Below are positions 1 to 64,000 of a stretch of DNA of 64,000 nt, in pieces; positions within the stretch are counted from its first letter, which is position 1; the number at the start of each line of letters is the position of its first letter. A model generated the notes under the pieces. The model saw only the letters and a list, made by a program, of their open reading frames with translations, searched no databases and had not been told where the DNA came from. The stretch spans positions 16,988,001 through 17,052,000 of the forward strand of contig NC_043003.1 in assembly GCF_006345805.1 (NCBI RefSeq), in the 5' to 3' direction. This DNA comes from Octopus sinensis. Its lineage: Eukaryota. The translations under genes were made by a program, and so were the position numbers.

Positions 1-328
1 ATTTCGTAAACGGTGGCTTTTAACGAGTGGAGAGCTGAAGCACCCTGGGGTACAGAGGATTCGCAATCTAGACTGGGGTCTGAAAGTTTACCCCACCATA
101 GTGGGTTACACCATGGTTCCTCTGCTTTGTGGCAGAAGTAGGAAGAAAGAGTGAGAGAAAGTTGTGGTGAAAGAATACAGCGGGGTTCACCCCCACTTCT
201 GCCGGAGAGTCGTGGAGCTTAGGTGTTTTTGCCCAATAAACACTCACAATGCTCGGTCTGGGAATCGAAACCGCGTTCATTACGACCGCGAGTCCGCTGC
301 CCTAACCACTTGGCCATTGCGCCTCCAC
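1..328 (-). mobile_element. tRNA-derived SINE, family C head (tail variant iv), tail runs toward the window start
   Basis: Reverse strand GGAGGCGCAATGGCCAAGTGGTTAGGGCAGCGGACTCGCGG...GGTTTCGATTCCC has A- and B-box-like motifs. The same head recurs at 23470, 27590, 30892, 32137 and 35437. Confidence 0.85.
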
Positions 329-561
329 TTTTGTTGTTGTTGCTGTTATTGTGGTTGTTTAGCTCCGGGTAAACTCTGATCAAGTTTACCTTTGATTAGA
401 AGCATTCCAACCACATTCGGCTTTTATAGAGACACTTAGGATTATGTTATCCTCGGGGCATGGAGATTTTAGAAGATTCGTTTGCTATTTTTTGCAGACT
501 GCACGAGCATGTCGAGGTTTCTAGTTCAGTGAAGGTGCAGATCAGCCATGATATTGAACTA

Positions 562-1106
562 TTGGGTTGTCAGGAAAGTTTGTGCCGATTTTTAAAGGAA
601 AGAAAAAGGACAATAAATACTTGCCATTACATTTTTAATCAACCAAATATGAACCATTTTGTTGCACAATGCGTCTCCATCTTTTCTTTAACTTGAAAAT
701 ACCCTCTTCCCAGAATTGAGGTGGTTTCATGGCAAAGAATTCATCAAGGTATCTTTTTACATCATCCAAGGAATTGAAATTTTTACCATGAAGACTATTC
801 TGCAGAGACCTGAATATGTGGAAATCCGAAGGAGCAATATCTGGTGAATATGGAGGGTGGGGTAACACATCCCAGCCGAGCTGCAGCAAATTTTGTTTGG
901 TTCCAAAAGCATGAAGTGCCGAAAAGGAACCTTCTTATCTTCCATTTTAAAGGGTTACAGAATTAACACAGGTTATAGGAACGTAAACCTTCTTCCACGA
1001 AAAGATAGCTTAAACTGTGCTCTAAATGGAAGTGTAGTCAAATCCTATTTTATGGACTCAACCATGTTCTAAAATAAGTGGAAAGTTAAGCTACTATAAA
1101 TCGGCA
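562..1106 (-). mobile_element. Internally deleted (non-autonomous) mariner element
   Basis: TA followed by TIR TTGGGTTGTCAGGAAAGTTTGTGCCGATTT. ORF 635-889 has WDVLPHPPYSPDIAPSDFHIF (mariner YSPDLAP-D motif) and is joined to the N-terminal MEDKKVPFRHFML. The other TIR is truncated. Confidence 0.9.
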
Positions 1107-1802
1107 TATATAAACGAAAGAAAATAAAAGAAGCAGAATGGAGAGGACAGAATATTTTTCTTGATTCAGTCCTAGTTACTTGCGTAACTAGGAATAGAAC
1201 AAGCACATTTACTAAAGAAAACATGAAAAATATAACTATGGCCACCAGATTGATCATTATGAAAAGCTCTCTGTATTGTATATCTATGAAAGATTTTAGC
1301 ACCATATTTACGTATTTTGCCTAATTGTTTATGAAAACAGTATATTTAGAAATCGTCGATAGAACAATTTTTCAAACTGAATACATAAATAATGTTTTAG
1401 CAATAATCTACTTAAAAACCCACACATTGGAATGTTGCCTTGGTGTATATAGAATGCGAACATTCGTGGCACGACAGAAGAAAAATAGATGATAAATTGA
1501 GTGGGTTGAAACAAAACAGTTTTAATGTAACGGGTCCGACTGTTAAGGATAAAAATATCTCGGACAGAAACTGAAGGTGGGACACAGGTGGATATCTCAA
1601 GAACTCAGCTATGTATGTAAATCTGCAGAGAAAATTCCTTGAGAAAAGCCAGCTGCGGGAATAAAAAGGAAGTTAGAACATATTTCATGTATGTTTATAG
1701 GTGTGGAAATATGCGAGAAAGAAAGAAGTGGAAAAAGAAGATGGAAAGAAAACAGAGAAAGGAAACCACTAAGAACTGTAGTGGCAACAATTGTAACTTT
1801 AT

Positions 1803-1835
<33 letters not shown>

Positions 1836-2089
1836 GATCACCATCAGCAGCAGCAGCCAGAGAAACAGTAGTTGTTAGAGTAGCAGCAACGGCAGCAGAT
1901 GTAATAGTTACAGTAGTGGAGAAGAGAAAGTAAGAAGGCAGGCTAACCCAGGAAGGATAATGGAAATATGAGCGGTGAAAAGTAGGTACGTCTTCGTAAT
2001 CAAAGAATATAAAGAATCTGGCTGAAGTTTGTGGCTGGATCTATCACGTATGTATAAGTTACTTCAAACTATAAAGAATTACAAGTAAT

Positions 2090-2496
2090 AATCTTTTCTA
2101 CCAGAGCCCCAAGGCTCCACATTTGTAGGTAGGGGACTAATCGATTACATCGACCCCAGTGTTTCACTGGTACTTATGTCATCGATCTCGAAAGGATGAA
2201 AGGCAATGTCGACCTCGGCGGAATTTGAACTCAGAACGTAGCGGTAGACGATATACCTATTTCTATTTCTTTACTACCCACAAGGGGCTAAACACAGAGT
2301 GGACAAACAAGAACATACAAACGGATTAAGTCGATTATATCGACCCCAGTGCTTAACTGGTACTTAATTTACCGACCCCGAAAGGATGAAAGGCAAAGTC
2401 GACCTCTGTGGAATTTGAACTCAGAACGTAAACACAAACGATATACCGCTAAGCATTTCGCCGGGCCTGCAAATGATTCTGCCAGCTTACCGCCTT
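2090..2496 (-). mobile_element. SINE family B (Meta-domain-like core), two tandem units
   Basis: Repeated GTCGACCTCGGCGGAATTTGAACTCAGAACGT and CGACCCCGAAAGGATGAAAGGC. Matches the copies at 15.3, 28.5, 43.6 and 58.5 kb. Confidence 0.85.
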
Positions 2497-3704
2497 ATGA
2501 TAAAAAGTTAAAATATCAAATTTTAGGCGTAGCACAAGTTTTGATATCAATTTATCGAAAACAGTTGAACGAAGAGAATAAAATTGAAATGATAATTAAT
2601 TAAAAGAATAAAAAATGAATTCAATTATAGCAAATATTTCAAATTAAGGGAAAAGAATGTTCATATAGTCGGGTATTATTAAGAAAATTACTATTATTTA
2701 TAAAAAAATGTCAACCAATGTGCACTGTGTATGTAAAATTGATGGGATAGTCGCAGATGAAATGCCTTTGAAATGTCTTGAAATGCTTTACTAAAAATAG
2801 ACGCGAGAATCAAGCTTACAAGCATTTATCTCTATTTCTCTCTCTCTCGTTCGCAATTCCTCATTAGAAACCGGAGGCTTCAAAAGACTGTTTTCCATTT
2901 TCTCCGGGAATGTTCGTCTAGTAACAGTTAAGTAACATAACAGCATAGTCTCCTTGATTAAGGTTGATCTAGATCTAATAAACAACAACAACAACAGTAA
3001 TAGCAACAGTAGTTTTAAGGTCCTTGGAATCCTTCTCAGAGTTAGTATCAAATTATCCATAGTCATTAACTTGAACCTGTTCGTATCACAAGGTGTCATA
3101 GAGCTGGTACTTATCTCCTGGTCTCCGTAACGTGACATTATTGAGGAATGAATTCCCCTTTGATAGAACGCTGGCTTTTCGAGGACTTGAATTTAACAAT
3201 GCAAGCTAAGACATTCTGGGATTGGTTACAGTGATGAATTATTCTTCCACCAACTGCAGCCGGAATATGATTCTATCTGGTCGCTCTATTTCCTAGAAAT
3301 GTCAGGAAATACATCCTTCAAATTACATCCTGCCACCTTACAACGTTAAGGACACATCTGATAATGTATGTTTTTTTTTTTTTAATAAGGGTAAAGACCT
3401 CCTATGGTCACGAATGACCATGGGATTGCACCTAGAAAGTCTCCCTTCGAAGCACAAGTCCGGGCAAGAGTAGAAAAGAATATTTTACGCTTTTGACTAC
3501 ATAGTTTCATAAGAGATTGATTATATCTTTTCCTCCTGAAAACAAAAAGAAAATTATATGCAGGAAATGGTAGTATAGAAAGGATGGCAAACTAGCTTTG
3601 ACAGACAAATAGATAATGTAAACAGAGAGAAGCGTTGACAAATAAACAGATAGAGAGAAAATGAAAGACGCTGTGGATAGACATTTGTCAAAATCTTGGA
3701 CAGC

Positions 3705-3832
3705 TGTTGTGGTGAAAGGGTACAGCCGGATCCTCGTGGAGCTTAGGTGTTTTGCTCAATAAACACTCACAATGCCCGGTCTGGGAATCGAAACCGCGTT
3801 CTTACGACCGCGAGTCCGCTGCCCTAACTACT
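3705..3832 (-). mobile_element. SINE family C head fragment
   Basis: Closely matches 163-310. Confidence 0.8.
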
Positions 3833-3839
3833 GTTGCTG

Positions 3840-4225
3840 TTCAAATCGTTAACACACCAGTCAAAATGCTTCGTGTTATTTCGTCTGCCGTTACGTTCTG
3901 AGTTCAAATTCCGCCGAGGTCGACTTTGCTTTTCATCCTTTCGGGGTCGATTAAATAAGTTCCAGTTACGCTCTGGGGTCGATATAATCGACTTAATCCG
4001 TTTGTCTGTCCTTGTTTGTCCCCTCTGTGTTTAGCCCCTTGTGGGTAATAAAGAAATAGATATTTCTTTTGGCTCTTTACGTTGTGTTCAAATTCTGCTG
4101 AGGTCGACTTCACCTTTCATTCTTCTGGGTTCGATAAAATAAAGTACGAAAGTATTTGGGTCGATGTAATCGACAAATGCTTTCCCTTCAAATGACTGGC
4201 CTTGTGCTAAATGTTGAAAGAATTT
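3840..4225 (+). mobile_element. SINE family B, two tandem units
   Basis: TTACGTTCTGAGTTCAAATTCCGCCGAGGTCGACTTTGC core occurs twice. Confidence 0.85.
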
Positions 4226-5406
4226 TAAGTGTTGTCGTCGTTGTTGTTATTGTTTTTCTAATTGGAACGGGTAGGAACGGCATAATCTGTAGAGTGTTAA
4301 ACAAGATGTCTCCTTTATGCTCTGGGATCGAATCATGCCAAGATCGGCTTTACCTTATTTTCTCTTGTAATCGATAAAATGAGTACCATTTGAGAACTGA
4401 TATCAGCATAATCATAAAGGATACGCCTTCTTCTGTATATTTTGACACTGACACCATTGCTACAAAGGATAGAGACTTTGATGGGAACTCTACCCCAATT
4501 GGGCCGCAGGAGTGTCGTGTCTGTATACGGTGGGGGAGACTCATTGTCATGATGTAGTTCAGGTTGGATAGAAAAGCAATCTACATCATTCTGGCTGAGG
4601 AGTGCACAAATAGACCTGGATAATCGAAATGAATACGTTTTACACATTAAATATGCATTCATTTACGGAACTTCCAAGAAATCATTTTGTTTATAACATG
4701 AAGTATATTTGCCACTTAAATGTGGCTAACCACTAAAGCTTGTAGCCCCAGGAGAATATCTTCTCCGGCTGGCTATTGACACACTTTCTATGCCCTATCA
4801 GTATTTGCAAAGGGAAGCCATCCTTCCCATCGTCGACCTGACGTGATACGCATGGACAGCGCACGAGAATCATCGGTCTTCGATAGCGATTTATTAATTC
4901 TGTTTATAATTTTCCCAGTATAATTTTGCACAAACTTGACCCCAATTTCATATCTCAGATTTGCATATGAATTCGCAAATATTTTATCCTTTCCTCATTC
5001 TTATCTATTTTTTAATAGCAAAACACACTTCGGTCTGAAATGTTGGAAACTCACACTCGATTACCTTTTTATATTGGCTTATATTGGCGTCTGTATTATT
5101 TCCTCTTCAACAAATATTAATAGAGACCGACCTGAACAGAATTAAACTTAGATAACCGTAGAGTTTATTTTTGTTATAAATATCGGGTTTCAACTAATTT
5201 ATTTTGTTAGATATTCTTCGAGTTCTTGACGTAGTTACAGGATGTTTCTCTTCCTTGTTAATATGAAATAGATTCGATATTGTGATGAACAATATCACTC
5301 TATTTCAGCATTATTACCATCACAGCGTATCAGGTAGCTGCTTTATACATTGTAAGTAAAATGTGTCTGTATCTTTTAACCTTTTCCTTGCTCTGTGTTG
5401 CATATA

Positions 5407-6052
5407 TGATATACCGGACATATTTCCATGGCATCCTTGGAGTATTCTCAGTTTTTTCGAGCCATTATAGTGACTTGGGACTTATAAAAGGAAAGCTTTA
5501 TATTTCCCAGAACGCATGAATCAAGGACTAACTAGAAGTCTGAAAACAAGCATAGCCATTTAGTACAAACTTACGAAAACGGCGACCACACCTGTTCGTC
5601 GTCATCTACGTAGACCCGGAGATGTCGCAGTCTCAGCGCGTGTCTGCGCATCATCAACCACGGCAAGCCCAGCCCTCCTTTTAACGGGTAGATAGATAGA
5701 CAGATAGGTAGAGGGAGAAAGAGAGAAGGGGCATCCCCTGCCTATTCACCATTCATTTATTTATTTAGTCCTCAAAGAGGAGAAAAAGAAAGAAAGAGGA
5801 AAAAAGAAGGAAAGCGGAAGAGAGAAAGAAAACAAAATGACTTTCAGTGATGACCAAACTACACCTGTTTCTTTATATATATTTTTTGATATATCGGACA
5901 TATTTCCTTGGAGTATTCTCAGTTTTTTCGAAACATTATAGTGACTTGGGACTTATAAAAGTAAAGCTTTGTATTTCCCAGAACGCATGAATCAAAGGCT
6001 AACTGGAAGTCTGAAAACAAGCACAGACATTCAGGACAAACTTATGAAAATG
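5407..6052. repeat. ~170-bp direct repeat (5407-5580 / 5888-6052) around a CpG-rich spacer
   Basis: GATATA(C/T)CGGACATATTTCC...ACAAACTTA(C/T)GAAAA is present twice. Confidence 0.8.
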
Positions 6053-6970
6053 CTTTGGATAAACAATAGGCTGTGAGCTTCATCAGTCTAATCATTGTTG
6101 TTGTTTAGTCTCAGTCAGTTCTGATTGAACTGATTAATGGTTAAAGCACTATAGCCTTTTATTGACTCATCTTCTTAGTCACAGTATATGGAAAACTACA
6201 ATATCCAGTGTGTCCATCAAAAAATTGTTGAGTGCGATTTGAGAAAGATTTGGCTGATGTTTCTAGCGTAGAATCATCCTCGCAGTCTTTTCAGTTTTGT
6301 ATTTACGGCAAAAATGAGTAGAGAGGTAACGTTAAATGAAGCCATCTTACTCCTTAAACCTTCCTAGGGAGATAATTAAATATTTCTAGGAAATATTTAA
6401 TTATCTCCTCTGTAAATATTTCTAGGAAATATTTAATTATCTCCTCTGTATGATGTTTAAAACCCGATTTAGAATCGATTCATCGCAACCAATTCTTAGA
6501 ATGTAAAAACTGAAATAGCAATGACTGCTTATATAGTACTGTCTCCTCACAGGGAAGGTATATCTAGAGCAATGAATCTTTACCAAAAATTTAAGAACTA
6601 TTTTCAGATTCTCTGCGGAAGGTTGTCTGGAAAGGAAAACCTAAGAAAGATAAAATACATCCATGAACATCCCATATTTTTAGAATTATCTCGGACTACA
6701 TCAATCAATGTTGTGTCTTTCTCATTCCTTTAGGGCAACTGGAGAAGATGAAGGAGATTTGGCTGCTGTATCTAGCAGACGGTGTGAACATGCAGCTGCT
6801 TCTTTTATGTGTTAGAAAGGAATGCTGTAGTTGATAAAAATCAAAATCAAATAAATCACATTTGCAAATCTCAATTGTAGAAACATTAAAAAAGACTTGT
6901 AAGCATTCCTGGTTTTTCTGTTATGTATAGACGGAGAGATATACATACAAGCATATGTGCTGTGCATTTA

Positions 6971-7036
<66 letters not shown>

Positions 7037-7269
7037 AGAAAAAAAGTCGTCAGAATTTTGGAAAAAAAATCCTTTTATTTCTTCATTATTATTAGCGCTT
7101 TCGTTCCTTTCTAGAACTTGTCAAATAAAATTTTGTGAATGTACAAACAGCTTGTTCATTTATATAAAAAGGATGTTTTTGATGGGTATTGTTTAGAAGA
7201 AAACATTGTTTTTGATTTTTGGGGTGAGGTTCCATGATAATAGAGATGGATAGATAGAAATATAGGTCG

Positions 7270-7380
<111 letters not shown>

Positions 7381-7599
7381 TGGAGCTAATATATTTATAT
7401 TAGCTCCATATGAAGCGGGCTCTTTTTCTTTGGTGCTAATCTTCTTCGAAATACAGATAAAGAAAATAAAGCAGATCACAAGAGCAGATGCATAATCTGA
7501 AAATCGACGCCTAAATAAAGTCAGTACAAATAAAATGATCATGCTCTTAATATTTAGAACATTATCTACTCGAAGATATTAGGTCGTCAAGTTTGAAAT

Positions 7600-7922
7600 T
7601 TGTAGAAAAGAAAAAAAGTTAGCTAATGTTTTATAAATACAAGGAATAGTTTTATTCCTCAAAGTATGCACCCATATTGTCAATACACCTTTGCCCTTTC
7701 AGCGGTAGCTTGTCAAGCTCGGAACTGTTAAAGCCTGGCAATCTCGAGTCAATAAAATCTTGGTAGGCCTATCAAAAAGTTATCCAAATTCTGGAAGAAG
7801 TACTAGTCAGTGGGGTCAAGATCAGGTGAGTATATATTGTGAAATTTGATTTAGCATTACTATATGGAATTTTTCCCTGTGAGTTTGGAATCATATTCCC
7901 TATTATTATTATTATTATTATT

Positions 7923-7954
<32 letters not shown>

Positions 7955-8965
7955 AATCATCATCATCATTATTATTATATATATATACATACATATATAC
8001 ATACTTCCAGTTGCAACGCCTGTAGTTTCGCCAATGTCATTTTTGTGATGTGTGGTCTGGTGTTGTCTTGCAATAAAATAGGAGTTGATCTGTTGACTAA
8101 TCTAGGCTGTTTTTTGTAAGTTTCTGCATCATTCGATTCAGTTGGCTGCAGTATACTTCAGCCGTGATTGATGAGCCAGGTTTAATGAACTTAATAATCG
8201 ATCACACCTGCGTCAGACAACCAAATACACACCACCAGCTTCTTTTTATGAATTTTGCTTTTTGGATTGTATTTTGGTGGCTCATCTTTGTCCAACCACT
8301 GTGCTGAATGCTTACCGTTGTTGTATTGGATCCATTTCTCATCACGTTACAATTCGATTCAAAAATGATTAATTTTTGCAACGAGATAGTAGCATAATGC
8401 AGGCTTCCAAAAGTTGCTGATTTTCTGATTTTCGTTGAGTTCACGTAGAACCCACTTGTCCAACTTTTTCACTAAACTGATTTGCACTAGGTGAGTTAAT
8501 GTTGTTTGCTTACTAACACCAAACAACGATAATTCACGGCCACTTTGAGATGGATTTGACTCGACGGTGGCTTTCAGTTCGTAATTATCCACCTTTGTTT
8601 CTGGTCGACTGCGTTGCTCATTTGTGAGGCCAAAGTTACAAGAACGAAATTTTACTAACTAATTTGATACTGTCTGCTGTGTCATAACATTAAAATGAAA
8701 TATCCATTAATATTCCGAGCTGTGTGGGATGCTGTATTTCCAAGAAAGAGCTCATATTTCAAAACTGTAGGAATTTCCGACTTATCCATCTCTAAACAAA
8801 AATAGCAAAAAAAAAAAAAAAAACTATTTAGAAATATTTTATAGAGTGCACAATGAGTTAGAATAAATAAATAGATGTGTCAGCTTTCTAACAAAAAATA
8901 ATGATTGTCAAAATATAATAATGGTACAAATATGAACACCTGTCAAAGTTTACCATATACCTTAA
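7600..8965 (-). mobile_element. Degenerate near-full-length mariner transposon, interrupted at ~7832-7998
   Basis: Minus-strand motifs in order: KKLDKWVLREL (WVPxEL), LQDNTRPH (HDNARPH), YSPDLDPTD, KLPLKGQRCIDNMGAYFEE*. Many frameshifts. Ends are approximate. Confidence 0.85.
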
Positions 8966-9149
8966 TACAGTCAAGAATGTCTTGGTTGGAAGGAGAAAAG
9001 GCTACCCCAGCATCTTTTTAGTGGTATGCATGACATATTAGTGGATTGCAGCAACGTCAAATTAGGCGCGTTGCTCAGGGACACAATGCGTTGTCTACGT
9101 CTGGGATTGAAACCACGAACTTACGATCATCATCCAAACAAAGCTAACC

Positions 9150-9310
9150 AGGCGCTGGCATGGCTGTGTGGTAAGAAAGTTGCTTCCCAACCACATGGTT
9201 CCGGGCTCAGTCCTACTGCGTGGCACCTTCGGCAAGCGTCTTCTACTATAGCCACAAGTCGACCAAAGCCATATGAGTGGATTTGGTAGACAGAAACTGA
9301 AAAAAGCTCG

Positions 9311-9354
<44 letters not shown>

Positions 9355-9590
9355 AAATATATACGTGTGTGTCTTTGTGCCTGTCTTTCTCCCCTCACCA
9401 TTGCCTGACAACCGGTGTTAGTATTTTTATGTCCCCACAACTTAGCGGTTCGGAAAGAGAGACCGATAGAATAAGTACTAGGATTAAAAAGAATTAGTTC
9501 TGGGGTCAGTTTCTTGGGCTAAACCCTCTTTAGGGACCTCTCGAACATGGCCACATTAAAATGACTAAAACAAATTAAAGAATAATAGAA
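9150..9590 (+). mobile_element. SINE family A (tRNA head, internal CA/TA microsatellite, GAGTAAAA-type tail)
   Basis: GGCGC..TGGCTGTGTGGTAAG...GGCAAGCGTCTTCTACTATAGCC...GAAACTGAAA. Many copies in the window. Confidence 0.85.
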
Positions 9591-10371
9591 TCCACACCTT
9601 CATGAAGGATTTATAAAATGTTACCAGCATCAATATGAATTGCTTGAAGACCGTTGACAGACAGATATTCGGAATGTTATCCTTTAAGTATGCAGATAGT
9701 GGTTATAGAACAAAGACCAACTGTACTGGAAAATATTTCATCAGATTCTCTGCTGTAGTTCTGTTTCGGTTAAATCATATTTAATGATACACTACAACAT
9801 CCTTAATCATAAATATATTATATAAATGTTAATTACTATTTCCTCTGAGACATAGAAATACTCAGGTGTTGTATTACTTTCAATTGCACTTCTTAAAGAA
9901 GGTGTAAAAACTACAGCGGTTAGGCATAAGGTGTAAAAACAGCAATACAATAATTTAATATGTTGAGATCCTCTTACAACTACATCACATTTTAATGTGG
10001 GTGGAAGCTATGATGTGTATGTAAATATAATGAACTGTATGTTTGAATGGACTAATGAATACAGTAATTGAGAAATTAAATGCACATAAATAGCACACCA
10101 TTACACATTCTTCCCAAAATACCGTTCAGGTTACGCTACAGAGAGAACACTTACATATTGTAAATGAATCAATATTAAATAGATAAAATTATTTCGGTAA
10201 AATACTATCAACGTATTTCAACAGTTATCTCGAATTTCATTTGCTCGCATCGAAAATATCACATTTTATTATTCTAAAATTCTGACAGGAGAGAATAATG
10301 GGTAAAATTCCTTGAGATAAATGTTGAAAACATAAACAGCTGCAATATGTATGTGAGTGTGTGAACGCGTG

Positions 10372-10406
<35 letters not shown>

Positions 10407-10493
10407 ATGTATACATGTATATATATATATATATATGCATATATATACATACATATAAATATATATGTATATACATGTGTATATATATACATA

Positions 10494-10557
<64 letters not shown>

Positions 10558-11165
10558 GTACACACACTCACACACATATGTGAAACCAAGGAAAATTACG
10601 CTACAGAATTGACGGGTCGATTTTTCGCCGAGGAAAAGAATGGGCTTTATTGTTTTCACAAAACTGAAATAGAAATTCTTGTTAACAACAATGTTATAAT
10701 TAGTAATAAAACAGAATGCTTAAGAACTAAAGAAAGTTTGCCGCATACAATAATTGTTTAGCAAATTATTTCGTATAAATAGAGACATTCTGCTGAGAAA
10801 ATGGCTGACTTAGACAAACAATGAGCGTAATATTAGAAGATATGACAGAAATATTGAATAACATTTTCATGGCATAAAACTGGTTTGAATTTCACCGCCA
10901 GGAACAATTATATTTTAATGGTAAGACCTTGTTTTCTTTCTACAGATTCATGAATAAATTTAATACCCCTGACAACGTATTTATTTTGATGTAGCAGTTG
11001 GTTACGATTTCGAAGAAATTACAGCTGTACATATCTAAATCCCGGAGATTAGTTACTTTTAGATCAAATTATAATATTTCAGATTACTACTGTTTTCTGT
11101 AAAGATTAAATTCTTTTTAATATTTACAACTAAACTACGATTTTATCTTCATCCGCCATTAACTA

Positions 11166-11345
11166 TCTTATACCTGGATATTTATACATTGCGAGAATGT
11201 AATTGGAATTGTAATTGAGCTAGGAATCTTTCTTTGTGAACTATGTTAACAATTCTTATCCATCAAGGCCATTGACACCCTTCTATATGCATCTACACTG
11301 CGTTCTAGTCAATTTGATCTTCTTGTAATCGGGATATCGGGATAT
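11166..11345 (-). pseudogene. Possible decayed LINE ORF2 fragment
   Basis: Stop-interrupted KGVNGLDG*ELLT*FTKKIPSSITIPITFSQCINIQ loosely resembles the 'G.D....LL......I..PL...F..C' segment upstream of LINE RT domains. Weak. Confidence 0.3.
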
Positions 11346-11369
11346 CTATGTATATATATATATATATAA

Positions 11370-11371
11370 TA

Positions 11372-11466
<95 letters not shown>

Positions 11467-11483
11467 AATAATAATAATAATAA
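11370..11483. repeat. (ATG)n/(ATA)n microsatellite
   Basis: Direct reading. Confidence 0.95.
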
Positions 11484-11840
11484 CAGGGAATATGATTCCA
11501 AACTTACAGGGAAAACTTCAATTTAATACTAAATCAAATTTCACAATATATAATATATGTATATAAATTAGAGAAGAACCACCATGTAGCAATTCAACAA
11601 TGATATAATTAAATCACGCCATATAGAAAAATTAAAGATACGAAAAAACATTTACCTAGAACTAAATTAAGTGCGAAATAATAAATAAATAGTATATAAT
11701 TAGTAAATAGACAATTTTACTAATTATATACTACTTTTTTATTATTTCGTATTTAATTTAGTTCTAGGTAAATGTTTTATCATATCTTTAATTTTTTTCT
11801 ATATGGTATAATTTATGGTGGTTCTTCTCTAATTTATATA
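11484..11840. mobile_element. Microsatellite-embedded repeat with fold-back (probable Penelope-like terminal fragment)
   Basis: Inverted arms 11561-~11707 and ~11715-11840. Related sequence at 7832-7905(-), 34311-34525 and 35038-35250. Confidence 0.55.
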
Positions 11841-12619
11841 CATACAAGCATGCATACATACATACATACATACATACATACATACATACATACATACATA
11901 CATACATACATACATACATACATAGATACATACATACATACATACATGCATACATATATGCATACATACATATATGTATATATAAAAAGCTTCAGACAAG
12001 ATATCAACTAAAAATTTCATTTCCAAACTAAAGTAGTGTTTTATTAATTAAGTTATTGAAATGCTTTGTTGACTCTAAAGAAATTTAGTTTAAATACATG
12101 TTTCTCGTTTAGAATAGTCATCCATTGATTTTAATAGATACAGTTAGGGTATATGGTATTATAAGATGTCTATACACACTTTGGTGATGTTAGAATTATC
12201 CAAGACAGTAGACTGATAGAATTGTTAGTCGGATGAAATGCCTTGTGATGTCTCTTCCGGTTCTTTGCTTTCTAAAACGACACTGGTGCCAAGCTATATC
12301 GGCCCACGTCGGTGGCCTTTCCCTTGGATAAACATTGGTTGCATGGAGAGAGAAGTCTTACTTGTATGGACAACTGCCAGTCTTCCTAAAATTTTCTTGT
12401 CCAGGCCTGCATATATTTGAGATTATGCATCATTGACATTTGACCGACGGAGGACCTAAGATAAAGAACCTAAAATAAATGAGTAGACTCAGCCACATGA
12501 CTAAGAAAACCCGTTAATGCTAATTAAAACACACCACTATGGGATTTGCTGTAGGACTGCATTAACAACAAGGTCGTAGGTGGTGCGACGACGGAAATTT
12601 CGACACTAAATAGGTACAA

Positions 12620-12774
12620 TCGCCGCTGTGTAGTAAGAACTTTGTTTCTCAACCATATAGCTCCGGGTTCAGTCCCACTGCTTGGCACCTTGAGCAAGTG
12701 TCTTCTACTATCGCCACGGATCGACCAAAGCCATGTAAGTGGATTCGCTTGACGGAAACTGAAAGAAGCCCGTC

Positions 12775-12812
<38 letters not shown>

Positions 12813-12816
12813 TTTG

Positions 12817-12861
<45 letters not shown>

Positions 12862-13105
12862 GTGTATATGTGTGTGTGGTGTCATTGTGTGGTGTCATTG
12901 TGTCTGTGTTTGTTCCCCACCATCGCTTGACTACCGGCATTGGTGTGTTTACATCTTTATAACTTAGCGGTTTGACAAAAGAGACTGATGGAATTATTAC
13001 CAGGCTTAAATAAGATAGGTTCTTGGGTCGATTAGTTCGACTCAAATTCTACAAGACAGTACTCCATCCAACATAGCAACAATCTAACGACCGAAACAAG
13101 AAAAG
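12620..13105 (+). mobile_element. SINE family A (older, diverged)
   Basis: Same head, core and tail order as 13284-13697. Confidence 0.8.
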
Positions 13106-13283
13106 CAAAAAAAAAACAAAAAAAGAAAAATAATGTTCAAGTGAAGTGAACATCCATTGTACGTTTTTAAATGGCTAATATTGGTTTTCTACGCTTTAAT
13201 TTTTCGTTTCAGCACACAGTCTCAAACCATATCACTTGCCAGAAAAATACATCTCCAAGACTATTATGAATACTATTTATAGT

Positions 13284-13697
13284 AGGCGCAGGAGTGGCTG
13301 TGTGGTAAGTAGCTTGCTTACCAACCACATGGTTCTGGGTTCAGTCCCATTGCGTGGCACCTTGGACAAGTGTCTTCCGCTATAGTCTCGGTCCGACCAA
13401 AGCCTTGTGAGTGGATTTGGTAGACGGAAACTGAAAGACGTCCGTCGTATATATGTATATATATGTGTATATATATGTTTATGTGTCTGTATTTGTTCCC
13501 ACAACCTCGCTTGACAACCGATACCGGTGTGTTTACGTCCCGTAACTTAGCGGTTCGGCAAGAGAGACCGCTAGAATAAGTACTAAGCTTACAAAGAATA
13601 AGTCCCGGGGTCGATTTGCTCGACTAAAGGCAGTGCTCCAGCATGGCTGCAGTCAAATGACAAACAAATAAAAGAATAAAAGAATTAAAGAAGAATA
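13284..13697 (+). mobile_element. SINE family A, full length
   Basis: Runs from AGGCGCAGGAGTGGCTGTGTGGTAAGTAGC to CCAGCATGGCTGCAGTCAAATGAC plus tail. Confidence 0.92.
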
Positions 13698-13940
13698 TCC
13701 TCTTGTCCAAATCACAAATGTTTAGCATTGGACAATTCCTTGACTTTTTGATTAACCTTTTGGAGTTACGAAATAGTAACACGATACTAATGGTGATGTT
13801 GTGTTTCTAAATATACAAACGATGTTTTGAAGAAGTGTTGGATTTCATTGTTTATTTACTACGGAAAACACAAATACATGGCCGGACTTCATGCGCAACA
13901 ATATACGTCTTTGCCATAATCCGTATTATCAATACTCAAA

Positions 13941-14351
13941 ACTCTTTTACTCTTATACTTGTTTCAGTCATTTGACCGCGGCCATGCTGGAGCACCGCCT
14001 TTAGTTGAGCAAATCGACGCCATGACTTATTCTTTGTAAGCCTAATACTTATTCTATCAGTCTCTTTTGCCGAACTGCTAAGTTACAGGGATGTAAACAC
14101 ACCAGCATCGGTTGTCAAGCGATGTTGGGAGGACAAACACAGACACACAAACATATGCACACACATATATATATATACACATATATACGACAGGCTTCTT
14201 TCAGTTTCCATCTACCAAATCCACTCACAAGGCTTTGGTCGGCCCGAGGCTTTAGTAGAAGACACTTGCCCAAGGTGCCACGCAGTGGGACTGAACCCGG
14301 AACCATGAGGTTCGTAAGCAAGCTATTTACCACACAGCCACTCCTACGCCT
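13941..14351 (-). mobile_element. SINE family A, full length
   Basis: Reverse complement of the same family. Confidence 0.92.
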
Positions 14352-15280
14352 ATAAGTAAACCCAATTTTAATAAAAAAAGCAAAAACGTTAAAATTTGAA
14401 AATTCCTCCACCCCCTAAAAGCGCTTTGTTGAAAGCCAATGAAGGAATTTCTTAATGCAGACACATTTTATCATGTAACTCGGTGTATCTTGTGCCAAAA
14501 AAAAAAAAATAAAAATAAAAGATGAGATGGTTACGAGTGGAGTGTCTTTGATCACAAGTCTGCTCAATCAGAGCCGATTAGGGTCTGTACAACAACAACA
14601 ACGATAACAGCAAACAGCATCTGTATCACGTAGGGTTATCTCTTCAGTTCCTCTTTAATTAACATTCCTTCCAGCAACATTATTACCTACTTTTCCTCTT
14701 TAATTTGCCAATAGATTTGTTTGTTAATATATATTTACGATTTCAAGTTACTTTTGCATCGTATCATCTACATGAGTTAACACGCTGCGGGGCATGGAGT
14801 TTTTTCATGCACCAAGTATAAAATATTACCCCTAATTTCCTCCCTCCTACACTTTATTTTGCTTTTCATCTTCACTTTTATCTGAAGACATATTTTTTTT
14901 TTTAACACCCGCCTCTCTCCTCTTTCGACTCCTAATATTTACCTTATCGTTTTCTTTCACGTCTTCTATCTTATCTTCAACAAAATTATTTGCAATCAGT
15001 TTATATGCTAGGCTGTCAGCCTTCAAAAGTTCCATCAAAAAGAGACTATGTATAACAGTACACAATTATTCTCTGCATAAAGTATACGATGTACTACAAT
15101 ACTCATTAAAATATATCCCAAAATGAATGGTATACACTCTAGTCCTGTCTCTTTTAACTAATTTGTTTCTACCCACGTATTTCCTTTTCCTATAAACCCA
15201 CATTCATATACAGAAAATAAAACTGGCATAAACATCAATTACGAAGATATCAGATACATTTAATATTGGTTCCAAACTAA

Positions 15281-15940
15281 GGCGGCGAGCTGGCAGAAAC
15301 GTTAGCACGCCGGGCGAAATGCTTAGAGGTATTTCGTCTGCCGTTACGTTCTGAGTTCAAATTCCGCCGAGGTCGACTTAGCCTTTCACCCTCTCGGGGT
15401 CGATTAAATAAGTACCAGTTACGCACTGGAGTCGATGTAATCGACTTAATCCCTTTGTCTGTCCGTGTTTGTCCCCTCTGTGTTTAGCCCCTTGTGGGTA
15501 GTAAAGAAATAGGTATTTCGTCTGCCGCTACGTTCTGAGTTCAAATTCCGCCGAGGTCGACTTTGCCTTTCATCCTTTCGGGGTAGATTAAATAAGTACC
15601 AGTTACGCACTGGGGTCGATGTAATCGACTTAATCCGTTTGTCTGTTCTTGTTTGTCCCTTCTGTGTTTAGCCCCTTGTGGGTAGTAAAGAAATAGGTAT
15701 TTCGTCTGCCGCTACGTTCTGAGTTCAAATTTCGCCGAGATCGACTTTGCCTTTCATCCTTTCGGGGTCGATAAATTAAGTACCAGTTACGCACTAGGGT
15801 CGATATAATCGACTTAATCCGTTTGTCTGTCCTTGTTTATCCTCTCTGTGTTTAGCCCCTTGTGGGTAGTAAAGAAATAAAAAAAACGTTAGTACGCCGG
15901 GCGAAATGCTTAGTGGTATTTCGTCCGTCTCTACATTCTG
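15281..15940 (+). mobile_element. SINE family B: head plus three ~184-bp tandem body units
   Basis: GGCGGCGAGCTGGCAGAAACGTTAGC head, then GGTATTTCGTCTGCCG...GTAAAGAAATA three times. The core GCCTTTCATCCTTTCGGGGTCGATAAATTAAGTACC resembles the MetaSINE domain. Confidence 0.9.
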
Positions 15941-15998
15941 ATTTTAATATTTTAATCGTTTTCGTTCTAGCAAAGTGAAAACCTTTTCAATAGTCTTG

Positions 15999-16160
15999 AA
16001 GACTAATGAAAAGGTTGCAAGACGCAACGAAAATTTTAGGAAAATAAAAAAGGAAATAAGTGGAAATTTTACACGTGAGTGTGTTACATTATAAGGCACA
16101 GAAAAAAAATTATTCTCCCCAGACACAACAGAAAAAGAATCTTGCAAACCAAATCCAAAG
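15999..16160 (+). mobile_element. Interspersed repeat (probably Penelope-like); uninterrupted homologue of the host element of the 5S-SINE insertion
   Basis: GAAAAGGTTGCAAGACGCAACGAAAATTTTAGGAAAATAA...GTGAGTGTGTTACATTATAAGGCACA is also found at 33569-33618 + 34205-34263 and at 48451-48625(-). Confidence 0.7.
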
Positions 16161-16229
16161 GCGAAGAATTTTAAGATTTCCGTTAATTACCTATTCTGCA
16201 TTATAAATAATTAAATGCTTCTTCACCTT

Positions 16230-16640
16230 TCTGAGAGCTTCCGGTATAAGGTGCTCATTGTGTCCCAGGTGTAGCGGGGTTGTTGGTCTGAATCCATTGT
16301 TGCACCTTCACACCACATCAATGTGGTTATTCACTCGGAACACGGGTCAAGGTGGACTTAACTTCGGTCGTGACTAACGCAGCAGAGATGCGAATGACCG
16401 GAGTGATATCAAGTCTAATTCTCGTTATCACCATTTCAGAGAAGTCACAAACTTGGCCGGTCGGTTTGAGGTGTCATAAAAGCCTCTACGAGAAGGAAAA
16501 TCCAATTTCAAATCCGGGAATATGGAGATGATGAACGTGGGCAGTAGTGCAATTGTTTAAACCAGCCAAAGAAAAACCAACCTACTTTAGGCTGGAGACT
16601 GGGATAATCTCATGGTCCTGGAAATAAACTTCTCATTACA
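16230..16640 (+). mobile_element. Possible decayed LINE (RTE-like) 5' UTR
   Basis: GC-richer island containing CTACGAGAAGGAAAATCCAATTTCAAATCC, reminiscent of RTE 5' UTR motifs. Weak. Confidence 0.3.
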
Positions 16641-17152
16641 GAAATTTTAAACTTCAAACACACTTTATCGGATGAAAGTGTTTCTGTCTGAACAGGGAGC
16701 ACATTTTAAATGTCGTTCTATCTTCATACATTAGCGAATGTAACACATTGGTCTGTAAAAATACCTCTTCCTGATATTCTGTTACAACTGTAAAATATTC
16801 TATTTTTTCTTAGTTTAGACTATAAACAATAGTAGAGATATTCATGAAATAGCAGCTAGACGCTTTCAGTGCGAAGCTATCCCTCACACACACGTACATA
16901 CACACTCACAAACGCACACACACACACTCACACACAGAGCGGGAGGAGCGAACGAAGAAAATATATAGATAAGGAGATAAATAGATGTACTTATTTTTCT
17001 CTTAAGCCAAATAGCATCACCCAAAGGATCGCAGAAATATTTACAAAAGCGATATACAACGAACACTACCGTTTTATGTCTCTACAGATTTCTTAGAATA
17101 AGTGTATTGTAGCAGAAACAAAATGGGCATTATGGTACAAAGAGAGCAATGC

Positions 17153-17193
<41 letters not shown>

Positions 17194-17427
17194 AAGAAGA
17201 GAGGGGGAAAGAGGGAGAGAGAGAGAGAGTAGAATTATATGCTTTCACCGTATATTAACTATAGATAATAGTCTAATATTAGGGCATACAAGCCCTCGTA
17301 ACGGAAAAAAGGGGCATTAGTGCACGTGGGAATCGAGCCCACAACTCTTAGGAACTATGATTCCATAACGGTAAATATATAAAATGTGTGCATTCTCTGT
17401 CTCTGTATGTATGTATTATATATAATG

Positions 17428-17493
<66 letters not shown>

Positions 17494-17498
17494 GCATG

Positions 17499-17531
<33 letters not shown>

Positions 17532-18134
17532 TTGTGTGTGTGTGTATGTATGTATATATGTATATATATATAAATATGTGTGTATATATATATATATATG
17601 TATATATATACACGTTTGTGTGTGTGAGTGCATGTGTGTGTGTAATATACAATGATACAACAATCCAAACAACAGCTAGCTGTGAATGCAGAGGCAGTGT
17701 ACCGGATATGACACTTATTAGGTGTCTCTGTTCTCTCTATCAGATCCATCTGGAATCTGCTTAGGTGCACTAGACTCAATCGAATTATTCCCCGCATGAA
17801 GAAAACAATCACACTTGCTTTTTTACTGTGCCACCTTGTAGTTATAGTTTTTAATACAAGGGAGATAACTATCCTCACAACATGAGGCAGAATTAGAATT
17901 TGAATTCAAGGAACACGAGGGAAAAAAAACTACATAAAGTTCACATACTTAATTTTGTTTAATATATTACACAATTCTTACCATTTCTAGTTGGTGGCAG
18001 TCGAATATAGCTCTATTTCATCCTATTTTGAAATCTTCAGCATAACTTAACTTGTAACTTATAGATTAGATGTATTACGAAGAGAAACACTTCATTAAAA
18101 TTAAAGATGAAATAAATTACAGTCTGGAGGTGTA

Positions 18135-18291
18135 CAAGCGACACCGCGCGTGAAACAAGATCTTCATCCGCGTAATACGATGTTGTGCATATGGTGGGAC
18201 TGGGAAGGGATTATCCATTACGTATTGCTTAAACGGAACTAAACGGTCAACGACTCAACACGTCTATTCAAGAGAAAAGACCTAATCAGCA
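18135..18291 (+). mobile_element. Mariner internal fragment
   Basis: CAAGCGACACCGCGCGTGAAACA...GACTGGGAAGGG matches 51218-51410. Confidence 0.85.
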
Positions 18292-18459
18292 ATTTTAGAT
18301 TTTGAAATTCCGCCAGTCTCATTGTTTTATCTTTATTTATTAATTAGAAAGAACATTAATTGACATTTCACTTAAGTAAATGACTGAAATGTGGGAAAAT
18401 TGGTCCTGCGTGTGTTCTTTCTTAATTCTCAATTCTTTAGAAGTATCTAAAGTTTCTGA

Positions 18460-18762
18460 GAAGGCGCATGGCTCAGTGGTTAGAGCGTCGAGCTTACGAT
18501 CGTGAGGTTGTGAGCTCGAATCCCGGACCGGGCTGTGTGTTGTGTTCTTGAGCAAGACACTTTATTTCACATTGCTCCAGTTCACTCAGCTGTAGAAATG
18601 AGTTGCGACCGTCACTGGTGCCAAGCTGTATCGACCTTTGTCTTTCCCTGGATAACACTGGTGGCGTGGAGAGGGGAGGCTGGTATGCATGGGCGACTAC
18701 TGGTCTTCCATAAAACAACCTTTCCCAGACTTGTGCCTCAGAGGGCAACTCTCTAGGTGCAA
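18460..18762 (+). mobile_element. tRNA-derived SINE (head variant E)
   Basis: GGCGCATGGCTCAGTGGTTAGAGCG A box and GAGCTCGAATCCC B-box-like motif. Tail homologues at 3387-3470(-) and 12280-12410. Confidence 0.85.
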
Positions 18763-19047
18763 AAATAGCAATCTTCTTTTCTCTAAAATCTCTTTGTTAC
18801 ATTCGGGTTAATTAGTAATGTCTAAAGCAGATAATTTTGCTTTTCTTACTCGTTTATTTCCTTCCTCAAAATGTCTTTGATTTTTGTATATTTTTCTCTT
18901 CATGTTAATTATATACCAGGAAAAACTGACTGACCTTTATATGGTTATTGAAACAAACGATTGTAAAAGACAGCGATGAAAAATAGTTTGTGATTGACCT
19001 TATCTCTCTCCCCGCCTCTCTCTCTTTATATATATATATATATGTAT

Positions 19048-19262
19048 ACTCTTTACTCGTTTACCTGTTTCAGTCATTTGACTGCGGCCATGCTGGAGCA
19101 CCGCCTCTAGTCAACCAAATCGACCCCAGGACTTATTCTTTGTAAGCCTAGTACTTATTCTATCGGTCCTTTTTGCCGAACCGCTAAGTTACAGGGACGT
19201 AAACACACCAGCATCGGGACAAACACAGACACACAAACATATATATATACACACACACATAC

Positions 19263-19313
<51 letters not shown>

Positions 19314-19473
19314 CGACAGCTTCTTTCAGTTTCTGTCTACCAAATCCCCTCACAAGGCTTTGGTTGGCTCGAGGTTATAGTAGAAGACACTTGCCCAAGG
19401 TGCCACGCAGTGGGACTGAACCCAGAACCATGTGGATGGTAAGCAAGCTACTTACCACACAGCCAGACCTATG

Positions 19474-19478
<5 letters not shown>
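19048..19478 (-). mobile_element. SINE family A
   Basis: Full family sequence with a small internal deletion, inside (TA)n. Confidence 0.9.
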
Positions 19479-19519
<41 letters not shown>

Positions 19520-19550
19520 TATAAACGTTTAATATTTAGCTGAACATGCC

Positions 19551-19600
<50 letters not shown>

Positions 19601-20102
19601 AATCTATCTATCTATATAAGTGACAAGGGAACAATAAATTACGTAATGAACTTCATTAGTTTACATCTGTTTCCGCTATATGATTCAATGACACAGCCAT
19701 GAGTGGATCGACTCTCTCTGCAGAAACAGCTGTAAGGTAATGAAGAAAGTTCATTACGATTTCTTGTTACCTCGTCATTTATATAATCTCTTATTACTGC
19801 TCTGTACGCGACTAACAGCCTTTTTCCGAAACATATGAATATATCGAGTTCCAGCACCAGGTTATTAGAATGACTATGCCTAAGCAGAATATTAATGTGT
19901 GTGTGTGTTTGTGTGCGAGTGTATATATATATATATATAAATTCTATAATTATAAGTATATAAGTATATGCTTATAATTATAGAATTTTTGTATAAGGTT
20001 ACCGATAAAGGTTATTTTACATATTTTAACATACCGAACTACTTGGTAAAATTATTAATTATTAATCAATTAATTAATTTTACCCTTTATTATTATTGAA
20101 AG

Positions 20103-20137
<35 letters not shown>

Positions 20138-20301
20138 TATATATATATGTATGTATGTATATATGTATACATATATATATATATATGTATACATCTATTT
20201 ATATAAATATATATATAAGCACACACATATATATATACATATAAACGTATATGTATATATATTTTATATATATATATAATATACATGCATACATACATAA
20301 T

Positions 20302-20401
<100 letters not shown>

Positions 20402-21402
20402 GTATATGTATACATGTTGGTATATATACTCGTAGATTTATATATTTCCATGCAAATGACTCAGTCTTTTTTCATGCAGATATCAAAGACGACGTCAGTT
20501 ACTAAATAAAGAAACTTCTTTAAAGAAATATATATATTCGTATCCATGATATATAATCCCCCACCTGTTCTACCAATACCTGCCGACAGCCCCCTCTGAA
20601 AGAACAATAACATACACACGAAGGACACATGCCGAAATAGATAAAAAAAATAACAAACACAAAAATAAAATGAACGAATATAAAGGTTAAAATACTAGAT
20701 TGCAAAGAAAACAAATACACGAGCCAGACTCATTTCTGACAAAACAGAAATAAATCTAACAGGAAGCTGGCTGCAGTCGCTGATCTAGTGTTTACGCAAG
20801 TCTCACGTTACAAGAGCTGGGTTCTGATATCTTGACTCATATACAGTTATCGATGAAGTTATATAACCGCCGTGAAAGCGAATTGCACCCGTTGGAAAAT
20901 CAGTAAAGAATGCTCGGCCTGTAAAGCAGATTTATTTTTGGTGTTACACTTTAGACCTTCAATCTCATCGCATGATGATCTTAGCAAAAAAATATCTGGA
21001 TGCTTTCTCTATTTTTAACTCGCTTCGTTTATTTACATGTTAACTTATTTATTTAGTTATCTATTTATTATACCCACCAAATGTAATCTTCTTTCTAATG
21101 TACATCTCTCCCCCATTCAGATCGGTTGCTTTACTTCTTTCTCTTTCTCCTTTCGTTCTTACTTCGAAATGCGATATTTCTTGCTCTTTTATCATATCGT
21201 TTCTGTCTTTACTCCCTCCCCCCCCCTGTTCTTATCCTTTTAAACATAATTATCGTTTCGAAATATGCAACCATTTGCAGAAATTCTTCAGACGAAGGTA
21301 ATAACAAAAGGAAATAGAAGTTGTAAGGAAAAATTACCTCATCTTTCTAAATAGATTTAAGCTTATGTATGTTAGGTTTGAATAATCAAGCATATATATA
21401 TA

Positions 21403-21481
<79 letters not shown>

Positions 21482-21533
21482 CATATATATATACATATAT
21501 ATATATATATACATATATATAATATATATATAT

Positions 21534-21567
<34 letters not shown>

Positions 21568-21592
21568 CATGTGTGTGTGTGTATAAATATAT

Positions 21593-21660
<68 letters not shown>

Positions 21661-21663
<3 letters not shown>

Positions 21664-21856
21664 CGGTTAAGTAATTGAGATTCAAGTGAATTCTAAAGAA
21701 TTCACATGAATATGGTCCTTAACTAGGATGCACCGGAATCTATATGGTGTTAACCATACGACAAGTGGGGTGATTACAAATAGGAAAAAAGCAACAAGAA
21801 CGGATTAAAATCTCGGTAGAGATTTTAATCCATTCTTGTTGCTTTTTTCCTATTTA
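21661..21856. mobile_element. (TA)n-embedded repeat with terminal hairpin (probably Penelope-like)
   Basis: Homologous to 40744-41110, 41160-41551 and 48262-48420 (GGGGTGATTA...AAGCAACAAG). Inverted repeat at 21778-21856. Confidence 0.6.
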
Positions 21857-21995
21857 TATATATATATATAGTCAATTCAAATAAATAGAACATCCAAATA
21901 AACGGTTAAAAAAATGAAAAAATAAAGAAAGAAAAAACAACGAACGTGAGGACGTGCACAAGAAGTATATTAGCTTAACGCTCGGTAGAAGGAGA

Positions 21996-22033
21996 GAGTT
22001 TAACGTTTCGAGCATAGCTCTTTGTCGGAAAAC
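21996..22033 (-). ncRNA. Degenerate minimal type-I hammerhead ribozyme
   Basis: Minus strand reads CCGACAAA-GAGC-TAT-GCTC-GAAACGTT. Two core substitutions. Homologous to 41676-41710. Confidence 0.5.
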
Positions 22034-22108
22034 AGAAAGGGAAACATCCAAACAAGGAGAAGAAATCGCCAGCGGGCCCCGTGTAGTTACATTGCTGAAG
22101 TGACCGGC

Positions 22109-22160
<52 letters not shown>

Positions 22161-22929
22161 TACAAACGCTCACAAACATATATATATATACGTATATATA
22201 TAATCGGTTCGTGCATTGGCTCTCATCAAATATATATATACCTCACTAAAGTAACTAGGACCAATAGTTAGCACCAGCTAACAACTCTTAGCCTCGAGAA
22301 CGCACTTATCTCGTGGTTATATGTTATTTTGGCTCTTATTTCTAGCAATGCTGGTGCTAACTGGTGCCCTTGGTCACTTTAGTGACGTCTACAGTTATGT
22401 CTTTCGATTAGAAATTACGAATAAGCCACCTCCATTATATATGTATTTGCGCGCTTGTATGCGTGTGTGTGCGTGCGAATGTATGTGCGTGTTTGTGTGT
22501 GTATATACACGGTAGAATAACGTAGAATAATATGTAATATAATGAAACTGAAAATCATGGATTAATTCATATTGCATTAGCAATAAAAAAAAATTCGTTC
22601 AGGAGTATCAAAAATCTGAAACCCAACAAAAACAAGATAACTCTAATACAATCTGAATGTCTGGAAAACGCAAACGACGTAATTAGTGGTGGATCTTTAT
22701 CTTCCAACGATCTGGCTAGTTACTGTCTTTGCTGGTTGGTTTTACTTCTGACTTAAATTGAAGATTTTTTCTTATGCCATTACAGCTAGGGTTGTAAAGC
22801 ATGTGTATGTAACTTGAAGGAGAATACCTCAGCCATAACACTCATATATACATTTATGTAATGTATATGTGCGTGTGTGTGTATCTGTCTGTATGTAGGT
22901 GTGTGTATGTATGTATATATGTATGTTAT

Positions 22930-23112
22930 CCCGCTGGACAGGACGCTAGTCCATCGCAGCGTTACTCATTTTTTGCCAGCTGAGTGGACTGGAGCAACGT
23001 GAAATGAAGTGTTTTGCTCAAGAACACAACGCGTCGCCCGGTCCAGGTATCGAAACCACAATCTTACAACCATGATGCTGACACCCTAACCACTAAGCCA
23101 CACGCCTCCACA
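22930..23112 (-). mobile_element. tRNA-derived SINE family D (V-domain-like segment)
   Basis: GTGGAGGCGTGTGGCTTAGTGGTTAGGG head and CTGCGATGGACTAGCGTCCTGTCCAG. Homologous to 57430-57685. Confidence 0.85.
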
Positions 23113-23469
23113 TTGTGATATATGCAATGTAAATAAATAGAATAATATAGAAATCTCTATTCAGTATTTTGTAATATATATTTCAACGTGACTAAATGAA
23201 AATACAACTGAAAACTGTTTATTTGACCAAGCGTTTGGCTGGCTAACATATGTATATTATTGCTCATGCGTTTGTTTTGTGCCCGTTTCAAGTTTAAACG
23301 AACACTGTCACAACTGGGAATTTGCGAAAGCAACTGTATAATAATATTTTTATTATCTTCTAAACTAACAGAATTGAAATATCTACCTTTGGATATTTAA
23401 TGTCTCATGTCTTGTTTCATATTATCTGTGTTTTCTTAGACAGTATTTATTATCTATATAGAAACTGTG

Positions 23470-23775
23470 GGGAGGCGCAATGGCCCAGTGGCCCAGTGGT
23501 TAGGACAGCGGACTCGCGGTCGAAGGATCGTGGTTTCGATTCCCGGACCGGGCGTTGTGTGTGTTTATTGAGCGAAAACACCTATAGCTCCACAAGGCTC
23601 CGGCAGGAGGTGGTGGCGACCCCTGTTGTACTCTTTCGCTACAATTTTCTATCACTCTTTCTTCCTGTTTCTTGAGTAACGCTGCGATGGACTGGTGTCC
23701 CATCCAGCCTTTCATACGCCATAGAAACCGGGAAACCGGGCCCATGAGCCTGGCTATGTTTGAAAAGGGCGTATA
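23470..23775 (+). mobile_element. SINE family C with tail i (V-domain-like)
   Basis: Head followed by GCTGCGATGGACTGG...GAAACCGGGCCCATGAGCCTGGCTA. Confidence 0.9.
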
Positions 23776-23949
23776 GAAATAATAAAAATATATATATAGA
23801 AACTGCATAAAATCAACATTCAAATATGACATGAAATGAACACGTCTGCAGTTTATTATTTGCGTCATTAATTCTTTAGTTCCTTATGTACAACCTACAT
23901 TTATATGAATAGGAATTTTCTGCGCCGTAGTTCTTCCATATATCATCCT

Positions 23950-24345
23950 GTGAAAGACCTGGACATGTCATCAGTGATGGTTCCTGGGGTCATTAGGTGC
24001 CTCGGGTCTTTCAACGTCAGGTACCAACCCAACCAGGTTTCCTGGGTATGAAGCATTCAGTTAGCACTACCTCTGGTTCCACGGCCCCTTCCGGGGCCCC
24101 CACCTGATCCACGGTTGCTTTGCGGCAACCTCTGATAGCTCCACAGACAACCTGATGGCCCTCTGCCTATTATCCCCCTGATGTGAAGCATCCAAGGTCT
24201 GCCTAAGGACTGGCTTGCAAACCCTCTGCATCTCACCTCGATGGGACCACACTTAGCTTGCTATCCATCGTTTTGGCATAACTCTATTAACTCAACATAT
24301 TTTCTCATTTTACTCTCGTTAGCCCCAAACACCTCATATATTTTC
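23950..24345 (-). mobile_element. 3' end of an RLE-type non-LTR retrotransposon (HERO-like)
   Basis: Minus strand ANESKMRKYVELIELCQNDG*QAKCGPIEVRCRGFASQSL matches the restriction-like endonuclease signature K..KY..L...C...GW.....P.EVG.RGF. A 3' UTR-like TTGAAAGACCCG...GACCCCAGGAACCATCACTGATGA follows. Confidence 0.75.
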
Positions 24346-24365
24346 ATAAAGAGCTTAATTTACTT

Positions 24366-24367
<2 letters not shown>

Positions 24368-24399
<32 letters not shown>

Positions 24400-24683
24400 G
24401 TTTAACGTCCGTTTTCCGTGCTAGCACAGGTTGGACGGTTCGACCGGGGTCTGGGAAGCCAGGAGGCTGCACCAGGCTCCAGTCTGATCTAGTAGTGTTT
24501 CTACAGTTGGATGCCCTTCCTAACGCCAACCACTCTGTGAGTGTGGTGGTTGCTTTTTACGTGTCACCAGCATAGGTGCTAGGGGAGGCTGGCAGCGGCC
24601 ACGATCGGTTGGTGCTTTTTACGTGCCACCGGCACAGGACTGGCTCCTGTGCCGGTGGCACGTAAAAAGCATCAACCGATCGT
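24368..24683 (-). mobile_element. SINE/LINE-tail element with (GAT)n tail and inverted 5' end
   Basis: Minus strand GTGGTTGGCGTTAGGAAGGGCATCCA...GGAAAACGGACGTTAAACGATGATGAT. Hairpin at 24601-24683. Confidence 0.8.
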
Positions 24684-25569
24684 TAATATTTATAATTAAT
24701 TGATGTGATGAATTAATACATTTATTGGACACTTGGTTTTGGATATTTTTTATACCCATCTGTCTAAAGTAAAAATTCAAGAAGCTAACTACGATAAAAC
24801 ACATCCAATACTCAAAAAGCCAAACAGGTGTTACATCCAACATTTTCTCATTGGCAGATTTAATTATTTTAACTGAAGATATGCGGAATCCAGTTATATC
24901 CTAATGCATACAGCCAACTGTAACTAAATAGCAATTATGAGACTGACATTCCTGTACTATTTCAATTTCCTACTCTTTACAGGCAGCAATACCAAAGCAT
25001 TGGGTTTTAACAAAATATTACTGTAAAGATACTAGTATATCATATGTAAAGTATTCATTGACGTCAGATATGACATTGATACTGGTAGCTTTCTTTCCTG
25101 CAACATATCTAGCAGTCCACCCACCAATTCCCAACTGTTAACTTAAATATCTGGAAGATGTGTTAAAAAGTCAAAAATACTGTTCATGTTCGCATCCTAT
25201 TTCACTGCTCCAAATTCTATTCGTTTTTGCAATTTGGCAATATTCCAAAGCTAAATTTGCTCGGAAGTTTAGAAGATCATTTATTGTGTCATTTTATTTC
25301 CTTATAACCACCAAATCACGATAGAATTACACGACAGAACGGATCAAAGTATTAACATTATATAGAATTCCATCCACCTTTCTCCCTCTATTGTTTGGGA
25401 CGTAATAAATACGAATATGAGAACCCAGCTATCTTGCGAGATCGTTTGCTAATTAGAACGATCTTTTCTTGACTCCAGTCACAGAACATAACTTAAACTT
25501 CCAGTATACCGATGTATCGTGAATACATTTATTTCATTTCAAATATTGTTTCAAATTTCTTTTTCCTGA

Positions 25570-25820
25570 ATGTGTCAGATTTCCGGAGACCAATTGAATG
25601 GTGCCAGACATGCATTTAAATGCTTCATTGCTGAACAACTGGAAACATTTTGGTATTAAAAGATTTCTTTTGTTCTTTGTTTCTTTCAATCCATAGGAAT
25701 TTCATGTATTAATATCTTAAAGAGATATGGCAAAAGAGTAATTATTGCACAATTTAATAGGCAATAGATAAAATTGTTGTAGGCAGTGATGATAACACAG
25801 GAAATAGTAACAATGATAAT
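25570..25820 (+). repeat. ~240-bp dispersed duplicate of 36462-36720
   Basis: TGAATGGTGCCAGACATGCATTTAAATGCTTCATTGCTGAACA and GTAGGCAGTGATGATAACACAGGAAATAGTAACAAT occur in both. Confidence 0.85.
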
Positions 25821-27589
25821 AGTTATAACACCTCTCTCCCTCTAGTGTTTGGGACATAAAAGATTCGAATATGCGAACCTAGCTATCTTAGGAGATTGTT
25901 CCCTAATTAAAGTGATCTTTTCTTTACTCCAATCACAGAACAAAACTTAAAATTTCTTTATACCGAAGTATCGTGAATACATTTATTTCATTTAAGATAT
26001 TGTTTCAAATTTTAGCACAAAGCCAGCAATTTTGAGGAAAAGCAAACCAATTACGTCGAGCCCAGCATTTGGCTGGTATTTATTTTGTCGACCCCGAAAG
26101 GAGGAAAAGTAAAGTCGGCCTCGGAGGAATTTGAATCCTAAGTGTGAAGAGCCGGAACGAATACTGCTCAGCATTTTCCCAACGCTCCAGTGATTTTGTC
26201 AGTATACTGCTCTGACAATTTGAAGGAAGAGGAGTAGTCTATACCATCAACTTCAGTATTTGACAGATAGTTATTTTATCGAAACGATTAAAGCAAAGGT
26301 GATCTCGACCGGAATTTCAGAGCGGGAACAAATGCCGCAAACAATTTTCCGACATTCTAACAATTCTGCCAGCTCTCCGTCTTATTTCATTTAACGTATA
26401 GATATATAATTATGATCTCTGACAACTATATCTGGCCTATTTACCTTAATTTCCCTATCTGTTTGTATTGGCATATCCCAGAGTATGGTTGTTTTCTCGT
26501 TTTCTGTGACCGTTTCAGTGACCTTTTATTATTATTATTATTATTATTATATTATTATTATTATATTATTATAATAACGTGTCAAGCTAACATTTCGTCT
26601 GTCTTTATGCTCTGAGTTCAAATTCCGCTTTGGTCGACTTTGACTTTCATCCTTTCGGATCAAGCACCGAAGTCGATTACATGGCCTTAACCCTCCTCCG
26701 AAATTACTGGCCTTGTGCCAAAAAGTGAAACCAATATATTCATAGGCGCGGACAAGGCTGTGAAGTTAAGAAGTTTGCTTCGGAGCCAAGGCTTTAGGGA
26801 ATCCGTCTAACTGCGTAGACATTGTTGGTTAACGTTCTATACTGTAGCCATGGCTCAACCAATACCTCGTGGATGAAACTAATAGACAGAAACTGAAGGA
26901 ACATGTCATTATATATTATATATGTAAATAAGTATGCCTGTGTGTTAGCGTGTGTTTGTGTGAGTTCATATTTCTTCCTGTTAACAAAGCAACCTCGCTA
27001 TCAACACAGGCGGTGTTTTATGCTTATAGTCAACCGCGAAAATTTGACCGGGCTTTTTAATATGTTGCATAATCTTTGTAAACTAAATTATAAAAATGCC
27101 CATAACTATGTGTGGGGCTGTTCATAGACTGAAGGATTATTAATTTGCTTCTAAATGAGTGGAATTTAGCGACAGAAAGAATATGAAACCGTAGAAAACG
27201 TACCTCTGTCTGACCCATGCAAGGAAGAAAAAAGGGGACGTTAAAACGATAATACAAATGACGATGACGGCAACGACCATGATGATGATGATGATGATGA
27301 TGATGGTGATTACATTTAACATGTAATGTCTTATAATGTCAGAGATATATTTGTTTGGCGAGCGGCTTTATCTGTTGCAACTGAAAGAATTAGTAATTCA
27401 AGAATACACGGAAACTATTGCCTTCACTTTCGTTTAGTTTATTTCTGAACAACATTGTCTACTATGAATCACCAAAAGTTCATTCGTACCGTTGTGAGCC
27501 GGTCACTTAAACAATTGCACTACATCTTACAGTGGTATATGTAAAAATAGATTCCATTATATGACACCTAGTCAGCGTTATATTGCTGA

Positions 27590-27976
27590 GGAGGCGCAAT
27601 GGCCCAGTGGTTAGGGAAGCGGACTCGCGGTCGTAGGATCGCGGTTTCGATTCCCAGACCGGGCGTTGTGAGTGTTTATTGAGCGAAAACACCTAAAGCT
27701 CCACGAGGCTCCGGCAGGGGATGGTGGTGATCCCTGCTGTACTCTTTCACCACAACTTTCTCTCACTCTTACTTCCTGTTTCTGTTGTACCTGTATTTCA
27801 AAGGGCCGTCCTTGTCACTCTCTGTGTCACACTGAATATCCCCGAGAACTACGTTAAGGGTACACGTGTCTGTGGAGTGCTCAGCCACTTACACGTTAAT
27901 TTCACGAGCAGGCTGTTCCGTTGATCGGATCAACGGGAACCCTCGTCGTCGCAACCGACGGAATGCTTCCATTCCA
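27590..27976 (+). mobile_element. SINE family C with tail ii and a 12-bp target-site duplication
   Basis: Flanked by TATATTGCTGAG at 27579-27590 and 27977-27988. Near-identical reverse copy at 31750-32137. Confidence 0.93.
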
Positions 27977-28274
27977 TATATTGCTGAGCTAAGCCTTCTT
28001 AGTTCCAGATGCGAGAAAGAATTTTTCCTTTACTCCCCGTGATTCCAATTACTCTTACTTAACCATTATTCTTCATCACTTTATTGACGGATAAATACCA
28101 ACAGTCTTAATAGAAATCTAGAATGATTGCAGTTTAGATGACCAATAGCAACATATTTCTTTATGATTCTATGTAGCTTCGTTTATATGACTTCGAGTAT
28201 CCAAGATAAGTTAACAGAACATAAATTAACGACTTCTTTAAGCAGTTTAAGAGATGAGGAAACCATCTCTTTAA

Positions 28275-28435
28275 GAGATTTGATAGATGAGGAATTCTGT
28301 ACATTATTCACATTATTTACATTCGACGGATATTTGTCCTTATTTTGTTTGTTGTTAACACCAAACAAGATGAGGTTGTGTTAACAAGAAACAAGATGAG
28401 GACAAATAACCGTCGAATGTAAATAGTGTAAATGA
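28275..28435. mobile_element. Fold-back of the tail of the tRNA/hammerhead element at 56.9 kb
   Basis: Both arms match GTGTTAACAACAAACAAGATGAGGACAAATATCCGTC(A/G)AATGTAAATAATGT (56938-57000). Confidence 0.85.
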
Positions 28436-28544
28436 CTTCATTAAGGTTGATTGAAATATCTACATATTTATAGTTGGTGACAAAAAGGGCATCTGGCCGT
28501 AGAAAACCTACCTTAACGAATTCTGAGGATGTTAAGACAATAAT

Positions 28545-28951
28545 TATTCTTTTCTACTCTAGGTACAAGGCCCGAAATTTTGGGGGGAGGGTCCGATCGA
28601 TTAGATCGACCCTAGTACACAACTGGTACTTAATTTATCGACTCCAAAAGGATGAAAGGCAAAGTCGACTACGGCTGAATTTGAACTTAGAACGTAATGG
28701 CAGACGAAATACCTATTTCTTTACTACCTACAAGGGGCTAAACACAGAGAGGACAAACAAGGACATACAAACGGATTAAGTCGATTATATCGACCCCAGT
28801 GCGTTGCGTAACTGGTACTTATTTAATCGACCCCGAAAGGATGAAAGGCAAAGTCGACCTCGGCGGAATTTGAACTCAGAACGTAACGGCAGACGAAATA
28901 CGGCTACGCATTTCGCCCGGCATGCTAACGTTTCTGCCAGCTCGCTGCCTT
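28545..28951 (-). mobile_element. SINE family B, two units
   Basis: Family core present twice. Head at 28920-28951. Confidence 0.9.
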
Positions 28952-29276
28952 GTTAAGATAATAATTACTATAGTTACAAAGTAGTTACAAAGTAGTTAGC
29001 AGCATTTCTTCCGGTATTACATTCTGAATTCAAGTTCCGCTGAGGTCGACATTTCCTTTTATCTTTACGGAATCGTTTACACAAGTACCAGTTGAACACT
29101 GGATCGATGTAATCGACTGCTCCATCCCCTCAAAACTAGTGGCTTTGTGCCAAAATTCTTATTGTAGACAACCATTGATGCTATTTTTCAAATTAAGCGG
29201 CAAAACTTTCCAATTTCATAACCAATCTGTTTAATTTCTGAATAAATATATATATATTGGGACAACCCATATATAC

Positions 29277-29350
<74 letters not shown>

Positions 29351-29369
29351 CATGAACTTTCAGGACAAC

Positions 29370-29421
<52 letters not shown>

Positions 29422-29425
<4 letters not shown>

Positions 29426-29986
29426 GTTGTCCTGAAAGTTCTTGCTGATTTTTAAAGGAAAGAAAAAGGTCAATAAATTCTTGCCATTACATTTGTAATC
29501 AACCAAATATGAACCATTTTGTTGAACAATGCGTCTCCATCTTTCCTTTAAATGAAAATACCTCTTTCCCAGAATTGAGGTGGTTTAATGGCAAAGAATT
29601 CATCAAGGTATCTTTTTACGTCATCCAAGGAATTGAAATTTTTACCATTAAGACTATTCTGCAGAGACCTGAATAAGTGGAAAACCGAAGGAGCAATATC
29701 TGGTGAATATGGAGGGTGGGATCACACATCCCAGCCGAGCTTCAGCAACTTTTGCCTGGTTCCCAAAGCATCAAGTACCGAAAATGAACTTTCTTACCTT
29801 CCATTTTAAAGGGTTACAGAATTAACACAGGTTATAGAAACATAAACCTTCTTCCACAAAAAGATAGCTTAAACTGTGCACTAAATGGAGATGTAGTCAA
29901 ATTCTATTTTATGGACTCAACCATGTTCTAAAATAAGTCGAAAGGCAAGCTACTATAAATCGGCACAAACTTTCCGGACAACCCAA
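29422..29986 (-). mobile_element. Non-autonomous mariner (565 bp) with both TIRs and TA flanks
   Basis: TTGGGTTGTCCTGAAAGTT...AACTTTCCGGACAACCCAA. Same internal deletion junction as 562-1106. Confidence 0.93.
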
Positions 29987-30891
29987 TATATATAGCATAT
30001 TATTTTGTTTTGATGTAAATCATAATGGTAGTTTAATTATGTAATATACTAAAACAATAAAATATGTGCTCCTTTCATATAATTATTGAAGAAGGTGATC
30101 CATTGATTAGAAGTAATTTTCAGTGAGGAAAACAATTGATCAGCAAACGACTATTTATGTTTGAAAATCTATATTTATGTGTGAGGGTTTGTATAAATTT
30201 ATTGTTCATATTATAAGCTACAAAATTCTTACATTCTTTAGATTTCCTGTTATTCACACTGTTTCAAGATTCCGGCAGATAAAATGGATAAGGCATTGCT
30301 CCTGAGAGGAAGATGCGCTGGAACAGCCACTCTAACTTATGGGTCTCTCACTTGCGGTTAGCCATCTCCGCCCCAATAACGGTGACCAGGGATATGATCC
30401 AGGGGACCAACAATACCAGTGGTCTCCACTGCTACAGGCTCGACCATAACCCTGTCAGGGAGCGACCGATGCTTTGGCTATATTTTATAACATGGTAGTG
30501 TTATCATTATGCCATGGCTTTACACAATGTTACATGAAGTTTTATCGGAGTCATTGTTGAGTCTGGCAAGGTGTATTATATATTTGATATCATTTTTTGA
30601 ATGATTTTTCGTCAGCCATAGGCCGGTTTCCGTGCCGTATAAGTGACAGAGGTCATAACATTATCTTGAACAGAACGCCGGTCCATTGTAGGATTCAAAG
30701 CCATTAATTTGCGTGGGAGGAGATGAAAGCAAAATTGAGCTCAGCAGAACTTGAATCCATAACATAAAGAGCCGGAAGAAATACCGCCAAGCATTTTATC
30801 CGACGTTCTAACGATTCTGCCAGCTCGTCGCCAACATACAATAGTTTGAATTAGTAAATTTTATGGTTTTATTGCGTATAAAAAGATGGTG

Positions 30892-31200
30892 TGGAAGCGC
30901 AATGGTTTAGTGGTTAGGGCAGCGGACTCGCGGTCGGAGGATCGCGGTTTCGATTCCCAGAACGGGCGTTGTGTGTGTTTATTGAGCAAAACTACCTAAA
31001 GCTCTACGAGGCTCTGGCAGGGGGTGGTGGCGACCCTTGTTGTACTCTTTCGCCACAGCTTTTTCTCACTCTTTCTTCCTTTTTCTTGAGTAACGCTGCG
31101 ATGGACTGGCGTCCCGTCCAGCTGGGGGAACAGATACGCCACAGAAACCAGGAAACCGGGCCCATGAGCCTGGCTAGGCTTGAAAAGGGCGAAAAGAATA
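30892..31200 (+). mobile_element. SINE family C with tail i
   Basis: Same structure as 23470-23775. Confidence 0.9.
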
Positions 31201-31749
31201 AAAAGATGGTAGCTTCTCAACATTGTTACATTGCTAACTAATAAATTCTTTAAAAGCCAGCCAAACCTGTTTACGTTGCTCTCTCAACACTGCCTGTTTG
31301 GATTAAAATAGATTTTAAGCAATCTGTTTTTCTGAGCTAAGATATCTTTAAGAGAGTGGATCCAACATATTCTGTTCTTAACATGTAGTTATATCACTAC
31401 ATTGGAATCGCGTTGGTATCTTTCCATAGGCGTTTATCATCATTGAGGTATATAACAAAAGTCAGTTACGTCATTACATAGATGGTAGGATCTCGGACAT
31501 ATAATACGGTATGGTGAAAACTTCGATCAACTGAGACTAAGAATAAATGCGCGCGCGTTTACACACACACACACATCGTGGCTGTGTGGTAAGAAGCTTG
31601 CTTTCCAACCACATAGTTTTGGGTTCAGTCCACTGCGTGGAACGTTGTGCAAGTGTCTTCTACTACCTCCTCAGGCCAATCAAAGCCTTGTGAGTGGATT
31701 TGGTGGACGGAAACTGAAAGACCATCGTGTATATAAATATAAATATAAA

Positions 31750-32137
31750 TGGGAAGCACTCCGTCGGTTACGACGACGAGGGTTCCGGTTGATCCGAATC
31801 AACGGAACAGCCTGCTCGTGAGATTAACGTGTAAGTGGCTGAGCACTGCACAGACACGTGTACCCTTAACGTAGTTCTCGGGGATATTCAGCGTGACACA
31901 GAGAGTGACAAGGCCGGCCCTTTGAAATACAGGTACAACAGAAACAGGAAGTAAGAGTGAGAGAAAGTTGTGGTGAAAGAGTACAACAGGGATCACCACC
32001 ATCCCCTGCCGGAGCCTCGTGGAGCTTTTAAGTGTTTTCGCTCAATAAACACTCACAACGCCCGGTCTGGGAATCGAAACTGCGATCCTATGACCGCGAG
32101 TCCGCTGCCCCTAACCACTGGGCCATTGCGCCTCCAT
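31750..32137 (-). mobile_element. SINE family C with tail ii, next to a family A head (31575-31730)
   Basis: Reverse complement of 27590-27976. Confidence 0.92.
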
Positions 32138-32139
32138 AA

Positions 32140-32187
<48 letters not shown>

Positions 32188-32209
32188 TATATATGTATAT
32201 ATATATATA

Positions 32210-32299
<90 letters not shown>

Positions 32300-33036
32300 A
32301 TATTATATATATATATATATAAAATACAATAATGGGACAATAACGCAAAACATCCAGACAAGTTAGGTGATACAAAAAGGGACAACAAAACATCCAGACA
32401 GACGATACAAAGCAAACAAGTACGGGCCATGAGTTTTCTATCCTCAGTCAAGTTCCAGATTATCTTTGCAATTTCGGCTGGTTATACTCGAGATCGCTCC
32501 AATCTGGCCAGCCCCAAGGAAAAGCTAAGCTAAGGACATTAGATTTCTTGGAAGAAAGCAACGAATATATATACGAAAACAAAGATGGAAAAACAGAGAA
32601 ATATTACACAAATACAAATGCAATGAGCAAGACATAACAACAGGTATCTTTCGACTAAAGGCGAATTAAATTAAGCTGGCGTGTGTGAAAATAAAGCCTT
32701 ACGGCAGGGACATACGATTTAACAGGCAATGGGAGAAATATAGGGGTTGCACGAATGGTAGTCGAACCAAGAAAGAAAGGTCAGGCCTGGCCGAACACCA
32801 GCCACGTGGGGAGGGAAGTAAGAGAGAGAGGTAGAGAAGAATTAAGGAGAGGCAAGAACAAATTTATGTGTTAATGTGTGTATCTGTGTGTGTTTGTATA
32901 TATATATATATATATATATATCTATATATATATATATACACATATGAGAAAATGACAAACAATGTCTCAATGTGTGCAGATGAATAGACCTGGAATATAT
33001 GTGAGAACTTTTCGCTCTTCGTTAATATATATATCT

Positions 33037-33452
33037 CTTTTACTCTTTTACTTGTTTCAGTCATTTGACTGCGGCCATGCTGGAGCACCGCCTTTTTTTA
33101 GTCGAGCAAATCGACCCCGGGACTTATTCTTTGTAAGCCCAGTACTTATTCTATCGATCTCTTTTGCCGAACCGCTAAGTGACGGGGACGTAAACACACC
33201 AGCATCTGTTGTCAAGCAATGCTAGGGGGACAAACGCAGACACACAAACACACACACACATACATATATATATATACATACATATATACGGCAGGCTTCC
33301 TTCAGTTTCCGTCTACCAAATCCACTCACAAGGCATTGGTTGGCCCGGGGCTATAGCAGAAGACACTTGCCCAAGATGCCACGCAGTGGGACTGAACCCG
33401 GAACCATGTGGTTGGTTAGCAAGCTACTTACCACACAGCCACTCCTGCGCCT
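33037..33452 (-). mobile_element. SINE family A, full length
   Basis: Family sequence on the minus strand. Confidence 0.92.
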
Positions 33453-33476
33453 ACATATATATATATATACACACAA

Positions 33477-33514
<38 letters not shown>

Positions 33515-33624
33515 CATTTTTGGATTTGGTTTGCCAGATTCTTTATATGAGTTTGTGTTTTGAGAGTCAAGACTATTGAAAAGGTTGCAAGACGCAACGA
33601 AAATTTTAGGAAAATAAACATATG

Positions 33625-33743
33625 ACTTATGGCCATATCACGTTGAAAGCACCGGTTCTCGTCCGATCACCGAAGTTAAGCAACATCGAGCCTAGTTAGT
33701 ACTTAGATGGGTGACCGCTTGGGAAACCTAGGTGCTGTAAGCA
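33625..33743 (+). rRNA. 5S: 5S rRNA copy, full length, solitary (probably a retroposed pseudogene)
   Basis: ACTTATGGCCATATCACGTTGAAAGCACCGGTTCTCGTCCGATCACCGAAGTTAAGC...GTTAGTACTTAGATGGGTGACCGCTTGGGAAACCTAGGTGCTGTAAGC is a canonical metazoan 5S of ~119 nt. It is followed by TTCCCTTTT. Confidence 0.95.
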
Positions 33744-33918
33744 TTCCCTTTTAGGCGCAGGAGTGGCTGTGTGGTAAGTAGCTTGCTAACCAACCACATG
33801 GTTCCGGGTTCAGTCCCACTGCGTGGCATCTTGGGCAAGTGTCTTCTGCTATAGCCCCGGGCCGACCAATGCCTTGTGAGTGGATTTGGTAGACGGAAAC
33901 TGAAAGAAGCCTATCGTA

Positions 33919-35436
<1,518 letters not shown>

Positions 35437-35730
35437 AGGCGCAATGGCCCAGTGGTCAGGGCAGCGGACTCGCGGTCGTAGGATCGCGGTTTCGATTCCC
35501 AGACCGTGCGTTGTGAGTGTTTATTGAGCGAAAACACCTAAAAGCTCCACGACGCTCCGGCAGGGGGTGGTGATCCCTGCTGTACTCTTTCACCACTCTT
35601 TCTCCCACTCTTTCTTCTGTTGGCCTGCTTGCTTAGCCAGCGGGGTAGCGTCATTCGAAGGCTAAAACAATGCGAACGCATTGTGACCAGCGATGTGTAA
35701 CAACATCTGATGGTCTGGTCGGTCACGTGA
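35437..35730 (+). mobile_element. SINE family C with tail iii
   Basis: Same head, followed by a different 3' part (GGCTAAAACAATGCG...GGTCGGTCACGTGAT). Confidence 0.88.
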
Positions 35731-36754
35731 TATATATATATGTACATATACACGCACACACATATACGTGTGTGTGTATAAGTTTGACAAGCAAACTTCT
35801 TATCACACAACCATATAAATTTATATATGCACATAAATTAGTATGTTTCTGAGAAAATGACAAACAATGTCTCAATGTGTGCAGATGAATAGACCTGGAA
35901 TATATGTGAGAACTTTTCGCTCTTCGTTAATCAGAAAAAAAAGATACACGTCTACAAAAGCTGCCTGTTTCATGAAGCTTTTGGAAAACAAGATTGTTGA
36001 ACATAAACTACCAAGGTTAAATATTGAAATGATCAAACAAAGAGATCTTAAGAACCATTTGTAAAATTCCGAAGCTGAGTCTGATATAAAACGGAATAGC
36101 AAAAATAGTAGTTGCAAAGTGCAGGTAATTTACTGAATAAGATAATTATTCAAAATTTGAACAAGGTCTGGCTATTCAGTAACAGTAATGTAGTATACGA
36201 TTAGTTTCGTAGACTAACATAGACAAATATTGTTTGATTAATTTTCAGTGATTGTATTATTGAAATTTATAGTATTTGGGGGCAAGATTTAATGGCGGAG
36301 TTTGTAAGTTGTCGAGAGGATTTATTCTATGAAGCTAACATCACTTTCATTCCCGCACAATTGTGCATCTGTTTATACTTATCTTTGAGCAAATGTTACC
36401 TTCCTATAACTTTTACAACGAAAATAATTTAGCCATCAGTAAAATTTCTGTTTATTAGTTGCGTCAGATATCCGAAGACCGTTTGAATGGTGCCAGACAT
36501 GCATTTAAATGCTTCATTGCTGAACAGCTGGAAATATTTTGGTATTTATAATTTGTTTTTGTTAGTTTTTAATTCCTTGTTTCTTTCACTCTCTAGGAAG
36601 CGCATGTATTAATATCTTAAGAGGTATGGCTAAAGAGAAATTATTGCACAATTTAAGAGGCAATAGATAAAAATGTTGTAGGCAGTGATGATAACACAGG
36701 AAATAGTAACAATAATAATAGTCATAACAATAAGAACAACATTAATAACAACAA

Positions 36755-36775
36755 CGATGATGATGGTGGTGATAA

Positions 36776-36858
<83 letters not shown>

Positions 36859-36900
36859 ATGATGATGATGTGGGTGGTGGTAGTGGTGGTGATGATTATG
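36755..36900. repeat. (GAT)n/(GGT)n microsatellite
   Basis: Direct reading. Confidence 0.95.
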
Positions 36901-37140
36901 TTGAATGTTCTTATTTGCTGCAAGGACATCAGATGAGGGAATACTTTAGAAGGACAGTTTATATTTTTTGCACGTGTTGCGTGCGCACGCGCGCATGTAT
37001 GTGTGTGTGTGTGTGTGCTTGTTTGTTTGTGTATGTGGATACATAAAAAGATGATGGGAAGAAAGAGAGAAGAAAGACAAAGAAAAAATTTATACATTGT
37101 ATAAAAAAATATGGATGAAACAATCCTCTTATGGCTAATC

Positions 37141-38121
37141 AAGAAACCCCATAGAGCCCGAATTGCCCTGATGAGGAAAAGTACGAGTCATCTCCGAACT
37201 GTTTACCAATCTACAGGAACGTGATTAGAGATATTGAAACAGATATTTCTTCAGCCGCCTATTGTAGCCTTTAGACGGAATAAGAATATAAGAGAATTAT
37301 TGACCTCTATATCTGACTCCAAGAAAACGAACATTGGAGTATCTGCACGCTGTACTTTAAAGAACAGCCGCAAGAGAGGTAAGCCCTGTTCATTCTGCAA
37401 CAACATGAGTGAAGTGAATTCCATCAGAAATCATAAAAGAAATGCTATGATTTATACACAACATGGAACATCTAAAGACTCCCATTTGGTGTACGCTGCA
37501 GAATGCACAAAACACAACTTAATTTATGTTAGTTGCACAACGGAACAATTAAACAAAAGGTTTAATGGGCACAGATTCGACGTCAGGCACAATAACAGTA
37601 GCTCGACAGAACTTGCTGAACATTTCGTTTCAAGCGGCTGCAATTTTGAAGAAGACTTGAAAGTGGATATTCTCAGAAAAATATTCTGTATCTGCTTCGC
37701 TTTTACTTCTCAGAATGTATGAGGAGAATTATATTTGCGGGTTATTAACACCACGCCCTGGAGGAATGAATAAGATGACAGGAGAATATCATCAACTTTA
37801 TACAAAGCTGTTTGATTAAATATTCTTCTTTCTCTCTTTTTCTTTCCTTTTTTCTGTCGTCTTCTTTTTCTGTTTTTTTTCTGTTTTTTTTTCTTCTCGT
37901 CTGTTATAAAATTGTAACTTAAAAACTGATGATGTCATTCCATCAACGCGTGGACACTGGTTGCTCTCGTTCATACTTTACGTTTAAATTTCTGTAATTT
38001 TGAATTTTTATCACTTCTTATTTTGAACATGACAAAGACAGGCGTACTGTTGAAATATCGTTCAACTAATAAAATATCTTACGATCTTTTTAAAATATCT
38101 TACGATCTTTTTAAAAATATA

Positions 38122-38125
<4 letters not shown>
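37141..38125 (+). mobile_element. 5'-truncated Penelope-like element: GIY-YIG endonuclease and 3' terminal region
   Basis: ORF 37234-37722 has PPIVAFRRNKNIRELL (end of the RT thumb), a Cys linker C..KRGKPCSFC, then LVYAAECTKHNLIYVS (GIY..YIG equivalent), KRFNGHR and LAEHF. After a frameshift comes EENYICGLLTPRPGGMN (E...I..L.T..P.G.N). Confidence 0.9.
38023..38065 (+). ncRNA. Degenerate minimal hammerhead ribozyme in the Penelope 3' region
   Basis: TTGAAC-[ATGACAAA]-GACAG gcgta CTGTT-GAAATATC-GTTCAA. Stems I and II are intact; the CUGANGA core is mutated. Confidence 0.6.
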
Positions 38126-38179
<54 letters not shown>

Positions 38180-38202
38180 TAATAATAATAATAATAATAA
38201 TA

Positions 38203-38630
38203 TAGTTGTCAGAGATCATTAATAAGAAAAATGCTTTCTAATAGATGTATCAATACCAGCAGATGACAACGTTTCTTCTAAAAGAAATGGAGAAACTTTC
38301 AGAATACAAAGACCTGGAAATAGAGCTAACTCGAATGTAGAATCCAGAAACAGAAACAATTCCTATCATAGTGAGCGCATTAGGCATGATAACAAAAATA
38401 TTCAAATGCATAACAAAACACCAGGACTTACAAATATAACATATATAACATACAGAAAATTGCACTACTGGGCCCTGCACACATCCTACGTAAAACACTT
38501 TCAATACAGTAACCATAAGAGCATCACAACAAACCACAGTACATACCCAAGGAATACAGAGCTGCGATAGGCAGTGAAGTGAAAGCCCGTTGTAAAAATA
38601 AAACTAGTGAATAATAATAATAATAATAAC
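38203..38630 (+). mobile_element. 3' end of an R4/Dong-like non-LTR retrotransposon inserted in (AAT)n
   Basis: IVVRD..EKCFLIDVSIPADDNV-KEMEKLSEYKDLEIEL.RM...TIPIIVSALGMI...NIQKIALLGPAHILRKTL is an RLE domain. (AAT)n lies on both sides. Confidence 0.88.
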
Positions 38631-38699
38631 GATGATGATGATGTCTCCATTGACATTTGTGCTGGGAATGATTCCGTTGAGTGAAATACTACAGAAAAC

Positions 38700-38875
38700 A
38701 AAGTTGGGGTATAACCTTGGAAGAGATAAGAGAAAACTGAACCACTTGCTATTCATGGACGATTTGAAGTTGTTCACAAAAGTGAGGCAGAACTGGACAG
38801 CCTAGTCCAGTCTGTGTGGATTTTCTCCAATGATATTAAGATGGAATTTGGACTCTCAAAACGTGTTACGATGGT
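38700..38875 (+). mobile_element. R4/Dong-like reverse transcriptase fragment
   Basis: KLNHLLFMDDLKLF...ELDSLVQSVWIFSNDIKMEFGLSK, with the catalytic FMDD motif. Confidence 0.88.
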
Positions 38876-39217
38876 GATTTGGCCATAAAACAACCGTTCG
38901 GCAAAAGAGAGCGATGGAATAAATACCGGGTATTCAAAAGAGTACCGTGGTCAGTTCGATTAAACCCGTTGACCGCAACGTAATGACTGAACAAGTAAAA
39001 GATAACGGTGTTATGATGGTCTCTGCTTCTCAGTCCCGATCTACACGTGCCTCTTCCTTCCAGCACCTTTGTTGTGTCCACCTCCACCAGATCCCATACT
39101 AATCACCTCACTAAGTATTTCCTTTCTCAGAACACCATCTCTCTGGAACTCCTCTCTCCCTAGTCGTATCTTTCTCATAAATGTTGATTTGCATTGGTTC
39201 AAGAGGAGCCTTAATAT

Positions 39218-39450
39218 ATTTCTTTACTGCCCACAAGGGGCTAAACATAGAGGGGACAAACAAGGACAGATAAACGGATTAAGTCGATTACATCGACCCC
39301 AGTGTGTATCTGGTACTTAATTTATCGACCCCTAAAGGATGAAATGCAAAGTCGACCTCGGCGGAATTTGAACTCAGAACGTAACGACAGACGAAATACC
39401 GCTAAGCATTTCGCCCGGCGTGCTAACGTTTCTGCCTGCTCGCCGCCTTC
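39218..39450 (-). mobile_element. SINE family B
   Basis: Family head plus one unit. Confidence 0.9.
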
Positions 39451-39567
39451 ATCAAGAAGAGCATTAATAGTGTCAATCACACCTGCCTTACTACCATGAG
39501 CACTGTCCCATTCACTACACCTATTAAGGAACGAAATAAGCCGACTATGATGGTTTGAAATTTTGGT

Positions 39568-39809
39568 ATTCTTTTACTCTTTTACTTGTTTCAGTCATTT
39601 GACTGTGGCCATGCTGGAGCACAGCCTTTAGTCGAGCACATCGACTCCAGGACTTATTCTTTGTAAGCCTAGTACTTATTCTATCGGTCTCCTTTTGCCG
39701 AACCGCTAAGTTACGGGGACGTAAACACACCAGCATCGGTTGTCAAGCGATGCTGGGGGGGACAAACACAGACACACAAACATACATACATACATACATA
39801 CATACATAA

Positions 39810-39858
<49 letters not shown>

Positions 39859-40021
39859 ACGGACTTCTTTCAGTTTCTGTCTACCAAATCCACTCACAAG
39901 GCTTTGGTCGGCCCGAGGCTATAACAGAAAACACTTGCCCAAGGTGCCACGCAGTGGGACTGAACCCGGAACCATGTGGTTGGTAAGCAAGCTACTTACC
40001 ACACAGCCACTCCTGCGCCTA
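39568..40021 (-). mobile_element. SINE family A, full length
   Basis: Family sequence. Confidence 0.92.
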
Positions 40022-40743
40022 TAAAATGAAATGTTATCTGTCAGGAGTTGGACCAGAAATTTTAGGTAAGTGGGTAATTTGATTACACCAACTCCACAAA
40101 AGGATGAAAGGCGATGTCACCATCAGCAGCATTTCAACGCGGAGCGCATAGAGCTGGAAGAAATGCCAGTAAGCATTTGTTCGTTGTGTTAGTGACTCTG
40201 TCACTTCGCCGCCTTTAAATAGCCTCTTAATTCTGGAAACAATTAAGATGTTCTAATTGTATAGGTTAGCTGAGGCAATCATTAATTTACAAGGAAAATG
40301 GAATGCTGAAGGGACATTAACACGAAGTTTTGTAACATTCTTAAGCCATGTTTACAACTACAATAAATATTTCTTAGCAAATAGCTTATCGAGCTTTTTA
40401 TTTTTATGGCTGTTATAAATGTTTTAAGCAAATAGCTGCATAACCCTATAACGATGAACCTCCGGTAACATTTACGTGTTTTATTACAATGCATTATGTA
40501 ACTGTAAGCGTGCAGCCGAGTTTAATAAATACATGAAATAGCTTTAATGATACTAATTATATCTCATAACACACACACACACACACACACGCACATATAC
40601 GCAAAAAACAATACCGGAGTTGCTGTAATTATGAGCTTTTAGTTATAATAATGTATTAATGGGTACTCTACACTTACGCATTGAGTCCTGTAATTTGTCG
40701 CTTTTTGGTGAATCAACCTAACTGTGTATATATATATATATAT

Positions 40744-41112
40744 GTTCAGCAAACAATTTAGATTCAAATGAATATGGCACTTGATTTAGATGCACCAGAA
40801 TTTTTTATGGTATTACCCATAAAAATATGCGGGGTGATTATAATCAAAAATAAGCAACAAGAATGGATCCGGTAATTTAGTACGATTATTTCATACTATA
40901 ACATTTTATTAAAAGCTGTAAATATTACAGCAGATATAATATGTCAAGTAATCTTCAGCTAATTTCATATAGGTTTTCCAATAATATAAAATTCTCAAAT
41001 CAATTAGTAACATCCTAGAGAAGGTAAATATACAGATAAAGATGTAGAAATGAATTTCAGGAACATGAGATAGTATTGTTAGGATTCTAAACAGACCAAA
41101 ATTAAGTTCACA

Positions 41113-41158
<46 letters not shown>

Positions 41159-41550
41159 AGTTCAGCAAAATTTAGATTCAGATCTATATGGTACTTAAGT
41201 TAAAGGCAGCAGAATTTTGTATGGTATTATCCATATAAATCAAATGGGGTGATTATAATCAAAATAAGCAACAAGGATATCCAAGGTAGTGCAGTACAAT
41301 CGTTTCATGCTACTTCATTTTACTAAACACTGTAAGTATTACATCAGTTTTAAAATGTCAAGCAATCTTCAACTACGTATAGAATTTTTTAATTAAATGG
41401 ACAATGTACATTTTAATTAAAAAATTCTATATGTAGCTGAAGATTGCTCGACATTTTAAAACTGATGTAATACTTACAGTGTTTAGTAAAATGAAGTAGC
41501 ATGAAACGATTGTACTGCACTACCTTGGATATCCTTGCTGCTTATTTTGA

Positions 41551-41551
<1 letters not shown>
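40744..41551. mobile_element. Two related (TA)n-embedded repeats; the second has a ~140-bp-arm fold-back
   Basis: Both begin GTTCAGCAAA..TTTAGATTCA. Inverted arms 41258-41399 and 41409-41551. Confidence 0.75.
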
Positions 41552-41590
<39 letters not shown>

Positions 41591-41675
41591 CATCATGTTG
41601 AACCGTTAATCCCTACACGTTTTTTTTTCACTTTGGTTTATTTTTCGTTCTCTATCCATTCTTTCCTCCCAACAC

Positions 41676-41710
41676 TTTCTGACGAGGAGCGTAGGCTCGA
41701 AACGTCAAAA
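41676..41710 (+). ncRNA. Minimal type-I hammerhead ribozyme within a ~210-bp repeat (41588-41800)
   Basis: TTT-CTGACGA-G-GAGC gtag GCTC-GAAACGTC-AAA. Core intact, palindromic ACGT stem III, GUC triplet. Stem I is short. Confidence 0.7.
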
Positions 41711-41797
41711 ACATCTCCGTTCTTCTTCAGCGTTAGACTAATAGACCTGCTTTTTGTTCCCTCACCTGTCTTTTTTGTCTTCTATAAATTTGAACTG

Positions 41798-41878
<81 letters not shown>

Positions 41879-42131
41879 CGTGTGTATCACGTAAGGCTAG
41901 AGATGGGAGCGTTGACTTCTCCTCGCAAATACTAATTGGACACAGTAGGTGTGTTGTTAGCCAATTGGAGGAGATGGCTTCCTTGGGCTATAAACGTGTT
42001 AGTAGCACTGTCCTGTATAGGATGCCACACTTTCTTGGCATTTATATGTTACGATATATATATATAGAGTATATATATATATATGTGTATATATATATAT
42101 ATATGTGTGTGTGTGTATATATATATGTATG

Positions 42132-42165
<34 letters not shown>

Positions 42166-42189
42166 TATATACATACATACATACATACA

Positions 42190-42220
<31 letters not shown>

Positions 42221-42280
42221 GTATATATATATTCGATTTAGGAAAGAGAAGATAGATTTGGTATTAGTTTTTATTCCGTA

Positions 42281-42688
42281 CTAGCAGCATAGCCCGGCGT
42301 TGCCCGGGTATGTAAGAGCCCCTAGTAGGCAACGACTAATCCCAATCTAGTTCTTTCCCTCTAGGGAACGAAGGCGCATGTGTAGGTTGCAACGTCTTCT
42401 CTTCACTCGAACACTTCTATGTATACGATGTTCCTAGCTGTCTCCCGACAGAAAATGTGTTGCATATAAAAAGCTTAGATTCTGGACCCCATGTCGAATT
42501 TATCGATTTGTTTCAAAACTGGGGGAACTTTACAAAATTTTCGCTGCGTTAGTTTTGAATTATGACATTGGGCTATGTGTGTGTCAAGTTTCATCAGAAT
42601 CGGTTGAAAGCCGTGGTCAGGGTGAGGGTACAACCTGACAGACACACAGACACACAGACAGACAAACTGCCGTTTATATATAGAGAGA
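42281..42688 (-). mobile_element. Non-autonomous Helitron
   Basis: Minus strand 5' end A|TCTCTCTATATATAAACGGC. 3' hairpin CCCGGGCAACGCCGGG, then CTAG|T. Confidence 0.88.
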
Positions 42689-43141
42689 TAAATGCTCATC
42701 GTCAACACCAACGAAGATCCCACCATATGTTTCTCTCTCTTTCTATCCTTCTCTCTTCCCTCTCCCCCTCTGTATATATGAGTGATAAATAAAAAAAATG
42801 CTATATATACTACAGTGCATGTTACAACATTAATGGTCAATGTAAACATTAAATTCTACTAAACATTTCTGTTTCAGCTACGTCTCTAAAAACACATGTG
42901 GTTTCCAGTCAACAGTGTTGGTGTCTAATCTGGGCAAAACGCCAGAATCTTTTGTAGATTGGAAAAGTTGATTTTGTACTTATATTATCGACCTCCAGAA
43001 ATCTGAAAGATCAAGTCATCCTCAGCAGGATTTGGATTTAGAATGTAATGAGAATCATAACCTGAAAAACACCATAAGACACTTTATCCCATGCTTGATC
43101 GAATCTTAAAAGCTCCCCCAGCTTCATGAATTTATAATTAA

Positions 43142-43529
43142 CTAGCAGTATCGCCCGGCGTTGCTCGGGTTTGTTTCGACCCTTTAGAATTGTAATTTTT
43201 GAAAAGTAAAAATTCTGCATTATGTAGCTTGTTATTCTCATTACGTGAACATTTTTCTGGTTGAAATACACCGAAAAATGGCAACACAGCAGTCAAAAAA
43301 TCGAAAAAAATAGGGATTTTCATAGAAAAAAAGCACCCTGTTGATGTTCATAATTTTTGGTGTTAACATGGTCCGATTGGAATTTTTCTTCTACGGAATG
43401 AAGAGCAAGCCTTCTATCATACTTTCAATTTTGGTCAACTTGCACCGCAGGGTCTTCGAGGAGATAGTGTTAGTTGATGGCTACCAAACCTGCGATACAC
43501 AGACAACTTTAGCTTTATATATAGAGAGA
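43142..43529 (-). mobile_element. Non-autonomous Helitron (second subfamily)
   Basis: 5' TC, 3' CCCGAGCAACGCCGGG hairpin plus CTAG, A|T target. Confidence 0.9.
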
Positions 43530-43634
43530 TTAACTGATTGACATAATAAGCTTACGTGTTTTCCGTTTTTTCTGATATTGCTTCATGCGAATATCACCTT
43601 CTACCACTGTCAATTGATTTACCGAATCGGTTGA

Positions 43635-44425
43635 AGGCGGCGAGCTGGCAGAAACGTTAGCACGTCGGAAGAAAGGCCTAGCGGTATTTCGTCTGTCGTT
43701 ACGTTGTGAGTTCAAATTCCGCCGAGGTCGACTTTGCCTTTCATCCTTTCGGGGTCGATAAATTAAGTACCAGTTACGCACTGGGGTCGATGTAATCGAC
43801 TTAATACCTATGTCTGTCCTTGTTTGTCCCCTCTGTGTTTAGCCCCTTGTGGGTAATAAAAGAATTAGGTATTTCGTCTGTCGTTACGTTCTGAGTTCAA
43901 ATTCCGCCGAGGTCGACTTTGCCTTTCATCCTTTCGGGGCCGATTAGATAAGTACTAGTTACGCACCGGGGTCGATATAATCTACTTAATCCGTTTGTCT
44001 GTCCTTGTTTGTCCCCTCTCTGTTTAGCCCCTTGTGGGTAGTAAAGAAATAGGTATTTCGTCTTCCGTTACGTTCTGAGTTCAGATTCCGTTGAGGTCGA
44101 CTTTGCCTTTCATGCATACGGGGTCGATAAAATAAGTACCAGTTATGCACTGGGGTTGATATAATCGACTTAATCCGTGTGTCTGTCCTTGTTTGTCCTC
44201 TCTGTGTTACTCGTAACCCTAATTGTGGGCAGTTACCGCGCCGGACAGAATGCTTAGCGGTATTTCTTCTGACTTTACATTTTAAGTTCAAATGCCACCA
44301 GGGTCGACTTTGCCTTTCATCTCTTCAGAGTCGATAAAATAAGTCCCAATTGAGCACTGGAGTCGATGTACTCGACTTAACACCTTCCTGAAATTGCTTA
44401 CCTTGTGGCAAAATTTGAAGCCAAT
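43635..44425 (+). mobile_element. SINE family B: head plus three tandem units, then an older copy
   Basis: Same structure as 15281-15940. Confidence 0.9.
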
Positions 44426-44904
44426 TTACAGTAAATTCTAATGATTCGTGTCGTTTTTCTTATCGTATTAAATTTGAAACATTATTTTCAATAAGTAATT
44501 CATTTCTCCTTTGTTTCTTATAATATTTTGTTTAATTCCTGTTAGGAAATAAAGCAATTTGGCAGAATATAATAAACACTATGAAATCAAGTAGTTTTGT
44601 ATACTGAATTAGAATTCAAATAATAATAAATGCAAGCGCTTATCTTATAAACAGGAACCTAACGATAGAAAACGACGCGTTAACGCTCTCAAACCTGTCT
44701 GCGATGAAGTCTCATAAGACAACGGCATTATGCGGATAAAATAACACCGGGCGCAAACGATTATTATGATCATGACGCAAGAAATGAAATTAAGTGTTTG
44801 AAAAGTTGGGTGGAATTCATAAACAGAATCTTTTGGTTAAAGTCCAACCTGTAGATTTTTATTGTTCATCCGCTAATTTGTTAAACAGATGAGAAGATAG
44901 GTAT

Positions 44905-44975
44905 TTAATTACCTCCGCGTTTCACTTCTGCAAGCGCATGCGCACCTCTCGGTTCTATAAAAACATGCAACAGTA
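44905..44975 (+). promoter_or_regulatory. Candidate Pol II core promoter (NRF1-like site plus TATA box)
   Basis: GCGCATGCGCA at 44934-44944 and TATAAAA at 44956-44962, within a CpG-enriched non-repeat stretch. Confidence 0.35.
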
Positions 44976-45128
44976 AACTCATTATAACCACTATATTTAT
45001 ATGGCTTTCAGTAAATGTTTGTATAGCGCAGCGTTCGTATATACTAATGTGTATATGTCTGTAACTCTATATACCAGCTTAGATTTACTAAAATTTTAAA
45101 TATAATTGCATTTCCTTATTTTCATTTA

Positions 45129-45177
<49 letters not shown>

Positions 45178-45574
45178 GATTATTATTATTATTATAACCA
45201 CCACATTTTGCTTCTCTATCTTCATCACAGTAAGATATAAACGGACGCCTAGGAAAATAGTATTGTTTCTTATAAAAAAAAAAGAACGCGCAGCGCGTGA
45301 TGATATCGTAAGGTTTACTATTGCAAGATAGAGGGTGGTATTGTGCTATGTGGAATCATATCGTTATAAAGTTATTTGGTTCGGCGCCAAAGCAGTTAAG
45401 TATAGCTATGGCGGCCAAAAGGCACGCCTTTATAATGAAAATTAAAACAAATAATACTTTTAGATTAGATAAATCACAGCTGGTTGATGGTCACTTTTTT
45501 TTGTTGGTACTTGTATCTACTTAAACATAGGATGTCCACTTGAAATTTTAACTGAATGATATCTGTCATGTATA

Positions 45575-45967
45575 TCTCCAAATATATAAAGCTGAAGTTT
45601 TCTGTGTATCGCAGGTTTGGTAGCCTTCAACTAACACTATCTCCTCCGAGACCCTGCGGCGCAAGTTGACCAAAATTGAGAGTAGGATAGAAGAGGGCTT
45701 GCTCTTCCTTCCGTAGAAGAAAAAATTCAAATCGGACCATGTTAACACCAAAAATTATTAACATAAAAAAGGTGCTATTTTTCTATGAAAATCCCTATTT
45801 TTTAACGATTTTTTGTCTGCGGTGACGCCATTTTTCGGTGTATTTCAACCAGAAAAATGTTCACTTAAAGAGAATAACAAGCTACATAATGCAAAATTTT
45901 TACTTTTCAAAAATTATAATTCTAAAGGGTCGAAGCAAACCCGAGCAATACCGGGCGCTACTGCTAG
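45575..45967 (+). mobile_element. Non-autonomous Helitron, same subfamily as 43142-43529
   Basis: A|TCTCC...CCCGAGCAATACCGGG...CTAG|T. Reverse-complement homologue of 43142-43529. Confidence 0.9.
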
Positions 45968-46289
45968 TGGCTATATACATTAACGAAAACAGCCGTTTTA
46001 TTAATTGTAAACGTTTGAGAAAGAAGATATAAACCTAAACAAAATTCACAATTAGGATTACGAGTAAATTTCGAGCCAATGACCCGTAAAGAAAAATTTA
46101 TGCTTTTGTACAATTAAGGGTCATACGAGAATCTCTAGTTGATTTCGTTGCTTTTCAAGTTCAAATGGAAGCAAGATCAAGTAAATTTTAGAAATTTCGA
46201 AAATATAATTAATGATAATAGTAAGTGGTAGAATATCCAATGTGACTCGTTGCCGCTTATATATTATGTCTTCTTAAAGTTATATACTT

Positions 46290-46575
46290 ACATGCATACA
46301 CCCGCACATACACACATACATACAAACATACATACATACATACGCACATACACACATACACACACACTCGCACACACACACGTACACACATATGTACAAG
46401 CATACATACATACGTACACACACATACACACACATTCGCCCACACACATTCGCCCACACACAAACACTCACACACACACATATACATGCATAAAACATAC
46501 ATTCATACGTACACACATACGCACACATACACACACACACACTTGCACACACACACACACATATACACACACATA
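46290..46575. repeat. Degenerate (CA)n/(CATA)n microsatellite
   Basis: Direct reading. Confidence 0.9.
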
Positions 46576-46930
46576 TTTACTAGTTTAAAGTAAAAAATAA
46601 CCACTATTTATTAATGAGAAGATAATGAAAATTTGTGGAGAGGAGACAATCACAAAGACCCCCCAACCCCACATATATTAGCGGTTTGGCAAAAGAGGCC
46701 GATAGAATAAATACTAGGCTTCAAAGAAATGTCCTGGGGATCGATTTGTTCGACTAAAAATCTCTTCAATGTGGTGCTCCAGCATGGCTGCAGCCAAATG
46801 ACTGAAGCAAGTGAAAGAATAAACAAATATATACATAGTACATAAATAACGCACATCATACACACACACACACACACTCACACACACACACTTATACACA
46901 TATACATACATACATACATACATACATACA

Positions 46931-46989
<59 letters not shown>

Positions 46990-47280
46990 TAACTAAGCAT
47001 AGATACACATAGAGGTATACGCATGCGCAGATAAAAACACATACAATAAGAATACAAATACAAAATGGCTGATCGTTATTAAGGAGAGACACACTAATAA
47101 GAAAGAAGAAAGTAAAGGACCTCTGATGAGGTCACAGAAGTGTGACGAAAGAAGTGTGGCCGAAATAAGATTAAGATTAATGTAAAAAATAAATAAAGCT
47201 GAAGCAAATTAACACCAAATATATAGTGCGTGTGTTTTATTGGCTAAACTGGCAACGTGACCATTCCTAAATACAACAAC

Positions 47281-47346
<66 letters not shown>

Positions 47347-48194
47347 TGTACATATATACTATGGGCTTCCACAGTTTTCATCGACTAAATTCATTCAGAA
47401 ACATATCAAACGGGTTTCTAAAAGAATATTATATATTACAATGCTTAATCTATTGAAATCAGTGAAAATAACAGATATAGTGACTCGTTATGTTTAAGGT
47501 TGCAGATTTAATAAAGTAGAAGATATCAATTAGCTTTATAACTTCCTGGTTTCTGATAACATTTCGCTCTAATTAACTTAAATATCGTAAACTTTCACAT
47601 CTTTAGCAGAAGAGGAAAAGGAGTTGATGGTCTTCAATTACTATATCTTAAAGTTATAAATAACATAAATAATGTAAAAGGATACCAAACAGGACTCGAA
47701 ATCCGAAATCAAGGCGTGATCGTAAGTTACGGAAATCATGCATTCTCGGAATATTAATTTTGAAAACATAGTTTCTATTTATCTACATTGCCCCCTGCCA
47801 GTTGCAACATAATTCATAATTTATATAGCTGCAGGTATTCAGATAAACGCCGAACACTCACCTGCATATACACGGGAAGATATATAGAATGAGTATAATG
47901 ATTCGCTAATGACGACCTAATTCTTATGCCACCAATTGCTTCTTCGGTGATTATAAGTTTATCAAGTTTACAATCCCAGTTATCTCGGTACAATTTCGTT
48001 TCATTGGTTCAATATATGAAATGATATTAACAGATATTTCTTACATATAAAGACAGTTATTTTAAATAGCATTTACAATTATTGTATTGGAGGATTTCAA
48101 ACAGCGCCGATGTCGACTTTGATTTTTATCCTTTGGGGTAGGACCAGATTAAAACTAGTAGAAGCCCTAAAGTCTTAAAAAATGTTTGTGTCCC

Positions 48195-48253
<59 letters not shown>

Positions 48254-48450
48254 GTATGTATATAATCAAAATAAGCAACAAGAATATCCAGAGGTAAAGC
48301 AGTATGATCGTTTCATGCGACTCCATTTAATTGAACTATGCAAACATTACATCAATTTAAAATGTAGAGCAATCTTCAAGCTGAATAAGAATATAGAATT
48401 TAGTTAAATTCGATGGACTCATTTGTATAATTTATGTATGTATATATATA

Positions 48451-48625
48451 TTTCATTTTTGGATTTGGTTTGCAAGATTCTTTATTGAGTTCGTGTGTTG
48501 AAGCATATTCTGTTTGAATGGAGAGAGTAATTTTCTTTTTGTGCCTTATAATTTAAAACACTTACTGGTAAAATTTCTACTTATTTCTTATTCTTATTTT
48601 CCTAAAATTTTCGTTGCGTCTTACC
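48451..48625 (-). mobile_element. Third copy of the 15999-16160 repeat
   Basis: TTTTCCTAAAATTTTCGTTGCGTCTT and GGATTTGGTTTGCAAGATTC. Confidence 0.75.
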
Positions 48626-50452
48626 ACATATATATAATGCAAAATGTAAACCATAATAGAACATAAAATAAACAAAACTAACTGTAAGATGGAAAATAAT
48701 GTTTCTTTTTGTATATTTCCACTTTGTATATTTTGCATATTCGAAAAGTTTTCCCTTAATTTGTTTTTTAATTGCCAAGTCTTTGATCAGATCCTCATTA
48801 TGAGACCATGAACACTTCGAAATTATATTACCGATCATATAAACCACTTCGTATATTATTTTAGCAAGTTTAAAAGATTTCTTTTGTACCACTTACCATT
48901 TTGTGGTGCTCCCCTTCCCTTATTTTGCTTAATGGTGGATCCAGTGTTGCTTTGGGTGTTGATAAAATAATTACCAGTTGAGCATTGGGTGGGTGGGGTC
49001 TATGTAATCAACTAATTCCCCTTCCCTTACAAATTGCTGTCCTTGTGCAAATTTAGAAAGAATTGTTATATCAGGGGATTAAGGCGGTGGGCTGGCAGAA
49101 TCGTTAGGACGTCGAGTATAATACTTAGTGACATACCTCCTGGCTTATTTACGTTCTGAGTTCAAATTCCGCGTAGGTCAATTTTACCTTTCATCCTTTT
49201 GGGGTCGATATAATAATTATCAGTTGAGCACTTGGGCCAATGTGATCAACTAACACCTCCTCAAATATTCTTCTTGCCTAAATTAGAAAGAATTACAGTA
49301 TTCTGTAATCAGTACCTCTAAATATTACATTTATTCTCAGAGCGAGTCTAAATAAATTATGGCCGCCTTTATAATGAATAGTAATTAATGGATTTGAAAA
49401 ATTTTTGAACTGGGAATAAAACTTAAAATCATAAATATATATTTGGTCTAGCTGTAATTGCATGGAATTTAGGCTTATTGTCTGGAGATAAGAGAAGAGT
49501 CATATGTCATCTTGGGGTTTTTCTTGAATTATCTCCCTTGTCAGCCGAAGCTTTTCTAAACTGCCATTTGATATTTATGATATATCCCCTAGAGGTGGTG
49601 GTAATTTTAGTAAACCAAGAATTTATGCCATATGGTATTTGATATACTTGCATTTGTCTATGTTGCTCAGATACGTGCTGCTGGCCATTTTGAGTTTCTT
49701 CTCTTAGTACATTTTTTTGTTTAAACTATGCAAACCACCTACGCTATTTATGTGTTCTACTCATTATTGCATAAATCTAAGTAACCAGAGATAGGGTCAA
49801 ACCGTTGTCGTGGTAATGAGGGATATTGAACCAGAAACACGTGTGGACGAACGTCCTCTTAACTATAGACTGTAATCCAGTCCTTCTCATTAAAGACATG
49901 AGAGTTTTGGAGAATTTATGAATCATGAGATTGTCAGATTGTCTCCCTTCCTCGAGTGTAGTGAGTTTTAATTGCCATTTGATGTTATGATGTATCGTTT
50001 AGAGGTGGAAGAAATTTTGCTAAACCAATAATTTATATTGCATGGTATCTGACAATACATACACACGCGAGTGCGCATATTATTTAATAAATACAATATA
50101 AGTATTTACACGATACTATTAGTTTCATGTGCTGAGAGCATGCCAGACAGTGTTATTTAGCACGTCTGGTGTACTAGCACAATCATCAGACACACAGACT
50201 CTGCCGACGTGGCACTCAACGCATGAAATCAATAGTAGCACATAAATTACATATACTGTATTTATTAAGTAATATTCATTTCTCAGCAGATGGAGTACTT
50301 TTCTGTAGATCTTACCATCACGGAACAGTGTACTATATGGTGCTACAGCATGACCGCAGTCTAACGACTGAAACGGGTACTATGTACACACACACACATA
50401 CACACACACTCACACACGCACATATATATATCTTTTACATGTATGTATGTAC

Positions 50453-50500
<48 letters not shown>

Positions 50501-50502
<2 letters not shown>

Positions 50503-51792
50503 CATGTACAGCAATTCGTTAGAATGATCTGTGCATCTAAGTGTAGGAAGTTAGTAAAATTCGAGCGACTAGTACATATGTCATAAGCTTTACTTTGATA
50601 TAAGACAGTACTCTCCGTGTTTTACCTGTTCCATTCTTTTTGTTTTCGGGGTCTTTTTTCAAGTTAATTTTAGCTCATTTTTGTTTATTTTCAGATCATT
50701 AAAATGGAATGTCAAGTTAAGAAAAATGAGCATTTTCGACACCTCCTTCTTTTCCCTTTTAATCAAGGTTCTAAGGCCGCAAAAGCTGCTCGCGACATTT
50801 GTGCTGTTTATGGAGAGGGTGCTATAGCTGAAAGAACCGCTCGTGATTGATATGCCAAGTTCAAAAATGGAAATTTTGACCTCAAAGACGCACCTCGTTC
50901 TGGTCGTCCAGTTGAGTTCGACAAAGAGCAATTAAACCAACTTTTGCACTAAAATTCTCGTCAAACGACAAGGGAACTAGCAGAGAAAATGGAATGTTCC
51001 TACACTGCTATAGAGAAGCATCTTCATTCGATGGGTTCCGCATGCTTTAAGTGACAACAACAAAAATCAATAAGCCACAATCTCCGCTGGTTTGCTTGCT
51101 CGTCACCGCTCAACTCATGGACACAAGCAACGATTTCTTTACCGAATCGTTACTGGCGACGAAAAATGGTGCCTGTACATCATGAAGCAGCGTAAGGAAT
51201 GGCTTAGCCCCGGTAAACAAGCGACACCGCGCGTGAAACAGGATCTTTATCCAAGTAAAACGATGTTGTGCGTATGGTGAGACTGGGAAGGGCTTTTCCA
51301 TTACGAATTGCTTGAATGGATCCAAACAGTCAACGCGGAACTCTATGTTCAACAGATGGAACGTCTCAACACGGCTATTTAACAGAACAGAAAAGACCTA
51401 ATTGGCAGCATGGAGTTCTTCTGCTGCATGACAATGCCCGCCCTCATATCGCCAATATGACCAAGGAAGCCATTCAAACGCATGGCTGGGGAGTGCTGCC
51501 ACACCTGCCGTACTCTCCAGATTTGGCACCAACGTATTTCCACCTCTTTCGAATGCTATGCGCGGAGCTTCGTTCAATACTGATGCAGAATTGAGACCTT
51601 GGTTGGATCAGTTTTTCCAGTCGAAGTCGGGTGATTTCTATTAACGAGGTATCGAAAATCTTGTTGAACGTTGGGAAGAAGTTGTAAACAACAAAAGTGA
51701 ATACATTATTGATTAATTAGTTGTTATTTTTTTATTAAACCTTTTAAAAAATTTGAATTTAAAAAACGGCAGGAACTTAGTTGCCAACCCAA
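50501..51792 (+). mobile_element. Near-full-length mariner; transposase pseudogene 50703-51716
   Basis: MECQVKKNEHFRHLL, RIVTGDEKW, LLHDNARPH and PHLPYSPDLAP motifs. 3' TIR GGAACTTAGTTGCCAACCCAA followed by TA. Contains stops and frameshifts. The 5' TIR is not visible next to the (TA)n. Confidence 0.95.
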
Positions 51793-52074
51793 TAATTACG
51801 AAATATGTATTCGCATAATTGTTAGGATAATCAATTTCTGTAAATTAATTTTGAATTTCAAGTTGATATTTTAATGGAGATTTCTATAATTTTAGTAATC
51901 TCTCTAAAATGTTTACTTTCTGCGCAACAAATTGAAAATATTTGTTTCATTGACTGTATGGCTACTTCCGTATATTAATCGATTCGCTTTTGATACCGTA
52001 CACACACACACACATACGCGCGCACACACACACATGCACGCTCCCTCCACTCACACAGAATATATGTGCGTATG

Positions 52075-52105
<31 letters not shown>

Positions 52106-52113
52106 ATATATGC

Positions 52114-52144
<31 letters not shown>

Positions 52145-52259
52145 CACAAACACACTTATATACATACATATATACCTATGTACTCGTATTTACATAAATT
52201 ATAATTTGTGTATTTGATGCAATATTTATATATATATATATACATATACACGCACAAAG

Positions 52260-52619
52260 AGCTTCTTTCAGTTTCCGTCTACCAAATCCAGTCACAAGGC
52301 TTTGGTCGGTCCGGGGCTATAGTAGAAGACATTTGTGCAACGTGACGTGCGATGGGCCTGAATCTGAGACCATATGGTTGAGAAGGAAGCTTCTTGCCAG
52401 ATATTCATGCCCGTATATATATAAATACATAAAATACACTATATATATATATATATAGGTGCAAGCGTAGCTGTATGGCAAGGAGCTTGTTTCCCAACCA
52501 CATGGTCCCGGGTTCAGTCCCACTGCATGGCACCTTTGGCAAGTGTCTTCTACTATGGCCTCGGTCCAACCAAAACCTTGTGAGTGGATTTGATAGACAG
52601 GAACTGAAAGAAGCTCGTC

Positions 52620-52620
<1 letters not shown>
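52260..52620. mobile_element. Two SINE family A heads, head-to-head (52260-52412 minus, 52457-52620 plus)
   Basis: Family head sequence in opposite orientations. Confidence 0.8.
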
Positions 52621-52696
<76 letters not shown>

Positions 52697-52745
52697 GCCT
52701 GTCTGTCTGTATGTCTGTCTGCCTGTCTGTCTGTTGGTCTGTCTG

Positions 52746-52801
<56 letters not shown>

Positions 52802-53072
52802 AATAATAAGGGAGATATATTGAATATTAATTTAATTAATATCAATTTAAAACCAGTAGCCTAGCATATAGAAAAATCTGAAAAAATCAGAGAAAATTCT
52901 AATACATGTGTATATTTAAAGGGCTAAACACCACTATGTGGTCAGCCATATGCTAGAAGTAGATCATCTACGATCAAACTACAAAGAAAAGAATCTTCTC
53001 TAGAGAAAAATTCAGCGGACACCAGAACAATATGCGGGCAAGACATGAAAATTATATAAAAAAACAAGATTT

Positions 53073-53140
53073 AATCACAGACCGGCGGTTTCGCCTATTA
53101 ACGAATGAATCCCTCGCCCGTAGTGCTCGTCAGTACGATC
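53073..53140 (-). ncRNA. Type-I hammerhead ribozyme
   Basis: Minus strand GATCGTA-CTGACGA-GC(A)CTA...TAGGC-GAA-ACC gcc GGT-C-TGTGATT. Core complete with GUC triplet. Stem I is 7 bp including G.U pairs. Confidence 0.75.
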
Positions 53141-53557
53141 TGTACACAAGTAATATAATTTGTAAAACTAACCACCAGTTTTCCGTATAAAAACAGACAC
53201 GTACTTAGTTTCACCGATTACATTGGAGTTAATTTCAAATGTCTGAGTTCTGGCGCGCTAAAAATTCCGGAAACAAAATCCACAGTAAATAATTTACTGC
53301 AGTTAATGCTGCCTATTAGAGAACATATTTATTTTAACATTTAAATAATGAGGGAGATAAATTGAATTTTAATTTAATTAATATCAATTTAAAACCAGTA
53401 GCCTAGCATACAAAAATCTGAACAATCAGAGAAATACATTCTAATACATGTGTATATTTAAAGTGCTGAAAAACCACTATGTGGTCAGCCATATGCTAGA
53501 AGTAGATCATCTGCGATCAAATTACAAAGAAAAGAATGTTCTCTAGAGAAAAATTCT

Positions 53558-53592
<35 letters not shown>

Positions 53593-53605
53593 GTCTATCT
53601 ATCTA

Positions 53606-53709
<104 letters not shown>

Positions 53710-53979
53710 AATAATAAGGAGATATATTGAATATTAATTTAATTAATATCAATTTAAAACCAGTAGCCTAGCATATAGAAAAATCTGAAAAAATCAGAGA
53801 AAATTCTAATACATGTGTATATTTAAAGGGCTAAACACCACTATGTGGTCAGCCATATGCTAGAAGTAGATCATCTACGATCAAACTACAAAGAAAAGAA
53901 TCTTCTCTAGAGAAAAATTCAGCGGACACCAGAACAATATGCGGGCAAGACATGAAAATTATATAAAAAAACAAGATTT

Positions 53980-54047
53980 AATCACAGACCGGCGGTTTCG
54001 CCTATTAACGAATGAATCCCTCGCCCGTAGTGCTCGTCAGTACGATC
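53980..54047 (-). ncRNA. Type-I hammerhead ribozyme (duplicate of 53073-53140)
   Basis: Identical sequence. Confidence 0.75.
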
Positions 54048-54461
54048 TGTACACAAGTAATATAATTTGTAAAACTAACCACCAGTTTTCCGTATAAAAA
54101 CAGACACGTACTTAGTTTCACCGATTACATTGGAGTTAATTTCAAATGTCTGAGTTCTGGCGCGCTAAAAATTCCGGAAACAAAATCCACAGTAAATAAT
54201 TTACTGCAGTTAATGCTGCCTATTAGAGAACATATTTATTTTAACATTTAAATAATGAGGGAGATAAATTGAATTTTAATTTAATTAATATCAATTTAAA
54301 ACCAGTAGCCTAGCATACAAAAATCTGAACAATCAGAGAAATACATTCTAATACATGTGTATATTTAAAGTGCTGAAAAACCACTATGTGGTCAGCCATA
54401 TGCTAGAAGTAGATCATCTGCGATCAAATTACAAAGAAAAGAATGTTCTCTAGAGAAAAAT

Positions 54462-54506
<45 letters not shown>

Positions 54507-55009
54507 ATATATATATAAAACACAGCGGTTCGGCAAAAGACCGACAGAATAAGTACTAACAAAGAATAAGTCCTGGGGTCGATTTGTTCGACTAAAGGCG
54601 TTGTTCCCACATGACCATAGTCAAATGACTGAAACGAGTAAAAGAATAAAAGAATATATATATATATATTTACTCTGTCGTGGATTGCAACCCTCTTTAT
54701 AGACAGTTTTAACCAAAATGCCTTTGCTAATATTTCAGTATATGTAATTATTTGTCGCATGCACAAATATTTAAAGCTTCATTTTACTTTGTACCGACTC
54801 GTCTTCCCTTGCCTCACCGAATTTACCCTAGTGCATGCGCATTCATATTTACGTGCATGCGCATTCATGTTTACATGCATGCATACATATATATATATAA
54901 TTCATTCATGCACGCGCGCAACACACATACGAACGCTCAAACATCGATGTTGCTGTAAACTACTTGAAATTTCGAGGAAGTAGGACACGTCTAATTTATC
55001 GTGTGTGCA

Positions 55010-55112
55010 TACATGTATGTATGTATGTATGTATGTATGTATGTATGTATGTATGTATGTATGTAGTATGTATGTATGTATGTATGTATGCGTGTCAGTG
55101 TGTGTATGGATA

Positions 55113-55148
<36 letters not shown>

Positions 55149-55217
55149 TGTTGTATGTATGTATGTATGTATGTATGTATGTATGTATGTATGCGTGTCA
55201 GTGTGTGTATGGATATA

Positions 55218-55253
<36 letters not shown>

Positions 55254-55309
55254 TGTATGTATGTATGTATGTATGTATGTATGTATGCGTGTTAGTGTGT
55301 GTATGGATA

Positions 55310-55345
<36 letters not shown>

Positions 55346-55370
55346 TTATGTATTATGTATGTATGTATTT
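55010..55370. repeat. (TATG)n microsatellite with a higher-order GCGTGTCAGTGTGTGTATGGATATA unit, three copies
   Basis: Direct reading. Confidence 0.92.
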
Positions 55371-56337
55371 ATAGATAGGTGGATAGACAGATCGACAGAT
55401 AGATTGTTAGACAGATAGACAGGCAGGCAAGCAGATAGAGACAGACAGACAGATAGCTAGCTAGCTGGCTCGCTAGATAGATAGATAAATTGGGAGATAG
55501 ATATGTAGGGAGATAGGTAGACGTTATATATATGTAAAGAGAATAAGAGAGAGTGAAGGAAGAGTGAATGAGTGAAGGGAGATAGAGAGGTGAGTGTGAG
55601 TGAGAGAGATAGTTTAACAGATATGTGTGTGCGCAGAACTTCTGAATACGTTCCGGCAAATCTCTTCACCTGCCTTCTGAACCTTCCTCTAATTATAATT
55701 GCAGCACCGTATGCTAGGTAGGGTGTGTTCCCCAAGTGCTGTATTGTTTACATAAGACACTACATCATATTCATAGGGCGCCGCTTTACCTAACAAGGAT
55801 GAGGAATAGCAACAAAAAAAGTAAAAACGCCTCGGTTATTTAAATGATAACTGACGGTGAAGGAAATAGGAGGTGTTGCAAGCGTAAAGAAGAACCAGTA
55901 CATCATAGCTCGAAGTTTGTCTACATGTGATGAGACCGGATTTATATCTTCATCATCTGAAGAAGTAGCTGTAAAACTTTCATATTTCTCGGATATAACA
56001 TTATCCGAATTACCTTATAAACACAAACATATGTAGTTATAGACACCGTGTTTATAAATGAAACAGAAAATATATGTGGCCTTTAACATTCTTCCTGTTT
56101 TCGTTTTCATCACGGCATGTTATATTATAGTTCCTAAATAGCAATAGCCTACTACGTGTAAAATGGTGTAAAATCTGGAAGTCTTACGTAAGAGTAAATT
56201 ATATTTTGATTGCATGATTGGAGAAGAATTGTGTCAAAGAAAGGAACGAATGAAGGGGAATAAGTTTGGTCAATCATTAATATTGCTCCTTTCTCACTAT
56301 ATGTTTCTGTTAGTCAATATTATATACCCAAGCACTA

Positions 56338-56339
<2 letters not shown>

Positions 56340-56389
<50 letters not shown>

Positions 56390-56394
56390 TTTAA

Positions 56395-56434
<40 letters not shown>

Positions 56435-56499
56435 ATTATTATTAATATTATTATTATTATTATTATTATTTTTAATGTTATTATTATTATTAATATTAA

Positions 56500-56533
<34 letters not shown>

Positions 56534-56627
56534 ATTAATATTATTATTATTATTATTATTAATATTATTATTATTATTATTTTTAATGTTATTATTATTA
56601 TTAATATTATTATTATTATTAATATTA

Positions 56628-56660
<33 letters not shown>
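56340..56660. repeat. (ATT)n microsatellite
   Basis: Direct reading. Inverted counterpart of (AAT)n at 56766-56840. Confidence 0.95.
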
Positions 56661-56665
<5 letters not shown>

Positions 56666-56761
56666 TCACTGACTGGAATCGAACTCGGAATCTTGGGGTT
56701 AGTAGTGGCTAAGAGCACGGGCTACTAACCACAAAATTCCGAATTGGATTCCAGGCAGTGA

Positions 56762-56820
<59 letters not shown>

Positions 56821-57000
56821 TAATAATAATAATAATAACAACAACAACATCGAAAATTACCTTAAGAATGAGAACCCAAGTTCGAAATTTCCCCAAGACA
56901 CCTGAAGAAGGCTGGAGGGTGTATCAGCCGAAATGTTGTGTTAACAACAAACAAGATGAGGACAAATATCCGTCAAATGTAAATAATGTAAATAATGTAT
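56661..57000 (+). mobile_element. tRNA-headed, hammerhead-containing SINE-like element with an inverted 5' duplication
   Basis: Head 56702-56766: GTAGTGGCTAAGAGC, anticodon-like arm GGGCTACTAACC and T-arm. The inverted arm 56661-56705 keeps the B box GAGTTCGATTCC. Then (AAT)n, a hammerhead at 56897-56942 and a tail shared with 28275-28435. Confidence 0.75.
56897..56942 (+). ncRNA. Minimal type-I hammerhead ribozyme
   Basis: GACAC-CTGAAGA-A-GGCTG(gagggtgtat)CAGCC-GAAA-TGTT-GTGTT. Stem I GACAC/GTGTT, stem II 5 bp, GUU triplet. Confidence 0.75.
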
Positions 57001-57429
57001 ACAGGAAGTAGTAGCACTAAGAATTGCATCCATATTGTATAGATTGCTTTCACTTTTCTTAATAATTATTTAGGAACGGAAGAATAATGTCCATAACAAG
57101 AGTCTTCGACATTAGTGGAAGGAATAAAAAGTATTTATCCTTATACAAGAGTCTGGCCTGAATGTTTGCAATAGAGCGATCCAAGGACCAGGAGCTGGTG
57201 CTAAATTGGATAAAACATAAAGTCTACTACTGTCCTACTCAAGAGTGAAAATAATTGTCAAATGCTCTAAGAATCATTGCAGTCCATTGTTGTGGCCTGA
57301 TGCACTTTTTGTTTTATTGCCACTGAAAGAACGAAGAGCAAAGCTGACTTCTGCAGAATTTAAATTCAGGGCAGGGAGATTCTGTTAGATTCTGTTATCG
57401 TAGTTTTTATCAATAATAAAATAATAAAT

Positions 57430-57685
57430 AAATGCGCCCTTTTAAAGCCTAGCCAGGCTCATGGACCCGGTTTCCCGGTTTCAATGGCGTATGTGTTCCC
57501 CAGCTGGACGGGGCGCCAGTCTATCGCAGCGTTGCTCATTTTTGCCAGCTGAGTTGACTGGCAAAATGAAGTGAAATGAAGTGTTTTGCTCAAGAACACA
57601 ACGCGTCGCCCGGTCCAGGAATCGAAACCACAATCTTATGATCATGATGCTGACACCCTAGCCACTAAGCCACGCGCCTCCACTT
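57430..57685 (-). mobile_element. SINE family D with tail i
   Basis: Head as at 22930-23112; tail as at 23470-23775. Confidence 0.9.
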
Positions 57686-58291
57686 TTATTAATTAGCTAT
57701 TATAATATTTGTCTTCTATTTGGACTAGAAATTAAGCGTCATATAAACTTCTTTCGAAGGTATTTGTTGTAGATTTACATTTCTAACGTCATTACGGGTG
57801 TAAATAAACTGAACTAACTCTGACCCAAAATAAAATCGAAACTGCTTCGTAAACATTACTTAATGGAATGTTATCCTTTTCTATAACACTATACTCAAAG
57901 CGTCTGATTTCTGGTAAAGGCACAAGGCTACCCGTTTCGAGAGAAGAGAACAGTCGAGTATTTCGACCCAGTATTTCCGCGGATCATATCATAAAGTACG
58001 ATTTTACTTTATCGACACCGGAAGAAGGAAATGCAAAGTTAACCTCGTCAGGATTTGAATTCATAATGCAAAGAGCGAGAACAAACGCCGAAAGATATTT
58101 TATATCCATTCTAGCAGTCAATTACCATAACTTGAAATTCCATATAAAATGAAATTTCTTACTTGATGGTCCTAAAATATGTTTATGTTAGCCTCGCATT
58201 TATAATTGTTACACTCAATAACGTAAGGATGAATCTATTTGATAAAACATTTTCGATTGAAATACAAATGCTTTTATTAATATACCGCCAT

Positions 58292-58945
58292 GAAGGCGGC
58301 GAACTGGCAGAATCGTCAGCCCGCCGGGCAAAATGCTTAGAGGCATTTCTTTCGCCTTTACGTTCTTAGTTCAAATTCAGCCGAGGTCGACGTTACCTTT
58401 AATCTTTTCACAGTTGATAAAATAAGTACTAGTGAAGCAGAGGGGTCGATGTAATCGACTTACCCTCTCCTCCGAAATTGCTTCTCTTGTGCTAAAATTT
58501 GAATTCAACATACTGTCATGAAAAGTGATGAATGGACAGCGGCGAGCTGGCAGAGTCGTTAGCACGCCGGGCGAAATGCTTAACGGTATTTCGTCTGCCG
58601 TTACGTTCTGAGTTCAAATTTCGCCATGGTCGACTTTGCCTTCCATCATTTCGGGGTCGATTAAAAAAGTACCAGTTACGCACTGGGGTCGATGTAATCG
58701 ATTTAATCCGTTTGTCTGTCCTTGTTTGTCCCTTCTGTGTTTAGCCCCTTGTGGGAAGTAAAGAAATAAGAATTGTTTCTTGAAAGATAATGAATTGACA
58801 GAATTGTTTCTTCCGATTCTTACTTTCAAATACCACCGAGGACAATTTTTCCTTTCTTCCTTCCGGAATTAAAAAAATACAACACCAGTCAAGTACTGGG
58901 TTGATGTAACTCCCTCATCCCAAAATTGCTGGCCATGTGCTTAAA
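58292..58945 (+). mobile_element. Cluster of SINE family B copies
   Basis: Heads at ~58295 and ~58539. Family core present three times. Confidence 0.85.
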
Positions 58946-59540
58946 TTTTTATCGTATTATCAAAGAAGATTTGTTTATAGAAGGCGATCTGTTTTAATCG
59001 TTTATACATTCCATGAAAGTTAATGAATTTGAATAAAAATGGCTTGAATTCTGTATACTGACCCGAAGTAGATATGTAATTTTAAAAACATCTAATCTTA
59101 TGGACTTAATGTAGGGCGTATATCTCAAGTTATCAAGGTGAAACTAATACCGAAGTGACTACAATCTTTGCTTTGTTAGTTGTAGTGAAACTTCGCTTAA
59201 CTTCCCGGCGAGCTAACGATTCTGCCAGCTCATCGCCTTATCTTGGCAATATATTCCAAAACAAATTGAGACTTTCTCTGAATAATATTTATATTTATAA
59301 TAATACTCAGTGCTTTTGATCAGGAATCTTTTAAATGAATATAAAATGGGTTACACTGACTAGTGGGCTATACAACGAAAAAAATAGTGAATAGACTCAA
59401 TAGAGTAAGATTTGGAAATTGTGAAATACCATTCAAATGGTGTTGAAAATATGGAAGTAAACGAATGTATATATTAATAGTATTGAAGATGCTGCTATCT
59501 GATTGATAAAAATGATATTCAAATTGAAGATAACCCAAGT

Positions 59541-60785
59541 ATGTATAATGATTTCATAATGTCGTAAAAAGACTACTTGAATTTCCAGAAATAAAATTGT
59601 AACCGAAACATTCCAAAAATAATATGTATAATGATTTCATAATGTCGTAAAAAGACTACTTGAATTTCCAGAAATAAAATTGTAACCGAAACATTCCAAA
59701 AATAATATGTATAATGATTTCATAATGTCGTAAAAAGACTACTTGAATTTCCAGAAATAAAATTGTAACCGAAACATTCAAAAATAATATGTATAATGAT
59801 TTCATAATGTCGTAAAAAGACTACTTGAATTTCCAGAAATAAAATTGTAACCGAAACATTCCAAAAATAATATGTATAATGATTTCATAATGTCGTAAAA
59901 AGACTACTTGAATTTCCAGAAATAAAATTGTAACCGAAACATTCCAAAAATAATATGTATAATGATTTCATAATGTCGTAAAAAGACTACTTGAATTTCC
60001 AGAATAAAATTGTAACCGAAACATTCCAAAAATAATATGTATAATGATTTCATAATGTCGTAAAAAGACTACTTGAATTTCCAGAAATAAAATTGTAACC
60101 GAAACATTCCAAAAATAATATGTATAATGATTTCATAATGTCGTAAAAAGACTACTTGAATTTCCAGAAATAAAATTGTAACCGAAACATTCCAAAAATA
60201 ATATGTATAATGATTTCATAATGTCGTAAAAAGACTACTTGAATTTCCAGAAATAAAATTGTAACCGAAACATTCCAAAAATAATATGTATAATGATTTC
60301 ATAATGTCGTAAAAAGACTACTTGAATTTCCAGAAATAAAATTGTAACCGAAACATTCCAAAAATAATATGTATAATGATTTCATAATGTCGTAAAAAGA
60401 CTACTTGAATTTCCAGAAATAAAATTGTAACCGAAACATTCCAAAAATAATATGTATAATGATTTCATAATGTCGTAAAAAGACTACTTGAATTTCCAGA
60501 AATAAAATTGTAACCGAAACATTCCAAAAATAATATGTATAATGATTTCATAATGTCGTAAAAAGACTACTTGAATTTCCAGAAATAAAAATGTAACCGA
60601 AACATTCCAAAAATAATATGTATAATGATTTCATAATGTCGTAAAAAGACTACTTGAATTTCCAGAAATAAAATTGTAACCGAAACATTCCAAAAATAAT
60701 ATGTATAATGATTTCATAATGTCGTAAAAAGACTACTTGAATTTCCAGAAATAAAATTGTAACCGAAACATTCCAAAAATAATAT
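59541..60785. repeat. 83-bp minisatellite, ~15 near-identical copies
   Basis: ATGTATAATGATTTCATAATGTCGTAAAAAGACTACTTGAATTTCCAGAAATAAAATTGTAACCGAAACATTCCAAAAATAAT starts at 59541, 59624, 59707 and so on. Confidence 0.97.
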
Positions 60786-62181
60786 TTATATTTATAATAA
60801 TACTTAGTGCTTTGGATCAGGAATCTTTTAATGAATATAAAATGGATTATAGTGACTAGTGAGCTATACAAAGAAAAAAAAGTAAATAGACTCAATAGAG
60901 TAAAATTTGAAGATTGTGAAATACCATTCAAATGTTGTAAACGAATGAAGACATTAATAGTATTGAAGTTGCTGCTATCTGATAAATAAAAATGATATTC
61001 AAACTGAAGATAACCCAAGTATATATAATGATTTCATAATGTTAAAAGACTCTAAATATTTGAATTTCCAGAAATAAAAATGTAACCGAGACATTCCAAT
61101 AATAATATATATATTTATAATAATACTTAGTGCGTTTGATCAGGAATCTTTTAAATGAATATAAAATGGGTTACAGTGACTAGTGGATTTCCTTCTTCCG
61201 CTGTCGAAAAAAATAGTAAAAATACTCTAAATATTTGAATTTCCTGAAATAAAATTGTTACCGAGATATTCATGAATTTCAACAGTCTCAGTTTTGTGCT
61301 GTTTCTTGCAAACGATTGGTAACTGATATACAGTTCTTTGACTTCATTTAGTTATTTAATCAGTTCTAATATAGTTATAATCGATTTACATAATAAAATG
61401 TTAGCTTTAAAATAATTTGCAGCTAAAACTATAATCATGATTATGACCAATGGTTATAAACAAAAGGCAAAATTCAATGGCAGAGATCTGTTTCTTCCTT
61501 AAGAAAGTGAACGCTTAGTGAGGTAAACAGATGAACTGTGATCAAAGGGAGATAATACGAAACTATGCTGAACTGAGCACTGGGTGTCCTTGGATGCGTT
61601 TAGTAAAGTCTACTCTGTTTAAAGCGTTTGGGCCAGACCTGAAGTCTTATTAGAGACTTCAGCCTTTCCTTTCCGACTTGACAGAAGCCTTTGAGCAGGG
61701 TCATAGGCACAGCTGCACTTCCTTTGTTTAAACCATTAGAGAAAGAAAAAAAAAAACTGTAATCATAGAATTTAAAGCATACGTATAAGATTTCCTATTT
61801 TCTAATCGACTTTGTTTTCAAGTATTTCATGGCACGAATTTATATTTATATTTTCAAGTATTTCAGGGTGCGTATTCATAACGCATTCTCAAATAATGTA
61901 TTAGGATTCGGTATTCTAAAACGGTTCCCTAGTCATACAAGAAATATTTGTTTTACGGATGAAAACAACTACACTCGGTTGCACTTTCATAACGACATCC
62001 TTCAAATATCACAGGTTTAACGTAAATCAATCAATGTGAGAAGACGAGTTAAAAGTCCTTTTTCATGAGAAAGTCACAAAAATTGAAACTTCTTTTCCAA
62101 CCCGAATTTATTTAGCTTCAAAGAAATGCTATATCTCAACATTTTCACCGTATCTGATTTTAAATGCATCAGATAGAATAT

Positions 62182-62287
62182 GTACTAGCTACGGCGGTAC
62201 AGATTCTAAAACTGGAAGGATACAGAGAAGATTAGCATGGCCCCAGCACAAGGATGACGCGCAAATTTGTGAAGCGTTCCATATTTC
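62182..62287 (+). pseudogene. U6: U6 snRNA full-length copy (diverged, probable retrocopy)
   Basis: GATACAGAGAAGATTAGCATGGCCCC.GC.CAAGGATGAC.CGCAAATT.GTGAAGCGTTCCATATTT. ACAGAGA box at 62222. Roughly a dozen differences from vertebrate U6. Confidence 0.95.
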
Positions 62288-62288
62288 A

Positions 62289-62686
62289 AGGCACAGAAGT
62301 GGCTGTGTGGTAAGTAGCTTGCTTACCAACCACATGGTTCCGGGTTCAGGCCTACTGCGTGGCACCTTGGGCAAGCGTTTCTACTATAGCCTCGGGCCGA
62401 CCAAAGTCTTTTGAGTGGATTTGGTAGACGGAAACTGAAAGAAGCCCGTCGTATATATGTATATGTACACATGTGTGTGTTTGTGTGTCTGTGTTTGTCC
62501 CCGCAAAATCTCTTGACAACCGATGCTGGTGTGTTTACGTCCCCGTAACTTAGCGTTTCGGCAAAAGAGAACGATAAAATAAGTACTAGGCTAACAAAGA
62601 ATAAGTCCTGGGGTCGACTTGCTCGACTAAAGGCGGTGCTCCAGCATGGCCGCAGTCAAATGACTGAAACAAGTAAAATAGAGTAA
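62289..62686 (+). mobile_element. SINE family A, full length, directly after the U6 copy
   Basis: Starts AGGCACAGAAGTGGCTGTGTGG two bases after the U6 T-run. Confidence 0.93.
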
Positions 62687-63419
62687 TTTCAGAAAGAAAG
62701 AAAAATAGCTGAACTGTTGTTCAAAGTGTTAAAAATTACATAAAGTAATAGACGTAAAAGTTTATTATTACATGTTACTATAACATGTCGGTCAAAATGC
62801 TTTGCGGTATTTCGTTCGTCTTCACGTTCCCAGTTCACTTTCCACCAGGGCCGATTTTGACTTTCATCCTTTCGGGATCGATAAAATGAGCACCCGTTCA
62901 ACATTGGGGTCGACGTAGTCGACTTATCTCTGTCCCCCAAAATTGCTGGTCTTGTGCCAAAATTTGAAATCATTGTTGCATGTTGCTTTTAATTACAAAC
63001 AATGAATTCAAAACAAAGTTTCATTATAGAATATCTATTTTTCTAAAATGCGCCATTATTCTTTAACCAGTTTTTCGTAACATTAACTCAAAGAAGAAGG
63101 AGGAGGATGATGAGGAGGAGCAGGAAGCTGTCTTCAGCGTATTTTTGTAATCTTTCTCAAACTGTGAAAAATAGGGTTCTTTTTCTTTTTGTACATTAAA
63201 AAGATATCAGTATTTCCATAATCTGCATAAGTTATTTATTTTTCCATTCCAGCTTTGATAATTATGAAAGAGCAGCATTGTAATGAAAGCTGGCTGGTTT
63301 TATCCAGTATTTGAAGTCTAGACGAGAAAACAAGAATATAAAAAATATACAGTTACACACACACACACATATATATATATATGTGAATGTGGTTGTGTGT
63401 GTATGTGCGTGTTTGTGAG

Positions 63420-63467
<48 letters not shown>

Positions 63468-63473
<6 letters not shown>

Positions 63474-63840
63474 TGTATAGAGGGCATTATTACACATAAA
63501 TGCCACACGCTAAGAGGGACATAAGTCATTACTACCAAAATTTAACTAATCATACCTAATGCAGCTCCCGAAGCAAGACATTTAAAAACTGAATTCAGTT
63601 TTTTAAATGTCTTGCTTCGGGAGCTGCATTAGGTATGATTAGTTAAATTTTGGTAGTAATGACTTATGTCCCTCTTAGCGTGTGGCATTTATGTGTAATA
63701 ATGCCCTCTATACAATATAAATGAATATTTTCAAGTGAAAAAATTATTTTCGAATTTTTTCTCTTATGAGGTTTTTCAGGCTAACTACCTGATAATTTCT
63801 TGTTAAGATTCCTTATTAAGATTTTATCCTTAATTGTTAA
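63468..63840. repeat. (TA)n-flanked insert containing a 253-bp spacerless palindrome (63468-63720)
   Basis: Arms of ~126 bp centred on GAATTC at 63591-63596, with one A5/T6 indel. Confidence 0.92.
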
Positions 63841-63877
<37 letters not shown>

Positions 63878-63893
63878 ATATAATATATATTAT

Positions 63894-63936
<43 letters not shown>

Positions 63937-64000
63937 TATATTTATATACATACATACACACACACACATGTATATATATAAATGTGTGTGTGTCTCTCTG

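What the first reader, a model, noticed from the sequence alone, without database searches (positions are those of the whole stretch)
62182..62686. U6 snRNA-SINE chimera: a second Pol III RNA fused to the same SINE family
Seen: complete U6 (first G to 3' T-run) is followed within 2 nt by the 5' end of a full-length family A SINE in the same orientation, the same architecture as the 5S-SINE at 33.6 kb. Both small-RNA copies I can find in 64 kb are fused this way, and both are preceded by ATAT(G). Known: U6/L1 chimeras arise in mammals by template switching or RtcB ligation of U6's 2',3'-cyclic phosphate. Inference: a recurrent route in which this SINE's retrotransposition captures oligo(U)-ended Pol III RNAs at its 5' end.
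Basis: partly seen in the sequence, partly recalled or inferred. Interest (0 to 1): 0.75.

Follow-up and report, generated by a model that had tools for sequence, protein, structure and literature searches.

The report
Jumping repeat captures small nuclear RNAs
A decayed copy of the U6 splicing RNA sits joined to the intact front end of a short jumping repeat; it is one of many such small-RNA fusions in this genome, likely made one at a time when a retrotransposon's copying enzyme ran off the end of one RNA and jumped onto another.

Summary
Confirmed and genome-wide. U6 (62182-62286, 6.7% from its source gene, no gene promoter) is followed after 2 nt by a full-length SINE; the 5S-SINE at 33.6 kb is built alike. 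Of 72 dispersed U6 3' ends on the six largest contigs, 19 join an intact head of this SINE (chance: at most 0.1) and 64 join some repeat, 29 at the 5' edge of a ~55-nt hairpin tail shared with endonuclease/RT LINEs. Dispersed 7SL (15 of 15), U6atac (19 of 19) and U2 (10 of 12) copies are fused too; U1 (0 of 12) is not. Junctions vary and U6-headed SINEs are not one clade (p=0.011), so these are likely independent events, not a new SINE. Intact SINE 5' ends, 5S precursor trailers and a U6-5S-SINE triple favour end-to-end template jumping over RtcB ligation. The route is not special to this SINE nor strictly to oligo(U) RNAs; ATAT is the ordinary target site. U6/SINE chimeras are published for platypus and anole; I found no cephalopod report. 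This scan noted the same phenomenon on other DNA of this genome.

The parts
62182..62286 (+). Full-length U6 snRNA retrocopy, of the gene type found in the tandem array on C1; 7 of 105 positions changed; upstream DNA unlike the array genes' TATA-bearing upstream
   Evidence: Rfam RF00026 92.4 bits; 6.7% from array gene L009, 10.5% and 11.5% from two other gene types; upstream compared; upstream flank is single-copy
62287..62288 (+). 2-nt linker CA; non-templated addition or leader of a source SINE copy (undecided)
   Evidence: linkers vary among 19 census copies and 24 exact junctions; the same linker and head variant follow U6atac in L394
62289..62450 (+). Intact 5' head of SINE family A, tRNA-type promoter: A box 62300-62310, B-box position 62343-62353 changed at two bases
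   Evidence: box consensus recalled; 40,017 exact head matches in the genome
62451..62621 (+). SINE body with internal (AT)/(GT) microsatellite
62622..62687 (+). 3' tail: two predicted hairpins (62632-62651, 62653-62666) and short GAGTAAAA-type repeats; same motif ends LINEs that encode endonuclease and RT
   Evidence: fold z = -3.1; tail motif behind LINE ORF ends; RVT_1 and Exo_endo_phos_2
62172..62181 (+). 5' target flank ending in ATAT; imperfect match to 62679-62687, target duplication not resolved for this copy
   Evidence: score 2
33625..33743 (+). 5S rRNA retrocopy of the sister chimera, 2.5% from an array gene
   Evidence: Rfam RF00001 109.2 bits
33744..33752 (+). 5S precursor trailer up to the terminator T-run, identical to a trailer of array genes
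33753..34207 (+). Full-length SINE A of the 5S chimera; 5S plus SINE interrupt an older repeat as one block, with about 18 nt of the target missing
   Evidence: collinear intact paralogues in 6 held loci

Best explanation
This is a chimeric retrocopy of U6 and a full-length SINE, likely made in one insertion when a LINE reverse transcriptase copied the SINE RNA to its very 5' end and then likely jumped end-to-end onto the 3' end of a U6 RNA. Steps: (1) inferred: a LINE protein binds the SINE's hairpin tail, nicks an AT-rich site and primes on the tail repeats; (2) shown by anatomy: the copy reaches the SINE's first bases; (3) inferred from R2 biochemistry: the enzyme adds 0-5 non-templated bases and uses them to grip a second RNA's 3' end, oligo(U) ends being favoured; (4) shown: the second RNA is copied in the same orientation, here to its first base; (5) shown for sister copies: the whole block lies in one target site. 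Each chimera is likely a separate dead-end event, about one per thousand SINE insertions per RNA type.
For: Recurrence: 64 of 72 dispersed U6 3' ends join a repeat, 19 an intact SINE-A head, 5 other SINE heads, 29 a tail edge; chance at most 0.1. Other RNAs: 7SL 15 of 15 dispersed, U6atac 19 of 19 dispersed among 20 of 43 examined, U2 10 of 12. Independence: T-runs of 4-9 and varied linkers; one clade rejected for 30 U6-headed (p-AU 0.011) and 22 5S-headed copies (0.013). One insertion: ATAT duplicated round U6 plus full SINE inside an older repeat (L059), and the window's 5S-SINE, L004, L183, L135 interrupt older repeats as blocks; pooled outer-flank match p=0.022, inner junction p=0.33 (19 chimeras). 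Jump rather than ligation: a 5' triphosphate blocks RtcB (PMC6789731, passages); 5S copies carry gene trailers, i.e. precursors; U6-5S-SINE triple L136; R2 RT jumps by non-templated additions (PMC8857657, passages).
Against: Target duplications are only 2-6 nt; the test was not significant for U6 alone (n=9, p=0.23) or solo SINEs (p=0.10), and the inner junction of 5S copies also beat its shuffle (p=0.011). RNA and SINE divergences correlate weakly or not at all (U6 rho 0.36, p=0.067; 5S rho 0.10, p=0.66). No LINE with exactly the family-A tail was seen (30 of 151 protein matches examined, all tail D). The SINE's true start site and 5' chemistry are inferred, not measured. Linkers may partly be leaders of source copies. 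U1 is not captured this way (0 of 12), unexplained. The tree has little resolution (0 of 95 branches at 95% support).
Confidence: 0.8

Rival explanations
1. RNA ligation first: RtcB joins U6's cyclic-phosphate end to a 5'-OH SINE or LINE RNA, and the joined RNA is then retrotransposed, as shown for human U6/L1.
For: Demonstrated for U6/L1 (PMC6789731, passages). The fixed junction at the tail's 5' edge (29 of 72), also seen without any small RNA (9 of 30 tail-B copies), could be a cut site giving 5'-OH fragments.
Against: 24 of 72 U6 copies join intact SINE heads, which as Pol III transcripts should bear a triphosphate; the paper found no full-length products with a triphosphate acceptor. Donors include 5S precursors, 7SL and U2, not known to end in cyclic phosphate (own knowledge). 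Variable linkers; a triple with full 5S in the middle (L136). No ribozyme family at gathering score in the SINE.
Confidence: 0.11
2. Two steps: U6 retrocopies were made first and SINEs later inserted at their 3' T-runs by target preference.
For: SINEs favour AT-rich sites; weak age correlation; duplication unresolved at this copy.
Against: At most 8 of 72 dispersed U6 ends lack a repeat, one being gene-like; none of 57 SINE or tail joins is antisense; the 20 array genes read are free of SINEs at their T-runs; duplication encloses both parts in L059; many partners are 5'-truncated exactly at the join.
Confidence: 0.04
3. A U6-headed (or 5S-headed) composite SINE amplified from one master copy, like crocodilian SINEU.
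For: At least 40 look-alike junctions; five 5S copies share one 3-T junction and are not rejected as a clade (p-AU 0.52).
Against: One clade rejected for U6-headed copies; both SINE subfamilies and two or more U6 gene types occur; linkers differ; the five 5S copies are no closer to each other (0.113) than to others (0.112); U6 has no internal promoter (own knowledge).
Confidence: 0.04

Closest known systems
U6/SINE and U6/LINE chimeric pseudogenes of platypus (L2, Mon-1) and Anolis (L1, L2, RTEX-2, AnolisSINE2); Doucet et al. 2015, PMC4476161 (passages and section 10 read)
   Same: U6 5' of a SINE or LINE piece, same orientation; stringent-tail elements; short target duplications; few unfused retrocopies; ascribed to template switching.
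   Different: Invertebrate genome; a third of copies join intact SINE 5' ends; five RNA classes captured; 5S precursors with trailers; a fixed join at the tail's edge. The section read does not say whether Mon-1 partners are full length.
Human U6/L1 chimeras formed by RtcB ligation; Moldovan et al. 2019, PMC6789731 (passages read)
   Same: Full U6 with its T-run joined to a retroelement.
   Different: Needs cyclic phosphate plus 5'-OH and gives clean joins; here partners are often intact Pol III RNAs and joins carry extra bases.
SINEU of crocodilians (Kojima 2015, PMC4494074, passages) and 5S-headed Deu-SINEs (as cited in PMC4758252 and PMC4494074, passages)
   Same: A small-RNA head added 5' of a SINE, template switch proposed as origin.
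   Different: Those are amplified families with master copies; these are likely one-off events, the raw material for such births.
Template jumping by Bombyx R2 RT (Pimentel et al. 2022, PMC8857657, passages)
   Same: End-to-end jump needing non-templated additions of a few bases.
   Different: Shown in vitro for R2; the enzyme here is an endonuclease/RT LINE of another clade (CR1-like by recalled motifs) and untested.

Membership tests
snRNA/retroelement chimeric retropseudogenes (Doucet 2015) | Small RNA copy directly 5' of the element, same orientation, more often than chance | tested here: met
   19 of 72 against at most 0.1 expected
snRNA/retroelement chimeric retropseudogenes (Doucet 2015) | RNA part lacks the gene's promoter and flanks | tested here: met
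   upstream unlike array genes; flank single-copy
snRNA/retroelement chimeric retropseudogenes (Doucet 2015) | One target site encloses both parts | tested here: inconclusive
   met for sister copies (L059, L004, L183, L135, window 5S), pooled p=0.022; unresolved for the 62.2-kb copy
snRNA/retroelement chimeric retropseudogenes (Doucet 2015) | Independent origins with differing junctions | tested here: met
RtcB-ligated U6 chimeras (Moldovan 2019) | Acceptor is a 5'-OH (cut) RNA | tested here: not met
   by anatomy: join is at the intact SINE head, 11-13 nt before the A box; end chemistry itself not measured
RtcB-ligated U6 chimeras (Moldovan 2019) | Joined RNA exists without retrotransposition | not testable with these tools
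   only assembled contigs offered, no raw RNA reads
snRNA-headed SINE (SINEU type) | Copies descend from a master and share one junction | tested here: not met
   p-AU 0.011; varied linkers
5S-headed composite SINE (Deu-SINE type) | Amplified lineage with read-through junction | tested here: inconclusive
   all 22 rejected as one clade (p-AU 0.013); five with a shared 3-T junction not rejected (0.52) but no closer to each other than to others
Functional U6 gene | Upstream promoter, near-identity to genes, terminator of 4 or more T | tested here: not met
   no array-type upstream, 7 of 105 changes, 3-T run
CR1-clade LINE as the mobiliser | Endonuclease plus RT, tail shared with the SINE, clade by phylogeny | tested here: inconclusive
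   domains found and tail motif shared; clade from recalled motifs only; exact tail-A LINE not found

The most novel reading that the evidence does not exclude
This genome's hairpin-tail LINE enzyme performs end-to-end template jumps in the germ line routinely, from intact triphosphate 5' ends onto nascent small RNAs, without any RNA ligase, and has already seeded a small 5S-headed read-through lineage: a SINE birth by head addition caught in its first rounds.
Probability: 0.12. Interest if true: 0.7.

Novelty: new variant of a known kind. Interest (0 to 1): 0.45.

Why it matters
Whether U6 chimeras arise by template switching or by RtcB ligation is debated; the human experiments favour ligation. 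Many natural joins to intact Pol III 5' ends, to 5S precursors and in a three-part chain are genomic evidence that end-to-end jumping also works in an animal germ line, and give a defined LINE, tail and donor set to test it. They also show the step proposed for adding 5S or snRNA heads to SINEs, and warn that automated '5S' or 'U' SINE labels in such genomes may be these one-off fusions.

Tried and rejected
Ribozyme in the SINE tail: no Rfam match at gathering score; six weak chance matches. ARAGORN calls no tRNA in the window. Age correlation between the two parts: inconclusive. Empty paralogue for the 62.2-kb copy: upstream flank is single-copy. Empty orthologue: only the SINE tail and 3' flank were laid; one 1402-nt contig of run X13 aligns only from 62682 on, so it lacks the SINE tail there, but its upstream letters are not shown, so whether U6 is absent too stays open; X5 and X6 contigs run from the tail into the flank. 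RNA junction reads: no raw RNA runs offered. Search for a LINE with tail A: the 30 of 151 matches examined all had tail D. Of 13 collinear-flank hits among 112 units, three (L126, L286, L298) rest on microsatellites and were discounted. A real U6 gene with a SINE at its terminator: rejected. Two chimeras in one 64-kb window is taken as chance; exact junctions number only 24 and 31 against 40,017 heads.

Full report
Observation. Rfam finds two RNAs in the window: U6 at 62182-62288 and 5S at 33625-33743. Each is followed on the same strand by the head of one SINE family (A), at 62289 and 33753. The U6 copy differs from its nearest gene type at 7 of 105 positions and its SINE by 3.9% from the subfamily majority. 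The window is C7:16988001-17052000 of a 2.7-Gb genome, likely an octopus (recalled repeat sequences and an earlier scan note; no call names it).

Source genes. The 48 best U6 matches include a tandem array on C1 with a TATA-bearing upstream and no SINE behind the T-run in the 20 array copies read. The window copy has the array's 5' hairpin type but not its upstream DNA, so it is a retrocopy.

Census. An exact 20-mer of the U6 3' end occurs 218 times. Of the first 100 listed (C1-C6), 28 are in the array; all other 72 were fetched. What follows them: 19 intact SINE-A heads, 5 intact heads of other SINEs, 29 joins at the 5' edge of a ~55-nt hairpin tail, 3 internal SINE-A joins, 1 decayed tail and 7 other repeats (the last 8 assigned), 8 unassigned, one of them gene-like. 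Two pairs are local duplicates. With 40,017 exact SINE-A heads, 0.008 heads are expected behind 72 sites, 0.10 on the window's own density. Conversely 0 of 30 position-picked heads have a small RNA in front; exact U6-head and 5S-head junctions number 24 and 31, so capture is of the order of one in a thousand insertions.

Other RNAs. 7SL: 25 matches, 10 gene-like, 15 of 15 dispersed fused. U6atac: 20 of 43 matches examined, 1 gene-like, 19 fused, 10 to intact SINE heads. U2: 48 matches, 36 gene-like, 10 of 12 dispersed fused, 3 to SINE-A heads; by exact pattern on C1-C6, 11 dispersed, 6 fused (one U2 variant only). U1: 42 matches, 29 gene-like, 0 of 12 other loci fused to these heads or tails. 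So Pol III oligo(U) RNAs are favoured but not exclusive.

Partner. Two tail variants (5,808 and 1,181 exact copies) end long repeats with RT and endonuclease domains; CR1-like is my recalled label. SINE A carries a variant of this tail, predicted to form two hairpins (z -3.1). Nine of 30 tail-B copies stop at the same tail edge with no small RNA, so that stop belongs to the LINE's own copying. A LINE with exactly tail A was not seen.

One insertion or two. Duplications are short. In 19 chimeras the outer 5' flank matched the 3' end better than shuffled pairs (p=0.022) and the inner junction did not (p=0.33), but U6 alone was not significant (p=0.23) and the 5S inner junction was (p=0.011). Clearer: 10 of 112 units interrupt an older repeat whose intact paralogues join the two outer flanks, among them U6 plus full SINE-A with ATAT duplicated (L059) and the window's own 5S-SINE, with about 18 nt lost. 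For the 62.2-kb copy the duplication is unresolved; one contig of run X13 lacks the SINE tail at this site, but whether it lacks U6 was not visible.

One family or many events. T-runs run from 4 to 9 and linkers differ. In a tree of 98 SINE-A copies, one clade is rejected for 30 U6-headed (p-AU 0.011) and 22 5S-headed copies (0.013); support is low throughout and the U6 label is slightly clustered (23 of 500 shuffles as low). Five 5S copies with one 3-T junction are not rejected as a clade (0.52) but are no closer to each other than to the rest.

Mechanism. The joins include the SINE's first bases, 11-13 nt before the A box, where a Pol III start is expected (own knowledge). RtcB needs a 5'-OH, and a triphosphate acceptor gave 0 of 26 full-length products (PMC6789731, passages). 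5S copies carry trailers like those of array genes, the window's being identical to one, so precursors were copied. L136 is U6-5S-SINE. R2 RT jumps between separate templates by way of non-templated bases (PMC8857657, passages). I therefore put end-to-end jumping at 0.8 and ligation at 0.11; end chemistry and junction RNAs were not testable.

Literature. U6/Mon-1 and U6/AnolisSINE2 chimeras are published (PMC4476161, passages and section 10), and human L1 chimeras with 7SL, tRNA, Y and 7SK (PMC11838501, abstract and section 30). Addition of 5S or snRNA heads to SINEs is discussed in PMC4494074 and PMC4758252 (passages); tripartite chimeras in PMC2104539 (listing only). Searches for a cephalopod report gave none relevant; an Octopus vulgaris repeat annotation lists small '5S', 'U' and 'U-L1' SINE classes in a table without using the words snRNA or chimer- (PMC13282606, passages; supplements not read and may bear on this). 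Earlier notes of this scan describe the same phenomenon on other DNA of this genome; my reading was set before seeing them.

Verdict. Real, recurrent, a new variant of a known kind; this copy's distinct value is the join to an intact SINE 5' end. Interest 0.45.

Noticed in passing
L217-L276, census loci: Several LINE and SINE families are cut at a fixed distance (6-7 nt before the GGTG of the first tail hairpin) whatever the sequence there, with or without a captured RNA: a pause, a protected fragment or a cut site.
   Followed up: partly
L136 (G000:C10695): Three-part chimera: U6 3' end, full 5S with trailer, full SINE-A.
   Followed up: partly
L116, L119, L120, L125, L128, L117: 5S-SINE copies sharing one trailer and a 3-T junction that would not stop Pol III; possible small read-through lineage, test inconclusive.
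   Followed up: partly
L429, L431-L441: Dispersed U1 copies sit in (ATT)n tracts or beside a different repeat end, not behind the hairpin tails: possibly another enzyme's route.
   Followed up: no
L043: An 18-nt stretch of the 5' flank reappears inverted just 3' of the U6-tail insert.
   Followed up: no
5S chimeras L107-L216: G directly before the 5S start in 9 of 22 copies, where array genes mostly have T.
   Followed up: no
window about 63472-63718: Near-perfect palindrome of about 245 nt between AT microsatellites; MITE or assembly artefact.
   Followed up: no
window 34025-34250 and 34754-34980: Local duplication of the 5S-SINE's tail with its 3' flank.
   Followed up: no
G000:C1:141.83-141.96 Mb; C4:131.78-131.98 Mb; C5:117.01-117.04 Mb; C15:28.98-29.18 Mb: Gene arrays of U6, 5S, 7SL and U1; 5S genes have many different 3' trailers, usable as source tags.
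   Followed up: partly
L037-L039 (small contigs): A U6 type with a different 5' hairpin on three unplaced contigs; possibly another organism's DNA.
   Followed up: no
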